Positions 1-64,000 of a DNA stretch of 64,000 bases are shown in pieces. Under the pieces are notes generated by a model. It was not told the DNA's origin, made no database searches, and worked only from the letters and a program-made list of their open reading frames with translations. The position numbers and the translations under genes were made by a program. The stretch lies in assembly GCF_000150275.1 (NCBI RefSeq), contig NW_002060974.1:342633-406632 (forward strand), in the 5' to 3' direction. Every line of letters starts with the position of its first letter. Position 1 is the stretch's first letter. The stretch comes from Trichoplax adhaerens. Its lineage: Eukaryota > Animalia > Placozoa.

Positions 1-190
1 CAGATATCGCTGATATACATAACAGGCGATAAGTAGTCTTAAAGAAATCACGATCGGTAAGAAGTAATTCGACTATTGCAATATTTATAATCAATCCAGC
101 CGTAGTGATAGGAAGAACGCCAATAATAACATCATGGTAAATTCTTGATGCAAGTTTCAAGTTTATTGTTGTATTATTGTAAGCGTCCAT
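1..190 (-). CDS. Intronless class A (rhodopsin-like) GPCR, N-terminal part (TM1-TM2); runs off the window edge, intactness unknown
   Basis: ATG at 190 on the minus strand reads MDAYNNTTINLKLASRIYHDVIIGVLPITTAGLIINIAIVELLLTDRDFFKTTYRLLCISAIS: N-glycosylation sequon NTT, TM1 'GLIIN' (GN-like) and TM2 'LCISAIS(D)' (LAxxD-like). Near-identical to the ORF at 3530-3745. Confidence 0.6.
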   Translation of the reverse strand, partial: MDAYNNTTINLKLASRIYHDVIIGVLPITTAGLIINIAIVELLLTDRDFFKTTYRLLCISAIS

Positions 191-560
191 CGTTTACGAA
201 TTTGAGCTATATTCTGAAAGACAAACAGATAGAAACAGTAAATCTATTTTGTTCCGGTAGAAATATGATAATACAATTTCGAGAGGTAGAGAAATTGGGA
301 TCTTTTGGAGGCAATATTCGGTTCAATCCAATAGCTAATAGGACGAATTTATTATCTGTGGGTGATATTTGCTAATTCGTCGCGTAAATTAGAAAGAATT
401 AATCCTAGCTAAAAACGCGTTTGCTTATAAACCTTCGTGAGCATAGCGTAACAAAAGAGATAATACTTGTGTAATGAATATAATATTTATTGTTTATAGT
501 CAGTCGTTGAATGCAGGTATAAAACTCAAAAGCATATTAAGATATAGATGCCTTTTATGT
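1..560. repeat. Segmental duplication block A, copy 1 (copy 2 at ~3556-4110)
   Basis: Sequence starting cagatatcgctgatatacataacaggcg recurs at 3556 (offset 3555) with only scattered substitutions. Confidence 0.95.
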
Positions 561-1419
561 CTTGGGTTCTTTTAAGCGAATGAATCATTAGGCATGGTAC
601 TAGCATTAAACAATAAATTTCAAATAATAAATTACAAACTAAAGGTATCAACCTGTTAATCGAAAGAAAAATTAATATATATAATGTGTTTGTAAAGCTA
701 ATTCATTTGTATTTATAAAATGAATTAATAAATTGTCGCAGTTGCATCACACTGAAACCAAACTTTATCCTCACGCATTAGCTCTGACCCCCTTTGTTAT
801 ATATTGAAACTAATTGATTTGATTGATGGAAAACGTATTATAAGAAAAGTAATTGAGCATTTATTAGAATTATCCTCAGAAGACTAGAATGATGACTTAT
901 ACAGTTTTCGTAAAACTGATTATAATGGCAATGAAGGGGTCGATTGGATTTAGAGTAAACTGCTCGGTATATAAGCATACCAAATGGATTTTCGAAAAGT
1001 GCAAATAAGAATAGTATTGATCCTTTTTTCAGGTGATGTTTATACCGTTAATTTAATAAGCTGCTTATAATTTCTAATGTCGTTTCCTTACGGAAATAGC
1101 AGTCGGTTGAGTGAATAATGAGGTATTTGCTTTATGTACTAATATACGTTGAATTACCCAAGGGTTAAAGTATGTTCATTTTAAAAATATAAAAAATTAG
1201 GTTCAAGTAAATGAGAATTTTTGATAAATTCCTGAATGAACTGGTACCGAGTAATATCGAATGGCCAATTAAAATACTTGTTGTAGTTACTGCAAAAAAT
1301 TTCAAATTTTTATCATAAAATTTTAAATAAAAACGAATAAGTTAATTAACTTCATAAGTCAATGTTTATTCCTCATAAGTTACTGCTTAGAAATCTTAAG
1401 CATTAATCTATACAAACAT

Positions 1420-3230
1420 CAATCTTTGATTGATTTCATAGTCTATCTAAACAATATCTCCTTTTATCGGTCTGCAACAATGTATCACTCTTGTTATCAC
1501 TTACTTAAAATGAATATACTAACGAGTTATTCAGTATACGTAGCACAATTGCAATCATGAATAGTTTAATGATCCTCATATGAGTAAGTTTTATAGCTAT
1601 GGCACAGTTACATATTTCTCATGCATAATTGTACGTTATATTTGTACAAAGAATCACGATTTTTGCAAATAATTTGTCCAGAGATATATAATAGTATGCA
1701 CGTATCATGGTATACTATTAATCTAAACTAGAGCTCTCAATCTGAAATTATTAGTCTGGACATATAGGGAGCTAAATTGATGGTTCTTAGTTCAAGATTT
1801 AATTTTCTACCAATAATACTAAAAGACAAAAACATGCAATGCAGCTACGTGACATATTAAAATGTTTCACATGTGCACTAAAACCGAAAGTATTTCATTT
1901 AATTAGCTTATTGGCAAAATTTAATTATGGATAGTGTCAACAAATTATTTGTAAATATACTATTCAAATGAATACATTTTGATGATAATCAAACTCAACT
2001 ATTCAGTATGAAAGATTTTTAAAATTATTTTCATTTATTCATAAAGCTCAGTCTATTATACATAAATATTATTACATTGCAAGTAGTCTCGCAGAAATAA
2101 AGTTATTGCAATTTAAATTTATATGAATGTTATAACCCGATATTACAGAATTTTTTTGATTTAAAAATAGACATCAAACATACTAAAGCTGTAGCCGTGA
2201 ATAAAATGGGTTTATTTTATTTTACAACTGTAAAATAAAAAAATTGTTATTAGACTGCAGCAAAGTACATTAGTTATCCTTTGTTACCTTTTCAGGAGCT
2301 TTCCTTTATTATTTGAGAGAAACCCGCCCTGTTTACCTTGTATTAGTGATACAAATTAAAAAATGCGGGCATTCTCTTTCATTTGTATAACCTATAATAA
2401 CGAATTTTAATAATTGTGATTAGTTGTGTGGTCATTAATGTAATCTGGTAATTAATAAAAGATTCAATAGCTTTTGAAATCATTTTTCCTCGAACAAGTA
2501 ATTGGAGAGACGAATATCAAAATTGGATCATTCATTAAGACTATAGCACCAAAGATTGATATTCATTTACTGGAAACATCCCTCAGTGTGTCGTGATATT
2601 ATTAGTTGACTACAGTTTATTTCAAATAATGAATTTTATTTTTCTCAGGTTTTTTTCAAGCATGTTGTTAAGCCTTTACTATGACCTAAAGCTGAAGAGA
2701 TTGTAAGAGTAAAGCTGTCCAAATTCTTCTTCTTTTTTGATTACTGAGTGCGGAAATACTGTCAATACTAGTAATGCGTTTTCGATCTGCAGGAGCAATG
2801 CTATTGTTTTATGTTATTTTAAAAGAAATTCAGTTTTAATAAGTAATGTTTTATCAGTTTCAACACAATTCATATTCATACTTATAATATCTAAATTGTA
2901 AATTTCTCCTAACTTTATCACTATTTTCATCCTTCGGTCTATCCCACTATTTTCAATAAGCGCATCAAAATCAGATGATCTCATTTCGAACAATTATTAC
3001 AATTTCCGCTATAAATGGTTCCGAAGATTAACAGATATTGAATCTCAGTGCTGACTCTGGTATTTTCTTTTGTAATTTAAAGTATAAAGTATTCGGAAAG
3101 GATGCAGTTCTACTAGGAAAGGCTTACTTCAGGGTATCCTTGATATCATCCCTAATTTAATTATATAATAATTAATTATAATAAGAGATTACACATGATA
3201 GAAATATTTGCCACTTGATGGAATGGCAAT
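1420..3230. repeat. Older segmental duplication block B, copy 1 (copy 2 at ~4300-6235)
   Basis: Colinear shared anchors in both copies: gaatagtttaatgatcctca (~1560/~4441), atgcaatgcagctacgtga (~1834/~4592), tcattcattaagact (~2528/~5525), aataagagatta (~3180/~6198). Clearly more diverged than block A. Confidence 0.85.
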
Positions 3231-3529
3231 CACTTAATATCAGGTCTCATTTTACTTTCAACTTAATTAACTTCCGTTTTTATTTCAAATTGCTTTTATG
3301 AATTTGTGAGTATAAACACCTGCCATTTATACCGTATTCGATTATTATATTACATTTTTTTGGAAATCGCAAACTCATCCAAATCAAATCATGAGACGCA
3401 TTCTTTGTAGCACTAAATTCAGTCCTAACTATCCTTCTGCGCAATTAATCTTGAACTTCTTGTTATCTTATTATTGGTCATGAGCAACTCCATTATCAAA
3501 CTTGTTATATATGTAGACAAATGGAGGCT

Positions 3530-3745
3530 CTAAGTTTTTAGCGACGATACAATATCAGATATCGCTGATATACATAACAGGCGATAAGTAGTCTTAAAGA
3601 AATCACGATCGGTAAGAAGTAATTTGACTATTGTAATATTTATAATCAATCCAGCCGTAGTGATAGGAAGAACGCCAATAATAACATCATTGTAAATTCT
3701 TGATGCAAGTTTCAAGTTTATTGTTGTATTATTGTAAGCGTCCAT
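3530..3745 (-). pseudogene. Truncated rhodopsin-like GPCR pseudogene (TM1-TM2, then stop)
   Basis: ORF MDAYNNTT...GLIINITIVKLLL...LLCISAISDIVSSLKT* stops right after TM2; I found no continuation to TM3/DRY downstream. Confidence 0.6.
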
Positions 3746-4110
3746 CGTTTACGAATTTGAGCTATATTCTGAATAACAAACAGATAGAAACAGTAAATCT
3801 ATTTTGTTCCGGCAGAAATATGATAATACAATTTCGAAAGGTAGAGAAATTGGGATCTTTTGGAGGCAATATTCAGCAATCCAATAGCTAATAGGACGAA
3901 TTTATTATCTGTGGGCGATATTTGCTAATTCGTCGCGTAAATTAGAAAAGAATTAATCCTAGCTAAAAACCTGTTTGCTTATAAACCTTCGTGAGCATAG
4001 CGTAACAAAAGAGATAATACTTATGTAATGAATATAATATTTATTGTTTATAGTCAGTCGTTGAATGAAGGTATAAAACTCAAAAGCTTATTAAGGTATA
4101 GATGTCTTTG
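3556..4110. repeat. Segmental duplication block A, copy 2
   Basis: Direct near-identical match to 1-560. Confidence 0.95.
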
Positions 4111-4299
4111 ATGTGTTCAATCTTTTCAAACCTGAGAGTGATTAAGTATAGGCATTTACTCAAAAGAATATCAATCTATTTAATGAGAGTATAAAGTTAA
4201 TTGATCAGAATATAAAGGATGATTTTAAATTAGAGAAATTAATAGTTACATATATTCTTGGAAATCTTCACCATTAAGCTGTAAAAATATCTAGTGTAC

Positions 4300-6235
4300 A
4301 TTTATTTGATTTCATAATGCAGCTAAACATTAGCACCTTTTATCAATCTGCAACAAATATGTCACGGTCAGTCTAATTAAAAGAGATGAATATAATATCG
4401 TAAACTGGTTATCCTATACACATCGAACAATAATGATCATGAATAGTTTAATGATCCTCACATGAGTGAATTTTATAGTTATGAACTAAAATTCTTAATC
4501 TGAAATTACTAATCTTGACGTACAAGGAGCTGAATTGATGGTTGTTAGTTCAAAATTTGACTTTCTGCCAACAATCCTAAAATACGAAAATATGCAATGC
4601 AGCTACGTGATATAATGACATGTTTCTCGTGTGAATTAGCGGAGGGAGTATTCAATTTATTTAACTTATTATTGAAAGTTCATCACGGATATAATAAACA
4701 AATCATTTACAAATTTTCTGTTCAAATTAACGCTTTTTAATGCTAACCAAAATCAGCTATTCAACATAAGAGATTTTTAAAATCATTTTATACATTTATA
4801 AAGTTCAGCTGATTTACGTAAATACCGTTACACTACAAATAATCTTGTAGAAATAAAGCCACTACAATTTAGATTTATATGAGTGTTTTACAATCTGATA
4901 CTGTAGAGATCTTTTCAGTTAAAAGTAGACGTTAACATATCAAAGCTTTAGCTGTGAATAATAAAATGAAATTGTTTTGTATAAATATTTAAAGAGAACC
5001 ATTATTAAAACAGTTGTATATGAGTCAGTCGTATATTTCCTTCCGGCTAGGCTTGATTGACAAGAAGGAAACAATTCCTATCAGATCCAAATAAAGTTTA
5101 TTAGTTGATCTTTGTTATCTTTTCATAAGCTTTCCGTTATTAAAAACAGTTATTGTATATGAGTCAGTCCTATATTCCCTTCCGGCTAGGCTTGATTGAG
5201 TAAAATGAAACAATTCCTATCAGATCAAAATAAAGTATATTAGTTGATCTTTGTTATCTTTTCATAAGCTTTCCATTATTATTTGGGCGCAAACAGCCAT
5301 GGCGACATTATACTAGTGATACAAATTAAAAATTACAGATGTTTAATTTAGTGGTATAATCTATAATAATGAACTTTCATAACGGTGACTTGTAGTGTAA
5401 TCAGTCATATAGCCTAATAATCAATACAAGATTTAATAGTTTTTAAAACCGTTTATTCTCGAATAAGTAATTATCAAGGAACAAATGTTTAAATGCATTT
5501 AAGAGACAAATATTGAAGTTGAATCATTCATTAAGACTGTACTGTAGCTCCTACGATTGATACAGATTTGCTAAAAATCTAATTCAGTGTGGTGGGATAT
5601 TACTATTTAGCTATAGTTTATTTCAAGTAATTATTTCTTTTATTGCATCACCGTCTTTTCTTTCAAACATCTTGTCCACTATTTACTGTAGCCTAAAGCC
5701 GAAGGGATTATGAGATTAAAACTGCCCGAAATATTCTTCAAATTTTGATTCTGCGTATGAAAGTACTTCAATACTAATAATACATTTTCGATTTGCTGTA
5801 GCGATGTTATTGTTTGTACATTTGCAATAATGTTGATATTGTTTTAGAAGAAATCAGTTAATAAGTAATCTTTATCTTTTTTAACACAATTTATTTTTAT
5901 GCTCACAATGTCTAAGTAGTAAATTTTTTCCTTACTTTAAGACTATTCTTATTCTGTCATCTATTTAATAATAATCGATAGGCGCTTCAAAATTGTACGC
6001 CTCTTATTTCGATAAATTATTACAATTTCTATTTAAATGTGATTCTGGAGATTACTAGATATTGAAATTCGGTGCTGACTTTGACATTTCATTTTATAAT
6101 TCAAACTATAACATTATTAGGAAGAACTCAATTCTATTAAGAAAGGCTCTCCTCAGGATATTCTCGATATCGTTGCTAATTTAATTATACTGTTTAGTAA
6201 TAAGAGATTATACATAGTAGCGATACTTCCCCACT
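4300..6235. repeat. Segmental duplication block B, copy 2
   Basis: Colinear match to ~1420-3230. Confidence 0.85.
5002..5274. repeat. Tandem duplication of an ~135 bp unit (2 copies)
   Basis: ttattaaaa(a)cagtt...tatatgagtcagtc...ttccggctaggcttgattga...tttgttatcttttcataagctttcc occurs twice back to back. Confidence 0.95.
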
Positions 6236-9200
6236 CAACAGCTTTTCGGCATTTTAATGCCTACATTCAAAAATATATCGTTTATTCAAATTTATTATAG
6301 TTTTTCAGATTGATCACCTAATCTTTATTGACATTGTCACAGACACTGTGTAGTGGTTTTAGCTGATTACAATAATAACATGAAGTGCTATAGCTCTTGA
6401 AAGTAGAACAGTCTACTACGCTTAGCGAAGTAATTATATGATGACTAAAATGATGAAACAGTGCGCTTGTGCTATTCGTACTATATAGGTAAAGGACATA
6501 GATAACAGCCTCATAAGTGTTTTTATGTAATATATTTATGTAATCATTAATTTATATGGAATTGAGGACGTCGCAGAAGTCGATTATCCTGTTCATTTTA
6601 AGCGTTTTTCAATTATTACTACGAGGGAAAGAAAAGTGTTTTCTTCTCCTTCTAGTAAGCTGTTATTAAATGATACTTTTAAGGTTATCAAACACGATGT
6701 TGGTCTTATTGTATCGCTTTAAATAAGACAAGAATGAGAATAAGAATTATGAAATAAGAATTCGAGATTTGCTCACTTTTATTAACTTAAAGTTCGAGTT
6801 ATTAGATTAGCATGCTTTATTCGTCATAGGCTCCTGTATCAATATGTAGGAAAGTTCAAAGATATAGATTTATATGTATGGTAGATATATACCACTTAGC
6901 ACTACATGTTAAGGTGTATATGGCGTTTTACTCAATTCAAATTCAATCACTACAGATGACAGAGACCAATGATAAAACTTTACTATATTTATATCCTCTT
7001 GTTTCATTAATCAAATCATGTTCTTATATTATAACTTTATAGCCACAGATGCTCAATTGTAATTAAGCATTTAAAGATAGAGTATTAGAGAGATTGCAAA
7101 GATAATGGTAGCAAATGGATCATGATGTAAGAATCATAAGGGCTGAAATAAAAGGATAGTCAGAATTCGTGTAAGATATCTAAGCTAGTTACGCAGCATG
7201 TGTTCATACTATAATTTTATTTCTGTCTATTTATTAGACTATCATTATAGTAATAAGATTTTTAAAGAGTAATTTGTCATGGTGATATTGATACTGATAA
7301 TTAATTGCATCAGTCATTGGAGTGACTATCGTCAAACGTTCGCATATATATGGCTGCACTTTCACACAGAATATAGCTCATATAATTGTGTCATAGATCT
7401 CTTACTCTTGCTGGATATAAGAATGCTAACAATAATAAAGTATCTAACTTATTAATCATTGGCAATCTTGAAATAGATTTCTATTATATTTTATAAACCA
7501 TTTATAGTCGTAGACAGACGAAATATTAAGATACCAACCGCAACAGCAAGAAATTGAGGCAGTGAAATTTTTTTCCTCTGTAAAAGCTTATTCTGTTTAT
7601 ACAGATAGCTTTTATAATTATAATTAAAGTTATCACAAATAAGTTACTGTAATTAAGCCTTGACCAACTTCCTATCTGATATCGATCTATAGTCACTTAG
7701 TTCCAAATACTTAGTATTAGAAACTCCATTATAGGCAAAAATAGCGCTCATACTATCCTATTAACATACAGTACCAATGGCGTTTATAGTTCCATTGGTA
7801 GTTGAATTTGAAACTCAATGATTTTTAATAAATGCTGATAAAGCAAAATCTAGCTCGGTCTCATTTAGTGTTCAATAAAGTTTTAGTATATTTCTTGTTT
7901 CGACTGAAAGCAGGATCATCAACAAATAGGTTTAATTCCATAAGGTTAATTTCGAAGAAGAATTATTAGAATTGTTTCAGATCAAATAGAAATTAGTTGC
8001 CTAATTTGATTAGGGTACAAAGTTTTAAAGGTTAAAGGATACTTTTAGCACCCCTGGTATTCGATATCTTAACTCCCAGTACTTGAATTTAATATTTAAT
8101 ATTAACCAGGTCGATTTATTTTACTTCATTCTAGCTTTAAGCTTATTATATACTTTGATATCTTTATTGTATCTTCTATACTATTGGCACCATAGATGCT
8201 GTATGATATTATCTTCAATAATTATGTAGTCACTTACGTTAGACTTTAAAAAAATTTAAGATATTACATCCGGTTAGACATAAATTATGTATAGCTTCGA
8301 TTCGGATCATTAGTTGAGTATAAGTGGTGGTTTTGTTCGCTCATTGCATTGCACATCTATGTCCTATTAATTAAATAAAGTTGTTGAAAGTAAAATTGAT
8401 AGGTTTGAAGTAGATGGATAAATTAAATATTTTGGCGAATTTTTAACTAATAATTCACATTTTTCCTATATCCTATCCAATTGGGTATACTAGTTGTTAT
8501 TTACGTTTTACTTATTTATTTATCGACTTCATTTTACTTAATTCTACTTTGAAAATTGGACTGTTCCAGAAGTTGTGTTTAATTATTCTTTGATGTGTGG
8601 TATCGAGTAAGTTTACAATTTATTACATTCTCAGCTATTTCAGTACAATTCACCTCGGCGTCCTTAAAATATTATTCATACATTGTTGGGGATAAATGAC
8701 TAAAAGCGAAGCATTTAATCCAATGGTCTACCGTTTTTTAATCAAGCCACTGTAATGCCGATGTAGTTTAGGAATAAGATGAAAGAGAAAACAATCAATT
8801 CAGGTATATTTATTGATTTACAGTGAATAGAAACTGTCAAACTTTGAAAAAATACGGTAATAAACAACGCAGATTACAACTACATATTTACCGTATTTGA
8901 TAATTTTACAAATTATCTCAGTAACTGTGTTTATGTAGGGATGGATACGTGCAGGAAGTTCACAGTATTCTAATTACAAATTCATAAGAGGGTTTGATGA
9001 TAAAGAATTAATGTATGACCTTATGATCGTGTATTAAATACTCCTATAATTGGATTTATTAGGCATAGATATATAATTTTAATATTGTAATTATGATATT
9101 AATTTAGCAGTAAGCAAGAAAATAGATTGTTCTAGTATGGCTTATTGTTTTAAATGCATTTAAAAAGTATTCCAGTCGATATTCTCTAATATCATTGGAA

Positions 9201-12200
9201 TATTGAAATTTCGGTAGTAAATAGGTAAAATTATAGTTGAATGATGTTAACATAGGCGAAAGACGATAAATATGGTATACTATTATTGATAGCCGTAGAT
9301 TTCCTTTACGGTGCTTTAAGATTGAATTATTGACGCGCAAATAAGCGAATAGCACCGCTATTTCAACACTGGAAATGAAACGACCTAATTTTAGGTTTTC
9401 ATACCATATCGAAATAAGCAGTTTCAGTTAAGTAAAAATTTAACTAAAGCGAGTGTCTTAATCGTGTAAATAATTCGCCAATATTCCGTATGCGCTAATA
9501 AGAAAAAAATTAGTGTGACGGTCTAATGACGAAATCTTCTCTTGTTTCAGATAACAAAATCAGGGAGATCCTTACTGATAGGTATTTTTGGAAATTATCC
9601 TAGTTCATCTAAAATTATAACAACGAATAGCAATATACAATTCGGAAAGTTTTCGAGTATTTGTAAATAAATTTAAAAGCAAGAGAACAAGTATTTTACA
9701 ACTTAAAATCCGCTAATAGAAACAGTAATATTTCGCGGAAAAGTAAATCTTAACCACCAGTGTTTACTGGCATATACTTTAATTGAATGAAATTGAGCTG
9801 AAATAATAAATGAACTTAGGACTTGAAGCAATTCTTGTACAAGTTTTTATTTCTTCCTTAATTGATAGAATATTCATTCCCAATATTCTCTATACTCTTA
9901 CTACCATACATTTGTATACAGTATACGTAAAATAGCCAAGAGTTCGGTATATTTCTACTGCTTTTTAAATTAATCATAACTACCGCATTTCTGGGAATTA
10001 TTTTTATTAGCTGTTAAGTCAACAGTTTTCGTTGGTCTGTTATGTGCTAAGCATATATACTGTATGGCATGATAGTAGCTAAAAATATCTTACAACTAGT
10101 AACGATAAAACTGAAAGTTTAATATTTGATTCTTGACGAGTTCACCTTCCGCTTATATAGATGAATATCGTTAGTAGCAAAAGAAAAATTGCCAATTTTA
10201 AAGATAGATATAGCTTTACGGAGTAGAAGAAGCTATTAAAGTACGTAGACAAAATTGTTTATATACTATAACATTAGGGGATTTTGGATTAGCTACCTTC
10301 CATTTTAATATACATAACAATATAGAGTAAATTAAAATTTTACACGTGATTAGCTACTAGGATATGTACATTGTACAAGAGGTTTATTTTCCCTGTATGA
10401 CATGGCTTTTAGACTACCTATTTCCTATTAGCTTTTAACACTGTGGCTGTTTTTTGAGGATTCCAATAAATAAAAACAGAATATACAAAGCGGAAAGAGT
10501 ATTAAAATCAACTTGAGGTCACGAGTCAAAGATCAGAGTGTCATTGGATAGCAATGAAGCCCATTCATTATATATGAGGTGCTCAAAATTTGAAGGAAGC
10601 CTTTTAAAATAAAGTAGTAGAAGAAGCCGTAACATAGGCATTCAAGATACTTTACTCCTATTGTTATATTATGACTTATGAAAATTACCTTTAACCCATA
10701 TTGTTAAAAGCGGGTCTCAGCAAATCGGATAAATACTCACTACTGGATTATAATTTGCTTTGATCTCAATGACACAATTTCAAGTTGTAGTTTACATTTT
10801 TACATATGATTTACCCACAACCAAATATGGTATCTAATTTTAATGATTTAGACTTCATTTATAATTTATAGTTATTTTTTTTTAATTCAATTTAACAGTC
10901 AATATCATCTTTGTTGATCAAGAATGGTACCATAGCGTTTTTACCCAATCGATTTCGTATTCTGTATTTTATTTACTGGATTGATGATGTTTTTTTGATT
11001 AATTGCTTATTGTGCGATATTTTGATATGATGCCATAGGTCTCGTGCAACGTAGTTAATAATATACTAACAACTAATGCAGAAGGTCAAACAAGTAATGA
11101 CAGCCATTATTCAATTTTCATCATTTCTGTATATCCCCACCTCCCACTCCATAATTATAGATCATTTTTCTATTCCCCTTTGGGAAGTTCATGTATCATG
11201 CGATTGTTTTAAAATTCACTTTAATACTAAGATTTCGGCTATGACCATTAATTAGTATTCCTGCTAGGTAGGATTTATTATGCCATGCTATAATTAAATG
11301 ATACCATTACAGTTAAATGGAATATTTTTATGTAGTGGTATTTTTTATTAAGAACAAATCCTTACGCACTAAACTTGCGAAATCATTTCTGTAGCGATTA
11401 CTGTAGATCGCCTAGCAGCAACATTAAGTTAAGCTAATATAACTGCAGCTGAAATCATCTGCCATAAGACGGAGATATTTTAGGTGAAGGAATGAATTCA
11501 AATTGCTAAGGGTATACTTGCCATATTGCTACAGTATCTTAACGCTTGCTAATAATCTAATTAGGCAATGACCATGGTCTAGTGTACGGGTTGTTAGCTC
11601 TACACAAAACTACTGTAATTAGCTGAAATCACTACACATGGGTACACTAGTCTACCATCCAATAATTCGTATCATCTCTAGTATCCAACCACCATCATAA
11701 GGACTTTCCTAATCAAAGCTACTACATTTACTGTAGCCACAGTATTTAGCACTTACACTCGCTCAACACCATTTTAAGGCTCCAGTTAATCTACAATCTC
11801 GCACATACAGCATCAACCTACACTTTCTACATATCACTTAGTGATTTCCTATAATTTCTTAAGCTATTTTGGGGTCTGCATTGCAGAGGATATAAATAAA
11901 AGCGATCCATTTATAACTATTTAACATCGGCCATTGACCAACGTCATGACTGCTAGTGCTACGAGTAATATCGTTAATTTTGTATCATATTTACGAATTG
12001 AAATTTTAAAGCCCACTAGTCATTACAGCATCTAAAGGTGCTTTCAACGATGCTATCAAATTGATGATTTAATACTATTTCGCCCTTAATTAATATTGCA
12101 AATTGTCGGCATTCATTTTGCGTCGTAAAGATTTGTGGTCTATAGTTTGGCTACCCAAACAGTACTACGTGTTAGTCAGTTCCTACATTTACCTGAGCGT

Positions 12201-12420
12201 CGTTTTGAACAGCCCTACTGGACTATACGAAATGTAGCATACATTACCAAGATGACTTGAATGTATGGAAAGCTAACTTTGTGCAGAATTTTTGTCCTGT
12301 AATACCATATAAGCTGCCTTGTGTCAGCAGATCAGAGTTTTACACAGACTGTCCATTCGCCGGTCACTCGACGCTACCACTGAAGCAGCAACGAACTTCG
12401 CAGTCTAGCGTAGGATACAG

Positions 12421-12510
12421 CACGTGATCTCTATACGATTCTGTATGACGTATTATGGTGATACGATACCCTCGATCGCCTCACTACTCATAGTCTGTTG
12501 GGCGCATGCG
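12421..12510 (+). promoter_or_regulatory. Putative BRF1 proximal promoter (E-box CACGTG at 12421; NRF1-like GCGCATGCG at 12502)
   Basis: Locally GC/CpG-richer stretch 140-230 bp upstream of the BRF1 ATG containing housekeeping-type motifs. Motif matches only. Confidence 0.35.
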
Positions 12511-12648
12511 TGATGGCTTGTGGAGGTGGAAAAATGTTTAGTAGACTGTCTATTTGTTTTCCATGAGAGGATTTATTATTATTATTGGATGGTAAAGGAA
12601 GAAGGAAATCATCTTGAAAGTAAAGGAGATATCTTCAAAGTAATCATC

Positions 12649-15600
12649 ATGCCGAGTTCTTGCCCTAAATGTGGTGGTACTGATATTGACTACGATCAAG
12701 CACGAGGAGATGCAGCTTGTACGTCGTGTGGTGCTGTTTTAGAGGATAGTATTATCGTCTCGGAAATCAGCTTTAAGGAGAATGCTATGGGAGGTGCTAG
12801 TGTCATTGGACAGTATGTAGCTCCCGATGGTAAGTGCAATCAGTCATAGTCATGACATGATTAGACGATCAATCGTTATTGATATCGTTAATCCCGACCA
12901 TCAATTAGCTAGTTTACTTTAATATGTAATAACAACGTATAGAAATGCAATAGCCAAAGTGATTAGTTATTGACTTGCACTTTTGATAAGGGCAACGTAT
13001 TGTTTCGTTGCAAAACAATCATGGAAACACGTTATATCGAAATGGTAGAATTGTCTTTAAATACTATTTTAAAGCTATTCCAATGCATGGTTGTAATAGG
13101 ATGGATGAACTCCTCTATACTTGTAGCTGTCTATTATAGATAATATAATAATGACCACTGTAGAAACAGGAATGATCAGGAGATACTATACTTTTATTCT
13201 CAACATGAGACTTAGCGCATTATAAGCTTTGCCTTATGGCAGTACAAAATATACAGCGTAATGTCATTTCTGCAACAAGGTATGACAGGATAAATCAACC
13301 TTTTTGCTACATTTGTTGCTATTTTTACCCATAACTTGTATATCTTATATTGTGATAGGTAAATCTCATGGATATGTTGACGGATTTCATGGTTTTAGCA
13401 AAGAATCGCGGGAAATAACGCTACAAAATGGTAAAACTATGTTTTTATTACACTTGAAAATAGCATGTAAACACCGTATGCCATTACTGCACCGTACGCA
13501 GTCCTAATAAAGTGGCCGATAAGTTGATGCTGTAAAGTATTGCAAATATTTTTCGACGTTATTCTAGAGATGTAGCTAAGTGTAACGAATAGCCAGAATA
13601 ATCATACTACCTTTGCGTACTGCTGTTTATAAATTAATGAATAGAGATAATGCTATCATTGAACTATAGGAAAGAAGAGATTGACTCAATTAGGGCAACA
13701 GCTAAAACTGAATCAGAATTGTATTGATATGGGTTATCGATTTTTTAAAATGGCTGTCAACAAGAGATTAACTAGGGGTAGAAAGACATCTCATGTTGTT
13801 GCTGCTTGCTTATACATTGTATGTCGTGTAGAAGGTACTCCACGTATCCTTTGCCATGTTATCTTCCAGTACTATTTTCCTGAACGGAATCGATAATTAT
13901 ATTTTATTATATAATCTCTAGTGATTGATCTAATGAATTATCATCGTAATCTGTTGCTTATCAATTCGTGTTGTAAACTAGCAATATAACACTGAAACTG
14001 CGTTATTGCTTTCGAGTGTTATCTCCTTAACAGTATTATTAAAATGCATTTAGACATGCTGCTCGATTTCAGCGATATCTTACAGGTAAAGTTGATATAC
14101 AAATTACAAAGACTATTTGTTGGATAACTTAGTTAATGATTGCATATGTTATAAAGTATTAAAAATATTATAAAAGTAAGACCTGTCTCCGGGATTATTT
14201 TAATAATGATCTTTATTGTACGCTATTTGAACCTTGGTATCATTATTGGAATTAGGTTAATGTGTACGTGCTGGGTAAAACTTACTTAAGGATCACCGCA
14301 GCCTTATCCATCAATATTCCAGCTATTGGTAAGATTGCATATTTTAGCATAAACGAATACTCTAAATTATGTCAGTGCAATAAGATGCGAGTAGGGTCAA
14401 TTAGCATGACGGGTTATTTATGTTGTTTTCTTTACCTTGATTATTAAGCAATTGCTGTTACTGTTGAATACGCGTATATCTATTTGCTATTCTCATATAT
14501 TAGAAATATCACATTAGTTCATATTATTATACGACGTATGAACGCTCATGACTAATAGTTTCGATTTTGTGATCACAGACCCTTGTTTATACATTCATCG
14601 TTTTGCAAACAAACTGGAATTTGGCGATAAAACACACGATGTATGTATGATGGCGTTAAGATTAGTTGCTAGAATGAAACGTGATTGGATGCACCATGGT
14701 AGACGCCCATCGGGCTTATGCGGAGCTGGTAAGATATTTATAAACATAGTTTCTTTTTTACCTGCGAATGATTACTGATTCAAGATATCTTTGAATTGCG
14801 ATTCCGCAAACATATGTATACTGGACAACATTAAGTGGATACAGTAGTAACTTTACGTCTTTGGTATAATAGAATGGATGATGTTATAATAGTTACTTTG
14901 AAAATATTGAACTACGTATATTAGCTACTTGGACTTATATTGTATCGTCAGGACTCTAAAATGATCAACTTTATTATACTTATCAGGTCTTTTAGTTTCT
15001 GCACGACTTCATGGTTATAATCGTACGAAAAAGCAGATAATCCGTGTAGTTCGAGTTTGTGAAGCTACACTTAGAAAAAGGTGATAGCCTTCTTCCCAAT
15101 CATGGGCCTGTAAATTGTTCGCATATAAAGTGAAAACACTATATTGAAAGTTTGCGTATCATTTGTGCAGAGATTAGTAACTTCTGTATTCGAATTTTTC
15201 TGTAGCTTTCGTGTTTAGAAGTAACTATGCGATTATATTAAGTACTTCGTACACTTGCATTACAGACTTGGCGAGTTCGAAGAAACCCCATCGGCAAAGC
15301 TTACTATAGATGAATTTCAAAAGATAGATTTAGAAGAAGAGCAAGATCCTCCATCATTTACGCAAAGTAGAAAGCGTGCTAAACAGTTTCAGGTATAGCT
15401 TTCTATTATTGCACCAAACACCTTGTTATGGCTAGAGCGTGGCTTAGGAAGTTAAGTGTTGTAATATTAGTGCTACTTTGTTGTTTTTTCTAGGAAGATC
15501 CAGTGATATCAACGGATTTAGCAGGTACTCCATGATATTAATTACTATTGGATTATGTTAGAAATTTGAAGATATAAAATATGCGAATATAAATATGAAC

Positions 15601-17118
15601 GTTAATTGTTTACAGGGGAAGTTCAAGCTATTCAAGAAGAGCTTGAGAAGGTGCTTGAAAAGAAGCGATTATTAGAAGGTTTGCAAATTTATATATTTGA
15701 TATCATCGAATAACTATACTAATATTATCAAACCGATTGCCTTACTTTATTTGTAAAGATGTAGAACAGTCCAACCAAGAAGAAGAAAAGAGGGATAATA
15801 TACCTGTCTTAAATTCTACTAACAGTTATTGTACAAGGCTATCAGGCCCATTGCCAACCGTTGAAACTGTATGTGGCAGGACCCCATCTCTTGCTACACA
15901 AGAATTTAACGGTATGATACATCAAGATAATTTTTCTGTTGTCAAAAGAATCTATAAATATGTTATTGCATATTTATAACACTGAAGTAAAATTAAATTG
16001 TCTTTATTTCTAGATAAAGGCGTTGAGGAAGATCTTTCATATGTTGATGATGATGAGATTAATGAGGTAAAATAAAAGTTGTACTAAAACATATTGGTCA
16101 AAACTTCCGATACACATTGTATTGTTAATTTAATATAATATTCTTATAAAATTCTTGTCATCAAAGTATTTGTTAGACGAAAAAGAAGTTGAAATTAAAA
16201 CTAAAGTTTGGACTGAAGAAAATAAAGATTACCTAACTGCGCAATTAGGTTTGAATGCTTGCATGGCTTTATCACCTTAGGTAGCATTATGAAACTTAAC
16301 TATATTGCTATTATTTGTGCTAACCTTTATAACGTAGAAAAAGCAAGTCGAATTGATAAAGATTCTAATGATAAACCTGAATCCAAAAAGGTAATTTTAA
16401 AATACTCATCAATAACGTTAAGATGACTTATTGATTGCTCGTATTTGTAAATCAAGTTATGGAATCTAGTTTTTGACCTATTACTTATTATAAAATGTGA
16501 AAATTTTTGTCCTTCAGAGAAAGAGAAAATATAAAAGAAATCAACTTATTTCACCAGCAAATTCGGTTGGAGAAGCAATTGAGAAAATGCTCGCCGAGAA
16601 AAAGATATCTAGTAAAATCAATTATGAAGTATTGAGGGACTTAACGGAAACTAACGCTTGCACCACTAGCAGCGTGGAAAAGAATTCGAACTCGGCTAAC
16701 ACTTCGAAAGATACAGTCAACCAGAGGTATAGTAAAAGAAATGAAATTGATTGTTGCCTGACATTGTTTTTCTTATTTTCTATTTGTTTGTCTTCAGATC
16801 TACCTCTACTCCCGCATCATCTAGTAAGAAAATTTTGAAGGTAAGATCGTACTTAATGAGATTGCTAATTGATGAAGATATTTCCTGTTAATCAATCGTG
16901 GAAATGATGAGTTTCCTGAGGAGGTCTTCTTACGCATTTATATCTAGACAATACCTGAAGAAGTTTTGTCGAGCGATGTCACTGTAGAAACTGGACCGAT
17001 TGCCTATGAAACTGGACCAATTGAATATGAAAGTGTACCTACAAATGATAATGAAGCAACATTAACAAATGAAATTCTATATGAGTCTAACTCTGATGAT
17101 TCGGATTACAGTAGTTAA
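12649..17118 (+). CDS. BRF1: Transcription factor IIIB 90 kDa subunit (TFIIB-related factor 1), 17 exons
   Basis: Zn ribbon CPKC...CTSC, cyclin repeats ([34 protein letters not shown]; [16 protein letters not shown]; [19 protein letters not shown]; [16 protein letters not shown]; [12 protein letters not shown]) and the C-terminal TBP-binding block ([21 protein letters not shown]). Exons: 12649-12829, 13359-13430, 13670-13843, 14054-14085, 14256-14328, 14579-14728, 14987-15080, 15266-15392, 15494-15524, 15616-15678, 15759-15911, 16014-16066, 16167-16248, 16338-16390, 16518-16726, 16798-16840, 16948-17118. Frame is preserved across the junctions. Confidence 0.96.
13844..14053 (+). other. U12-type (minor spliceosome) GT-AG intron, BRF1 intron 3
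   Basis: 5' splice site GTATCCTTT (13844-13852), branch site TCCTTAAC (14024-14031), no polypyrimidine tract, 3' AG at 14052-14053. Splicing restores the conserved GTP-H-MLLD. Confidence 0.9.
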
Positions 17119-20100
17119 CTAGCTGGTGTTTACGAATTTCGGGCAAGCTATTTTATTTAACGTTGGTATTGTTTATTCTTGCCACCATTTTTTATCGTTC
17201 ATTCGTACCTGTGTAGACAGTAATTGCAGAAAATTGCCAAGTTGGCTTTACTGCTGCTAGTTATGGAATATAGCTGTATGAAGCCATCGACTTTTAAATA
17301 TTAACGATGTTTATGGATGGGTATATCTGCCTTATAGAGTTATGGTCTACCTAACACCTTTTTCTTCGTTTGATGAGGCTTCTATTGATATCCTGGTGCA
17401 TCCGAAATATCGATACACGGCTCGGTCTATTTTATATATATTTTGTCTTTATTACTACTAATTTTCATGAATGATTGTACAACGAAAATATTGCTCTTCC
17501 ATAATGAAAAGAATGATAGTTAAAAAAGTTTAATTTTATTAGCCGATTATATTTGTAATGTATATTATTCATATTGCAAGTTATATAATGCATGTACATC
17601 GAGTACGATTTGTATGCAATTGTAACTTTTTTATATACTGATTCTCTTTAGTAATGATAAGAGATTTACCTGGGTCTATTTTTTTATTTTTGTACTATAG
17701 AGATATTGTATATATAACTATTATTAACAATTCAAAAGCAGCTTATATTGGAGATGTTTATTGGATATTAAACTTTAATGCCTATTTATTTCCTATTACT
17801 AAAATTATCACTTATGAGCAGTGCTGAATACGCTCGGTATTGTCTCATTAGTGAATTCTGTATAGTATCATTGCACTAACATTCTCAAGTACTTAAAATC
17901 TATCTTGAATATTACTGAATGTTCGATATCCTTTCTGATAATACCGATCATTGAGCGAAAGTATTGGTATTTATGTCAAATTTGCCCTTGAAGTTGTTAT
18001 TGATATGATTAAACTGGAAAATAAAGATCTTTCATAGAGAAGCTAGTTAAGAACGGAATGTTCCTTCTAATGGTCATGTTATGTTTTCAGTTAAAGAATA
18101 CAGTTGAAGTAAAGATGGGTCGAGAAAGTCCAATTAATATTATTTATAGTATTTGCTTATTATTATAAAATTATATATATATGTTTGAGTAAATACGCAA
18201 ATTGTACTGTACAAATCACACGCCAATAATATACAGCAATTAATTAAGCTGTAGCTTTATTCTACGTCAGGTTTGAAATAGCACTATAGCATTTCAACTG
18301 CAGTATATGTAAGCGTTTTATTGTAGCATACTTATGAAGGTAAAATTGCATTAAATTATATCCGATATTTTTTTATTTTCACATGATGCCTGTATCTAAA
18401 TACAGGCCATGTCTTTCTTATCCATATAGACAACCAGGGTTTCTTATGGCAGATGGATTCATTCATACTTAGAAGGTATAGTAGTATACCGGCTTATTTA
18501 CTGAACAGTATATCAATACGTATACGAGTAAACAAGTAATTTCTAGTTATTTTTAACGAATTGGCCACCAGCAGTGGATGTTTTCTGTCATGCAGGGCGT
18601 ATATTTATATAATTAATCATTCATCAATTCTCCGTTGTAGTACATACGTTAAAAATAGTTAATTTTTGATTCGTTGGTTATTACCTTCAAAAGATACAGT
18701 AAACATTAGCTAGATTCGGCTTAGAAACCACATTAAATGGGAATTAGTTGTCCATGATCCATTTTTGTCACTGTTTTCATTTTGATTTGATCAAATTTAC
18801 TTATACTTTGTGAAATCAATAATGGCTTAGATTTGAGTTAATCGAATGAACATAGCCAGTAGTACAGTACTGTACAGTTTAATTGCTATACAATCGTACG
18901 TACGAGTTGTTATGCCAGCATTGTAATTCGTATATGCATGCAATGATCAGTTAAGGCCTAAATCTTTACTAATTTCTTTATCGTTGGTAACATTACCCGT
19001 TGGAATCTATTTCGATGCATCGTATACGTACGCTGGAAAAGTTTGATAAATCCATTCAAGCCTTGCCATCTTGTATTTTAGGCTACTACTGTGTTACTAT
19101 ATTCTACTGACACCTTAAAACGAAACGCAATGCATTCCTAAATGTGCATGTTATTTTCAATGTTATAATGTAGATGGCATCAGCTATTTGCTTGCATAAG
19201 CGTATTTAGTTTGTTCGACAAATTTAGCTGATAGTGATCAATGTTTTCGCGTCCTGTGTAGATTTTATCCTTCGCTTATACTATACTCCTAACTGTACCG
19301 TAGGATAAAATAACAAAATTCAATAATGACGATACCGCCCCACACTCCACTCTCGGCATCCCAGCGATGCCACCTGCAGTCGTGTGTACAACACTGTAAA
19401 TAGTAAAGTGAGTCTGCTGTAAACTAGCAAGTATCACACTAAACTTTGTAATTCTGATAGGCAAGCTCTATTCAGACTGCATACCAATGATGCCATGACC
19501 AGATTGAACGATATTAATTAGCTATCGCTGCTGTTGTTAATTAACTATCTGATCTATTAATCATTGCAAGATGATGAAAAAGGTCGGGATGCTGGAATGA
19601 CAAGCAATTATAGAGCTGGTTACTAATGGGCCTGATGGAATTCCGCTGAGGGTCCAATTTATAATCATTCATATGCCTTCCAGTATTGTGAAGATACTGC
19701 CTATTGTATTGATTTAACTCATGGAAACCAATCTTGTCAAGACGCTAAATTAGTCCTGTTTTCACTCCTGTACCACGTTGGAAAACTTTACTCTACTTTT
19801 AATTTCGGAGCAGACTGGAAAATGCTATGCATACTTTTAAGTATGCATGTGTCCGCTATGTACTCTTGTACAGTGTCCATATTCAACTGTACTATACGTG
19901 TATAGTTGACAACGACGGAATGACTACTGTATTATATACTCCGTGGATAGTGGATAGTGGATACGATAACGATGTCAGTGCCTCATTTTCACATGCTGAT
20001 AATTCAGAATTTTATCAAGGGAGTGACACAGAGAGATCTGCATGTTAATGACTGCCTACTAGCAGAGCAAGTGGAGTCATTTGTACTCATTTTCTACCAA

Positions 20101-20480
20101 AAATCTACTGTAGCAGGATTCTTGAATGGGATGAATGGAAGGCTATTAAGTTAACCATGACGCAACTTTTCATCTTGTCGATCAATGAATCTTATTGTTT
20201 ACTAAATTGATTAGCATCAGGATTTAATCCAAAGGAGGTGATAACATAATGAATGATCATCAATTAGAGCGTAATTAAAAATGTCGCTTTGATTTAAAAG
20301 TGCAGACTACTTTAGTGATGAATACAAGATGTTCATCATGGTAAAATACCATGCAGCAAAGGACATGATGATCATGAACGATGGCCATCCAAGGAATCAT
20401 CGTGTTAACGAAGCAACCATGACTATTTGGGACCGTATCGGCTCACTTACTTGACAACGTTGTATTACTATATACTGCGC

Positions 20481-20510
20481 CATGGACTACCAACGAAGTA
20501 GTAGTCCATG
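20481..20510. repeat. Perfect 10-bp inverted repeat / hairpin CATGGACTAC-N10-GTAGTCCATG
   Basis: Read directly from the sequence. Confidence 0.8.
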
Positions 20511-23040
20511 ACTGGACTTGAACATTATTCGACGAGACTCCCATTACTTGCCATAGTCATAGGGTGCTCCGTGGGGAAACCGGTTCCGCCGGATTTGTTA
20601 TTACTTATTATGATTGCCTTTTAACCGGTTATTACCGGTTATTGACGTCCAATCCACTATTTCGTAGTAACCGTGGCACGCTCCAATACAGTACAGTACA
20701 CACGCATTACCGACATAGCGTACAGTACTGTAGGCTCCAGTAGATTCTCTTCTGGTCTACAGTACTAATACTGTATGACCGACTAGGATAGTACCAGTAC
20801 TGTAACAGTATCGACGAATAATTGCTGCAGTATTTGTAAACATGGTGAATTATTTTGGGACACGAAAAGTAAACATGGTAGTAGAAGGACACAAATGGAT
20901 GGATGACGATTTGGACAAGAGGGAAAAGATAAATCAATTAATCCAATGGCTTGAGATGATGGCAGAGTGATAAATGGTATGACAGATCAGCATCAAAATC
21001 ATAGACAAGCATCCAAAGTTGTATCCTCCACACCCTAGTGATGATAACACAGAACAATCAATCATGTTCTAATTGCCATTAATCTCATCGATTGTCGCGA
21101 AGAGGCAGGAAAGCGCTATGATTCCCATTCAAATACAGCATTCTACTGGATTGCATTGAAATGATAATGAATTCATTCAAGCATCCGTACCCCGCAAGCT
21201 ATTTCGCGTTGCTATTAAATGCTAAGCCAATCCAATAGTTATTGTTGTTTTGATCAATCCGTTAGTTTTGCAGTATTGTCAAGGCGTTTAATCCATACTG
21301 TAGTAGAGTCCAGTATGTATAGGCATTTATTGGGCAATCGTCAATCCATTTTATTGCTATGAATAATGTTGAATAATTGTATCCCATTCATTTATTCTGC
21401 AATTATAAAGGATAAAGTGGTGTCGAAACGGGCGATGTTTATTATGTTAATGAAAGGGCTGATGGCAATCTAGCGCCTACAACTGTACTCTACACTAATA
21501 GCAGTAATATGTTACGGTTATGCACTACTTGCTGTAGTGGTGTGGTCTAGTTTAATGAATTGTTCAAGTCCGTCCCCAGATCATGCTAGTCTATCTAGCC
21601 TTGGCAATTGTTCAAAACTCAGCGGTAGTGAAAATTAATCCAGTCCTCCTACCTTACCCATAACAGCATAACAGTGTTAATTCAATCATGACAATATTCA
21701 AAAGTCATGCAAGGCCTCCCAAAAGATGGACAAGCCAAAAATGTTAGGGTTACATAGGCATAGTGTGTCTTTCTCAGGCACAAGATCGCTTAATTTAAAA
21801 TACATCCATGATCATGACTTGGGATTTTGAATACTGTATCTAAAGTAGAGTTCAAAGGGCGGCTGAATGGAGTCCATGCTACCTTTGTGGGTACATACAA
21901 CCGGTACACATGATACAGAGCAGTTTAATGTAAATATGGGATAGGCTAGAAGCCACTAAAACATGAATTGCTTGACTATACTGAACAGTCTAGAGCCGTC
22001 TACGTTCAGGAATGGATAGCGGTTTGCGCGCTGTCCAAGAATAGATTGCATCATCATTCATTTTCCTCTCGAGTAGCACCGTACTGTTGTAAACTACCTC
22101 GAGAGAGATAGAGCTTTGTATCATTTACAAAGACTCCTATCCATACTAGAGTAACACGCATGAGTCTATCCATGACTAAACATTTTTCCATTTGTTGACA
22201 GTGACAGTCGTTGCAAGTGAGAAAGAAGTATTGATTTTCGGCCTATACCGCTATATATCCATTAATTTTTAGCCGTAGAAATCAAACGGTCCAATTCAAT
22301 GTTCATCATGGACCATTGGCCACTGTAACGACAAGATTTTCAACTTGTCTTTGTTACTACACCAACGTCCAATGTTGACGCTTGCAAAACGTCAGCATGA
22401 GTGACAAGGTGGCATGAACCTGTGTGTGGTGTTTATTTATTAATTTACGCATATTTATTTTTAATACGTGTTGTGTCCAGCCTTAGTGTTGCTCTGTATT
22501 ACGCCGTCAATTGTGCAAAATAAGACCTGAATAAGCAATCAAGGATGTCCAAGTTGATTTGTAATCCATCCTTGCTTTAGTCATTGATCGCCTATCATTA
22601 TGATCGAGTAATTCATGTTCGTTTCCAGCAAGTTTTGTAGTATTGTCCATTGAATTCACCAGTTCGACACATTGCTCTTGCTACCCATCCAAGCAAGTAC
22701 AATAGTCGACTGCTTAGAGGAAAAGCATGTGTATTCCACTGACTGTTTATAGTCCAATCATGTCGATGCTTGTGTATTTTCCACATCGACTACTACGTAA
22801 AGTAAACTAATCCACTCCATCGTTCATCGTTGATGCGCTTGGAATGAACGCTACAGTATGGCAAGCCGTCATGATTGATTTCGTCAGCATGAGACACTCC
22901 TTCCATCCTTTCAGCCGGCGTACAGTACCCGCCAACATTGTACAGTACGCCTTGATGGATAGTACGGTACAGCATTGCGCCAAATGGAATGCACCAGTCA
23001 ATGTACAATTTGGGGGCATTGTTGATCGGCAGGCATCTAG

Positions 23041-23228
23041 CCAATAAGATTGTAGCTCAAGGTGGCTCTCGCCAGCTCTGATTGGTCTCTCATCGCCCTA
23101 TTGTACGGCAGATGGTCGCTTGTGGTGAGTACACACTTCACTTTACCGCTACCGCTTGACCATTATTAGAAAGGAAAAACGAATCCATACAACAACAAAC
23201 GTCGCTGGCTCCTGGCACGAGGTAATGG
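23041..23228 (+). promoter_or_regulatory. Putative SLC3 promoter (paired CCAAT/ATTGG boxes) and non-coding first exon
   Basis: CCAAT at 23041 and ATTGG at 23081 in a GC-richer patch, then a good donor GAG|GTAATG at 23222. Candidate acceptor TTGTAG at ~23727-23732, upstream of the ATG at 23839. Confidence 0.35.
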
Positions 23229-23838
23229 AATTTTCTTCGCCACTGTAAATCTTTGAATTTCAAGCCATTTTTTTCCTTCTTCTTATAGCGTGGATAAAGT
23301 CTTACTTCATTCTATATACAGTCATGATGAATAAGTGTTTAATGGTTATTTTATGTTGGTAGTGAGAGAGAGCAAAGGGTTGTTTTTTTATTGCAGATTG
23401 CTTATGTTGATACGCTACAGTAACTAAATCATCCTCGCCATTTTGAGTCCTCTTATTGTCTTTGACTGTACTGTATTTTTTTTCACTGTCGCTACTATTA
23501 GATTCACACGGTGTTTTGGGCGCGGAATTGTTTTTGTGGATTGTTATCACGGGTTTTTGTAAGTCCTTTGCATAGAATAGTGCTTTAAAAGCCAACTGGA
23601 TACAGACCATGACAGGGTAGAGTAGAAAGTAGATGAATTGACGTTATCCTTTTTTTTCCCCCTTGCTATTGGTATTATAGGAGAAGGATCTTCTTTCTTT
23701 CAACTGCCCTTTTAACTCAACGTTGATTGTAGACAAGTGAGTCAAGACCGGAAAAGTGTAAACTCCTTTTTTCGTGTGTGTGTGTGTGCTGTCTAAGACT
23801 GCGACTAACGTACAAGAGGAAAAGAAAAAAAATCCAAA

Positions 23839-25620
23839 ATGGGAACTGAAGAAGATCACAGAAATGGCGAATCCAATAACGTTGACAACCCAAGTGAAAA
23901 GGAAAAGATTGATTTTTATACGCCTGGGTTAGTTTTAACACGTAAAATTTTCTTATGGGCGTACGCATTGGGTACTATTGGTGTCTTGATTGCCGCCTTT
24001 GCCTTAATTGCTACCATGCCTAAACGATGCCCTAAAGAACGTACTTGGTATCAACAAAATGTCATGTACAAAGTTTATGTACCATCGTATAAAGATAGTG
24101 ATGGCGACGGAATTGGCGACTTAAATGGCATTTTATCCAAGTTAGACTACATTGCTAGTTTAAATGTCAAAACACTCTGGTTAAGTTCATTGTATGAGGC
24201 ACCGACTACTGGGATCAAACCCAACGGCATGGAATCGAATTTTACCGCTGTTGATTCTAAATTAGGCACAACTGCCGATTTATCTGCTTTAATTCGCGCT
24301 GTCCACAAGAAAAAAATGAAAATTATGCTCGACTTTTTACCTACCGCTACCAGCAACAACAACAGTTGGTTTATTGAAAGTCGAAGCTCTCTTGATAATG
24401 CCAAAAGTAACTGGTATGTTTGGGAAAATCCATACAATGGTGGCCCACCACGAGTCAATTGGAGTTCAACAGAGAATAACAATATCCATTGGCAATATGA
24501 TAATCTCCGCCAACAATATTACATGTACTATGATATCAAGGAACGACCAGAGTTAAATTTCAAGAGTAGTTCGTTGCGTGCTGAAATCAAAAGGATTTTC
24601 AGTTATTATCTTAAATTAGGTATTGATGCTTTCAATATCCATGGTATGGAATGGCATTTCGGTAGTGGTTCAACTGTCAACGGCAATGTCAGACCATCAT
24701 TTAGTGTCTTATCTGAATGGAATACTCAAGTTGCTGGCTATACTGACACCAAGTATACCTTCTTGGTTGGTCAAGTGCCCAACGATATCAATGCTATAAC
24801 CGTTAGCCAATCGTGTAAATTCAATGCTCTCTACTTGTTAACCTATAGTCTACTACCCAACAATGGCCCATTAACTGGTACTGGTATTGCCAATGTTGTC
24901 TCCAATTGGATTGCTACTGTTAGCATGTCTTCACCCAATCGTTATCCACATTGGATGTTGCGTAACCAAGCTAAAACCCGAGTTGCTGCAAGTTTCGGTC
25001 GCCAATATATTGATGCTTTGAACTTTATTATGATGACTTTACCCGGTGTGCCCAGCAGTTATTACGGCGAAGAAATTGGTATGATTGATAGCACTGTTTC
25101 TTATGCACAAACTCGTGACCCATTAGCTCTACTCTACGGCCCTACCAACTATGCCACTGTATCACAAGATAAAACAAGAGGACCAATGGCATGGAATTCA
25201 ACCACCAATGCCGACTTTACTAATGGTACATCAACGTGGTTACCACTTGCAAGTGATTACTCAACTGTTAATGTCGCTAGTCAAGTTGGCTCGGTCGATT
25301 CTAACCTAGAACGTTATAAAAATATCACAGCCTTTCGAGCTAGCGAAGATTTACTCAAAACGGGCAACTACAGTCGTGTTATGGCCACCAATGAAGTTTT
25401 CGCTTTCTTCCGTTACTCCAGTAGTAAAAGCTACGTTGTCATGACTGTTGCCAATGTTGGTGCAACTTCACAAAATGTTGACATCAAACAGTATTATGGT
25501 ACATCTGCTACAACCGCTACTGTCAAAGCGGCTACTAGGTCTAGTGTTCATGGCACTACCGTTCAATTGAACAACATACAGCTAGCCAGTGGTGAAGCCG
25601 TAGTAGTACAAATTGGTTAG
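23839..25620 (+). CDS. SLC3A1: SLC3-family heavy chain of heteromeric amino-acid transporters (rBAT/4F2hc-like): type II membrane protein with an inactive GH13 alpha-amylase-like ectodomain; intronless CDS
   Basis: 593-aa ORF: short cytosolic N-terminus, one TM helix (IFLWAYALGTIGVLIAAFALIA), then PKRC (the Cys that links to the SLC7 light chain), WYQ..MYKVYVPSYKDSDGDGIGDLNGI, NWYVW, YGEEIGM, SQDKTRGPMAW. AATAAA at ~25830. May be co-orthologous to both SLC3A1 and SLC3A2. Confidence 0.88.
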   Translation: MGTEEDHRNGESNNVDNPSEKEKIDFYTPGLVLTRKIFLWAYALGTIGVLIAAFALIATMPKRCPKERTWYQQNVMYKVYVPSYKDSDGDGIGDLNGILSKLDYIASLNVKTLWLSSLYEAPTTGIKPNGMESNFTAVDSKLGTTADLSALIRAVHKKKMKIMLDFLPTATSNNNSWFIESRSSLDNAKSNWYVWENPYNGGPPRVNWSSTENNNIHWQYDNLRQQYYMYYDIKERPELNFKSSSLRAEIKRIFSYYLKLGIDAFNIHGMEWHFGSGSTVNGNVRPSFSVLSEWNTQVAGYTDTKYTFLVGQVPNDINAITVSQSCKFNALYLLTYSLLPNNGPLTGTGIANVVSNWIATVSMSSPNRYPHWMLRNQAKTRVAASFGRQYIDALNFIMMTLPGVPSSYYGEEIGMIDSTVSYAQTRDPLALLYGPTNYATVSQDKTRGPMAWNSTTNADFTNGTSTWLPLASDYSTVNVASQVGSVDSNLERYKNITAFRASEDLLKTGNYSRVMATNEVFAFFRYSSSKSYVVMTVANVGATSQNVDIKQYYGTSATTATVKAATRSSVHGTTVQLNNIQLASGEAVVVQIG

Positions 25621-28600
25621 TAAGTTGGGGTAGAAGTATTGCAACGTATCGCACGGATACAATATTACGAAATCATAGCTGTCATCGGATCACTGGACAA
25701 CATGAGTTATATGACCCAAAAAAATTAAGTAGTATAGTGAATGTCCTTTCATTGTTCTAGTTCTATCTATTTAATAAGTTATATGTAGTAATGTCTTGTG
25801 CATAGTAGATAGATTAAAATCTTATTCTGAATAAAAAAATATTTGTAGTTAATCACTGTTATTAGTAAAGGGTTAGCTTTTAACGTTTTGATTCATAAAT
25901 CATTTCTATGGAATCGCCACTGCCATATAGGAATGACCCACACTGAGTGGATTTAGATAGTTGGAGTTAACACCTTGAGAAAGATAAATCAATGCAGTTG
26001 TAAATAACAGCTATGAGCAGCTGTAAATCATATTGATAGTATTATGATAACGGTAATAAGTCTTTCAATTGAGTACATCTCAGGAAGTTGGTACTGTCTC
26101 CTGTTGTATAGCAAAACAATTGTCATGTGGATAGTGCTTGGAAGTAATATTGAAATGCTTTATTTACTATTAAAATTGTAAGATGGTGTTGTTGTATTCT
26201 GGTTGATGCAATTACCTTGTTACCATTAATCCATCTTATACCATTTGAATGATAGCTTCTCGATGTGTTAACTTTAGTATTGCAAACACTTTATTTTCTC
26301 TTGTTACTGCTTAACTCTTAAAATTTAGCAATTATTACCAGCTATTTATAATCACAATGGTTGTTATTTAACGGATTTTAGTATTAATTTGCTTATTGTT
26401 TTGTAATGTATGCGATTTCTCGCCAGTCAATAGATATATGATTTTCAATCTCATTCCTGCTAGAAAGTTGAATGAAAGCAGTGATGTTACTAAATAATAT
26501 TATGCAGAAATTTTGCATTCTGGCTGAGCTGCGCACCCAAATATTAATATCTTATATTGTACGTTGCCATAATATGTACTTAGTCTAATCTACGTACAAT
26601 TTTAATTCATTTGGCAAGATAATAATATTATTGAAATTTTTACTTAACTGACGAGTACTGTACGCCTAGATATTTTAAAATACAGGTTTCGATTGTTATA
26701 GTATTTAGTGCATTAAAGACTATTCTCGATCGATGTAAGGCTGATGGTAGTTTCAATATGGAGTGAATTAGTTTGTTCTTCAAGCATTTCTGTTTGAATT
26801 TTATAGTGAGCATCACAGTATTATAGATTAGAGAGGATAGGACCTACGGTACCATTTTATTTGCACTTGCGGTATAGCATAAGGAAATTTTGTTGATACT
26901 TCAATTGAACGTCTTTCTTGGAGATAAGGACAAAAGTTGATAATGGATTTTCATGCAGTGGTAGTATATATGAAAAAATTATACGTGCTACAACTAGATA
27001 TAGGTAAATTCTTCAGGGGAATAATTCGTAAGATTTCATCCGGCAGTGAGCACGGTGGACGGTATAGTAATACAGTAATCTTAGGACAGAAGATCCCGTT
27101 CTATTCCCAGGCCAAGCTGTATCCATTGCTATTTATTTTTATTTTTTAATCAATAAATCCATTTCCTTTAGTTTACTCACGATCATCATCAATTTACTGT
27201 ACATGGCTTGATCGATTCTTATCTCAACGCAAATATACTACTGTACTATGTTATCTTATATCGATAAATTCATTTCCTTCTGATAATTAATCGATTACCA
27301 TCATTTCTAACGACCGCCATTATAATTATCAGTTGTTGGGGGTATCCTTTTCAATCTAATTAACGTTTACAATCTGACAAAATAGAAGAAGGGGTAAGCA
27401 CTATTAGAGTCTAATAAGACGAAATTTAATCTTTTCATTGTTGTTATAGGATGGAAAACGACTTTGTTATAGGGAACAGTTACACTAACAATAGAACAGC
27501 ATATGTCGCATGCAAAAAAATCAATCTGTTAGATAAGTAATCTTTGAACTCTGGTTTCTACATTCTTAACACATAGATGATATCACGGATATCCACTATG
27601 ACAATCGGATTCGATATATTCCTGATGATGGCAATAAAATGATGCTACCATAGATTGTAATTGCCTCGTCAATATCATAATATTAGTACAGTTGTTTATT
27701 ACATAACATCGAGGAAATAGATTATCCCATAATCTATTCATCAAAAAGTAATGCTTCGTCCAAGAAATGACGGCTTGTTGGTACAAGAGTAGTTAATGGC
27801 AGCTGGCGAATTCTGTCACGTAATTTGGACAGTCAATATCCTGGTTTTTGAATATACTCCTACTTGATAATTCTAATTCCTAGCATAAATATAGCTTGGA
27901 TTCATTGTATCATGAATAATAAATTTTCTAGTAGTTGTTCTACCAACAAATAGAAGAAATTCATAGTTGGTACTGCTTATGTAATCAAGGGCCATTCAAT
28001 CGACCTCACGTGATGCTGAATTTAGTTTACCGCAGAGTAAATAAAGCCCAGCGTAATTGCTTCGTCATCATACTATAGTGCTAAGGTAAAGATATGCTCG
28101 GATGAGAATAACGTGAAAGTAGTCGATTTATTTATAGAAGAATTAATTTAACTATGAATAGCAGCAGCCTGGCGTTATAAAATCTATAAAAGAAGTAACA
28201 GCTCTTCAAGACGAACAATCAATTCTTGATTCATCCATTCAATATTGTGATACTCAGATACGCAATAATTTCAATGAACGATGCATAGCGTTCGGTACGT
28301 TGTGCTATAACTGTGCCACAACCAAGTAATTTCTAGATTACTTATATAGACAGAGATATGATAGTTATCTTCTCTTTTTAAAGATAATGACATCGTAGTG
28401 TTACCAAACTTAATTAATACAGCGTATAGAATAGCAAGTATAAATAGAATGTTCACAGAAGTTCAAGGTAGAATCATAATGTTGTTAATAATAAAAGTAG
28501 ATACCTAGCCGGATTACAGGATCATTTTAAATGTACTGGTGAAGTATCATTGATTACATTTGAAATAGCATAACGAAAATTCTGAATTTTGAACGCATTT

Positions 28601-28917
28601 TAATTCCACTAATGAATTATATGGCCGAAGATACGTAAGAGATTGATTATTTGACATATTGCTACAGTAAAGATTCTCTGAATACCTCATTCACTTACTT
28701 GATTTGTCCATGAGACACTTCAATAGCCTAAAAATATCTAAGCAACTGGGTAGTATCGGCACAAAGAGAAATATTACTAATCATGCAGAACTCTTTATAC
28801 TATAAGATTAATGTCATTGTTTGACAGAAACAGATTCGTCTTTTATTGCGGCTGTAATTTATCAATTCTGTATAGATAGAATATGTATTAAAATGGTAAT
28901 AGGATCTCTCGTTGATT

Positions 28918-31900
28918 CTAGTTAAAAGTGTTCAAGAGTTCGTCAGGCAGATCTAGGGCTTTATGGAGGAATGCAATCTCAAAAGCAGCCTGCAGTATAA
29001 AGCAAATTTATTATGTTACCAACTGATACAATATTCAGTGAAGCAACGGAGCTATTAATAAATTCGTACGCTTTCATGAAGCAAAGCATCAATAAAGCTA
29101 ATAAAGTTGACTATTATAGAAGCAGTGTGTAAATATAGTCCAGAAAAATAATTGAATCTAGTCAATCAATTACGGAACATTAAATAGTATCTTTGTGTCC
29201 GCTAACCCCTAGGTTACCAATATCGTTCGTTTAACATAACTACAGCCGTTCCCAATTGGAATTGCATCTACGACTAGTATTACATAGATACTACTGTAGT
29301 TGGTAGAAGTTTCACAAATTCAGGCACATTAGGCATTACCTCTTTTAATCCTTCATCGCCAGCTGTACCATAATGACCGGATGACAGATTAGTTTTTAAG
29401 ATGTGATAAATTTTATTATTCGTTGTGGCACCTTCATGTTGTGATTGATAGTCTCGTTGAGCTGCTCTCAATTTTGCCATAAAGCGAACTGGAGACCAAT
29501 AAGGTACTCGATTGTCATTATAAGATGCAGTTAATAGCAAAGAAGGATAAAGCTAATAGTTGGCACAAAAAAATAAGACCAATACAAAAAAGTAACATGC
29601 ATTCAGCAACAACAATTGCATACGTGTATTTAAATAACAAAATTAAACTATGTAGCAGAAACCTACATTGCGCTGAATATTGGTGTAAGGGCAGTAAGAA
29701 CAAATATAGTCAAATACATGGCTGGAATTTAAATCACCCCATTCTTCATACTCTTCGACAGTCAATGGCAAGGACTGATCAAGCATCGTTCCCAAGATAT
29801 CTACATGTGGTACCTAAAATGACAAGATCATAAATAGACGATAAACCTTGTATTTAATTTCCAGTATGGTACATACTACAGGCCAATGCAATCGGCTACT
29901 CTAAGCTTACCTTCATAATTGCTGCAGCTATTTTATTCGGGTGATTGTTACAAAGATGAGCAACAATCAAACCTCCGGCACTAGTACCTTTGCAAGATGT
30001 CAATGTTGGCTTAGTGTAGCCTTGATCTTGTACCTCATTAATGCAAGCTAAGAAGTCATAGAATGAATTCATTTTATTAAGTTGACGACCTTGATAATAC
30101 CAATGCCTTCCAAATTCACCACCACCCCTGTAAAATTAAAATGAAACATGTAATTGCTGCATTTAATTTAATGGTAAAATATAGCAATTACAAAATAGAG
30201 TTATGCACATCTTCGGTTCAGTTTTTGGTAGTATTTATCAACTGTATCCTTGGTAATGTCGATTAATGCCTTACTGTACATATAAAGTTTAATCACCTGA
30301 CATGACAGAAGGCAAGAACCCATCCAGCTTTCAACAAACACATATTTTGAACTGAAAACTGTCGGTTTAATTCCATTCCATAAGCACCATAAACTATGGC
30401 TAGCAAAGGAGTGCTGCTATTCAGAACGATATCTTTGCGATGACATAACGATATTGGTATTTTACATCCATCCTGTAAATGATTTTGTAGTAATTAACTT
30501 TGAAATTCACACTTAAAATAATAATATCAAATAATAGACCTATATCATTTCACGTAGCATCGTAATATCTAGGTTAGTGTTACTTTGTCTAACCTTGCTA
30601 GTGGCATGTGAAATATAGAATGAGTATTGATCACTATCCAAGCCAATCGTTGATGGCGTCAAGTTGTTTAATGCCATAGTTCTCATATCCAACTCATAAA
30701 ATGTATCAGCAATTAGAGGGGACGAATATGAAAACCTTACAGTATCTGCGGAGAAAGTAAAGTTAGAAGCAGAGGCGATGGTACCAATAGGAAGTTTAAA
30801 GGTTTGGCATTGGAGTGGTGAATGTAGGTTAACTATTGTTATCTGCGGTTCTAAGTTTTCTCTTTGGTAGAGAACACAATAATCTGCAAAGATATCCATA
30901 TCATCTAAGAGAGTGTCAGTACTATCACTAGCAGAGTCCTTATCCATAGCTTGCAGTTCTTTCCAATTATCACGACCAGGATTTTGATCAGGTGCCATCA
31001 TAACCTGTCCAAAAAGTATTACAAGCTTTCATTATGTACACCACACTCGTATCAAGATTCTGTGCCAATACATGACTGAGAATTAGTATAGCGATAATTT
31101 GATTCTAAATAGTCTTGGTTGATACACATTCTATAACGTTATTAACTAGCATTTATTAGCGTAAAGCAGCTTGAATAGATTCAAAGTTTCATCATCCAAA
31201 ACATACGATAAGCTGCTCAAGTGCTCATCCATTCCTGGCTGAAGAATAATAATTATATAATTTATGTCTAACGCAAAAGCTGTTTACTTAAAATGTAGCC
31301 GTGTGTAGATTAAATATTCAATATAATCAATTACTATCAAAATCTGTTCTGTAAAGTTGCAATTCATTGGGCAATGACACACTGTAACTGATTCTTAATA
31401 AGCCATTAAAAGCATGACATGGAAAATGGCGTCGGTATGCAAAAGATAGTCGCACGCATTTTCATTTACCTTATATTTTCCTGAAGATTTGTCATTAGTT
31501 AATATATAAAAATGATTGTTGCTATGATCGACATAACATTCACAGTCAAGTTCCCTTTCTTTAATAAGAACCGGTTTAGATTTCAATTTTTCTGTATCTA
31601 AAGCCCAAACCTGTTAGGGTAACAAATACATAGAAACTAGTCACGAAATGCTGATAATTAAAGCAGAAAAATTGAATACGTACGTACCTCAGATGATGAT
31701 TTTGAATTCAAGTTAATAGTAAGAAAGCGATGATTCTTTGTACATACAATATGTAGGAAATACTTTTCGTCATCTTCTTGGAAGAGTAGTCGATCCGTTA
31801 GTCTAGAATCGAACGCTCTTAACCATACTTGGTAGGGTCGACGTCTATAATTTTGTTTAGTATAGATAATACTATCTTCATTCGATGCAAATTCAACAGC

Positions 31901-33003
31901 GAACGCATCCCTGATTACGTCTATCACATTCGGTTGATTTCCACTTAGATCTATTATATGTGCTTCATAATTTTCTTTTCCGTTAGTGTCAAAAGTGTAA
32001 GCAACTAGCTAGGTAAAATATTAGAAATAAGAAAGCAATTGCATTCTCATTAATATATACTACATGCGATTCATACAATCCATCAGTTCATTAACACGCA
32101 AATCTTAAACACCTCTAGGAGCAACTACGAGGTACAGTACAAGAAAAACTAAACAGCAGCTAATGACTTTACCATAATATTTTTACGCTATAAAACTGAT
32201 GATATGTGCAACACATACCCGGTGAGATGGAGAAACTTTCAGCTGACCGACACAACAATGTTGATGTCTTTTCGACAAATCATTTAGATCTAAAATGACT
32301 TCTTCATTATTATCGACAAGATTGCTATCCAGCTTACGGCGACAATAAATAGGTAAAGATGCAGCGCTCTCTTCTTTCATATAATACTCATATTTTTCCA
32401 ATATCTTTATAAAAGAAATATACGATAATCTTTAACATATAATATGTAATGATAAGTCGATGAACTTAGTTATCTGCATTCTAATTATAGGCATACTGGA
32501 GATATTGTAATAAAATCGAATTGATTAGGACAATCATGGCAGAGGCTGACGGAAGCGTTTTCGCATTTATTATACTATTTGCAACCATTTGTTTTTAAAT
32601 AGCTTACAAATACTGTAGGTACGAAGATTACCTCAGGAGGAACAGTTAGCTGAGCTTCTATGTCACTCATTGTTCGTACTAGCTTAGATTGGATTGATTT
32701 TGTATTTGTCATGACCTTCTTAGCATATGAATTTTCTTGCTGAAGATATTTCATGACTGCTGCATTACCTTGATCTTTCAACCAGTGATAGGGATCTGAA
32801 ATTGTTTTGCCATGCACACTAATAGTCCAAGGTTTGATAGCTGCTTTCGGAGTTGAAATATAATCTTTACGGTTGAAAGGCCAATTAAATTTTAATCTTC
32901 TTGACAGTAATTGGTACGGCAATGAGAACTTGTTGTGTATATTGCCTATCCATTCGCTTGATATAAGCTTGGACATAGATCCTTTCAATATGACCGTCGC
33001 CAT
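28918..33003 (-). CDS. PREPL: Prolyl endopeptidase-like / oligopeptidase B-type S9A serine peptidase, 10 exons
   Basis: DPYHWLKD N-terminal motif, beta-propeller exons, VYGAYG, FCHVRGGGEFGRHWY, nucleophile GTSAGG, LPLTVEEYEEWG, YCPYTNI, NDNRVP (Asp), SGHYG (His). Exons (minus): 33003-32632, 32404-32219, 32008-31688, 31610-31470, 31004-30594, 30472-30297, 30127-29911, 29813-29667, 29552-29340, 28989-28918. Confidence 0.88.
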
Positions 33004-35080
33004 TCCAGGTAAGACTAGCTGGTTATCACTCCAAAACGATATGCAGTATATCCATAAATACAGTGCCGTGATTAAAATTAGAAATCATGCTATCGTTTAA
33101 AAGTCCACCGTGTACCATACATGAACACCATTGACATAATAGCCATTTATTAGAGGTTAGCGTTAAATATCGTTGCAGCTCCAACAGCTCGTTGTTGCAA
33201 AGCTTCCACCTATCAATACAGTAATAAGTTAGTAGTCGCCGATATTAAAAATGGTCAGGGGATTGTAGATTATTGATGTAAGCGATAGCAGCTACTCTTC
33301 ACCCACTGCTCTATTAAAAATGCTTTCTTCTAGCTTCGATCGATTATACTATCATCAATGCAATCATTGAGCAGTCTTAAAGTAGCAAGATGCTGGCTTG
33401 CAGTTTTCTGGCATTGCAGATACTGCTGGAATAAGATCGATTGGTTTCTGGCAGGTCCTTTTGCGCTTCGTGTCCAAGAGTCCATCCGTACTGCGTGCTA
33501 TGCACAGTACCTGCGCAGTTGCACTCCCTTCTTGTAACACATATCGACATAGGCAATACAGTAGCCTATCCACTTTAGCTTATTTCATACACATACCCAA
33601 TATAGTATGAAATCTCATACTAATCACTATTTTGTGACTCAAACGGTACTTTTAGCCTATATACTGCATTCTAAAGCAACAGGTGTGCAAGTGTAACAGG
33701 TTGTGCACTGTGCAGGAAATGTTGCTGATAGTTCAAACTTAATTGACTATGGCCTTCGAATGAAGACTCTCCTAGCCTTGTAGATTTAATACTTTATACT
33801 ATTATTGGCAAGTATGGATGTAATTGAAGTTACGGATGCCCATTTAGTGTCCTATAATAATAGTAATTAATATTTGCTAATTTCACCTATTGTACATTGA
33901 GTGTACAAATATAGATCTATTTTAGAGCTGGACTATATTTCCATGGTAACAACATTTCCTGTACATCATTCCACTATAGTTGCCATTTAGACCTCGAAAT
34001 GTTAATTACTGTTAAAGTCAAGTTATGCATGCACATTAGTTACTTAATGCTGTGATTACTATATGCCTTATTAGCCATTAAACAACACTATCATTATAAT
34101 TATAATGTAAGCTCAAACAAGATATTGCGAAACTAATTACACCTACAAGCTTTATTACAAATGGCACTAATAAAATCTTAAATCTTAGTACCACCTAGTG
34201 CAAAGTAATATGAACAAACTTTAGTGCTTTCATTCAACCGATTAAACCCGTTTAGTAACAATCATTATGTGTACGTACATTTATTATAATCGCAAAAACG
34301 GATGAGATTATGACTGGGCTTACATTTCATATCGTCAAAGGGTATATCTGCACGATCGTTCCACAGATTTGAAATTGAAATAAATTCACTCTAAAATAGA
34401 CTCAATGTTTAGAAACATTAAAGTCTAAAAATAGCATGCTGATAGTTAATTTGGAAGTAGCTCGCAACTTCGGTTGCATGTATAATGTACACTATATATT
34501 AAATACTATTATATCGTGGAGGAATAAAAGTAACCAATTTTTTCTATGCATACACGGTAAATTATAGGTATAGGGGCAAGTGGTCCAACAGCTATAACTT
34601 GGTTGAGGAGGTAAATATTAATAAGCCTTTAGCCTGTATAGTTATGGACATCGTCTAATAAATGTTGATTACAATTCAAATAGTTAACGAACAAAGATTT
34701 ATAAACAGAATATATATCATATACATTACAAATCGTATTCATTGACATAGTAATTTCGTTCAATTTTATTTTCTCATAAACAGCCAAAAATTAAAGAGGC
34801 AGTATCATCTAGAACTTTAGTTCATCATATTAAGCACTTAGTAAATGCAAGTTTATATTCTCATCAGTATGAAAATAAATCAGTACGAAAATGATTGGAT
34901 AAATAACAGACTTGCGTAGTCCACCTTCGCAATATTATTAAATATTGATTATAGATATTATTTACGAAATAATTTAGAGTCTGAGCTGCCTTGGAAATCA
35001 TTAGTATTCAATAAGGAATAGCGTAGTAGACGATAATATTGTGAGGATTTCAACTTGAAATATGCTTTCGGTGATGCAGT

Positions 35081-36780
35081 TTAAACTTCGTTTTCTTCAA
35101 AAAACTCAGCATCTATACCTAATTTGGTATGGCAATCATAAAACTATTTTCAGAAATAGTTTATCAGATAGAAATCTATCTTTTGTCTTATAGTATGCAA
35201 TTTTAACAAAGCCTGATTGAGATGTATCATATGCTCATACCGTGAGTATCACCTAAAATAACAGGATTGACATCGTCAATAGAGTGCCCTCTCGGAAAAT
35301 TATCTGGCCTAGAAGTAGTAAGAGAGCCAATAGTGATTGGAAGCCGCATTATCAAATTCTTCGCTTTTGGAACAAGCACAGTAACCTATATTGAACGAAA
35401 TTAAGAACAGTTTCAGTTTAAAACATCAACTATGACAGCACAAGTACCGTATATCCCATATTTCTCCAAAATTGAAAATAATTAAAATAAATCAGAACCT
35501 GAACACTGTACTCCGCTTTAATAATGCGTCTGTAACTGATTGCTGGTGGTATATGCGGAATGTCGAACGATTCATCATTTAAGTTAAAAGTCTTTCCTCG
35601 ATCGACTGGCTGATCAGATTCAAGTGCCACAATAGTATCGTAATATTTATAAAAATTGCCTATATGCATTGCCAAGTTTATAAAATGAATTAGTAAAATC
35701 CTTCAAAAACTATTACTTACAGTTTATCAACCCATTGAGATCGAGACTACCTTCTACACTAGCTAAAACTCGACGAACTAGTGCCACTTGAATCCCTTTT
35801 AGAACTACATTACTTGAATTCTCACACTCAATATTTAATAACATTGTTTCGCCAGGAAGGTAACCAGAACGATCTGCTTTTATACTTAGTTTAACGGTTC
35901 CAAATTGGCATAAAAAACGATTTAAAGGCTGTTCGAGGCGCAATTGTGATGGCTGTTCCTATATTAGGATAAAATAAGACAATCACCCTTGTTAAATACT
36001 ATCTATCTCAAAATTGTCAAAAATTTCTAGCTTTTTATAATTTAAACTGTCAATATACTGTGAAATAATTTGGCTTCAGCCAGTCCCTATTCTCGTGAAA
36101 TAGTTTACTGTTTTAACTCAGTTATTCCTAGTGCACCATAAATCATAAAGAGGGGATTATACTTACTCGTAATAAGGGGCGAGGTACATCCACTGTTTGA
36201 ATATATGTAAATCCTGTTTCACAAGTGTAATTCTTAGATGGAGGCCTCTCAAATTGAGCAACAATTCCATAAAATATGATACAGTAAGGTCTACTATCAA
36301 ACGATGACGGCATGTCATCATCGGTATTTAATTGATTTGTAAACTTAAATTCATGATAGCCAGCAGGCAATGAATGTCTGCTATCAAACACTTGATCAGA
36401 TGCTATAATATATAGAGGGATAAGAATCAACGCAGATACACAGTTAGAAAGTTTCCATCAAAATTATTACTAGGGTTTATCTGTTATAGATAGTAAGTGC
36501 ATAATTCATGGTATCCATACAGATTCGGCATGTTTTTAACAATAATTTCCTTACCATCACCCCAAATAGTTTGCTTTTCATCAAGGAAGTAGTGATCGAC
36601 ATTACAACCATGTTTACTTCTAGAAGCAGCCGAAGCCCGTCCACGAAGGCGAATACTCAAACCCAATGCTGGCATTGCAACTTGTATTTGGATTTTGATG
36701 GTGCCATTTATAATATCGCCTTTATAATAATTAGCTTTAGGATTTTCTAGCTGGATTTCGAAAAGAGTCAATTTTCCCAT
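35081..36780 (-). CDS. Alpha-arrestin (arrestin domain-containing protein, ARRDC-like)
   Basis: Arrestin_N (YYKGDIINGTI; IRLRGRA; LPAGYHEFKF; MPSSF) and Arrestin_C (GYLPGETMLLNIECENSS; IPHIPP; IIKAEYSVQV; LPITIG). Exons: 36780-36555, 36402-36167, 35958-35721, 35659-35499, 35385-35241, then ~35118/35112-35081. Alternatively the frame reads through to a stop at 35227. Confidence 0.85.
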
Positions 36781-38054
36781 GTTAATTACTTCTATCTTCT
36801 AAGCTGGAACCAATAGGGTAAAAAGAAAGGATTGATTAGAGCTTTAAACTTTTGAAATCTCAGTTTAGGAAACACGTTCTAGTTCAATGGAAATACGAAT
36901 AGTTTTTCAAATGGAGAGTACAGCAGCAGTTAGTAAAATTAAAGATAGCATTAGTAAATAATTTCATCTCGTAACTTGTCGTTGTCTTAATCTGATGTTA
37001 GAAAAGCAGATTTAAAAAATACAAATGGCTAATTAAAATTTATTATCTTACTATAGTGTTAATATTAGTACGGCAATAATTTTAGCTTAAGCCAATTATA
37101 TTCGATCTGATTGTGGTTTGTCACGCCTAATTAGTATATTGTATAATGTCTATTTACCCATTCTGTAAACATAGCGAAAGTCTTGTTAAAGCATACGTTA
37201 CATGTGTTGAGTAATGCACTTGGTTATGTATTCTCCTTCTTTTTGTAGCATGAGCACCAGAAAAACGTACACTGATGCCCAGAAGTATCTAATCAATGGA
37301 TGCTGAAACAACATAAGCAGTATATTTACCAAGAAATATCCCCAAAAAACTTTACCAGGAACTGTAAAAGACAAGGGTTCATTTTAAGTAATGAGTAAAA
37401 CAAAAATCGGTCACAAGGTGTATACTGATAGCTTCTGCTAGACATGAAGTGAATATTATTTGGCAATCCTTTAACCTGAAGTGTCTTATTTGCTTAGTAT
37501 GGTATCAAATCGCTTTAAAAATTTATGGTACATGTGTATATATACAGCTCATTATAGCTAAGTAAATGCACATAGAAATCAAACTAGCTTGAATTTTATA
37601 CTACGAGCTACCCTAGCATATCATTTAAAAGCTATTTTAAATGTATTACTTAATACAGTACATTAAATTTGCTTAATTCGATGAACTGTATTTAGCAGCT
37701 TTCGGAAGACGATATAAGCTTAAAAAGTGGATATCTATTGTAGTCGATTCGAATGTATAAGATAATTGCCATATTAGATTGACGACGCTATAATTTATTT
37801 CAATTGCAGCTTCATCATCACCAGCTGAATCATTACTGATCACAAAGCAAGGCAGAAAATCTAAAAACTAACCTGCTCTAATAACTGTATATGCTTATTC
37901 CAGCGTTATATCTTATGATAGTGTTATAAGAAGATTACCTAATCAGCTTGCTGTTAAAGTTTTAATCGTGCAATATGAAATTATACAAATCTTGACTGGC
38001 ATATCCTATATTAATTAATAATGAATTAGTTTAGATAATTTGAGACGTTGGATC

Positions 38055-38345
38055 CATCATGATGTCATTGCTACTTTTTTCTCTAATTGCTCACCAGTAC
38101 AAAAACATAATGAATTTAAGGATACGTAGGAATAGGGTGTATATCATCATCTATTTGTTATGCTTATCTTCTAAGCTTAGAATATTTTATATCATATTCA
38201 GCTCAAGACAGATCTTTCTGCTATCTTCTAATTCAGTAAAAGTGATTTAAGTTTTTCGATTTCTCGTTAGCTGTCAACGATTTGATCGTGACATAATTGT
38301 TGAATCATCAGACAATATGTTAATAAAAGAACTGAATTAAATTCA
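38055..38345 (-). pseudogene. Possible heavily decayed CARD/death-fold exon
   Basis: Fragments in shifting frames (SFINILSDDSTIMS / EIEKLKS / FTELEDSRK / GEQLEKKVA) are colinear with the 42.4-42.7 kb CARD-like relic (FIEVEPTDDLLHS / DVNNIKA / GLKLENKAR). Many stops. Confidence 0.25.
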
Positions 38346-41300
38346 AAATTGCTCCTCCCTAGGTTCTTCCTGAAAGGTCTTCAGGTTCTTTTATATGAAA
38401 CATTACTTTACATTGTAATATCATAAAAGCTACTTTAGGACTAGTGTTACAGTCATCAACTAATCTATGTGCCAGAATAGATATAATAAATAATTCATTA
38501 ATAATTGATGTGAGCATGTTAAAATGTCAATCGGTTTTTATAAATTGATGCTCATGTATGAACAATCAAACTGGATTATTAATTCTCTTGTTCGTTGCTA
38601 TTTTACGTCTGCTTTAATGCGAGTTCTCGTAGACCTCTAGTAGAGCTAACATCTTGATAGCGCAGTAACATTTAGTAATCTTAAAATGAAATCATCGAAA
38701 CTGAGTAGAATTCAATTAAGTTGTGGTAATATAAACTTTCATATGAGGCAAAAGAAATAGTCGTTAAATAGATAAATCTGCTATATTTCTTCAAATTTAA
38801 TTGCTGCTACTATTTTTGAATTGATGTTGTAGAGACGCGCATATCAGTGTCAAAATGTTAATAAAAAGAAAACAAGACTCGTAAATTAGCGAAGTAACAG
38901 CCATTATTTTGTTTAAATCAGTAATATGTCAGTACAGCGTAGTATATAAGCTTTGCAGGCACATTTGATATACTTTGTATATGCAAACTTAATTTTTTTA
39001 TCATTATAGGTACACTATGATAGTAAATTAATTAATGATCGTAGTTCAAGGGTTCAAAATCTCCTTAAATTACAAAAAGAAGTTACTAACACATGTACTT
39101 CGAAAGAGTCGAAATCATCATATCCCTATAAGCTGTAAGGTTATATCTTGACAGCAAGACATTTTATACGTCAAGACCTTGACACATTAACAATGTGTTT
39201 TTAAAAAAATGTGAGGCAATAACGATCAATGCGTTAGCGTCGATATCTAAAAGCTTCGCTAAATGGCAACAGCTGCATATAATGTCTTTAGAAAAGAGTT
39301 ATCCTCAACTGTTTCATACAACAACTAATCTCAAAACCTAAAATCCACTCGATAATTTTTTCTGGCTACAGTAACTCTACAGTTAGTTGATATTACATAC
39401 TTATAATTGATGAAGTAAATGATTTACTGGACTGTTTTTTATCATCCTTCTAAAATTCTTATTTTAGTTAGGGTTTATACTTTATCAATCGTTCGATATA
39501 ACTATGCTGTGCATAAATCGAGCCATAGATACATTCCAAAAATATTGTCAAGAATGCGTGAAAACTTCCAATATTAATTGTCAACATACGTATAATTCAA
39601 GAGCAAAAGATGTTTTACCTGGTGTCAGGAGGGTGGTTTCTATTAAATTTTATGCCAAATACGATTTTCGTTTTAAGAAAATAAAACTGTTTTCAAGCAT
39701 TTCTTAGCTTTTATTATATCAATTTACCGTTCTGTCTTCAATTTAATTGCTGTTGCTGTATCCAGTAATCTTAATTTGAAAAATTTCAGATATTTTTGTC
39801 TGCTATCTGATTGATATATATGACATAGACTAGCACTAGTGATGGCGTCCGTGTCCGATGATAAGAATTGATCTATATAAAACTAGTAAGACTTTGATAA
39901 CGACCGAATCAGTAATTGTTTACTCTCGCGGTATATATTGTTTAGTAAATATAATAGAAGTGTTAATGCTTTCGTATGAATTTAGTCCATACTAAGGGGC
40001 TATGCAATGTGCCGATGCATTCAGAAATAGTAACAGGTTATACGATAAGAATAATCTTCTTAATCGGGAAGCTTCTGCACCCGATACAGGAACAGTAGCT
40101 TTATAATGTTATTTCACTACATAACATTATGTAGATAAGTAATACAGTATTATAACATGTAACGGTATGCATATATGTTATTTACTCTAATCAAGTATAT
40201 ATGTAACATATATAATACTTTGCTATTGATCATATTGAGGGCGGAAATTAATTTATATGTTTGGATCTATAGTTTAATATATGTAATTGATGAAGTACAG
40301 TAACAGGCCAGACGTCATTCCATTGATGGATGGATGTTCTATCTTAGAATAAGCTGCTCACATATTGCATAACGACATCAAACGGTTCATTTTTAAAAAG
40401 AACTTGAAAGAGAACTTAATCTAAGTTCTAGACTAATTTAAATCATAAAATATCTACTTCTGCTATCGATTTAGAATATTAAATAGGGTATTCATCTCTC
40501 AACAAATACGTCCGTTAGTAATTAGGAATTACAAATATTTTAATGATATTCAACAAGTTAAAGAGCAGGCGAACTTTATCGGTTTTTAGTTGCAGTTCTA
40601 GGTGATAGCCTTTAGTTAAAGGTATATCACCGTAATGAGGGATAGCAAATTTGTTTTTGATTAGATGATAGAACTATAGCACTGGTACTACTCTGAATTT
40701 TATCCTACAGACAATTTTTATCGATATGTATACTATTCTACCGTACTATTGGCTTTTTTAGCTCAATTTTCACAATTTAGTACTACTCGTCTAACCGATT
40801 ACTCAACTCGCTTTTTATATAGATGTTACGGAGCTTGATGCTCCTTGCGTATAACTAGTAGTAATTTACGATAGTAGAATAACTGTAATGATATACTGTA
40901 TTGCACAATTATATAATTTAACGTGAAAGATTAGCACCGGGGTTATTTGTGTGACATATGAAATTGTATATAAGCTTGATGTCACAAAACAGCTTTGCAA
41001 CAAGATAACGTAATGTACGATTAATAAGTCAATTCCTTGAACCACGTATCAAGGAATGATATCTGCACTATCAGAAACACTTTCGCTCTACTAGCAGCCT
41101 ACACAAAGACTTAAACGCCTCGTATTTTACGTTAAATACTAAGTTTGAGAATCCACTTTATTACACGATATACTGCATTTATATACTATTCCTCAATAGT
41201 TCATGAGTCATAGTTAATACGATTAACATTGGAATCATTTACTGAATTAGATATTAATTTTAGCTACTGCTCCCTTAATGCAGACTACAGTATTTACGAA

Positions 41301-42370
41301 CATAGACATGTGATGACTAATACAGAATAGTCAGATTACGATATGTCCTATCACGGAACATTTCCACGATAATTTACAATCTACCAAAAGTAAGTTACAG
41401 TCACAATGATTTGAACTGCAAGTAGATGATTTGCATTCCCTATTGTAACTATTAATTTCAGTATGTGTATATGTGTCACTGTCATAAAAAGTCAGTGCTA
41501 TATTAAAATACAGTATATCCAAATTAGAAGTTAACTAAATAAGGATAGGCTAAGGATTATCCTAACATAGATACTTCTACTCTAATACAGTATTTAACAC
41601 TGTCACACTTGATTATTAATTTTTAATCTCAGTTCCACTGAGGTTAACGTAGAGTACACTGGTACTAACGTAAACGGGCTAGTAATAAATATATTTATTA
41701 ACCTAAACCTATCGTTTGACTCGATTACTATAGTATAGGAATAAGTAAGTTTTCCCTTACTGAGGATCTCCGGAGTTAGTTGGAGAACCATAAGAGTAGA
41801 TAGATTAGTTTAGGTACGATTACCAAAGATGTTTTGTGACAACAGAACATACTTTAATAAAGTAATTAATTAATAAGGTTTACGCTTTGAGTTCGCCGTT
41901 GTCACACTCGCATTTACATTAATTAGTAACAGACTTATAAGTGTCTTCAGGTGTCGATTAAATCCAGTTAATTAGATAAAGTAGAAAATAATGCAAAAGT
42001 TAAAGTTATAGGAAATGCACCCAAATCCTCACTTCATTATTGCTTTCTTCTTGGCGAATAGAAAGAAAAATTGGATAGAAAAATCAGCTATATGAATGAG
42101 CTGACCGTTGTGAAACTTGTAATAATAGATAAATTTAATATTAACATAGTCAAAATTTTATTTATTGCAATGTTACATCAATATCGTACGAAAAGAAATT
42201 AGTTTTGTCTGTTAATAAATTGTTACGATTAATTTATTTGTTATAAAGATTGGACGGATTTATGAACATTAGAATATAGAAAATAGATTCCACTGCCGTG
42301 AACATTGATTGATATTAAGAAATCTCGAAAAATTCCTTATTTAGTCTTATCTAGCGTTTATAACAAATCA

Positions 42371-42707
42371 CTAGCCGCTAGGTTGTGTTACACTTCTAGC
42401 TTTATTTTCTAGTTTAAGCCCAAACTCTTTAACAACTCTAGTCCTATTTTTTTTAATAAATCACAAAGCTGTATAAAATCTTTGCCATCATGTCGATTAC
42501 TCAAGATATTTCAAAGATGGCTTGCTCGATTCTCTCGATGCGGAAGAGCTTTTATATTATTAACATCTCTTTCGCTCAATATAGCAGACGAAACTAACGA
42601 GTGTAATAGATCATCCGTAGGTTCGACTTCAATAAATTCTTGGGCATAACTGCTAAACACGGAACGCAATTGTGATTTTGATATCTCTTCATTTGTTGTT
42701 GGTGAAT
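42371..42707 (-). pseudogene. CARD-like death-fold exon with a premature stop and a probable frameshift
   Basis: Phase-1 acceptor (tgtag|AT TCA CCA), then SQLRSVFSSYAQEFIEVEPTDDLLHSLVSSAILSERDVNNIKALPHRENRASHL*NILSNRHDGKDFIQLCDLLKK. This is the CARD pattern (L..L....ILS......I......R.....L...L..R....F..LC..L). In-frame TGA at 42511-42513, and a likely frameshift in an A8 run before RTRVVKEFGLKLENKAR. Confidence 0.6.
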
Positions 42708-45002
42708 CTACATTTGGGTGGAATAAATCAATTGTATGATGAAGAAGGCTAAAATTAAATCTATTAAGAATAATCAGTCTAAATATCATCCCAGTATATA
42801 AAATTTATTAACTGCATTTAAGAGCTTGTTACAGACTATAAATTAATTCGATATGACCCTTGCATTGCAGTAACATCCATAGTTTGATCAATTGAACTAC
42901 AATTTTAAATTTAGATGTGTTTAATTCAATTCTTCAGATTTTACTTGAGTTTATCTCCGAAAAAAATACGTACAAATTATCATTATATAACTGTGATATG
43001 GTTAACGACGATATATTGTTAGTACTATCAGTAGATATAGACAGTAGATCTAATTTAATCTGATTATTGCGTTGGCTGCCACAATCTACTGTGGCTTTGC
43101 AATAAGATAACGTTAAATTCAAGCTCAATTACCAATCATATTACAAAGCATACTCTGTAAATATAAATACTCTTTTGAAGTACTGTAGTTACAAATATTA
43201 GTATTAGTATCGCAAGAATGAAGTTATATTCTATTGCCTATTTCATTCAGGTGCATTTATAAGCGTGAGATCCTGATAGGACTATATTGATGTTTAATCT
43301 AAATTACGGTATAAGTATACTAATTACGGCAATTAATAAATTTACCATGACATAATCATAATCTTGGCCATCATTACTTGTGTTTTTTTCTAGATCTGGT
43401 AAGCTCAGCTAAATTACAAGCAAAATTTGTGGTTCTGGGTCATACTACAAATATCCGATCTCAATTATCCTATAAGAGTATTAAATTTATCTAACGTACT
43501 ATTTCTAATTCGCCTTGGCTTGTGTCGTGATATTATATATGTTGTTGGAAGGTAAATGCTTTGAATATTTAGTACTAATACAAGTGCAGGTAACAGACCA
43601 GTAATGAAAGCTTGAAAATCTTCCACCACTTTGTTAAAGGAACAAATATAATGGCTACATTGCTACAAATGTTCGCTCTCATAATTTAGAATTGAAGAAT
43701 AATTCAAAATCTAACAGTTTTTCAGTAAATTTCAGTTACTAACTGGCATTCTAATAAGAATAGTCTGCTCTTCTCAAACTAGTTACCTATCTAATTTAAT
43801 CATACGAAGAAACATACGAAGAATCACAGTTGTTATTAATCATGATGATTCATTAAATTAAATCAAATTGCTTCGTTTGCCATATTTACTATCTATCACT
43901 GGGAAGCTTTTGCATATCAGCCGTTGCATAACTTTCATCAGATAACTCATCCAAAAGTGCTTTAATTATAATGATTCATGTGTGATACTTTGCAAACTTT
44001 TATCATACTTTCTAAGTATTAATAACTAATGTTTAAGTAGCAATACTATGTAAATTGATTGATTTTCAATAAATCTTGGATTCAGCCTTCAGTCTTGCCT
44101 AGAGAAAGACATATAGTTTACTACAACTACCTGGCGATAGCATTATTGTTAGTATTTGGATTTGTACTGAAGGAAAATGTTGGCGAATCAAACCTGACAA
44201 CATGCTGGTGGTATTTGATCTACTATTTTTAGTTTAATTTCTTCGTTACAAGTTTCATTTGTGACATAATTAAGCAAAGTATAGCAGTGGCTAGTATATT
44301 AAGAATGTTGGCAAATTAACTACGATTAAATACGGTACTTATTAACATCATTTTTTGCAATACAGCATCTTGGGATTTTAAAGTAAAAGTAAACACCTTA
44401 ATCATTTAACGAGATATCTAGTAGATTAAATATCTTTCGTCAGTTTGAATGCGGATGGTCTATAGATACTGTATGAGATCCTTTAGCAGCTTTTAAATAC
44501 TGCGACTTTACTCCTTATTTTAGCCATTCAGTATAATAAGCCATTAACAGAGCAGTACTAAGCGATAGCGTATAAGCCGGATATTCCTCCACGTCGAACT
44601 ATTTCGCTTATACAGCACTTTATCGTGAGTTAGTCGATATCGAATTCAAATTACGAATAGTTAGAAACAGAAAATATATTATTGTTTGTCTCATACGCTA
44701 TTAAAAGCCAATAATGTTCTCAGTAACATGACAGTGATTAGTTTTACTCTTTTAACCGTCGAAATTTCTGCTCTGTAGCATGTAAAGAAATCATCATAGT
44801 GCAACAGATAAACATTAATGTTCATTGATTAAGGATTTTAAATAAGTAAATATGCAAATACAGATTGAACGCTCGAAGATGCGATTTTCAATGTTCTTTG
44901 CAAGATTTATTATCTAGCTTACACTAATCATTAGTCGTTCAGATTGTACGACGATTGGATTAACATGACTTTAATGACTCAGATTTCTCTTTCTGATATT
45001 TT

Positions 45003-45280
45003 TCACTCTTTCAATATTAATTCGATTTGATCTGCTATGTCGTTGACTCCAACCTTACGTAATGCTGAAATTACTTCCTTATGATCAGCATCTTGGCCTT
45101 TCTTTTGCTTCCACAACTCTAGTACTCGATATTTTTTTTCGTAATCACTATCAATTTTAGTGCTTGATACAATTTCATTTATCTCATTATATGTTAAATG
45201 TAATGAAATTCCCAATTGAAATAATTTACTTATAGGAAGTTTCGTAGCGATCATGTCGAAGTACGTCCTAAAAAGTTCTT
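45003..45280 (-). CDS. Terminal Death-domain exon of the NB-ARC/Roc-COR gene
   Basis: FDMIATKLPISKLFQLGISLHLTYNEINEIV...YEKKYRVLELWKQKKGQDADHKEVISALRKVGVNDIADQI: canonical DD pattern with a phase-1 acceptor. Confidence 0.85.
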
Positions 45281-48200
45281 CTATATTAAAACACAGTTGA
45301 TAGTATTAGTAAATTAGATCCATTTGATTCTCCCAGCTTATAATTAGGTCTAAATAGTATCATTGATAGTCATTATCTTCAACAATTTCACCTCATCACA
45401 ACCGTACATCAAACTGGTATGCTAGTTTATAAAGCAAACTGTTACTAATACTACCTGTTAACAAACGCTAATGTCAGTATGAAAATAAATTTACATACAA
45501 TGAGCCATTATAATAAATCATTGGAAGTGTACATTAAAAGCTATTGCATACTGTATCATAAAATATTTATTTCTTGATAATGACAAAGTTTTACATTTCT
45601 CATACTATTATAACAATTATAAATTGTTGAGAGATGAAATAAAGACCGTAAATTTTTTTTAAAATATCAAGTAAGTATACGCGTGTTACCTTGTCTACTC
45701 GAGGTTATTGGTATTTGATGTTTCTGTTGGACTTGTTGCGGTTGATCTAGATAATATAGTTTCGTTACATTAGATCTTTTAAAACCGAAGATTGTAATTT
45801 TCCGTAACCAATTAACGGACGATCAAAATTTTGATTAGATAAATACAATCACTTCTTATTCATACAATAAATTATTATAGTTCAATAAATGGTGAGGTTT
45901 ATTCAGTAAACGTAGAGTAAGTTATAAGCCTTGTCCTACAAAAAAGCCCTTTACTACATGATCTATCAATCAAAATTACTAAAATATCTGACATATACAG
46001 TTCTGGGTGATTTTAAAGCGCTCAAACTAGATAAGCTTTACTAAAATTGTAACGCTGTATGTGGTCGGAGTTATCCTAATATTAAAAATCTATTTAAGAC
46101 CACAACAATGATGAATAAAGCGCTTTTAGTGGTTTCTCCAAGTTCTTCGTGTGTTACACTGACTACTATAGTTGGTTAGGGATCGCTAAAGAAAGCGTCG
46201 TTCCTTTTTTAGTAGATTGCCTAGTGCCTTCACTCTAGATTGGTTCTAGTCTTTATTACTGGCGTAACGATATAGCAGTACTAGTGATAAGAGAGAAAAT
46301 ATCTCTTCTCACTGTGGTATTATACTTAGTGAAATTTTAATCTGTAAGAACTAGTTATAAACAAAAATAAAGATTAAGAATTGAATTTGAGCACTACAGA
46401 TGAGGAAATGGCTCCTAGCTCGTTAAGCTAGACTATGAACTTTGAAGCAAGAATAAACACCTGCTATTTTGTAATAATAAAGCCAATTGGCTTATAAAGT
46501 GATGATCGAAAAATAGAAAAACTTGTTGCTAATAAATGTTGCTATGTACGTAGAGAATCATCGTCATTCATTCAGAAATGATACAAAATGCAACTATGTT
46601 CTATAAAACTAAATTAATAATCTCTCAAAATTGAAACGATACCGGCATTTGTTAGACTAGCATCAATATTCTTAAGCGTTAATCATATATTATCCATTTT
46701 AATCCTAACATGCTTAGAATTGGCCAGTGATGATCGATTCATCAAGCCTGTCCAATTCTTGCAAACTCATTTCAATATTCTATTCTTATTGCAAGCGAAC
46801 AATCGATAAATGAAATCTACTGCAGTTTCATTATAATCGTAACTTATTAGTCAATTTGTAAACTGCGCCATTGGTATCCTATTTCTATATTCGTGAAGCT
46901 TTATATACTCTATATCAGATAATAACTTGAAATACAACTATTAAGATGATTGATCGCGCGTTTGATTTTAGGTATGGTAATGAATATTGAGCAAATGAGT
47001 CAAAATAGAAGATTATCTTGTTAGTGACTTGATAAAGAATAGTGTGATCGATAGTCTAAGCGGACTTACGATAGCTTTGCTGATTGTTATCTTGTCTTGT
47101 ATTTTGAGTTTGAATTTGAGTTTGTAGTTCATCTTGATTGCCTTTGGATGAAAAAAATCAGAACACATTGGCTATTGCATAGAAGAATGCAATAGATGAA
47201 ATTTTCGAATGTATGGTATGTTATTGTATAAGTTTGTAAATTTACAAATACCTAAGCTTTAAAATATCGGTAGCGATTTAGCTTACTGTCATATGTATGA
47301 GAAGATTATTGCAAGACTTGTTCTACATGTAACATTATGATCTTATATAGAAGATGCCTAGTATAGTAATATCCTAATATACGAATACTTATCATATACC
47401 GTTTAAGTACTGTATTGTATTACATTCATAATGTACGACATCATGACTACATATAGACGACATGCTATACATATAAAGACATTATCTCAATCCCATCTAA
47501 AACCTATAAATACCCTTGTACGCTAACTCGTTAGTCAGTTCCTACATTCCTGCTATCTCAAATACCTTATCTATAACAACCATATCATTGTTAGTCTGTA
47601 ACTTGTATCTCAATAAAATCCTTTATACCTTCTATCATCGTCTACCTTAAAATACTTTACGCTACTTAAAGAAGATATCATTACACTACAGAGTAGAATC
47701 TGGCTTTCTACGCTTTAGTAATACTTATAACAATCAAAATTCAAAACTATTCTAGATATTCATATTTAAGAATAAGCAAACTATTTGCAGAAAAAATTAT
47801 AAAGTAGTGACAACAAGGTAAGACTACTGAAAAAACTGAAAATTGTAAAGAAAAGTTTAGATTTGCTCTGCAACTGTTGTAGAGAAGCTTGTATTGCAAA
47901 GTACTGTTGGTGGGAAAGACGAAATTTTCGAATGTATGGAATGTTGCCACACAAGTTTGTGAATTGCAAATATCTAAGCATTAAAATATCAACATCGATA
48001 TAGTTTACAGTCAGATATATAACTGATTGAGCCATGAGCTTAACGTTGAAGTTAAATTCTTACATGAAATCGAAATTAGTAATATATTAACAGATGAAAG
48101 CGCGGCTGCATGTATTAGTCGTAGTGATAATTAGAGAATGGCATATATTCGAAACTTAATAGATCATGTACTAAAGTACCATACATAAACGATTGCATCG

Positions 48201-51200
48201 AGTAAAATTGAGAGTTCTTCTTACCAACAGTTTGTTTTTAGCTGCAGTTACAGCTTAGATTTTGTTGTAATAAAGCTTAATTCGATTTTAGATATCAAAT
48301 TAGTCTGATCTAAGTATGCAACACTTCTGCATATTGACAGTAACTTTCAACTAACGTCTTGTAAATACGAGTATAATCTACGAACCATTATTTACTTATA
48401 TTGCCCATTACATAATACTAGTTAAAATTATTTATCTAAATAAAACTTTAAAAATTGATATTAAATTATTGAATTATAGAATAATTTTAGTACAAGAATG
48501 ATACAGCTAAATATATTATAGTATCTACAGATAATGAATGAAGTTAAGTTACCAATAATTTAAATTAAAGCAAAGGTAATACCTTCATCTCCTTTTGATA
48601 TAACCCTTCGCTTTTTGGATCGTGCTCGTGTATCTAAGATAAACGTAGCGTAATAAAATTACTGATTTCCATCACAATTCTGTATCTGATATTGAACTAA
48701 AATAATACTGCTCAAATACTATGAAGTTAATTTACCAATAATTTAAATTTAAATTAAAACAAACGTAATACCTTCATCTTCTGTGAGGGAAACCCTTCGC
48801 TTATTGAATGGTGCTTGCGCATCTGAAGATAGAGGGAGTGTAGCAAAATTACTTGATTTCTATCATAATTCTGAATGTATAATATAATATCAATCTAATA
48901 CAACTAAATACTCAGTTACGGTCTATCATCTGTGATGGAGATTAGTTTTTAGAATTCTCCTTCAAGTGTTTGTAATGTGATTATTCTAGCTTAGTTTTGG
49001 TATCGTTTTAAGTATTCTAGCTTTAAAAATATGACTTATCTGGCTGATTGCAACAGTAGATTTTACTTACTATAGTATCTTAGCATATTGTAAACCCGAC
49101 TGCTTTATTCGGGTTGAAATTTAAGATAATTATTAGCATAATTGTTTTTAAAATTAGATGTCATAAGATTGTAATTCAAATTTTGTAATAGAATATATTT
49201 GTAGCTAATTTCGATCATTAATTACAGTAGAAGTTAATATCACTATGATTTCATACTGTATGAACCCGAATTTTCGATCTGGGTTCCAATTTAAGATTAT
49301 TGCTTTGTCTTAGTATATACTGTCGCAATCTACAATTTTAAGCTAAACTATGATTATATTAATTTAGTAATTTAACTAGCTTGTTCAGTTCCTAATTTCG
49401 ATCGTAATAGACAGGCCTGCAACGAGGACTTATACCAATAGAGTATATTATAACATTAAAACTCTTCTAGTAGTTCTATCCTCGACAGTAATAGCAACTA
49501 GAGAAGTTTAATCGCTCACAAAAAGAAGATATTTGTGACACAAGGGTATAATTTATCGTTATTGCGTGTGTTTGATTACTAGTATAATTTAGAGTACTTT
49601 AGAATGATAGTTAGGTAGTCTAATACCACTAACTACTCCGCGTAGCATATAAAAGGTGGCATAGTTCGATAGTCTAGTACAGCTGAAGATAGAAAAGACG
49701 AGAAAAGTCAAGGATAATCGCGAGTTATCTCATTGATAGTTTGGTTGGTTTAGGCGGTAGTTCTGCTCATATTTTGTTACTCATTTAAGAAATTTTGCTA
49801 AGATTGTTGTTGAAGTTATAATAAACTAGTGTTTCCCCTAATTTATTTTGTTTGGAATTCCATTATTAATAGCTTAATTTAACTTAGCTTTTTTCGTTCA
49901 ATAATAACATCCATGAAATAAAATTTACAGTGGCACTACATTAACGTTAGGCGGATTACGTAAAAGTATTCTTTACACGTTACCCGTAACTTATGTCAAC
50001 TTTGTGCAAAATTCTTAACTAAAGCGAAGCATTTACTCTATTTTTGATAATTTTTGATAATTTTGATAAGGTTCAGCAGTAAATAATTCTTGTAGATTCT
50101 ACAGCCCAGATGCAATCTCGTTTCTACTGCAATAAAGTTACTAACTTCATTGAACTCTATATGATATTAATTAGTAATAGCATCACTGTGTAATAAAGCG
50201 TCTAACTTTAAGCAAAGACTTCCGTATCCTGAGAAATATACTTTAATTTAAAGAAGACTGTTGCAAAATACATTTTACTGAATAGAACTTGGCTTTTCAC
50301 GCTTTGGTAGTACTTGTAACGATCAAAATTCAAATGATTGCATACGGTCATATTTAAAAATAAACACATCATTGCAGAAAATTGTAAAATAGTGATAGCA
50401 AGATAAGACTACTGAAAAACGGATGATTGTAAAGAAAAATTTCAGTTTACTCTGCAAGATTGCAGCAAATTTCGTATTGTAAAGTACCGTCCTGCAACGT
50501 AGGTGAAAATGGGGAAATTTTTGAATGTACGGAATGTTGTTACACAACTTTGTCAATTTGCAATTATCTAAGCTTTAAAAATATCGACATCGATATAGTT
50601 CACTGTCAGTTGCAAGAGCTAATTGCGCCGTGAGCTTAGCACTATAAAGAAAGCGGTTACAAGTATTAAGATGATTACGTCTTATTCTAAAATAGTATCG
50701 TACTTTATTACTAATTTAAAGCTAATCATAACTTTATCAATAAACATATGTGATAGTTCATCATCTTTCTTTAGATTTTGCAATGGCTGAGCAGTACTGA
50801 GCAGCCTTAAGAATGACATGTAAATAGAAAAGTTAAAATCGATAGAACTTATAATTGACGATTCAATGTTTCTCTTTTTAACCAATGCTAACTTTTATCC
50901 GTAAATATCATTAATATTCTTTCTTATCTCCACTAACACTTTAATCCAATATGATAAAAGTAGAGAAAAATTTCAGTTAGCTTGGCGCAATTTATGTATA
51001 TGTAAAAAGTTTTTTACACAACTTAGCAAATTTAGTTTAATTAATTAAATTTGAACTTAGCATTAAAGTTCAATTCTGATACAGAATCAGAATTACTAAT
51101 ACATTAGTGTATGTTGTTCCAATATCTACTACGATTCTGTTGTAATAAACCTTGGCAGCTACAACAGTTTTATTTGCAAAAAAACGGATCAACAGCTATT

Positions 51201-54200
51201 TACTTGATGCTATACAGTACGTATAATAGAATATCTAATGTAGCAAGAATGAACTATTCTCTCTGAACTACATCGAGAATATTTCTCTTACTGAGCCGTA
51301 ATTGTTGAAAGTGCAAGGGAAATCTGGTAGTAGGGTTAAAGAAAAAGTTCAGTCATCTACCCTATCAACGAAAATAGCTCGGTGAGATCTCTTTCTACTT
51401 CTGAATTCACGGTTTCATATCGTAAGTAAGTTTCCCGAACAAGTCATTAACTCATTATTGAACTATTAATTAACAACTGCTAACTACTAAAGTTACATTT
51501 AAGGATATCTTCAACGCTACGTACTGCCAGATAAGCATATATACAACGTAAAATAGAGATAATATACACGCCGCGAAAATTGACTTCCTTGACAGTGCCT
51601 GAGCACTTTTAATTTGTTCAACTGTAGGTTTTCATGGAATGTACTACCGTAGTAGAGTTAATTAATTAGTTCCATTAAACTGACGGTATGAGAATTCTTT
51701 TCTTAGTTTTTGATATGACCACCAAAATCAAGCTTCTCTCAGCTAACCAACTGCGTGTTTTTTTTTATATAAGAAATGTTCCTAACATGTAGCATGACTA
51801 CAAACGAAGAACTATGTTGATTAGAATGAAAGGACTCTTGCGTTTTGAAACGACCAACAACCGAATAGTTCCGAATTGGAAAAATGCGAATTTAGGTTTT
51901 CAAAATAATTAGTGCTGCAATTGTTTCAAATATTCACGATGTAAAAACGTACTCAATAAATTTTATGGCTTTAATGACAACCACAAAAAAAATTTGAATC
52001 TTAACTTTACTGGCACTTCTTCAGTTTTCCAGTATGTACGCGTATTTTTCATATAAACCGGCCCAAAATGAGAAAATTTGCTACAAATAATAGTTGGCAG
52101 TAAATCTCAACTCAATACTTCATCTTACCTGCTAATTCTTCTTCGAAAATCTGCCATTGATTCACTGATTCTTTTGGAACTTTAGTCATGCACTCGCTAC
52201 ATTTGATTTTAGCTGTTTTTTTTTTACAAAGCTTATTAGCAACATCGATCATTTCTTTACAATCCCTTCCACCGCATTTAAAATAAAATTGACATTTAGT
52301 AGAGTCAAATTTTGGCATTTTCTCTGCTATTACCTTTTTTAATTTATCTCGAATAATAAAGTGCGGCTTATGCCGACGAATTGATTTGGTAATACGTTTT
52401 TTACCAACCCTACTTAATTTTTTCGATGAGGGCCCATAGCATAATTGCATTCCAATAAATGAGTCTTTTTTCTCGACAACTATCCTACATCTACAATCTT
52501 CCATATAAAATATTGCACAACGATCATGCGCTTCAACTTTAGGATTATTCCAAACTTTTAAACAGGCTGACAGATGACAATAAAATATTCCATCAGGTAT
52601 ATAGGGTATCTCGGTGCTATCATACCCTATATATAACCAATCTGATTTCCAATAATTTTCTCTTTTTACCTTGGCAGAAGAACGCAGCAAATAGGGTACG
52701 AAATAAAGGCGATTAAGATCATCGCTGCTGTTATGATCCTTGTTTACATTCTCAATCTTACAAATTATACTGTAATGCTCCATCAATCTTAAAATATACT
52801 CTGTCTTCTTTTTATCCAGATTAAATTTTTTTATTACAAAATTGATACATTTTTCTGACAGTTTACCAGTTTTGGAAGCGTTTCTGATGAGTAAATTTAC
52901 TTCCTCATTCTTACTTATACTCGCAGGTTCAATTGAGGACTTCGATGGATTGCCTAATTTTATAATCGATCGAAGTATATCGAGTAACCAATCAAGATTA
53001 GTTACAATTATTCCATCTAATCCTTCTTCCTCACAAAACACGATGTCGCCTATATCATGTAAAAATCGTAACATATACCGAAATTTTTCATCGTCTTCGT
53101 ATAAATTGTAATTTTGAGATAACTGTTTGATTTCTTCAAATGTCATAATGTCACCTATCTTACTTATAATTTCATTATTCTGAGTTTCTACCGCAGCTGT
53201 TTTATTGTTCCGGGGATTTCCAATATGGAGTAATGATGTCATAATATACCATTTAACAGGAATCTTTTCTAGAGACAGCAAAGCTGTGGCAAATTTTTGG
53301 ATGTAATCGTGGAGAACTTCACTAGTTTTACGACGTTGGTCAATGGATGCTGGAGTGTGATCTGTTGGTTTGCAGTGAAATATGATACGTGAGCTACATA
53401 AATTTTTCGCAAACGGAGGCATAGCTTTAGCCAAGGAATGGCTAAAATCATCAAATTTTTTTAAACGTTTTTTCTCATCCTTTATCAGATCGCCATGCGA
53501 TGCGATCAAAATTATAACCGGTAAATGAAATTCTTCTTCTTTTTCATCAATGGTGACTTTAACCTTGCCTGCATCATTATAACTACCAATCATTGATGTA
53601 AGCCATTCTTGCATGGCTTGTCTATAGGTCATAGTAATTTCATTGCCGTCACGATCGATAATATTGTCATCAAAAGTACGTGTAATATTGAACACTAGAA
53701 TATAAAGGCTCTTTCCAGACAAAAATGGACGATGTGTTACATAATAGACAGCTTGGCCTCCAAAGTCGACGAATTTCCCGTATTGACTATCAACGTCAGT
53801 TTTCATCTTGTCCTCCAAACTTGTCTTTGTCAGAGCTTGTAATGGATCGTAGACAACATTACTCTCGTGATTTAATGCAGGCGTTGAGTTTGCGGATATA
53901 GCCCCTTCACCGTAATCTCTTTCTAGAGATTTCATTTCAGTGTCTGCTGTTGCAGACGTAGGTAATTCATTTGAAGTACTTAAATCGCTATAATCTCTTC
54001 CTGAGGATTTCATTGCCGAGTCTGTTATTGCGGGCGTAGGTATTTTATTTGAAGTAATTATATCATTCTCTACGTGCTGCTCACCTTCGGAATTAACGTT
54101 GGTGGTAAAATTTTTGCTAGCAGACGAGGTATCGCCTTCGCAATTTTGTTCCATACGCGTAGATAGTGGTTTGATATTCTGCTTATCAGCATTATTTATC

Positions 54201-57200
54201 ATATATGAATATACTTTTTCTTTTAATGCAATTCGATAATCAACTTTTCTTCTGTCTAAAACATCAAATGTCGTTAGCTTTATCAACTGCTGTATATCGT
54301 TTGCAATTTCCGTTTCGCTGCTAGGCTCAATGGATCCATCATTTAAAAAGGCGTTTATAATAGATGTTTTACCGACATTTTCAGGACCACCAATGACAAT
54401 TTTAATGAAATCTTTGTTCCTACTTCCCTCTTTTAATGCTTCATAGTAAGCTTTTAGATATTCTTTATCGTTGTTGGCTAAAGATAGATAAATTAATGAA
54501 GTTAATAAATAGCAGTGTCATGATTTATAATTCAAGTTAAATATCGCCTAGATAAATGTCTCTCAATTAATTATATATTTACGAGTATTCTATCAATTTC
54601 TAATAACGTTTTGATTAGAATTTCTTAATTAAGCGCAGTTCAGGCTACAGTCAACGAGAATTGATTAATATCTGAGCTATGCACTTATAATCATATTTAC
54701 TTTCGGTAGCTAATTCCAAAGCTCGCTGTTTCATCCACTCATCAGTTATATCAGATGTCAATATCTGTTCTACTAAGTTTACGTTGTGTAGTTTTAGCCT
54801 CTTTCCACGATCTTGCAGAAATGCAAGCACTTTATCAAATTTCTTCCAGTCCTTAATAAAATCGCGAATAAAGGATATCAGTAAATGAAAAGCAACACAA
54901 ATACGAAGCCGAATTTATGAAAGGGCTATTTATTAAGAAGCAAGTATACCCCTAATACCTATCCACGTTACACACAATCAAGTTTCATATATACGCCGAT
55001 TACAATAATACTAAGTAATTGAGTGATATTTAATTAAATTAAAGTGTTAAATCTAACACTTTATTAAATATTTAGTGTTTGAACAATCTCTTATTTCAGA
55101 AAGAGCTAAAAATAGCGTAACACTTGATAAGGCGATTTCAGTAAAAATTTGCAACGTATAAGCCTAGGTAATAAATGTCGATGCTACTAAGCTGTTCTAA
55201 TCTACTAAAGAAGTAAATTACCGATACCTGATGATTCTTTTTACAGTAGTTCATGTAGTTAGTTATATCGTTGATTAGCCCGGAAATTTCATTGTCAGAT
55301 TCAATTTTACGTGACATCCAGTTAAAGTCAGTCATGATGCTTTGCAAATCTTTATCACATTTACCCAATATAGCATGACAAACTGAATTTTGATAGAAAT
55401 AGTCGTCATCAGGGAAGGTATACCATCTACCTCTGCATCGACTACGATAACCATCAATTAATTTCTTGCTTAATTTTTCATCATAATCTTGGTTCGAGAC
55501 TTGCAAGCGTAGATGGTCCAGCATCAAACCATGTAAAACCCAGTATCTGAACGAATTAACAATATTTAATTCGATTAGTATCGTAGTAAATAGAAAATTA
55601 AGAATACTTGCTATATTGTTGGTGCTGGTTAAATGAGAATCTATACATTATATGTTGAATTCATGCTCTTGCGAAAATAATTACAATACGCTACTGTAGC
55701 AAGATTTTTTGATTAGAATAGTATGAAATCAATGGCTCATTTTTAGATCTACTTGCAAAATGCAACTGCTTAATACACTAGAAGTTAATAAAATGTTTCT
55801 AGAGCTGATTGCGAAACTGGCATAGTTTAATTAAAGCCAATAAATTCAAACTGTTTTGTAGCGTACTAAATCAAAGATCTTCTTGAACGAGATTTTAATT
55901 AAAGTTGAATGCTCCGATACTCTAGCTATGTATTATGAATATACCGAATGATCAAATACAATCATTATTGATGTTTAACGGCAATGAAATACGAGTAGCC
56001 TGTATGTTGTATAGAAGTGACAATTGCCTTTGCAACCCTACTAATTTGGTTGAAAATGAAGTCAAACCTATACTTGAGTCTTAAATGTGCAGTAAAATTT
56101 GAATGTTTATTAAAACTTAGGGGACAAGCTGTGTACAAGATATAAAAAATATTGTTTTAAATCATCTTAAGATCACGAATGTGAACACTTACTGTAAAAA
56201 TCGGTTACACTAAGGTAGATAAATCGATAACATGCTATCTTCAAACTGCAGAGTCAAATATCTACATACTTTAAATGTTCAATTATTGAATAAAACTAAG
56301 CGCAACGATTCAAAAACTTCGCCAATTTGGAAAATCAATGCTATTTGGCACTGTATGATATTACATTGCAATATATTAACCAGGGGAATTGTCTACTTTA
56401 GACTTCAAATTTGGGGTATCAGACTGTATGACGTTGATGTTTTCGCAACAGTCTCACAGAGCGTTAGGAAATACTTCCCTATCATTTAGAGCTTGTTACT
56501 AGTGATTTGATAAATGGTACCTTAGGCTTAATACAAAGACATTTGATGTCATGCATATGCATGACATCAACATTTACATACACGTTTAAAAACAATTACA
56601 CTTCTCATTTAAGGATGAAATATGACTGAAAACTGAAACATGAATATCCATTGCTATTTCGGATACTGCATACACGTTGGATATTTTATGTTGCATGCGT
56701 TGCTTATTTAGTTCCTAAACATGATGATAGAGCCATATCGTACTTACTTGCTTCCTTCGACGTATGTTAATAATGACCTATTTTGCATTTCCTTTAAAAT
56801 ACGGTTGGCATCCTTATCGTCACAGCTCCATACTGATGAAATAGATTCAATGGGGATGGACGCTCGCTTAAATACTGCCAGCAACTTAAATAATTCCCTG
56901 TCGGATTCGCTTAAAGATTCAATACTTGATTGCAATACACCATATAAATTGGTGTTGACACCTGTAATAGAATTTTTGGCTGTGTTCCATTCTTCATTTG
57001 TGCTTAGATTAAGGCCGCCAATTTCGGAAATTGCTAATGGTAGGTAAGCGCAACTTTCAAAGACGTTCTTGATAATTGGATTTGCACGTAAAACCTCAGA
57101 GTGAGCTACGTGATGCAACGCTAGCAATTCTACGCTTTCTTCAGGAGTCAACCGTTCCTGTACAGTATGGCGTAAAAATGTTTAAGTACATAAAAGATGC

Positions 57201-60200
57201 AACATTACTTTTTATTAAACTGCTTCTAAAATCGTGTGTCGAAAGGTAAACATAAAGGCCTAAAATTCACTTCAATCCTCTGACGGTAAAGCTAGTCTAG
57301 TTAACAATTACCGTGTCTAATTTAGTTCATAAACAAGTCGCATTGTGTGAATAATTATACACAAAATCAAATGAATACAAACCGGCATATTAAAACAGTC
57401 AAAATTAAGCTGGATTCCATCGTAGGTTAATCGTGAAGTAACGATTGATTTCTTAGCAAAGGATAAAAAATATTTGTAATGATCCTTCTTCGAGACGTCG
57501 TCGAAAATAAATAATGTATTGGCTATTTTGCTATTTTCTATCAAGAAATTACAAAGGAAATACAGTAATTATTTCTATCATTGTCTAACTTGATATCAAA
57601 TATTTTCATGAGTGAAGGACGTTGAAATTTTGTGCCTACCTCGTAGGTAATTATCAAGATATTCGCAAACTTCTCTTATTGACTTAATATTCTTATTCCA
57701 CACAGTGCCAAGACTGACACCCAAAACCTTCAGCTTTTGGGATAATTCATCATTTGATATATTACCTAGATACAATAATTGTTATAAATATTCAAATACA
57801 AAAATACCAAGAAACATAGAAAATATTTTATGGACGAATATGCTCATTGATCAAACCGGCATAGAATCTGCAGTTGTAAACAATCTTAAATTTTATTGCT
57901 ATTTCATTTATAAACCACTATTTTATCTTACCATACTTTTTTTAAATAGTTTATCAGCGTTATAATTAAAATATGAAGCAGCAGCATACATCACATTATT
58001 AGTTTATCTTTGTTGCGCTATTTTTAGGTATCGATATGCATATTGGATACGTACAGTGCAATGGGCCACAATCGTAGCACTGAAGTAATCAAAGTAAACC
58101 AACAACTGATTATAATTATAGACCTACTAAGGATAGATAGATATTCTCTGAACCTATATAATAGAGACAAGGACTACTAAACTCTCATAGTTTTCCATAA
58201 AAATATCCTAATCTCAAGCTTAAAGTTTATATACTTATAGGTTAGTTATCATTAAGAATACACTTTACCTATACGCTTGTAACAGTCTTTTACTAAAGAT
58301 GGCTAATAAATACAGGCTACGTAGACAAGGGGACAACTACATCATGCAGATTTGCTACCATACTCCCCCAAATCGATGAGTTTACTAATTTTGACTAACG
58401 CTAACTAGCAGATTAAATTAAGAACCCATTAATTTAAGTAGTAGTTTCATTGAGCTTGGAAAGGAAGCTAATCAAGTGTTTTGCTTTAGATAATATACAC
58501 TGTACAGTATTGTATCGGAAATTATGGCAGCGGTAATCATATACACGTTTTAACCTATAGTAAACATCCGATAGCACAAATTAATTCTACACTAAGCATT
58601 TTCAGTTCTATAATTATTCTATTTCAACATGTTAGATTCTTACGAAAATCATTTATAACACTAATAATATAAAATACTCTCCATTAATAAGTTATAGATC
58701 GAAAAATTAGCTGCAATAAATTTTGAAACTTACCAATCTTCATCCAATAACAACCATTTGATTTAAAGCAGCCATTGCTTACAGCTTGGCGTACAGACTG
58801 GCAAACAGCAATCGTTTTACCGCTGCCAGCCATCCCATGTATTAAAGCATGGCCGGGTGATTCATCGATATTCTTTAATTTATCGCAAATTTTATTAACG
58901 ATGTCCTTTCTTATAATGTAGTCACTTATCGAAGTTGGCGGTAGTTCACGAAGTGGAATTTCTGACAATAAAATAATTTACATAAAGATTTCTTATGAAA
59001 TACTGCTGTAAATCACACTAAATACAAATACCTTTCTAAGGCAGAAAAATTAGAATTGTTTAATGCGTAAATGCCATTTGACATTATGGCAAATAAATCA
59101 AATAGCATCATCTTAGTGATACTAGTTAAAGTAGAATAAATTATTTAAATAATTATATACAATTAGCACAGTATACTGACGGTCCAATTTTGAATGTAAA
59201 ATACAAACTGGAACATTCAATCAAAGATTACATAAAGTAGATTAATATTGACGAATGTACAGAAAAAAACACCGGGAAATAAAGATGTTCTTTCTATTGA
59301 AGTCTTCCTGCTAGATAACTTGGACACTGCAACATTAACAGAATTTAACACTGGGTCTTCAAGTGGTAAGATAAATAAAGCTTTGATATCTAGCTTATGA
59401 ATTATATCAATTTATAATATTATAAGATCTTGATTCTTCGTAGTTAAATGTGGTATTAGAATTAATTTAATGACTTTAAATTTTTGAGAAAATTTAAAGT
59501 CGAATAATTCAATGAAAGTTTAAATGATCTTAAATTTTTTCTAGACAGAATATCTGCTAGATTCTATTGACGGATTCTACATATTTCTTACAATCATCTA
59601 CTATTACATAAGCTATTATCATTTGTGTTGTATTTAATTCTACAATCGTATTTTCTGCATGTATTCTATCTTTAAAGCTAACAAATATTATTAATGTCTA
59701 CCTCAGATCTCGATAGTTACAATAGTTGCAATGTTAGTATTCGTGTCTTAGGAGACATGCTTAAGTATGAAATTGTTATTTACATTCAAATATCTATTTA
59801 GTCAAGTATGATAACTAGCTCCAAATTATGTAGTGTATCACATGAGCGAAGGTTTACTAGTAATTAATCGGGACTAAGTAATCAGCTGAAATCACTACAA
59901 ATGGTTTGATCGCAATAATGTATTTACTATTAAAAATATGCTGACAGCATAGTAAATATGTTTACAATGACTGACAGAGTACGTACAGCTAAAGGGGATA
60001 ATGACCAATAAAAGTAGTTACTTATGCACGTTATAGTGTGTTGCGCCTTAAAGTGTGCGCATTTCGAAAAGATTCTAGTTACTATACCGTAAGTGAGAGA
60101 AGTAGTCTTGCTTACTAAAGGTAAACTTCACTTCCTGTAAGTCACATAATACTAAATAATGATATCTTGCTATCTAAACTTTATTTAAAAAACTACTGAC

Positions 60201-62843
60201 TAAGTCATTAGCTAATTGATTCATCCGTCTTAGTAAATGATGCAATGAACTAGAGGAAAGATGGTAAGCTTTTCAACTTATTGAATAGGCTATTTAGTAT
60301 ACAGTTAGATCCAAGCATCATTGTAGCTTACTGAAAATATACTGTTACTAGTTTTGGTTTAAAATTATGCATTATGTATAGGTGAAGAAGTGATTTTATA
60401 AACGCTTTCTTGAAAAGCCGGTAGTAAAGATAAATGAGATGCGACGATCAATTTAGTATATGTGTACTGTGTAGTGTACGGCTTATTAGGCCTACACAAA
60501 ACTACTATAATTAGCTGAAATCACTGCAATGTGATAATCCATTGCGATTTTTCGTTGTATCAGTAAAAAATCTTCGTTAGCGATCAGTTTGGGTAATTTT
60601 GATAAGGTTCAGCAGTAAATAGTTCTTGTCGATTCTACAGACCAGATGCAATCTCGTTTCTACTGCAATAAAGTTACTAACTTCATTGAACTCTATATGA
60701 TATTAATTTGTAATAGCATCACTGTGTGATAAAGCGTCTAACTTTAAGCAAAGACTTCCGTATCCTGAGAATAAATTACGTCTTCCACCAAGGACCACAT
60801 TAGCTACGACTACCTCAACTTCGAAGGTGAAATCTCCTGCTTATACGTACATTTGGTTGCAAAGTATCATCAAGATACAAAGATCAACATCTATCTTAAT
60901 TAGCCCAGGATTTCGTTACTTGCATATCTCAAGGTGTTAAGGTTACCTAATACAGCATCTCTAAGAACTACTGAAATCTATACTTTTTCTAGTCTGAGTT
61001 TTGTAATCGCGTAGAGTTTAGAATGTAAATGTTTACTAATACTATTATAACCGCAATAAAGCGGGAAAAATATTGGTATGTGTGAGCTTTAATTATTCAA
61101 CTCGTATTTTTCAAAAGTCGAAAAGATCATCAACAAGGTAACTCTAGTTAAAATAAAGGTCTTTACCCCAAGTATATATTTAAAAAAGCTTACTAACTCC
61201 TATTTCATAGCGTTTTTAAGATCAAAATTATGATTTATCTCAAAGTTATCCGGAAATGAAATGCAAATGACACCTGAAGAACTGTTCTGAATTAAGCAAT
61301 TTAGGAAAAACTCCATATGGTACGGCATATACCACAGAGATAGCTTATACGTAAATGCAAACTGAATAACATTAGACTACTAAAGAGAACAACCAATCAT
61401 AGTAACATCAGTGTTATCAGTAATCATGATATTTGTTACAGTATTATTACTCTGTTAAGTCGTAGGTGTTAAATTTATTTATGAAAACGTGGTACCGCTT
61501 GTTAACTAATAATATTCTTCCTTATATAATTCCAATGTACGTGATATACTTAAACTCAGCTTCATTACCACAAGCTTCTTGAGAATACAAAGAGCAAATA
61601 ATCCATGAAAAGATAATTAAAGTGAAGATTGCTGCAGGAACTGTACTATTGAACTGACTGCGCAGGCTAAATACTGCTTATTGCCATCAAATTGCGTTAG
61701 TTGCGGTATTATCGAGAATTTAAAGGATGTGATACCCTCAAAAACTATTCTAGAGGATAATATTTTCAAAATTTAGCGTACAGAATTTATCTTTAACTTA
61801 ATATATTGTCATGCTATATTATTTCATATATACAACTGAGCGTAATGTGGCCCAAAATAGATCGTGCCTGAAGCTTATTCGGTATAAAATATCAATGGAA
61901 AATTTTGAGAAAATTTCTAGTCAAGTAATTTAATGAAAATTGATATGATTTTAAATTTTTTCAAGACAGAATATTTGTTGGATTCTGTTAGTATATCAAG
62001 TTTTTTGCAATCGTCTAACACCACATGAACTATTATCATCTACGTTGAATTTGATTTTACAATCAATATTACCTTCTACATTGACTACATCTCTAAAGCT
62101 AACAAATATGGTTAATACCCGTATCTACCTCAAATCTAGATAGTTGCAGTAGTTGTAGTGTTAGTATATCTTACGTTACTTTACAACATCTAACGCTCCT
62201 CTGTAATAACTATAGTATTTTTATAGGATTTATGGTCCAAAGTAATGAATCTATTTTCTATTAAACTATTTATTTCAATCTTTCAACAGTAATATACCCT
62301 ATTAGTATCTTTGCGGAGATATAGATGCTGATAATCGTCGCTAAAAAACTGATTTGGGTTATAACGCAAAGTTTAATATGAAATCAGAGTCTTGTTGTGT
62401 TACGCTTGAGATACGCTATCGTATCTACAGTAAATTAAAAATAGTCCATGAAAATTAATTTATCATAAATTGTGTAAATAATGAAAAGAAAATTTTGATA
62501 AACACTTTCTGTTTATAGCATAAAAGCTTACCATCTTCTTTTACAGCATTGGATTTCCTTTTTGAATTTTTATATGTAGAAATAACTTTACACATACGAT
62601 GATCTTCAGCTACAGAACGCAGCCCGCTTTTGAAGAGTGCTTCAACTAATGCACTCTTTGTGTAACTCCGACCTTTCCTACTCGCATACATACTCAACAT
62701 TTGCGCACATTGATCGTCAACTGATCCATTATTTTCAGCTATAATTTTTTGGATGTCGCGTTGATCCATTCCAAATTCTCTTGCCAAAGTTTTCCACTCC
62801 GTTCCGATATCTTTTGCGATTTTGCTGTTATACTTCTTGGCTG
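45003..62843 (-). CDS. Death domain - Apaf-1-like NB-ARC - Roc-COR - Death domain fusion protein (5' end missing, at least ~1,537 aa)
   Basis: Hand-spliced exons (minus), frame-compatible with no stops: 62843-62532 (DD), 59326-59273, 58961-58734 (Walker A GMAGSGKT), 57765-57640, 57537-57383 (Walker B FIFDDV, sensor TSR), 57157-56748 (HD1 YLPLAI, WHD), 55546-55228 (LHG, HD2), 54851-54701, 54477-52129 (Roc GPENVGKT, DFGGQ, SHGD; COR), 48822-48772, 48633-48583, 47141-47070, 45746-45690, 45280-45003 (DD, stop). The NB-ARC-to-Roc join is well supported; the links to the two DD exons and the microexons are less certain. Confidence 0.72.
47691..48045. repeat. Dispersed intronic repeat, ~350 bp (other copies at ~50275-50640 and partial ~47160-47295)
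   Basis: Shared anchors: tggcttt...cgcttt.gta.tactt, caaaattcaaa, taagactactgaaaaa, aaatttt.gaatgta.gg.atgtt, atctaagc.ttaaaatatc.acatcgatatagtt. Confidence 0.85.
48530..48880. repeat. Tandem duplication (~190 bp unit), each unit containing a 51-nt microexon
   Basis: atgaagttaa.ttaccaataatttaaatt...gtaataccttcatct...aacccttcgctt...atct.aagata...aaaattact occurs twice. Confidence 0.9.
50060..50233. repeat. ~175 bp near-identical dispersed repeat (second copy at ~60596-60771)
   Basis: ttttgataaggttcagcagtaaat...ccagatgcaatctcgtttctactgcaataaagttactaac...gacttccgtatcctgagaa occurs at both positions. Confidence 0.9.
52129..54477 (-). CDS. Roc-COR (Roco GTPase) exon, a single 2,349-nt exon
   Basis: YYEALKEG...IKIVIGGPENVGKTS (G1), FVDFGGQAVYYVTHRPFLSGKSLYILVFNI (G3), ILIASHGD (G4), then COR motifs IPVKW, MLRFLHDIGDIVF, LDWLLDILRSII, YFVPYLL, IPDGIFY. 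Confidence 0.92.
54701..58961 (-). CDS. Apaf-1-type NB-ARC module (6 exons)
   Basis: Colinear similarity to Apaf-1 as recalled: LIHGMAGSGKT...CF...YWMKIG; LFIFDDV; SIVTSR; CAYLPLAISEIGG; LAVF; SSVW; LKEMQNRSLL; WVLHGLMLDHL; YFYQNSVCHA; DFNWMSRKI. Confidence 0.9.
59480..59740. repeat. Diverged ~260 bp duplication (second copy at ~61900-62165)
   Basis: Shared anchors: ttttgagaaaattt, aatgaaa, taaatttttt..agacagaatat, ctattatcat, taaagctaacaaatat, tctacctca.atct.gatagtt. Confidence 0.8.
62532..62843 (-). CDS. N-terminal-side Death-domain exon (phase 1-1)
   Basis: IAKDIGTEWKTLAREFGMDQRDIQKIIAENNGSVDDQCAQMLSMYASRKGRSYTKSALVEALFKSGLRSVAE: classic DD (W..LAR.LG....I..I; ML..W/Y; L..AL...G....AE). 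Confidence 0.88.
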
Positions 62844-62875
62844 CTACAATAATTTTATTTTATTTGCAAAAATGA

Positions 62876-62925
62876 NNNNNNNNNNNNNNNNNNNNNNNNN
62901 NNNNNNNNNNNNNNNNNNNNNNNNN
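62876..62925. other. Assembly gap (50 N)
   Basis: Run of N characters. Confidence 1.
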
Positions 62926-64000
62926 ATAGTATGAAATCAATGGCTCATTTTTAGATCTACTTGCAAAATGCAACAGCTTAATACACTAGAAGTTAATAAA
63001 ATGTTTCTAGAGCTGATTGCGAAACTGGCATAGTTTAATTAAAGCCAATAAATTCAACTGTTTTGTAGCGTACTAAATCAAAGATCTTCTTGAACGAGAT
63101 TTTAATTTAATAAAGTTGAATGCTCCGATACTCTAGCTATGTATTATGAATATACCGAATGATCAAATACAATCATTATTGATGTTTAACGGCAATGAAA
63201 TACGAGTAGCCTGTATGTTGTATAGAAGTGACAATTGCCTTTGCAACCCTACTAATTTGGTTGAAAATGAAGTCAAACCTATACTTGAGTCTTAAATGTG
63301 CAGTAAAATTTGAATGTTTATTAAAACTTAGGGGACAAGCTGTGTACAAGATATAAAAAATATTGTTTTAAATCATCTTAAGATCACGAATGTGAACACT
63401 TACTGTACAAATCGGTTACACTAAGGTAGATAAATCGATAACATGCTATCTTCAAACTGCAGAGTCAAATATCTACATACTTTAAATATTCAATTATTGA
63501 ATAAAACTAAGCGCAACGATTCAAAAACTTCGCCAATTTGGAAAATCAATGCTATTTGGCACTGTATGATATTACATTGCAATATATTAACCAGGGGAAT
63601 TGTCTACTTTAGACTTCAAATTTGGGGTATCAGACTGTATGACGTTGATGTTTTCGCAACAGTCTCACAGAGCGTTAGGAAATACTTCCCTATCATTTAG
63701 AGCTTGTTACTAGTGATTTGATAAATGGTGCCTTAGGCTTAATACAAAGACATTTGATGTCATGCATATGCATGACATCAACATTTACATACACGTTTAA
63801 AAACAATTACACTTCTCATTTAAGGATGAAATATGACTGAAAACTGAAACATGAATATCCATTGCTATTTCGGATACTGCATACACGTTGGATATTTTAT
63901 GTTGCATGCGTTGCTTATTTAGTTCCTAAACATGATGATAGAGCCATATCGTACTTACTTGCTTCCTTCGACGTATGTTAATAATGACCTATTTGCATTC
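62926..64000. repeat. Near-identical copy of ~55718-56790 (NB-ARC intron plus the 3' end of the WHD exon)
   Basis: Direct match at an offset of ~7.2 kb; the ORF-track entries 56232-56489 and 63443-63700 differ at one residue. Confidence 0.95.

What the first reader, a model, noticed from the sequence alone, without database searches (positions are those of the whole stretch)
45003..62843. Dual-NTPase death receptor-like gene: DD - Apaf-1 NB-ARC - Roc-COR - DD, with the Roco GTPase in place of the WD40 sensor
Seen: the Apaf-1-like HD2 exon (ending 54701, phase 1) joins in frame, across a 223-nt GT-AG intron, to a 2,349-nt Roc-COR exon (54477-52129). That exon ends at a strong donor (G|GTAAGA) and can continue through four phase-1 microexons to a C-terminal Death domain; a second DD exon lies upstream. 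Both P-loops are intact (GMAGSGKT; GPENVGKT). Established: Apaf-1 is CARD-NB-ARC-WD40, and Roco proteins (LRRK2, DAPK1, MFHAS1) use Roc-COR as a GTP-dependent dimerisation switch. Inference: a STAND ATPase oligomeriser and a GTPase dimeriser in one chain, capped by two DDs, could be an apoptosome/inflammasome-like platform gated by GTP rather than cytochrome c. Early-branching animals are known to have unusual Roco and NB-ARC domain mixes, so this exact architecture may already be catalogued; I cannot check that, and I know of no functional study of it.
Basis: partly seen in the sequence, partly recalled or inferred. Interest (0 to 1): 0.9.

Follow-up and report, generated by a model that had tools for sequence, protein, structure and literature searches.

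The report
Apaf-1-like ATPase fused to Roco GTPase
A gene of the simple animal Trichoplax adhaerens makes one spliced mRNA that joins an Apaf-1-type cell-death ATPase to a LRRK2/DAPK1-type Roc-COR GTPase with a Death-domain tail; this is a rare pairing of two molecular switches that sits in public databases but has never been studied.

Summary
The window is Trichoplax adhaerens. The gene is the public model TRIADDRAFT_62071 (XP_002118035.1).

**Confirmed**
Contigs of four sequencing runs from four studies (one on record as RNA-Seq) carry the 54701/54477 junction, a 223-nt GT-AG intron.
- Single contigs of 3.1-3.8 kb join the WHD, HD2 and Roc-COR exons in frame.
- The N-terminal ~545 residues align to Apaf-1 from the NBD to the end of HD2 (E 1.6e-21). 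Roc-COR starts where the Apaf-1 WD40 repeats would start.
- A model of the 2,349-nt exon has the LRRK1 / C. tepidum Roco fold.
- The donor at 52129 is used.

**Likely, not proven by RNA**
- The C-terminal Death domain. The Trichoplax sp. H2 orthologue model and the TPR-Roc-COR-Death paralogues support it.

**Unproven**
- The upstream Death domain. Its exon has no start codon and copies a cassette that normally ends Roco genes. The assembly breaks just above it.

**Status**
- The architecture is already listed, without comment, in Civiero 2014 and Kamm 2019.
- I found it in no other protein.
- H1/H2 comparison shows no purifying selection (pN/pS about 1.6, not significant).
- The GTP-gated apoptosome idea is inference only.

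The parts
62532..62843 (-). Death-domain exon DD1. It is 312 nt with a phase-1 acceptor (ttgtag|) and a phase-1 donor (G|gtaagc). It has no start codon of its own. Its link to the gene is unproven.
   Evidence: Pfam Death 6.6e-13. Splice sites. It is one of at least 12 DD1-like exons in the genome and belongs to the 'type II' form with a tail and a donor. Only the JGI model P0001 uses it.
58734..58961 (-). NB-ARC exon 1. It carries Walker A (GMAGSGKT) and has a phase-1 acceptor. There is no in-frame ATG before the P-loop, so at least one coding exon must lie upstream.
   Evidence: Pfam NB-ARC 25.9 bits. Sequence. The 3,772-nt contig of run X15 reaches about the 5' edge of this exon.
57640..57765 (-). 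NB-ARC exon 2 (126 nt, phase 1-1).
   Evidence: Boundaries read. Both P0001 and P0151 use it. It is covered by the upstream 510 nt of X15 contig 1.
57383..57537 (-). NB-ARC exon 3. It carries Walker B (LFIFDDV) and sensor-1 (TSR).
   Evidence: The loose end at 57158 in four runs matches 57384-57413 exactly. Aligned to Apaf-1.
56748..57157 (-). NB-ARC end (the LPLA motif) plus the winged-helix domain.
   Evidence: Pfam NB-ARC and Dark_WHD. RNA joint 55546/56748 in four runs.
55228..55546 (-). HD2 exon a. It holds the 'LHG' motif that stands in place of the Apaf-1 LHD.
   Evidence: Pfam APAF1_C 2.5e-7. RNA joints on both sides.
54701..54851 (-). HD2 exon b. It ends in phase 1 at 54701.
   Evidence: RNA joint 54477/54701 in four runs with flanks of at least 150 nt. 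In the Apaf-1-like paralogues this exon runs about 12 codons further.
52129..54477 (-). Roc-COR exon of 2,349 nt (783 codons, phase 1-1). It has G1 GGPENVGKT, G3 DFGGQ and G4-like SHGD. About 105 residues between G1 and G3 are disordered. COR-A, COR-B and a terminal 4-Cys motif follow.
   Evidence: Pfam Roc and COR-A above their cut-offs. AF2 model pLDDT 78.8, pTM 0.81. Foldseek top hits are LRRK1, C. tepidum RocCOR and LRRK2, E 6e-15 to 1e-11.
48772..48822 (-). Linker microexon a (51 nt, phase 1-1; DAQAPFNKRR...).
   Evidence: The X5 contig joins 52129 to 48822 exactly. Splice sites.
48583..48633 (-). Linker microexon b (51 nt, phase 1-1; DTRARSKKRR...).
   Evidence: The X15 contig joins 52129 to this exon with 1 mismatch. 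The H2 model P0151 uses it.
47070..47141 (-). Linker microexon c (72 nt, phase 1-1, Q/N-rich).
   Evidence: 100% match to P0151 residues 1402-1425. Splice sites. No RNA junction was seen here.
45690..45746 (-). Linker microexon d (57 nt, phase 1-1).
   Evidence: It encodes the HQPQQVQQKHQ... stretch of P0151. No RNA junction was seen here.
45003..45280 (-). C-terminal Death-domain exon DD2. The stop TGA is at 45005-45003. ATTAAA and AATAAA lie 30 and 94 nt downstream.
   Evidence: Pfam Death 3.1e-11. It is 40-41% identical to the C-terminal Death domains of the closest Roc-COR paralogues P0005 and P0013. 100% match to P0151. PolyA-like signals.
62926..64000 (.). Not part of the gene. This is a 99%-identical duplicate of 55718-56789, placed just beyond a 50-N gap (62876-62925). 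It is probably a mis-scaffolded piece of the second haplotype.
   Evidence: It is 99.7% identical to the H2 contig. The genome holds no second full copy of the WHD exon.

Best explanation
This is one expressed Trichoplax gene. Its product is a chimera of two signalling NTPases.

**Architecture**
- An Apaf-1-type STAND module (NBD-HD1-WHD-HD2) is followed directly by a Roc-COR GTPase tandem.
- Short basic/polar linker microexons come next, then a C-terminal Death domain.
- A further Death domain may sit at the N-terminus.

**Origin (inferred)**
- The gene most likely arose by exon shuffling inside the placozoan expansions of CARD-NB-ARC-WD40 (Apaf-1-like) genes and TPR-Roc-COR-Death (Roco) genes.
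- The Roc-COR module is a single exon bounded by phase-1 introns throughout the family. The linker and Death exons are also phase 1.
- The NB-ARC block therefore replaced the TPR block of a Roco gene. Seen from the other side, Roc-COR-Death replaced the WD40 sensor of an Apaf-1 paralogue, and the CARD exon was lost.

**Mechanism (inferred, not shown)**
- The Roc-COR tandem sits where every STAND protein carries its auto-inhibitory sensor.
- Its nucleotide state, or its COR-mediated dimerisation, would control whether the NOD can exchange ADP for ATP and oligomerise.
- Oligomerisation would cluster the Death domain(s) and seed a Death-domain signalling complex for cell death or innate defence.

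**C-terminal variability (observed)**
- Different linker exons follow the same donor in different runs.
For: **Shown**
- Identity with the public model P0001 and its H2 orthologue P0151.
- Spliced contigs in four runs from four studies carry the joints 55546/56748, 54850/55227 and 54477/54701. Single contigs of 3,090 and 3,772 nt span the WHD exon to the end of Roc-COR. There is no coverage of the 223-nt intron.
- X15 differs from the window at about 50 of 2,349 positions of the Roc-COR exon. That matches the 97.9% H1/H2 identity of this exon, so the same fusion appears to be transcribed in a second lineage, probably H2.
- Apaf-1 (1z6t) aligns at E 1.6e-21 from the NBD to HD2 residue 588, with Walker A, Walker B, sensor-1 and the WHD histidine conserved.
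- Roc and COR-A score above the Pfam cut-offs.
- The AF2 model matches LRRK1, CtRoco and LRRK2 Roc-COR with probability 1.00.
- The 52129 donor is used in three runs.
- DD2 is 40-41% identical to the C-terminal Death domains of the nearest Roco paralogues. Those paralogues are TPR-Roc-COR-Death.
- A phase-1 donor after COR-B is conserved in seven paralogous exons.
- The nearest NB-ARC paralogues have the same six-exon NOD layout and, where the upstream sequence is assembled, a CARD exon before it. No CARD exon is left in this window.

**Established knowledge used**
- The Apaf-1 WD40 repeats lock the ADP-bound NOD.
- Roc-COR proteins cycle between dimer and monomer with GTP (PMC5714945).
Against: - There is no biochemical or genetic evidence for any function.
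- H1 versus H2: the NB-ARC exons differ by 0 synonymous and 7 non-synonymous changes. The Roc-COR exon differs by 6.2 synonymous and 40.8 non-synonymous changes, pN/pS about 1.6. That fits relaxed constraint, diversifying selection or gene conversion, not purifying selection. The excess is not statistically significant.
- The Roc domain has a ~105-residue disordered insert between G1 and G3, and its sequence match to solved Roco proteins is weak (E 1.7e-4). GTPase competence is therefore an assumption.
- The WHD motif reads LHG, not LHD.
- The 5' end of the mRNA is unknown.
- Only the first junction of the 3' continuation was seen, and it differs between runs.
- Three of the four runs are only guessed to be RNA. 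The spliced contigs argue that they are.
Confidence: 0.6

Rival explanations
1. The upstream Death-domain exon (62843-62532) is not the N-terminus of this protein. It would be a duplicated copy of the C-terminal 'linker + Death' cassette of a neighbouring Roco gene. Either it is used by an upstream gene, or it is an internal exon of a longer read-through transcript (Roco - DD - NB-ARC - Roc-COR - DD). On this reading the gene is NB-ARC-Roc-COR-DD with an unknown short 5' exon.
For: - The exon has a phase-1 acceptor and no start codon.
- Its upstream 40 nt and acceptor are the same as in DD1-like exons that lie 1.5-6 kb downstream of Roc-COR exons on the same strand and end in a stop (C1098, C1404, C1383:432264).
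- All these copies are preceded at about 400 nt by a conserved 117-nt phase-1 linker exon.
- Run X9 shows that linker exon spliced to a Roc-COR donor.
- On the H2 contig a COR-B end exon lies just upstream, and the H2 model skips the Death domain.
- No other protein of 739-2,350 residues in the database carries a DD1-like domain.
Against: - Five 'type II' copies, this one included, share a tail (KNSKRKSNAVKED) and a consensus G|GTAAGC donor in phase 1. That matches the phase-1 acceptor of the P-loop exon.
- The P-loop exon needs an upstream coding exon, and DD1 is the only death-fold exon left upstream.
- Paralogues have CARD or Death, a linker of about 20 residues and then the same L-R-x-L-P motif.
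- The linker exon contains an in-frame ATG that could start a complete Death domain.
- The H2 contig has two scaffold gaps exactly where DD1 would lie.
Confidence: 0.45
2. The gene is a young, lineage-specific chimera produced by the high turnover of the placozoan NB-ARC and Roco clusters. It is transcribed and spliced but under little or no selection. The two NTPase modules would not work together.
For: - pN/pS is at or above 1 between H1 and H2, and the Roc-COR exon (97.9% identical) is more diverged than the locus as a whole (98.8%).
- The architecture was found only in Trichoplax H1 and H2, among the 150 best Roc-COR relatives and in the Atlas clusters.
- The locus is full of recent duplications, indels and transposon-like repeats.
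- The HD2b donor lies at a new position compared with the paralogues.
Against: - A 783-codon exon and 13 exons in all stay open in a genome of about 31% G+C, in both H1 and H2.
- All catalytic motifs of both NTPases are intact.
- Contig depth over the exons is steady in four studies.
- pN/pS above 1 is also the signature of immune receptors under diversifying selection, and the excess is not significant.
Confidence: 0.25
3. The NB-ARC exons and the Roc-COR exon belong to two adjacent genes that gene predictors fused only because the frames happen to match.
For: All the module exons are phase 1, so any prediction joins them in frame. The H2 model indeed fuses an upstream COR-B exon to the P-loop exon.
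Against: The junction 54701/54477 is present in contigs of four runs from four studies with flanks of at least 150 nt. Single contigs cross four introns from WHD to the Roc-COR donor. No contig covers the 223-nt intron.
Confidence: 0.02

Closest known systems
Apaf-1 (human/mouse; PDB 1z6t, 3jbt, 3sfz) and the placozoan Apaf-1-like paralogues (e.g. TRIADDRAFT_61232, CARD-NB-ARC-HD2-repeats)
   Same: NBD-HD1-WHD-HD2 aligned end to end (E 1.6e-21). Walker A and B, sensor-1 arginine, the LPLA-like motif and the WHD histidine are present. The exon layout of the NOD matches the paralogues.
   Different: There is no CARD exon and there are no WD40 repeats. Roc-COR begins where the Apaf-1 propellers begin. 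LHD reads LHG. The effector domain is a Death domain. The HD2b exon ends about 12 codons earlier than in the paralogues.
Trichoplax TPR-Roc-COR-Death Roco paralogues (e.g. RDD43187.1 'Nephrocystin-3' of Trichoplax sp. H2 = P0002; also P0005, P0007, P0013, P0022)
   Same: The Roc-COR exon is 37-47% identical, is a single exon, has a long insert between G1 and G3, and ends with the 4-Cys motif and a phase-1 donor. Repeated short linker exons and a C-terminal Death domain follow.
   Different: The N-terminal TPR array is replaced by an Apaf-1-like NOD. None of the 150 best relatives has this.
DAPK1 and other animal Roco proteins with a C-terminal Death domain
   Same: Roc-COR followed by a Death domain. 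More distant relatives found here have Ank or EH/Macro/SH2 modules, then Roc-COR-Death.
   Different: No kinase and no ankyrin repeats. A second NTPase of the STAND class lies upstream.
Roc-COR of LRRK1/LRRK2 and of Chlorobium tepidum / Methanosarcina barkeri Roco (PDB 8e05, 3dpu, 6hlu, 4wnr)
   Same: Fold of Roc, COR-A and COR-B (Foldseek E 6e-15 to 5e-8, probability 1.00). G1 and G3 motifs align.
   Different: Sequence identity is only 11-15%. There is a ~105-residue disordered insert in Roc and no LRR in front. Nucleotide-dependent dimerisation is untested.

Membership tests
Roco proteins | Roc (Ras-like GTPase) domain with G1 GxxxxGK[ST] and G3 DxxGQ | tested here: met
   Pfam Roc 34.5 bits (cut-off 27). 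GGPENVGKT and DFGGQ are in the exon. G1 and G3 align to M. barkeri Roco2.
Roco proteins | COR domain (COR-A and COR-B) directly after Roc, in the same chain | tested here: met
   Pfam COR-A 43.7 bits (cut-off 35.3). The AF2 model aligns over 570-600 columns to the RocCOR tandem of C. tepidum, LRRK1 and LRRK2.
Roco proteins | GTP binding and hydrolysis, and nucleotide-dependent dimer/monomer cycle | not testable with these tools
   Only motif integrity can be read. The long insert between G1 and G3 leaves switch I uncertain.
Apaf-1 / CED-4 type STAND ATPases (NB-ARC) | NBD-HD1-WHD-HD2 with Walker A and B, sensor-1 and the WHD histidine | tested here: met
   phmmer against Apaf-1 1z6t gives E 1.6e-21 over residues 51-588. 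Pfam NB-ARC and APAF1_C on the exons. The motif reads LHG instead of LHD.
Apaf-1 orthologue (apoptosome scaffold) | N-terminal CARD | tested here: not met
   There is no CARD match anywhere in the window. The only upstream death-fold exon is a Death domain.
Apaf-1 orthologue (apoptosome scaffold) | C-terminal WD40 propellers that bind cytochrome c | tested here: not met
   RNA joins HD2 directly to Roc-COR. No WD40 family was found in any exon. Kamm 2019 Dataset S3D lists the probable H2 orthologue (TrispH2_011729) without a repeat type and without the Panther APAF-1 tag.
Death-domain signalling proteins | Death domain (six-helix death fold, PF00531) | tested here: met
   DD2 43.7 bits and DD1 49 bits (cut-off 22.6). 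Only DD2 is tied to the gene, by the H2 model and the paralogues.
   No TNFR or other extracellular family appears in any exon. All recognised modules are cytoplasmic NTPase and death-fold domains. No dedicated transmembrane predictor was available.

The most novel reading that the evidence does not exclude
A new class of innate-immunity or cell-death switch, a 'NOD-Roco', in which a Roc-COR GTPase replaces the repeat sensor of a STAND ATPase. Assembly of an apoptosome-like Death-domain platform would then need two nucleotide checkpoints (GTP state, then ADP/ATP exchange). The output Death domain would be chosen from an array of alternative linker and Death exons by splicing.
Probability: 0.25. 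Interest if true: 0.75.

Novelty: new variant of a known kind. Interest (0 to 1): 0.5.

Why it matters
STAND ATPases (Apaf-1, NLRs, plant R proteins) and Roco GTPases (LRRK2, DAPK1) are each much-studied switches, and how each is regulated is still debated. A natural protein that puts Roc-COR in the sensor position of an Apaf-1-like NOD would be a compact system for two questions. Can a G-domain gate STAND oligomerisation? What does Roc-COR do to its neighbouring domains? The gene also illustrates how phase-1 module exons let early animals recombine death-fold, NOD and Roco parts. Its value is limited: the architecture seems confined to Trichoplax, it is already in databases, and it shows no sign of purifying selection so far.

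Tried and rejected
- **JGI's C-terminus.** The model ends with exon 51330-51271 after 52129. No run shows that joint, and only low-depth unspliced contigs cover 51200-51999. Rejected in favour of the microexon route.
It is absent from both gene models and I have no evidence for it. Left open, not adopted.
- **CARD exon or ATG-bearing first exon between 62532 and 58961.** No CARD-like match. DNA homology to the paralogues covers only the P-loop exon.
- **Flank upstream of the window.** It reads almost entirely N in the copy I was given. Whether those are assembly gaps or withheld sequence is unknown, so the true 5' neighbourhood could not be read.
- **Context of the other type II DD1 copies.** They lie on 2-7 kb contigs that end in repeats, or on a gap-ridden 18-kb contig. 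Uninformative.
- **Other proteins with a DD1-like domain** (739-2,350 residues). None apart from P0001.
- **Search for the fusion elsewhere.**
  - Phmmer with this gene's NB-ARC finds it in none of the 150 best Roc-COR representatives other than P0001/P0151.
  - Thirteen of the longest were scanned with Pfam and carry TPR, Ank, EH/Macro/SH2, TIR or glycosyltransferase modules instead.
  - The Atlas feature search gave only NB-ARC-only or Roc-COR-only clusters, with scores at or below 0.82.
- **Literature.** Searches for the locus tag gave nothing.
- **No joined protein of my own.** Searches were made exon by exon by reference, or with the public models P0001 and P0151 by id.


Full report
**What the window is.** The 787-residue translation of the long open exon finds a 100%-identical public protein: TRIADDRAFT_62071 of Trichoplax adhaerens (XP_002118035.1, UniRef 'Death domain-containing protein', 1,343 aa; P0001). 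The precomputed Pfam families for that protein are NB-ARC, APAF1_C, Roc and COR-A. Its 90% cluster holds one more member, RDD36259.1 of Trichoplax sp. H2 ('Apoptotic protease-activating factor 1, partial', 1,497 aa; P0151). The window is G000:C1383:342633-406632, and the gene lies on the minus strand.

**Check of the observation.** I scanned each open stretch separately with Pfam.
- Death, 62458-62859.
- NB-ARC P-loop, 58687-58977.
- NB-ARC plus winged helix, 56747-57181.
- APAF1_C, 55141-55647.
- Roc plus COR-A, 52115-54517.
- Death, 45006-45305.

The Roc-COR exon (54477-52129) is open for all 783 codons and enters and leaves in phase 1. The four microexons and the acceptor of the last Death exon have proper AG/GT borders, and all are phase 1.

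**RNA evidence.** I laid contigs of four runs from four studies on 51200-57199. One run (X15) is on record as RNA-Seq. The other three are only guessed to be RNA, but they carry spliced contigs.
- All four runs lack the 223-nt intron 54478-54700, with at least 150 nt on each side. On the minus strand the intron is GT..AG.
- All four runs also carry the joints 54850/55227 and 55546/56748.
- One contig of X15 (3,772 nt) and one of X5 (3,090 nt) run from the NB-ARC exons through HD2 into the Roc-COR exon. The X15 contig covers that exon to its donor.
- No contig covers the 223-nt intron. The other introns appear only in some runs and at roughly a tenth of the exon depth or less.
- X15 differs from the window at about 50 of 2,349 positions, which matches H1/H2 divergence. 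So the same fusion mRNA appears to exist in a second lineage, probably H2.

**The 3' end.** Contigs of X5, X9 and X15 stop matching the window at 52129 and continue with other letters.
- X15 continues with the 48633 exon (one mismatch), as in the H2 model.
- X9 continues with a 28-mer that is absent from the window.

That 28-mer starts a conserved 117-nt phase-1 exon. The exon occurs at eight or more places in the genome. At the six places where a DD1-like exon was also found, it lies about 380-410 nt upstream of that exon. The last 292 nt of the Roc-COR exon are single-copy in the genome, so the X9 contig comes from this gene or from an allele of it.

JGI's own terminal exon (51330-51271) has no joint in any run. 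The H2 model goes on through the 48633-type exon (twice), then 47141-47070 and 45746-45690 into the Death exon at 45280. DD2 is 40-41% identical to the C-terminal Death domains of the two nearest Roco paralogues. I regard the C-terminal Death domain as likely. Only its first junction was seen in RNA, and the tail appears to vary by splicing or by strain.

**The 5' end.** This part is unresolved.
- The P-loop exon has a phase-1 acceptor and no ATG before the P-loop, so coding sequence must lie upstream.
- DD1 (62843-62532) is also a symmetric phase-1 exon without a start codon.
- A 50-N gap begins 32 nt above DD1.
- Beyond the gap lies a 99% copy of 55718-56789. It is 99.7% identical to H2, so it is probably a stray piece of the other haplotype.
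- The sequence beyond the window reads N in my copy.

DD1 belongs to a family of at least 12 exons that are 80-95% identical. 'Type I' copies end in a stop soon after the domain. At the three loci with readable context they lie 1.5-6 kb downstream of Roc-COR exons on the same strand. 'Type II' copies, DD1 included, carry a tail (KNSKRKSNAVKED) and a G|GTAAGC donor. Both types share the same acceptor and upstream intron sequence.

On the H2 contig a COR-B end exon lies just upstream, and two scaffold gaps sit where DD1 should be. The H2 model joins that COR-B exon straight to the P-loop exon.

Three points favour an N-terminal DD1.
- The donor phase fits the P-loop acceptor.
- DD1 is the only death-fold exon left upstream. 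No CARD match exists in the window, whereas the two nearest NB-ARC paralogue loci with assembled upstream sequence have a CARD exon there.
- Paralogues show CARD or Death, a ~20-residue linker and then the same L-R-x-L-P motif.

I put the odds near even.

**What the modules are.** P0001 residues 19-543 align to Apaf-1 (1z6t) at E 1.6e-21. The alignment ends at Apaf-1 residue 588, the end of HD2. Walker A, Walker B (LFIFDDV), the sensor-1 arginine and the WHD histidine are conserved. The motif reads LHG, as another note of this scan said.

An AlphaFold model of the Roc-COR exon was built on 45 relatives. It has pLDDT 78.8 and pTM 0.81, with one disordered stretch at residues 105-208, between G1 and G3. 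Foldseek ranks LRRK1, the C. tepidum RocCOR tandem and LRRK2 first, with E 6e-15 to 1e-11. Sequence similarity to solved Roco proteins is weak (4wnr, E 1.7e-4).

**Relatives and origin.** The best Roc-COR relatives are TPR-Roc-COR, in about half of those scanned with a C-terminal Death domain. More distant ones carry Ank, EH/Macro/SH2, TIR or glycosyltransferase modules. A phmmer search with this gene's NB-ARC region finds it in none of the 150 best relatives apart from P0001 and P0151. The Atlas search found no mixed cluster.

The Roc-COR module is a single exon in some 40 paralogous loci, and it ends with a conserved phase-1 donor in seven of them. The NOD exon layout is shared with the Apaf-1-like paralogues, but the HD2b exon here ends about 12 codons early. 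The simplest history is exon shuffling between the two expanded families.

**Selection.** Comparing H1 with H2 exon by exon gives 0 synonymous and 7 non-synonymous differences in the NB-ARC exons. The Roc-COR exon has 6.2 synonymous and 40.8 non-synonymous differences, pN/pS about 1.6. By my own estimate the excess over neutrality is not significant. Even so, there is no trace of purifying selection, and the exon is more diverged (97.9% identical) than the locus as a whole (98.8%).

**What is already known.**
- Civiero et al. 2014 (PMC4104024) list at least 17 Trichoplax ROCO genes whose Roc-COR is flanked by CARD, death, TPR, LRR and 'AAA ATPase' domains.
- Kamm et al. [quoted passage not shown] It is the only one of 42 NOD genes with that entry, and the text does not comment on it. 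That this locus tag is RDD36259.1 is my inference.
- No paper in the library names TRIADDRAFT_62071.

**Verdict.** The architecture is a rare variant built from two known kinds of switch. It is catalogued but unstudied. The mechanism is inference, the N-terminal Death domain is unproven, and the 'death receptor' label is wrong.

**Method note.** I built and searched no joined spliced protein of my own. Searches used single exons by reference, or the public models by id.

Noticed in passing
window 62876-64000: A 50-N gap is followed by a 1,075-nt stretch that is 99% identical to 55718-56789 (the intron plus the end of the WHD exon). It is 99.7% identical to the Trichoplax sp. H2 contig. It looks like a mis-scaffolded piece of the second haplotype rather than a tandem gene copy, because the genome holds no second full WHD exon.
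   Followed up: partly
window 62532-62843; also G000 C991, C976, C1028, C1098, C1204, C1333, C1404:966527, C1383:432264, C1414:12491110 and 12544338: A family of at least 12 near-identical Death-domain exons comes in two forms: terminal with a stop, or with a tail and a GTAAG donor. Where the upstream sequence is assembled, each is preceded at about 400 nt by a conserved 117-nt phase-1 linker exon. Almost none appears in a gene model of 739 residues or more. On C1098 several different Death exons follow one Roc-COR exon, which suggests arrays of alternative C-terminal Death domains.
   Followed up: partly
window 48725-51630: This 2.9-kb segment, which includes microexon a at 48822, has no counterpart on the H2 contig. 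There, 48724-48343 is tandemly duplicated instead and gives two copies of microexon b.
   Followed up: partly
window 52129-52420: Runs of 'organism A' carry two sequence variants of the 3' part of the Roc-COR exon at similar depth. One shares letters with the H2-like run. A cluster of 15 differences lies in 52159-52240 in the H2-like run. This could be allelic haplotypes or a gene-conversion tract.
   Followed up: no
window 52130-52330 (end of the Roc-COR exon): Four cysteines (C-x4-C ... C-x2-C) sit at the end of COR-B. Two of the columns are more than 90% conserved across 46 relatives. This is possibly a zinc ribbon specific to this Roco subfamily.
   Followed up: no
window 53850-54165: A Ser/Thr/Asn-rich insert of about 105 residues, predicted to be disordered, lies between the Roc G1 and G3 motifs. 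Inserts of different sequence occupy the same place in the paralogues.
   Followed up: no
window 54707-54737: A 31-nt stretch of the HD2b exon also occurs in a 49-nt contig with depth about 472 in run X15. Loose ends flank the stretch in X4, X5 and X15. It is a k-mer shared with some far more abundant transcript.
   Followed up: no
window 59247-61891: This stretch is absent from the other type II DD1 copies, which jump from the 61891 equivalent to the 59246 equivalent. It contains an internal repeat (62167-61899 resembles 59740-59478). It is probably a transposon-like insertion in the first intron.
   Followed up: no
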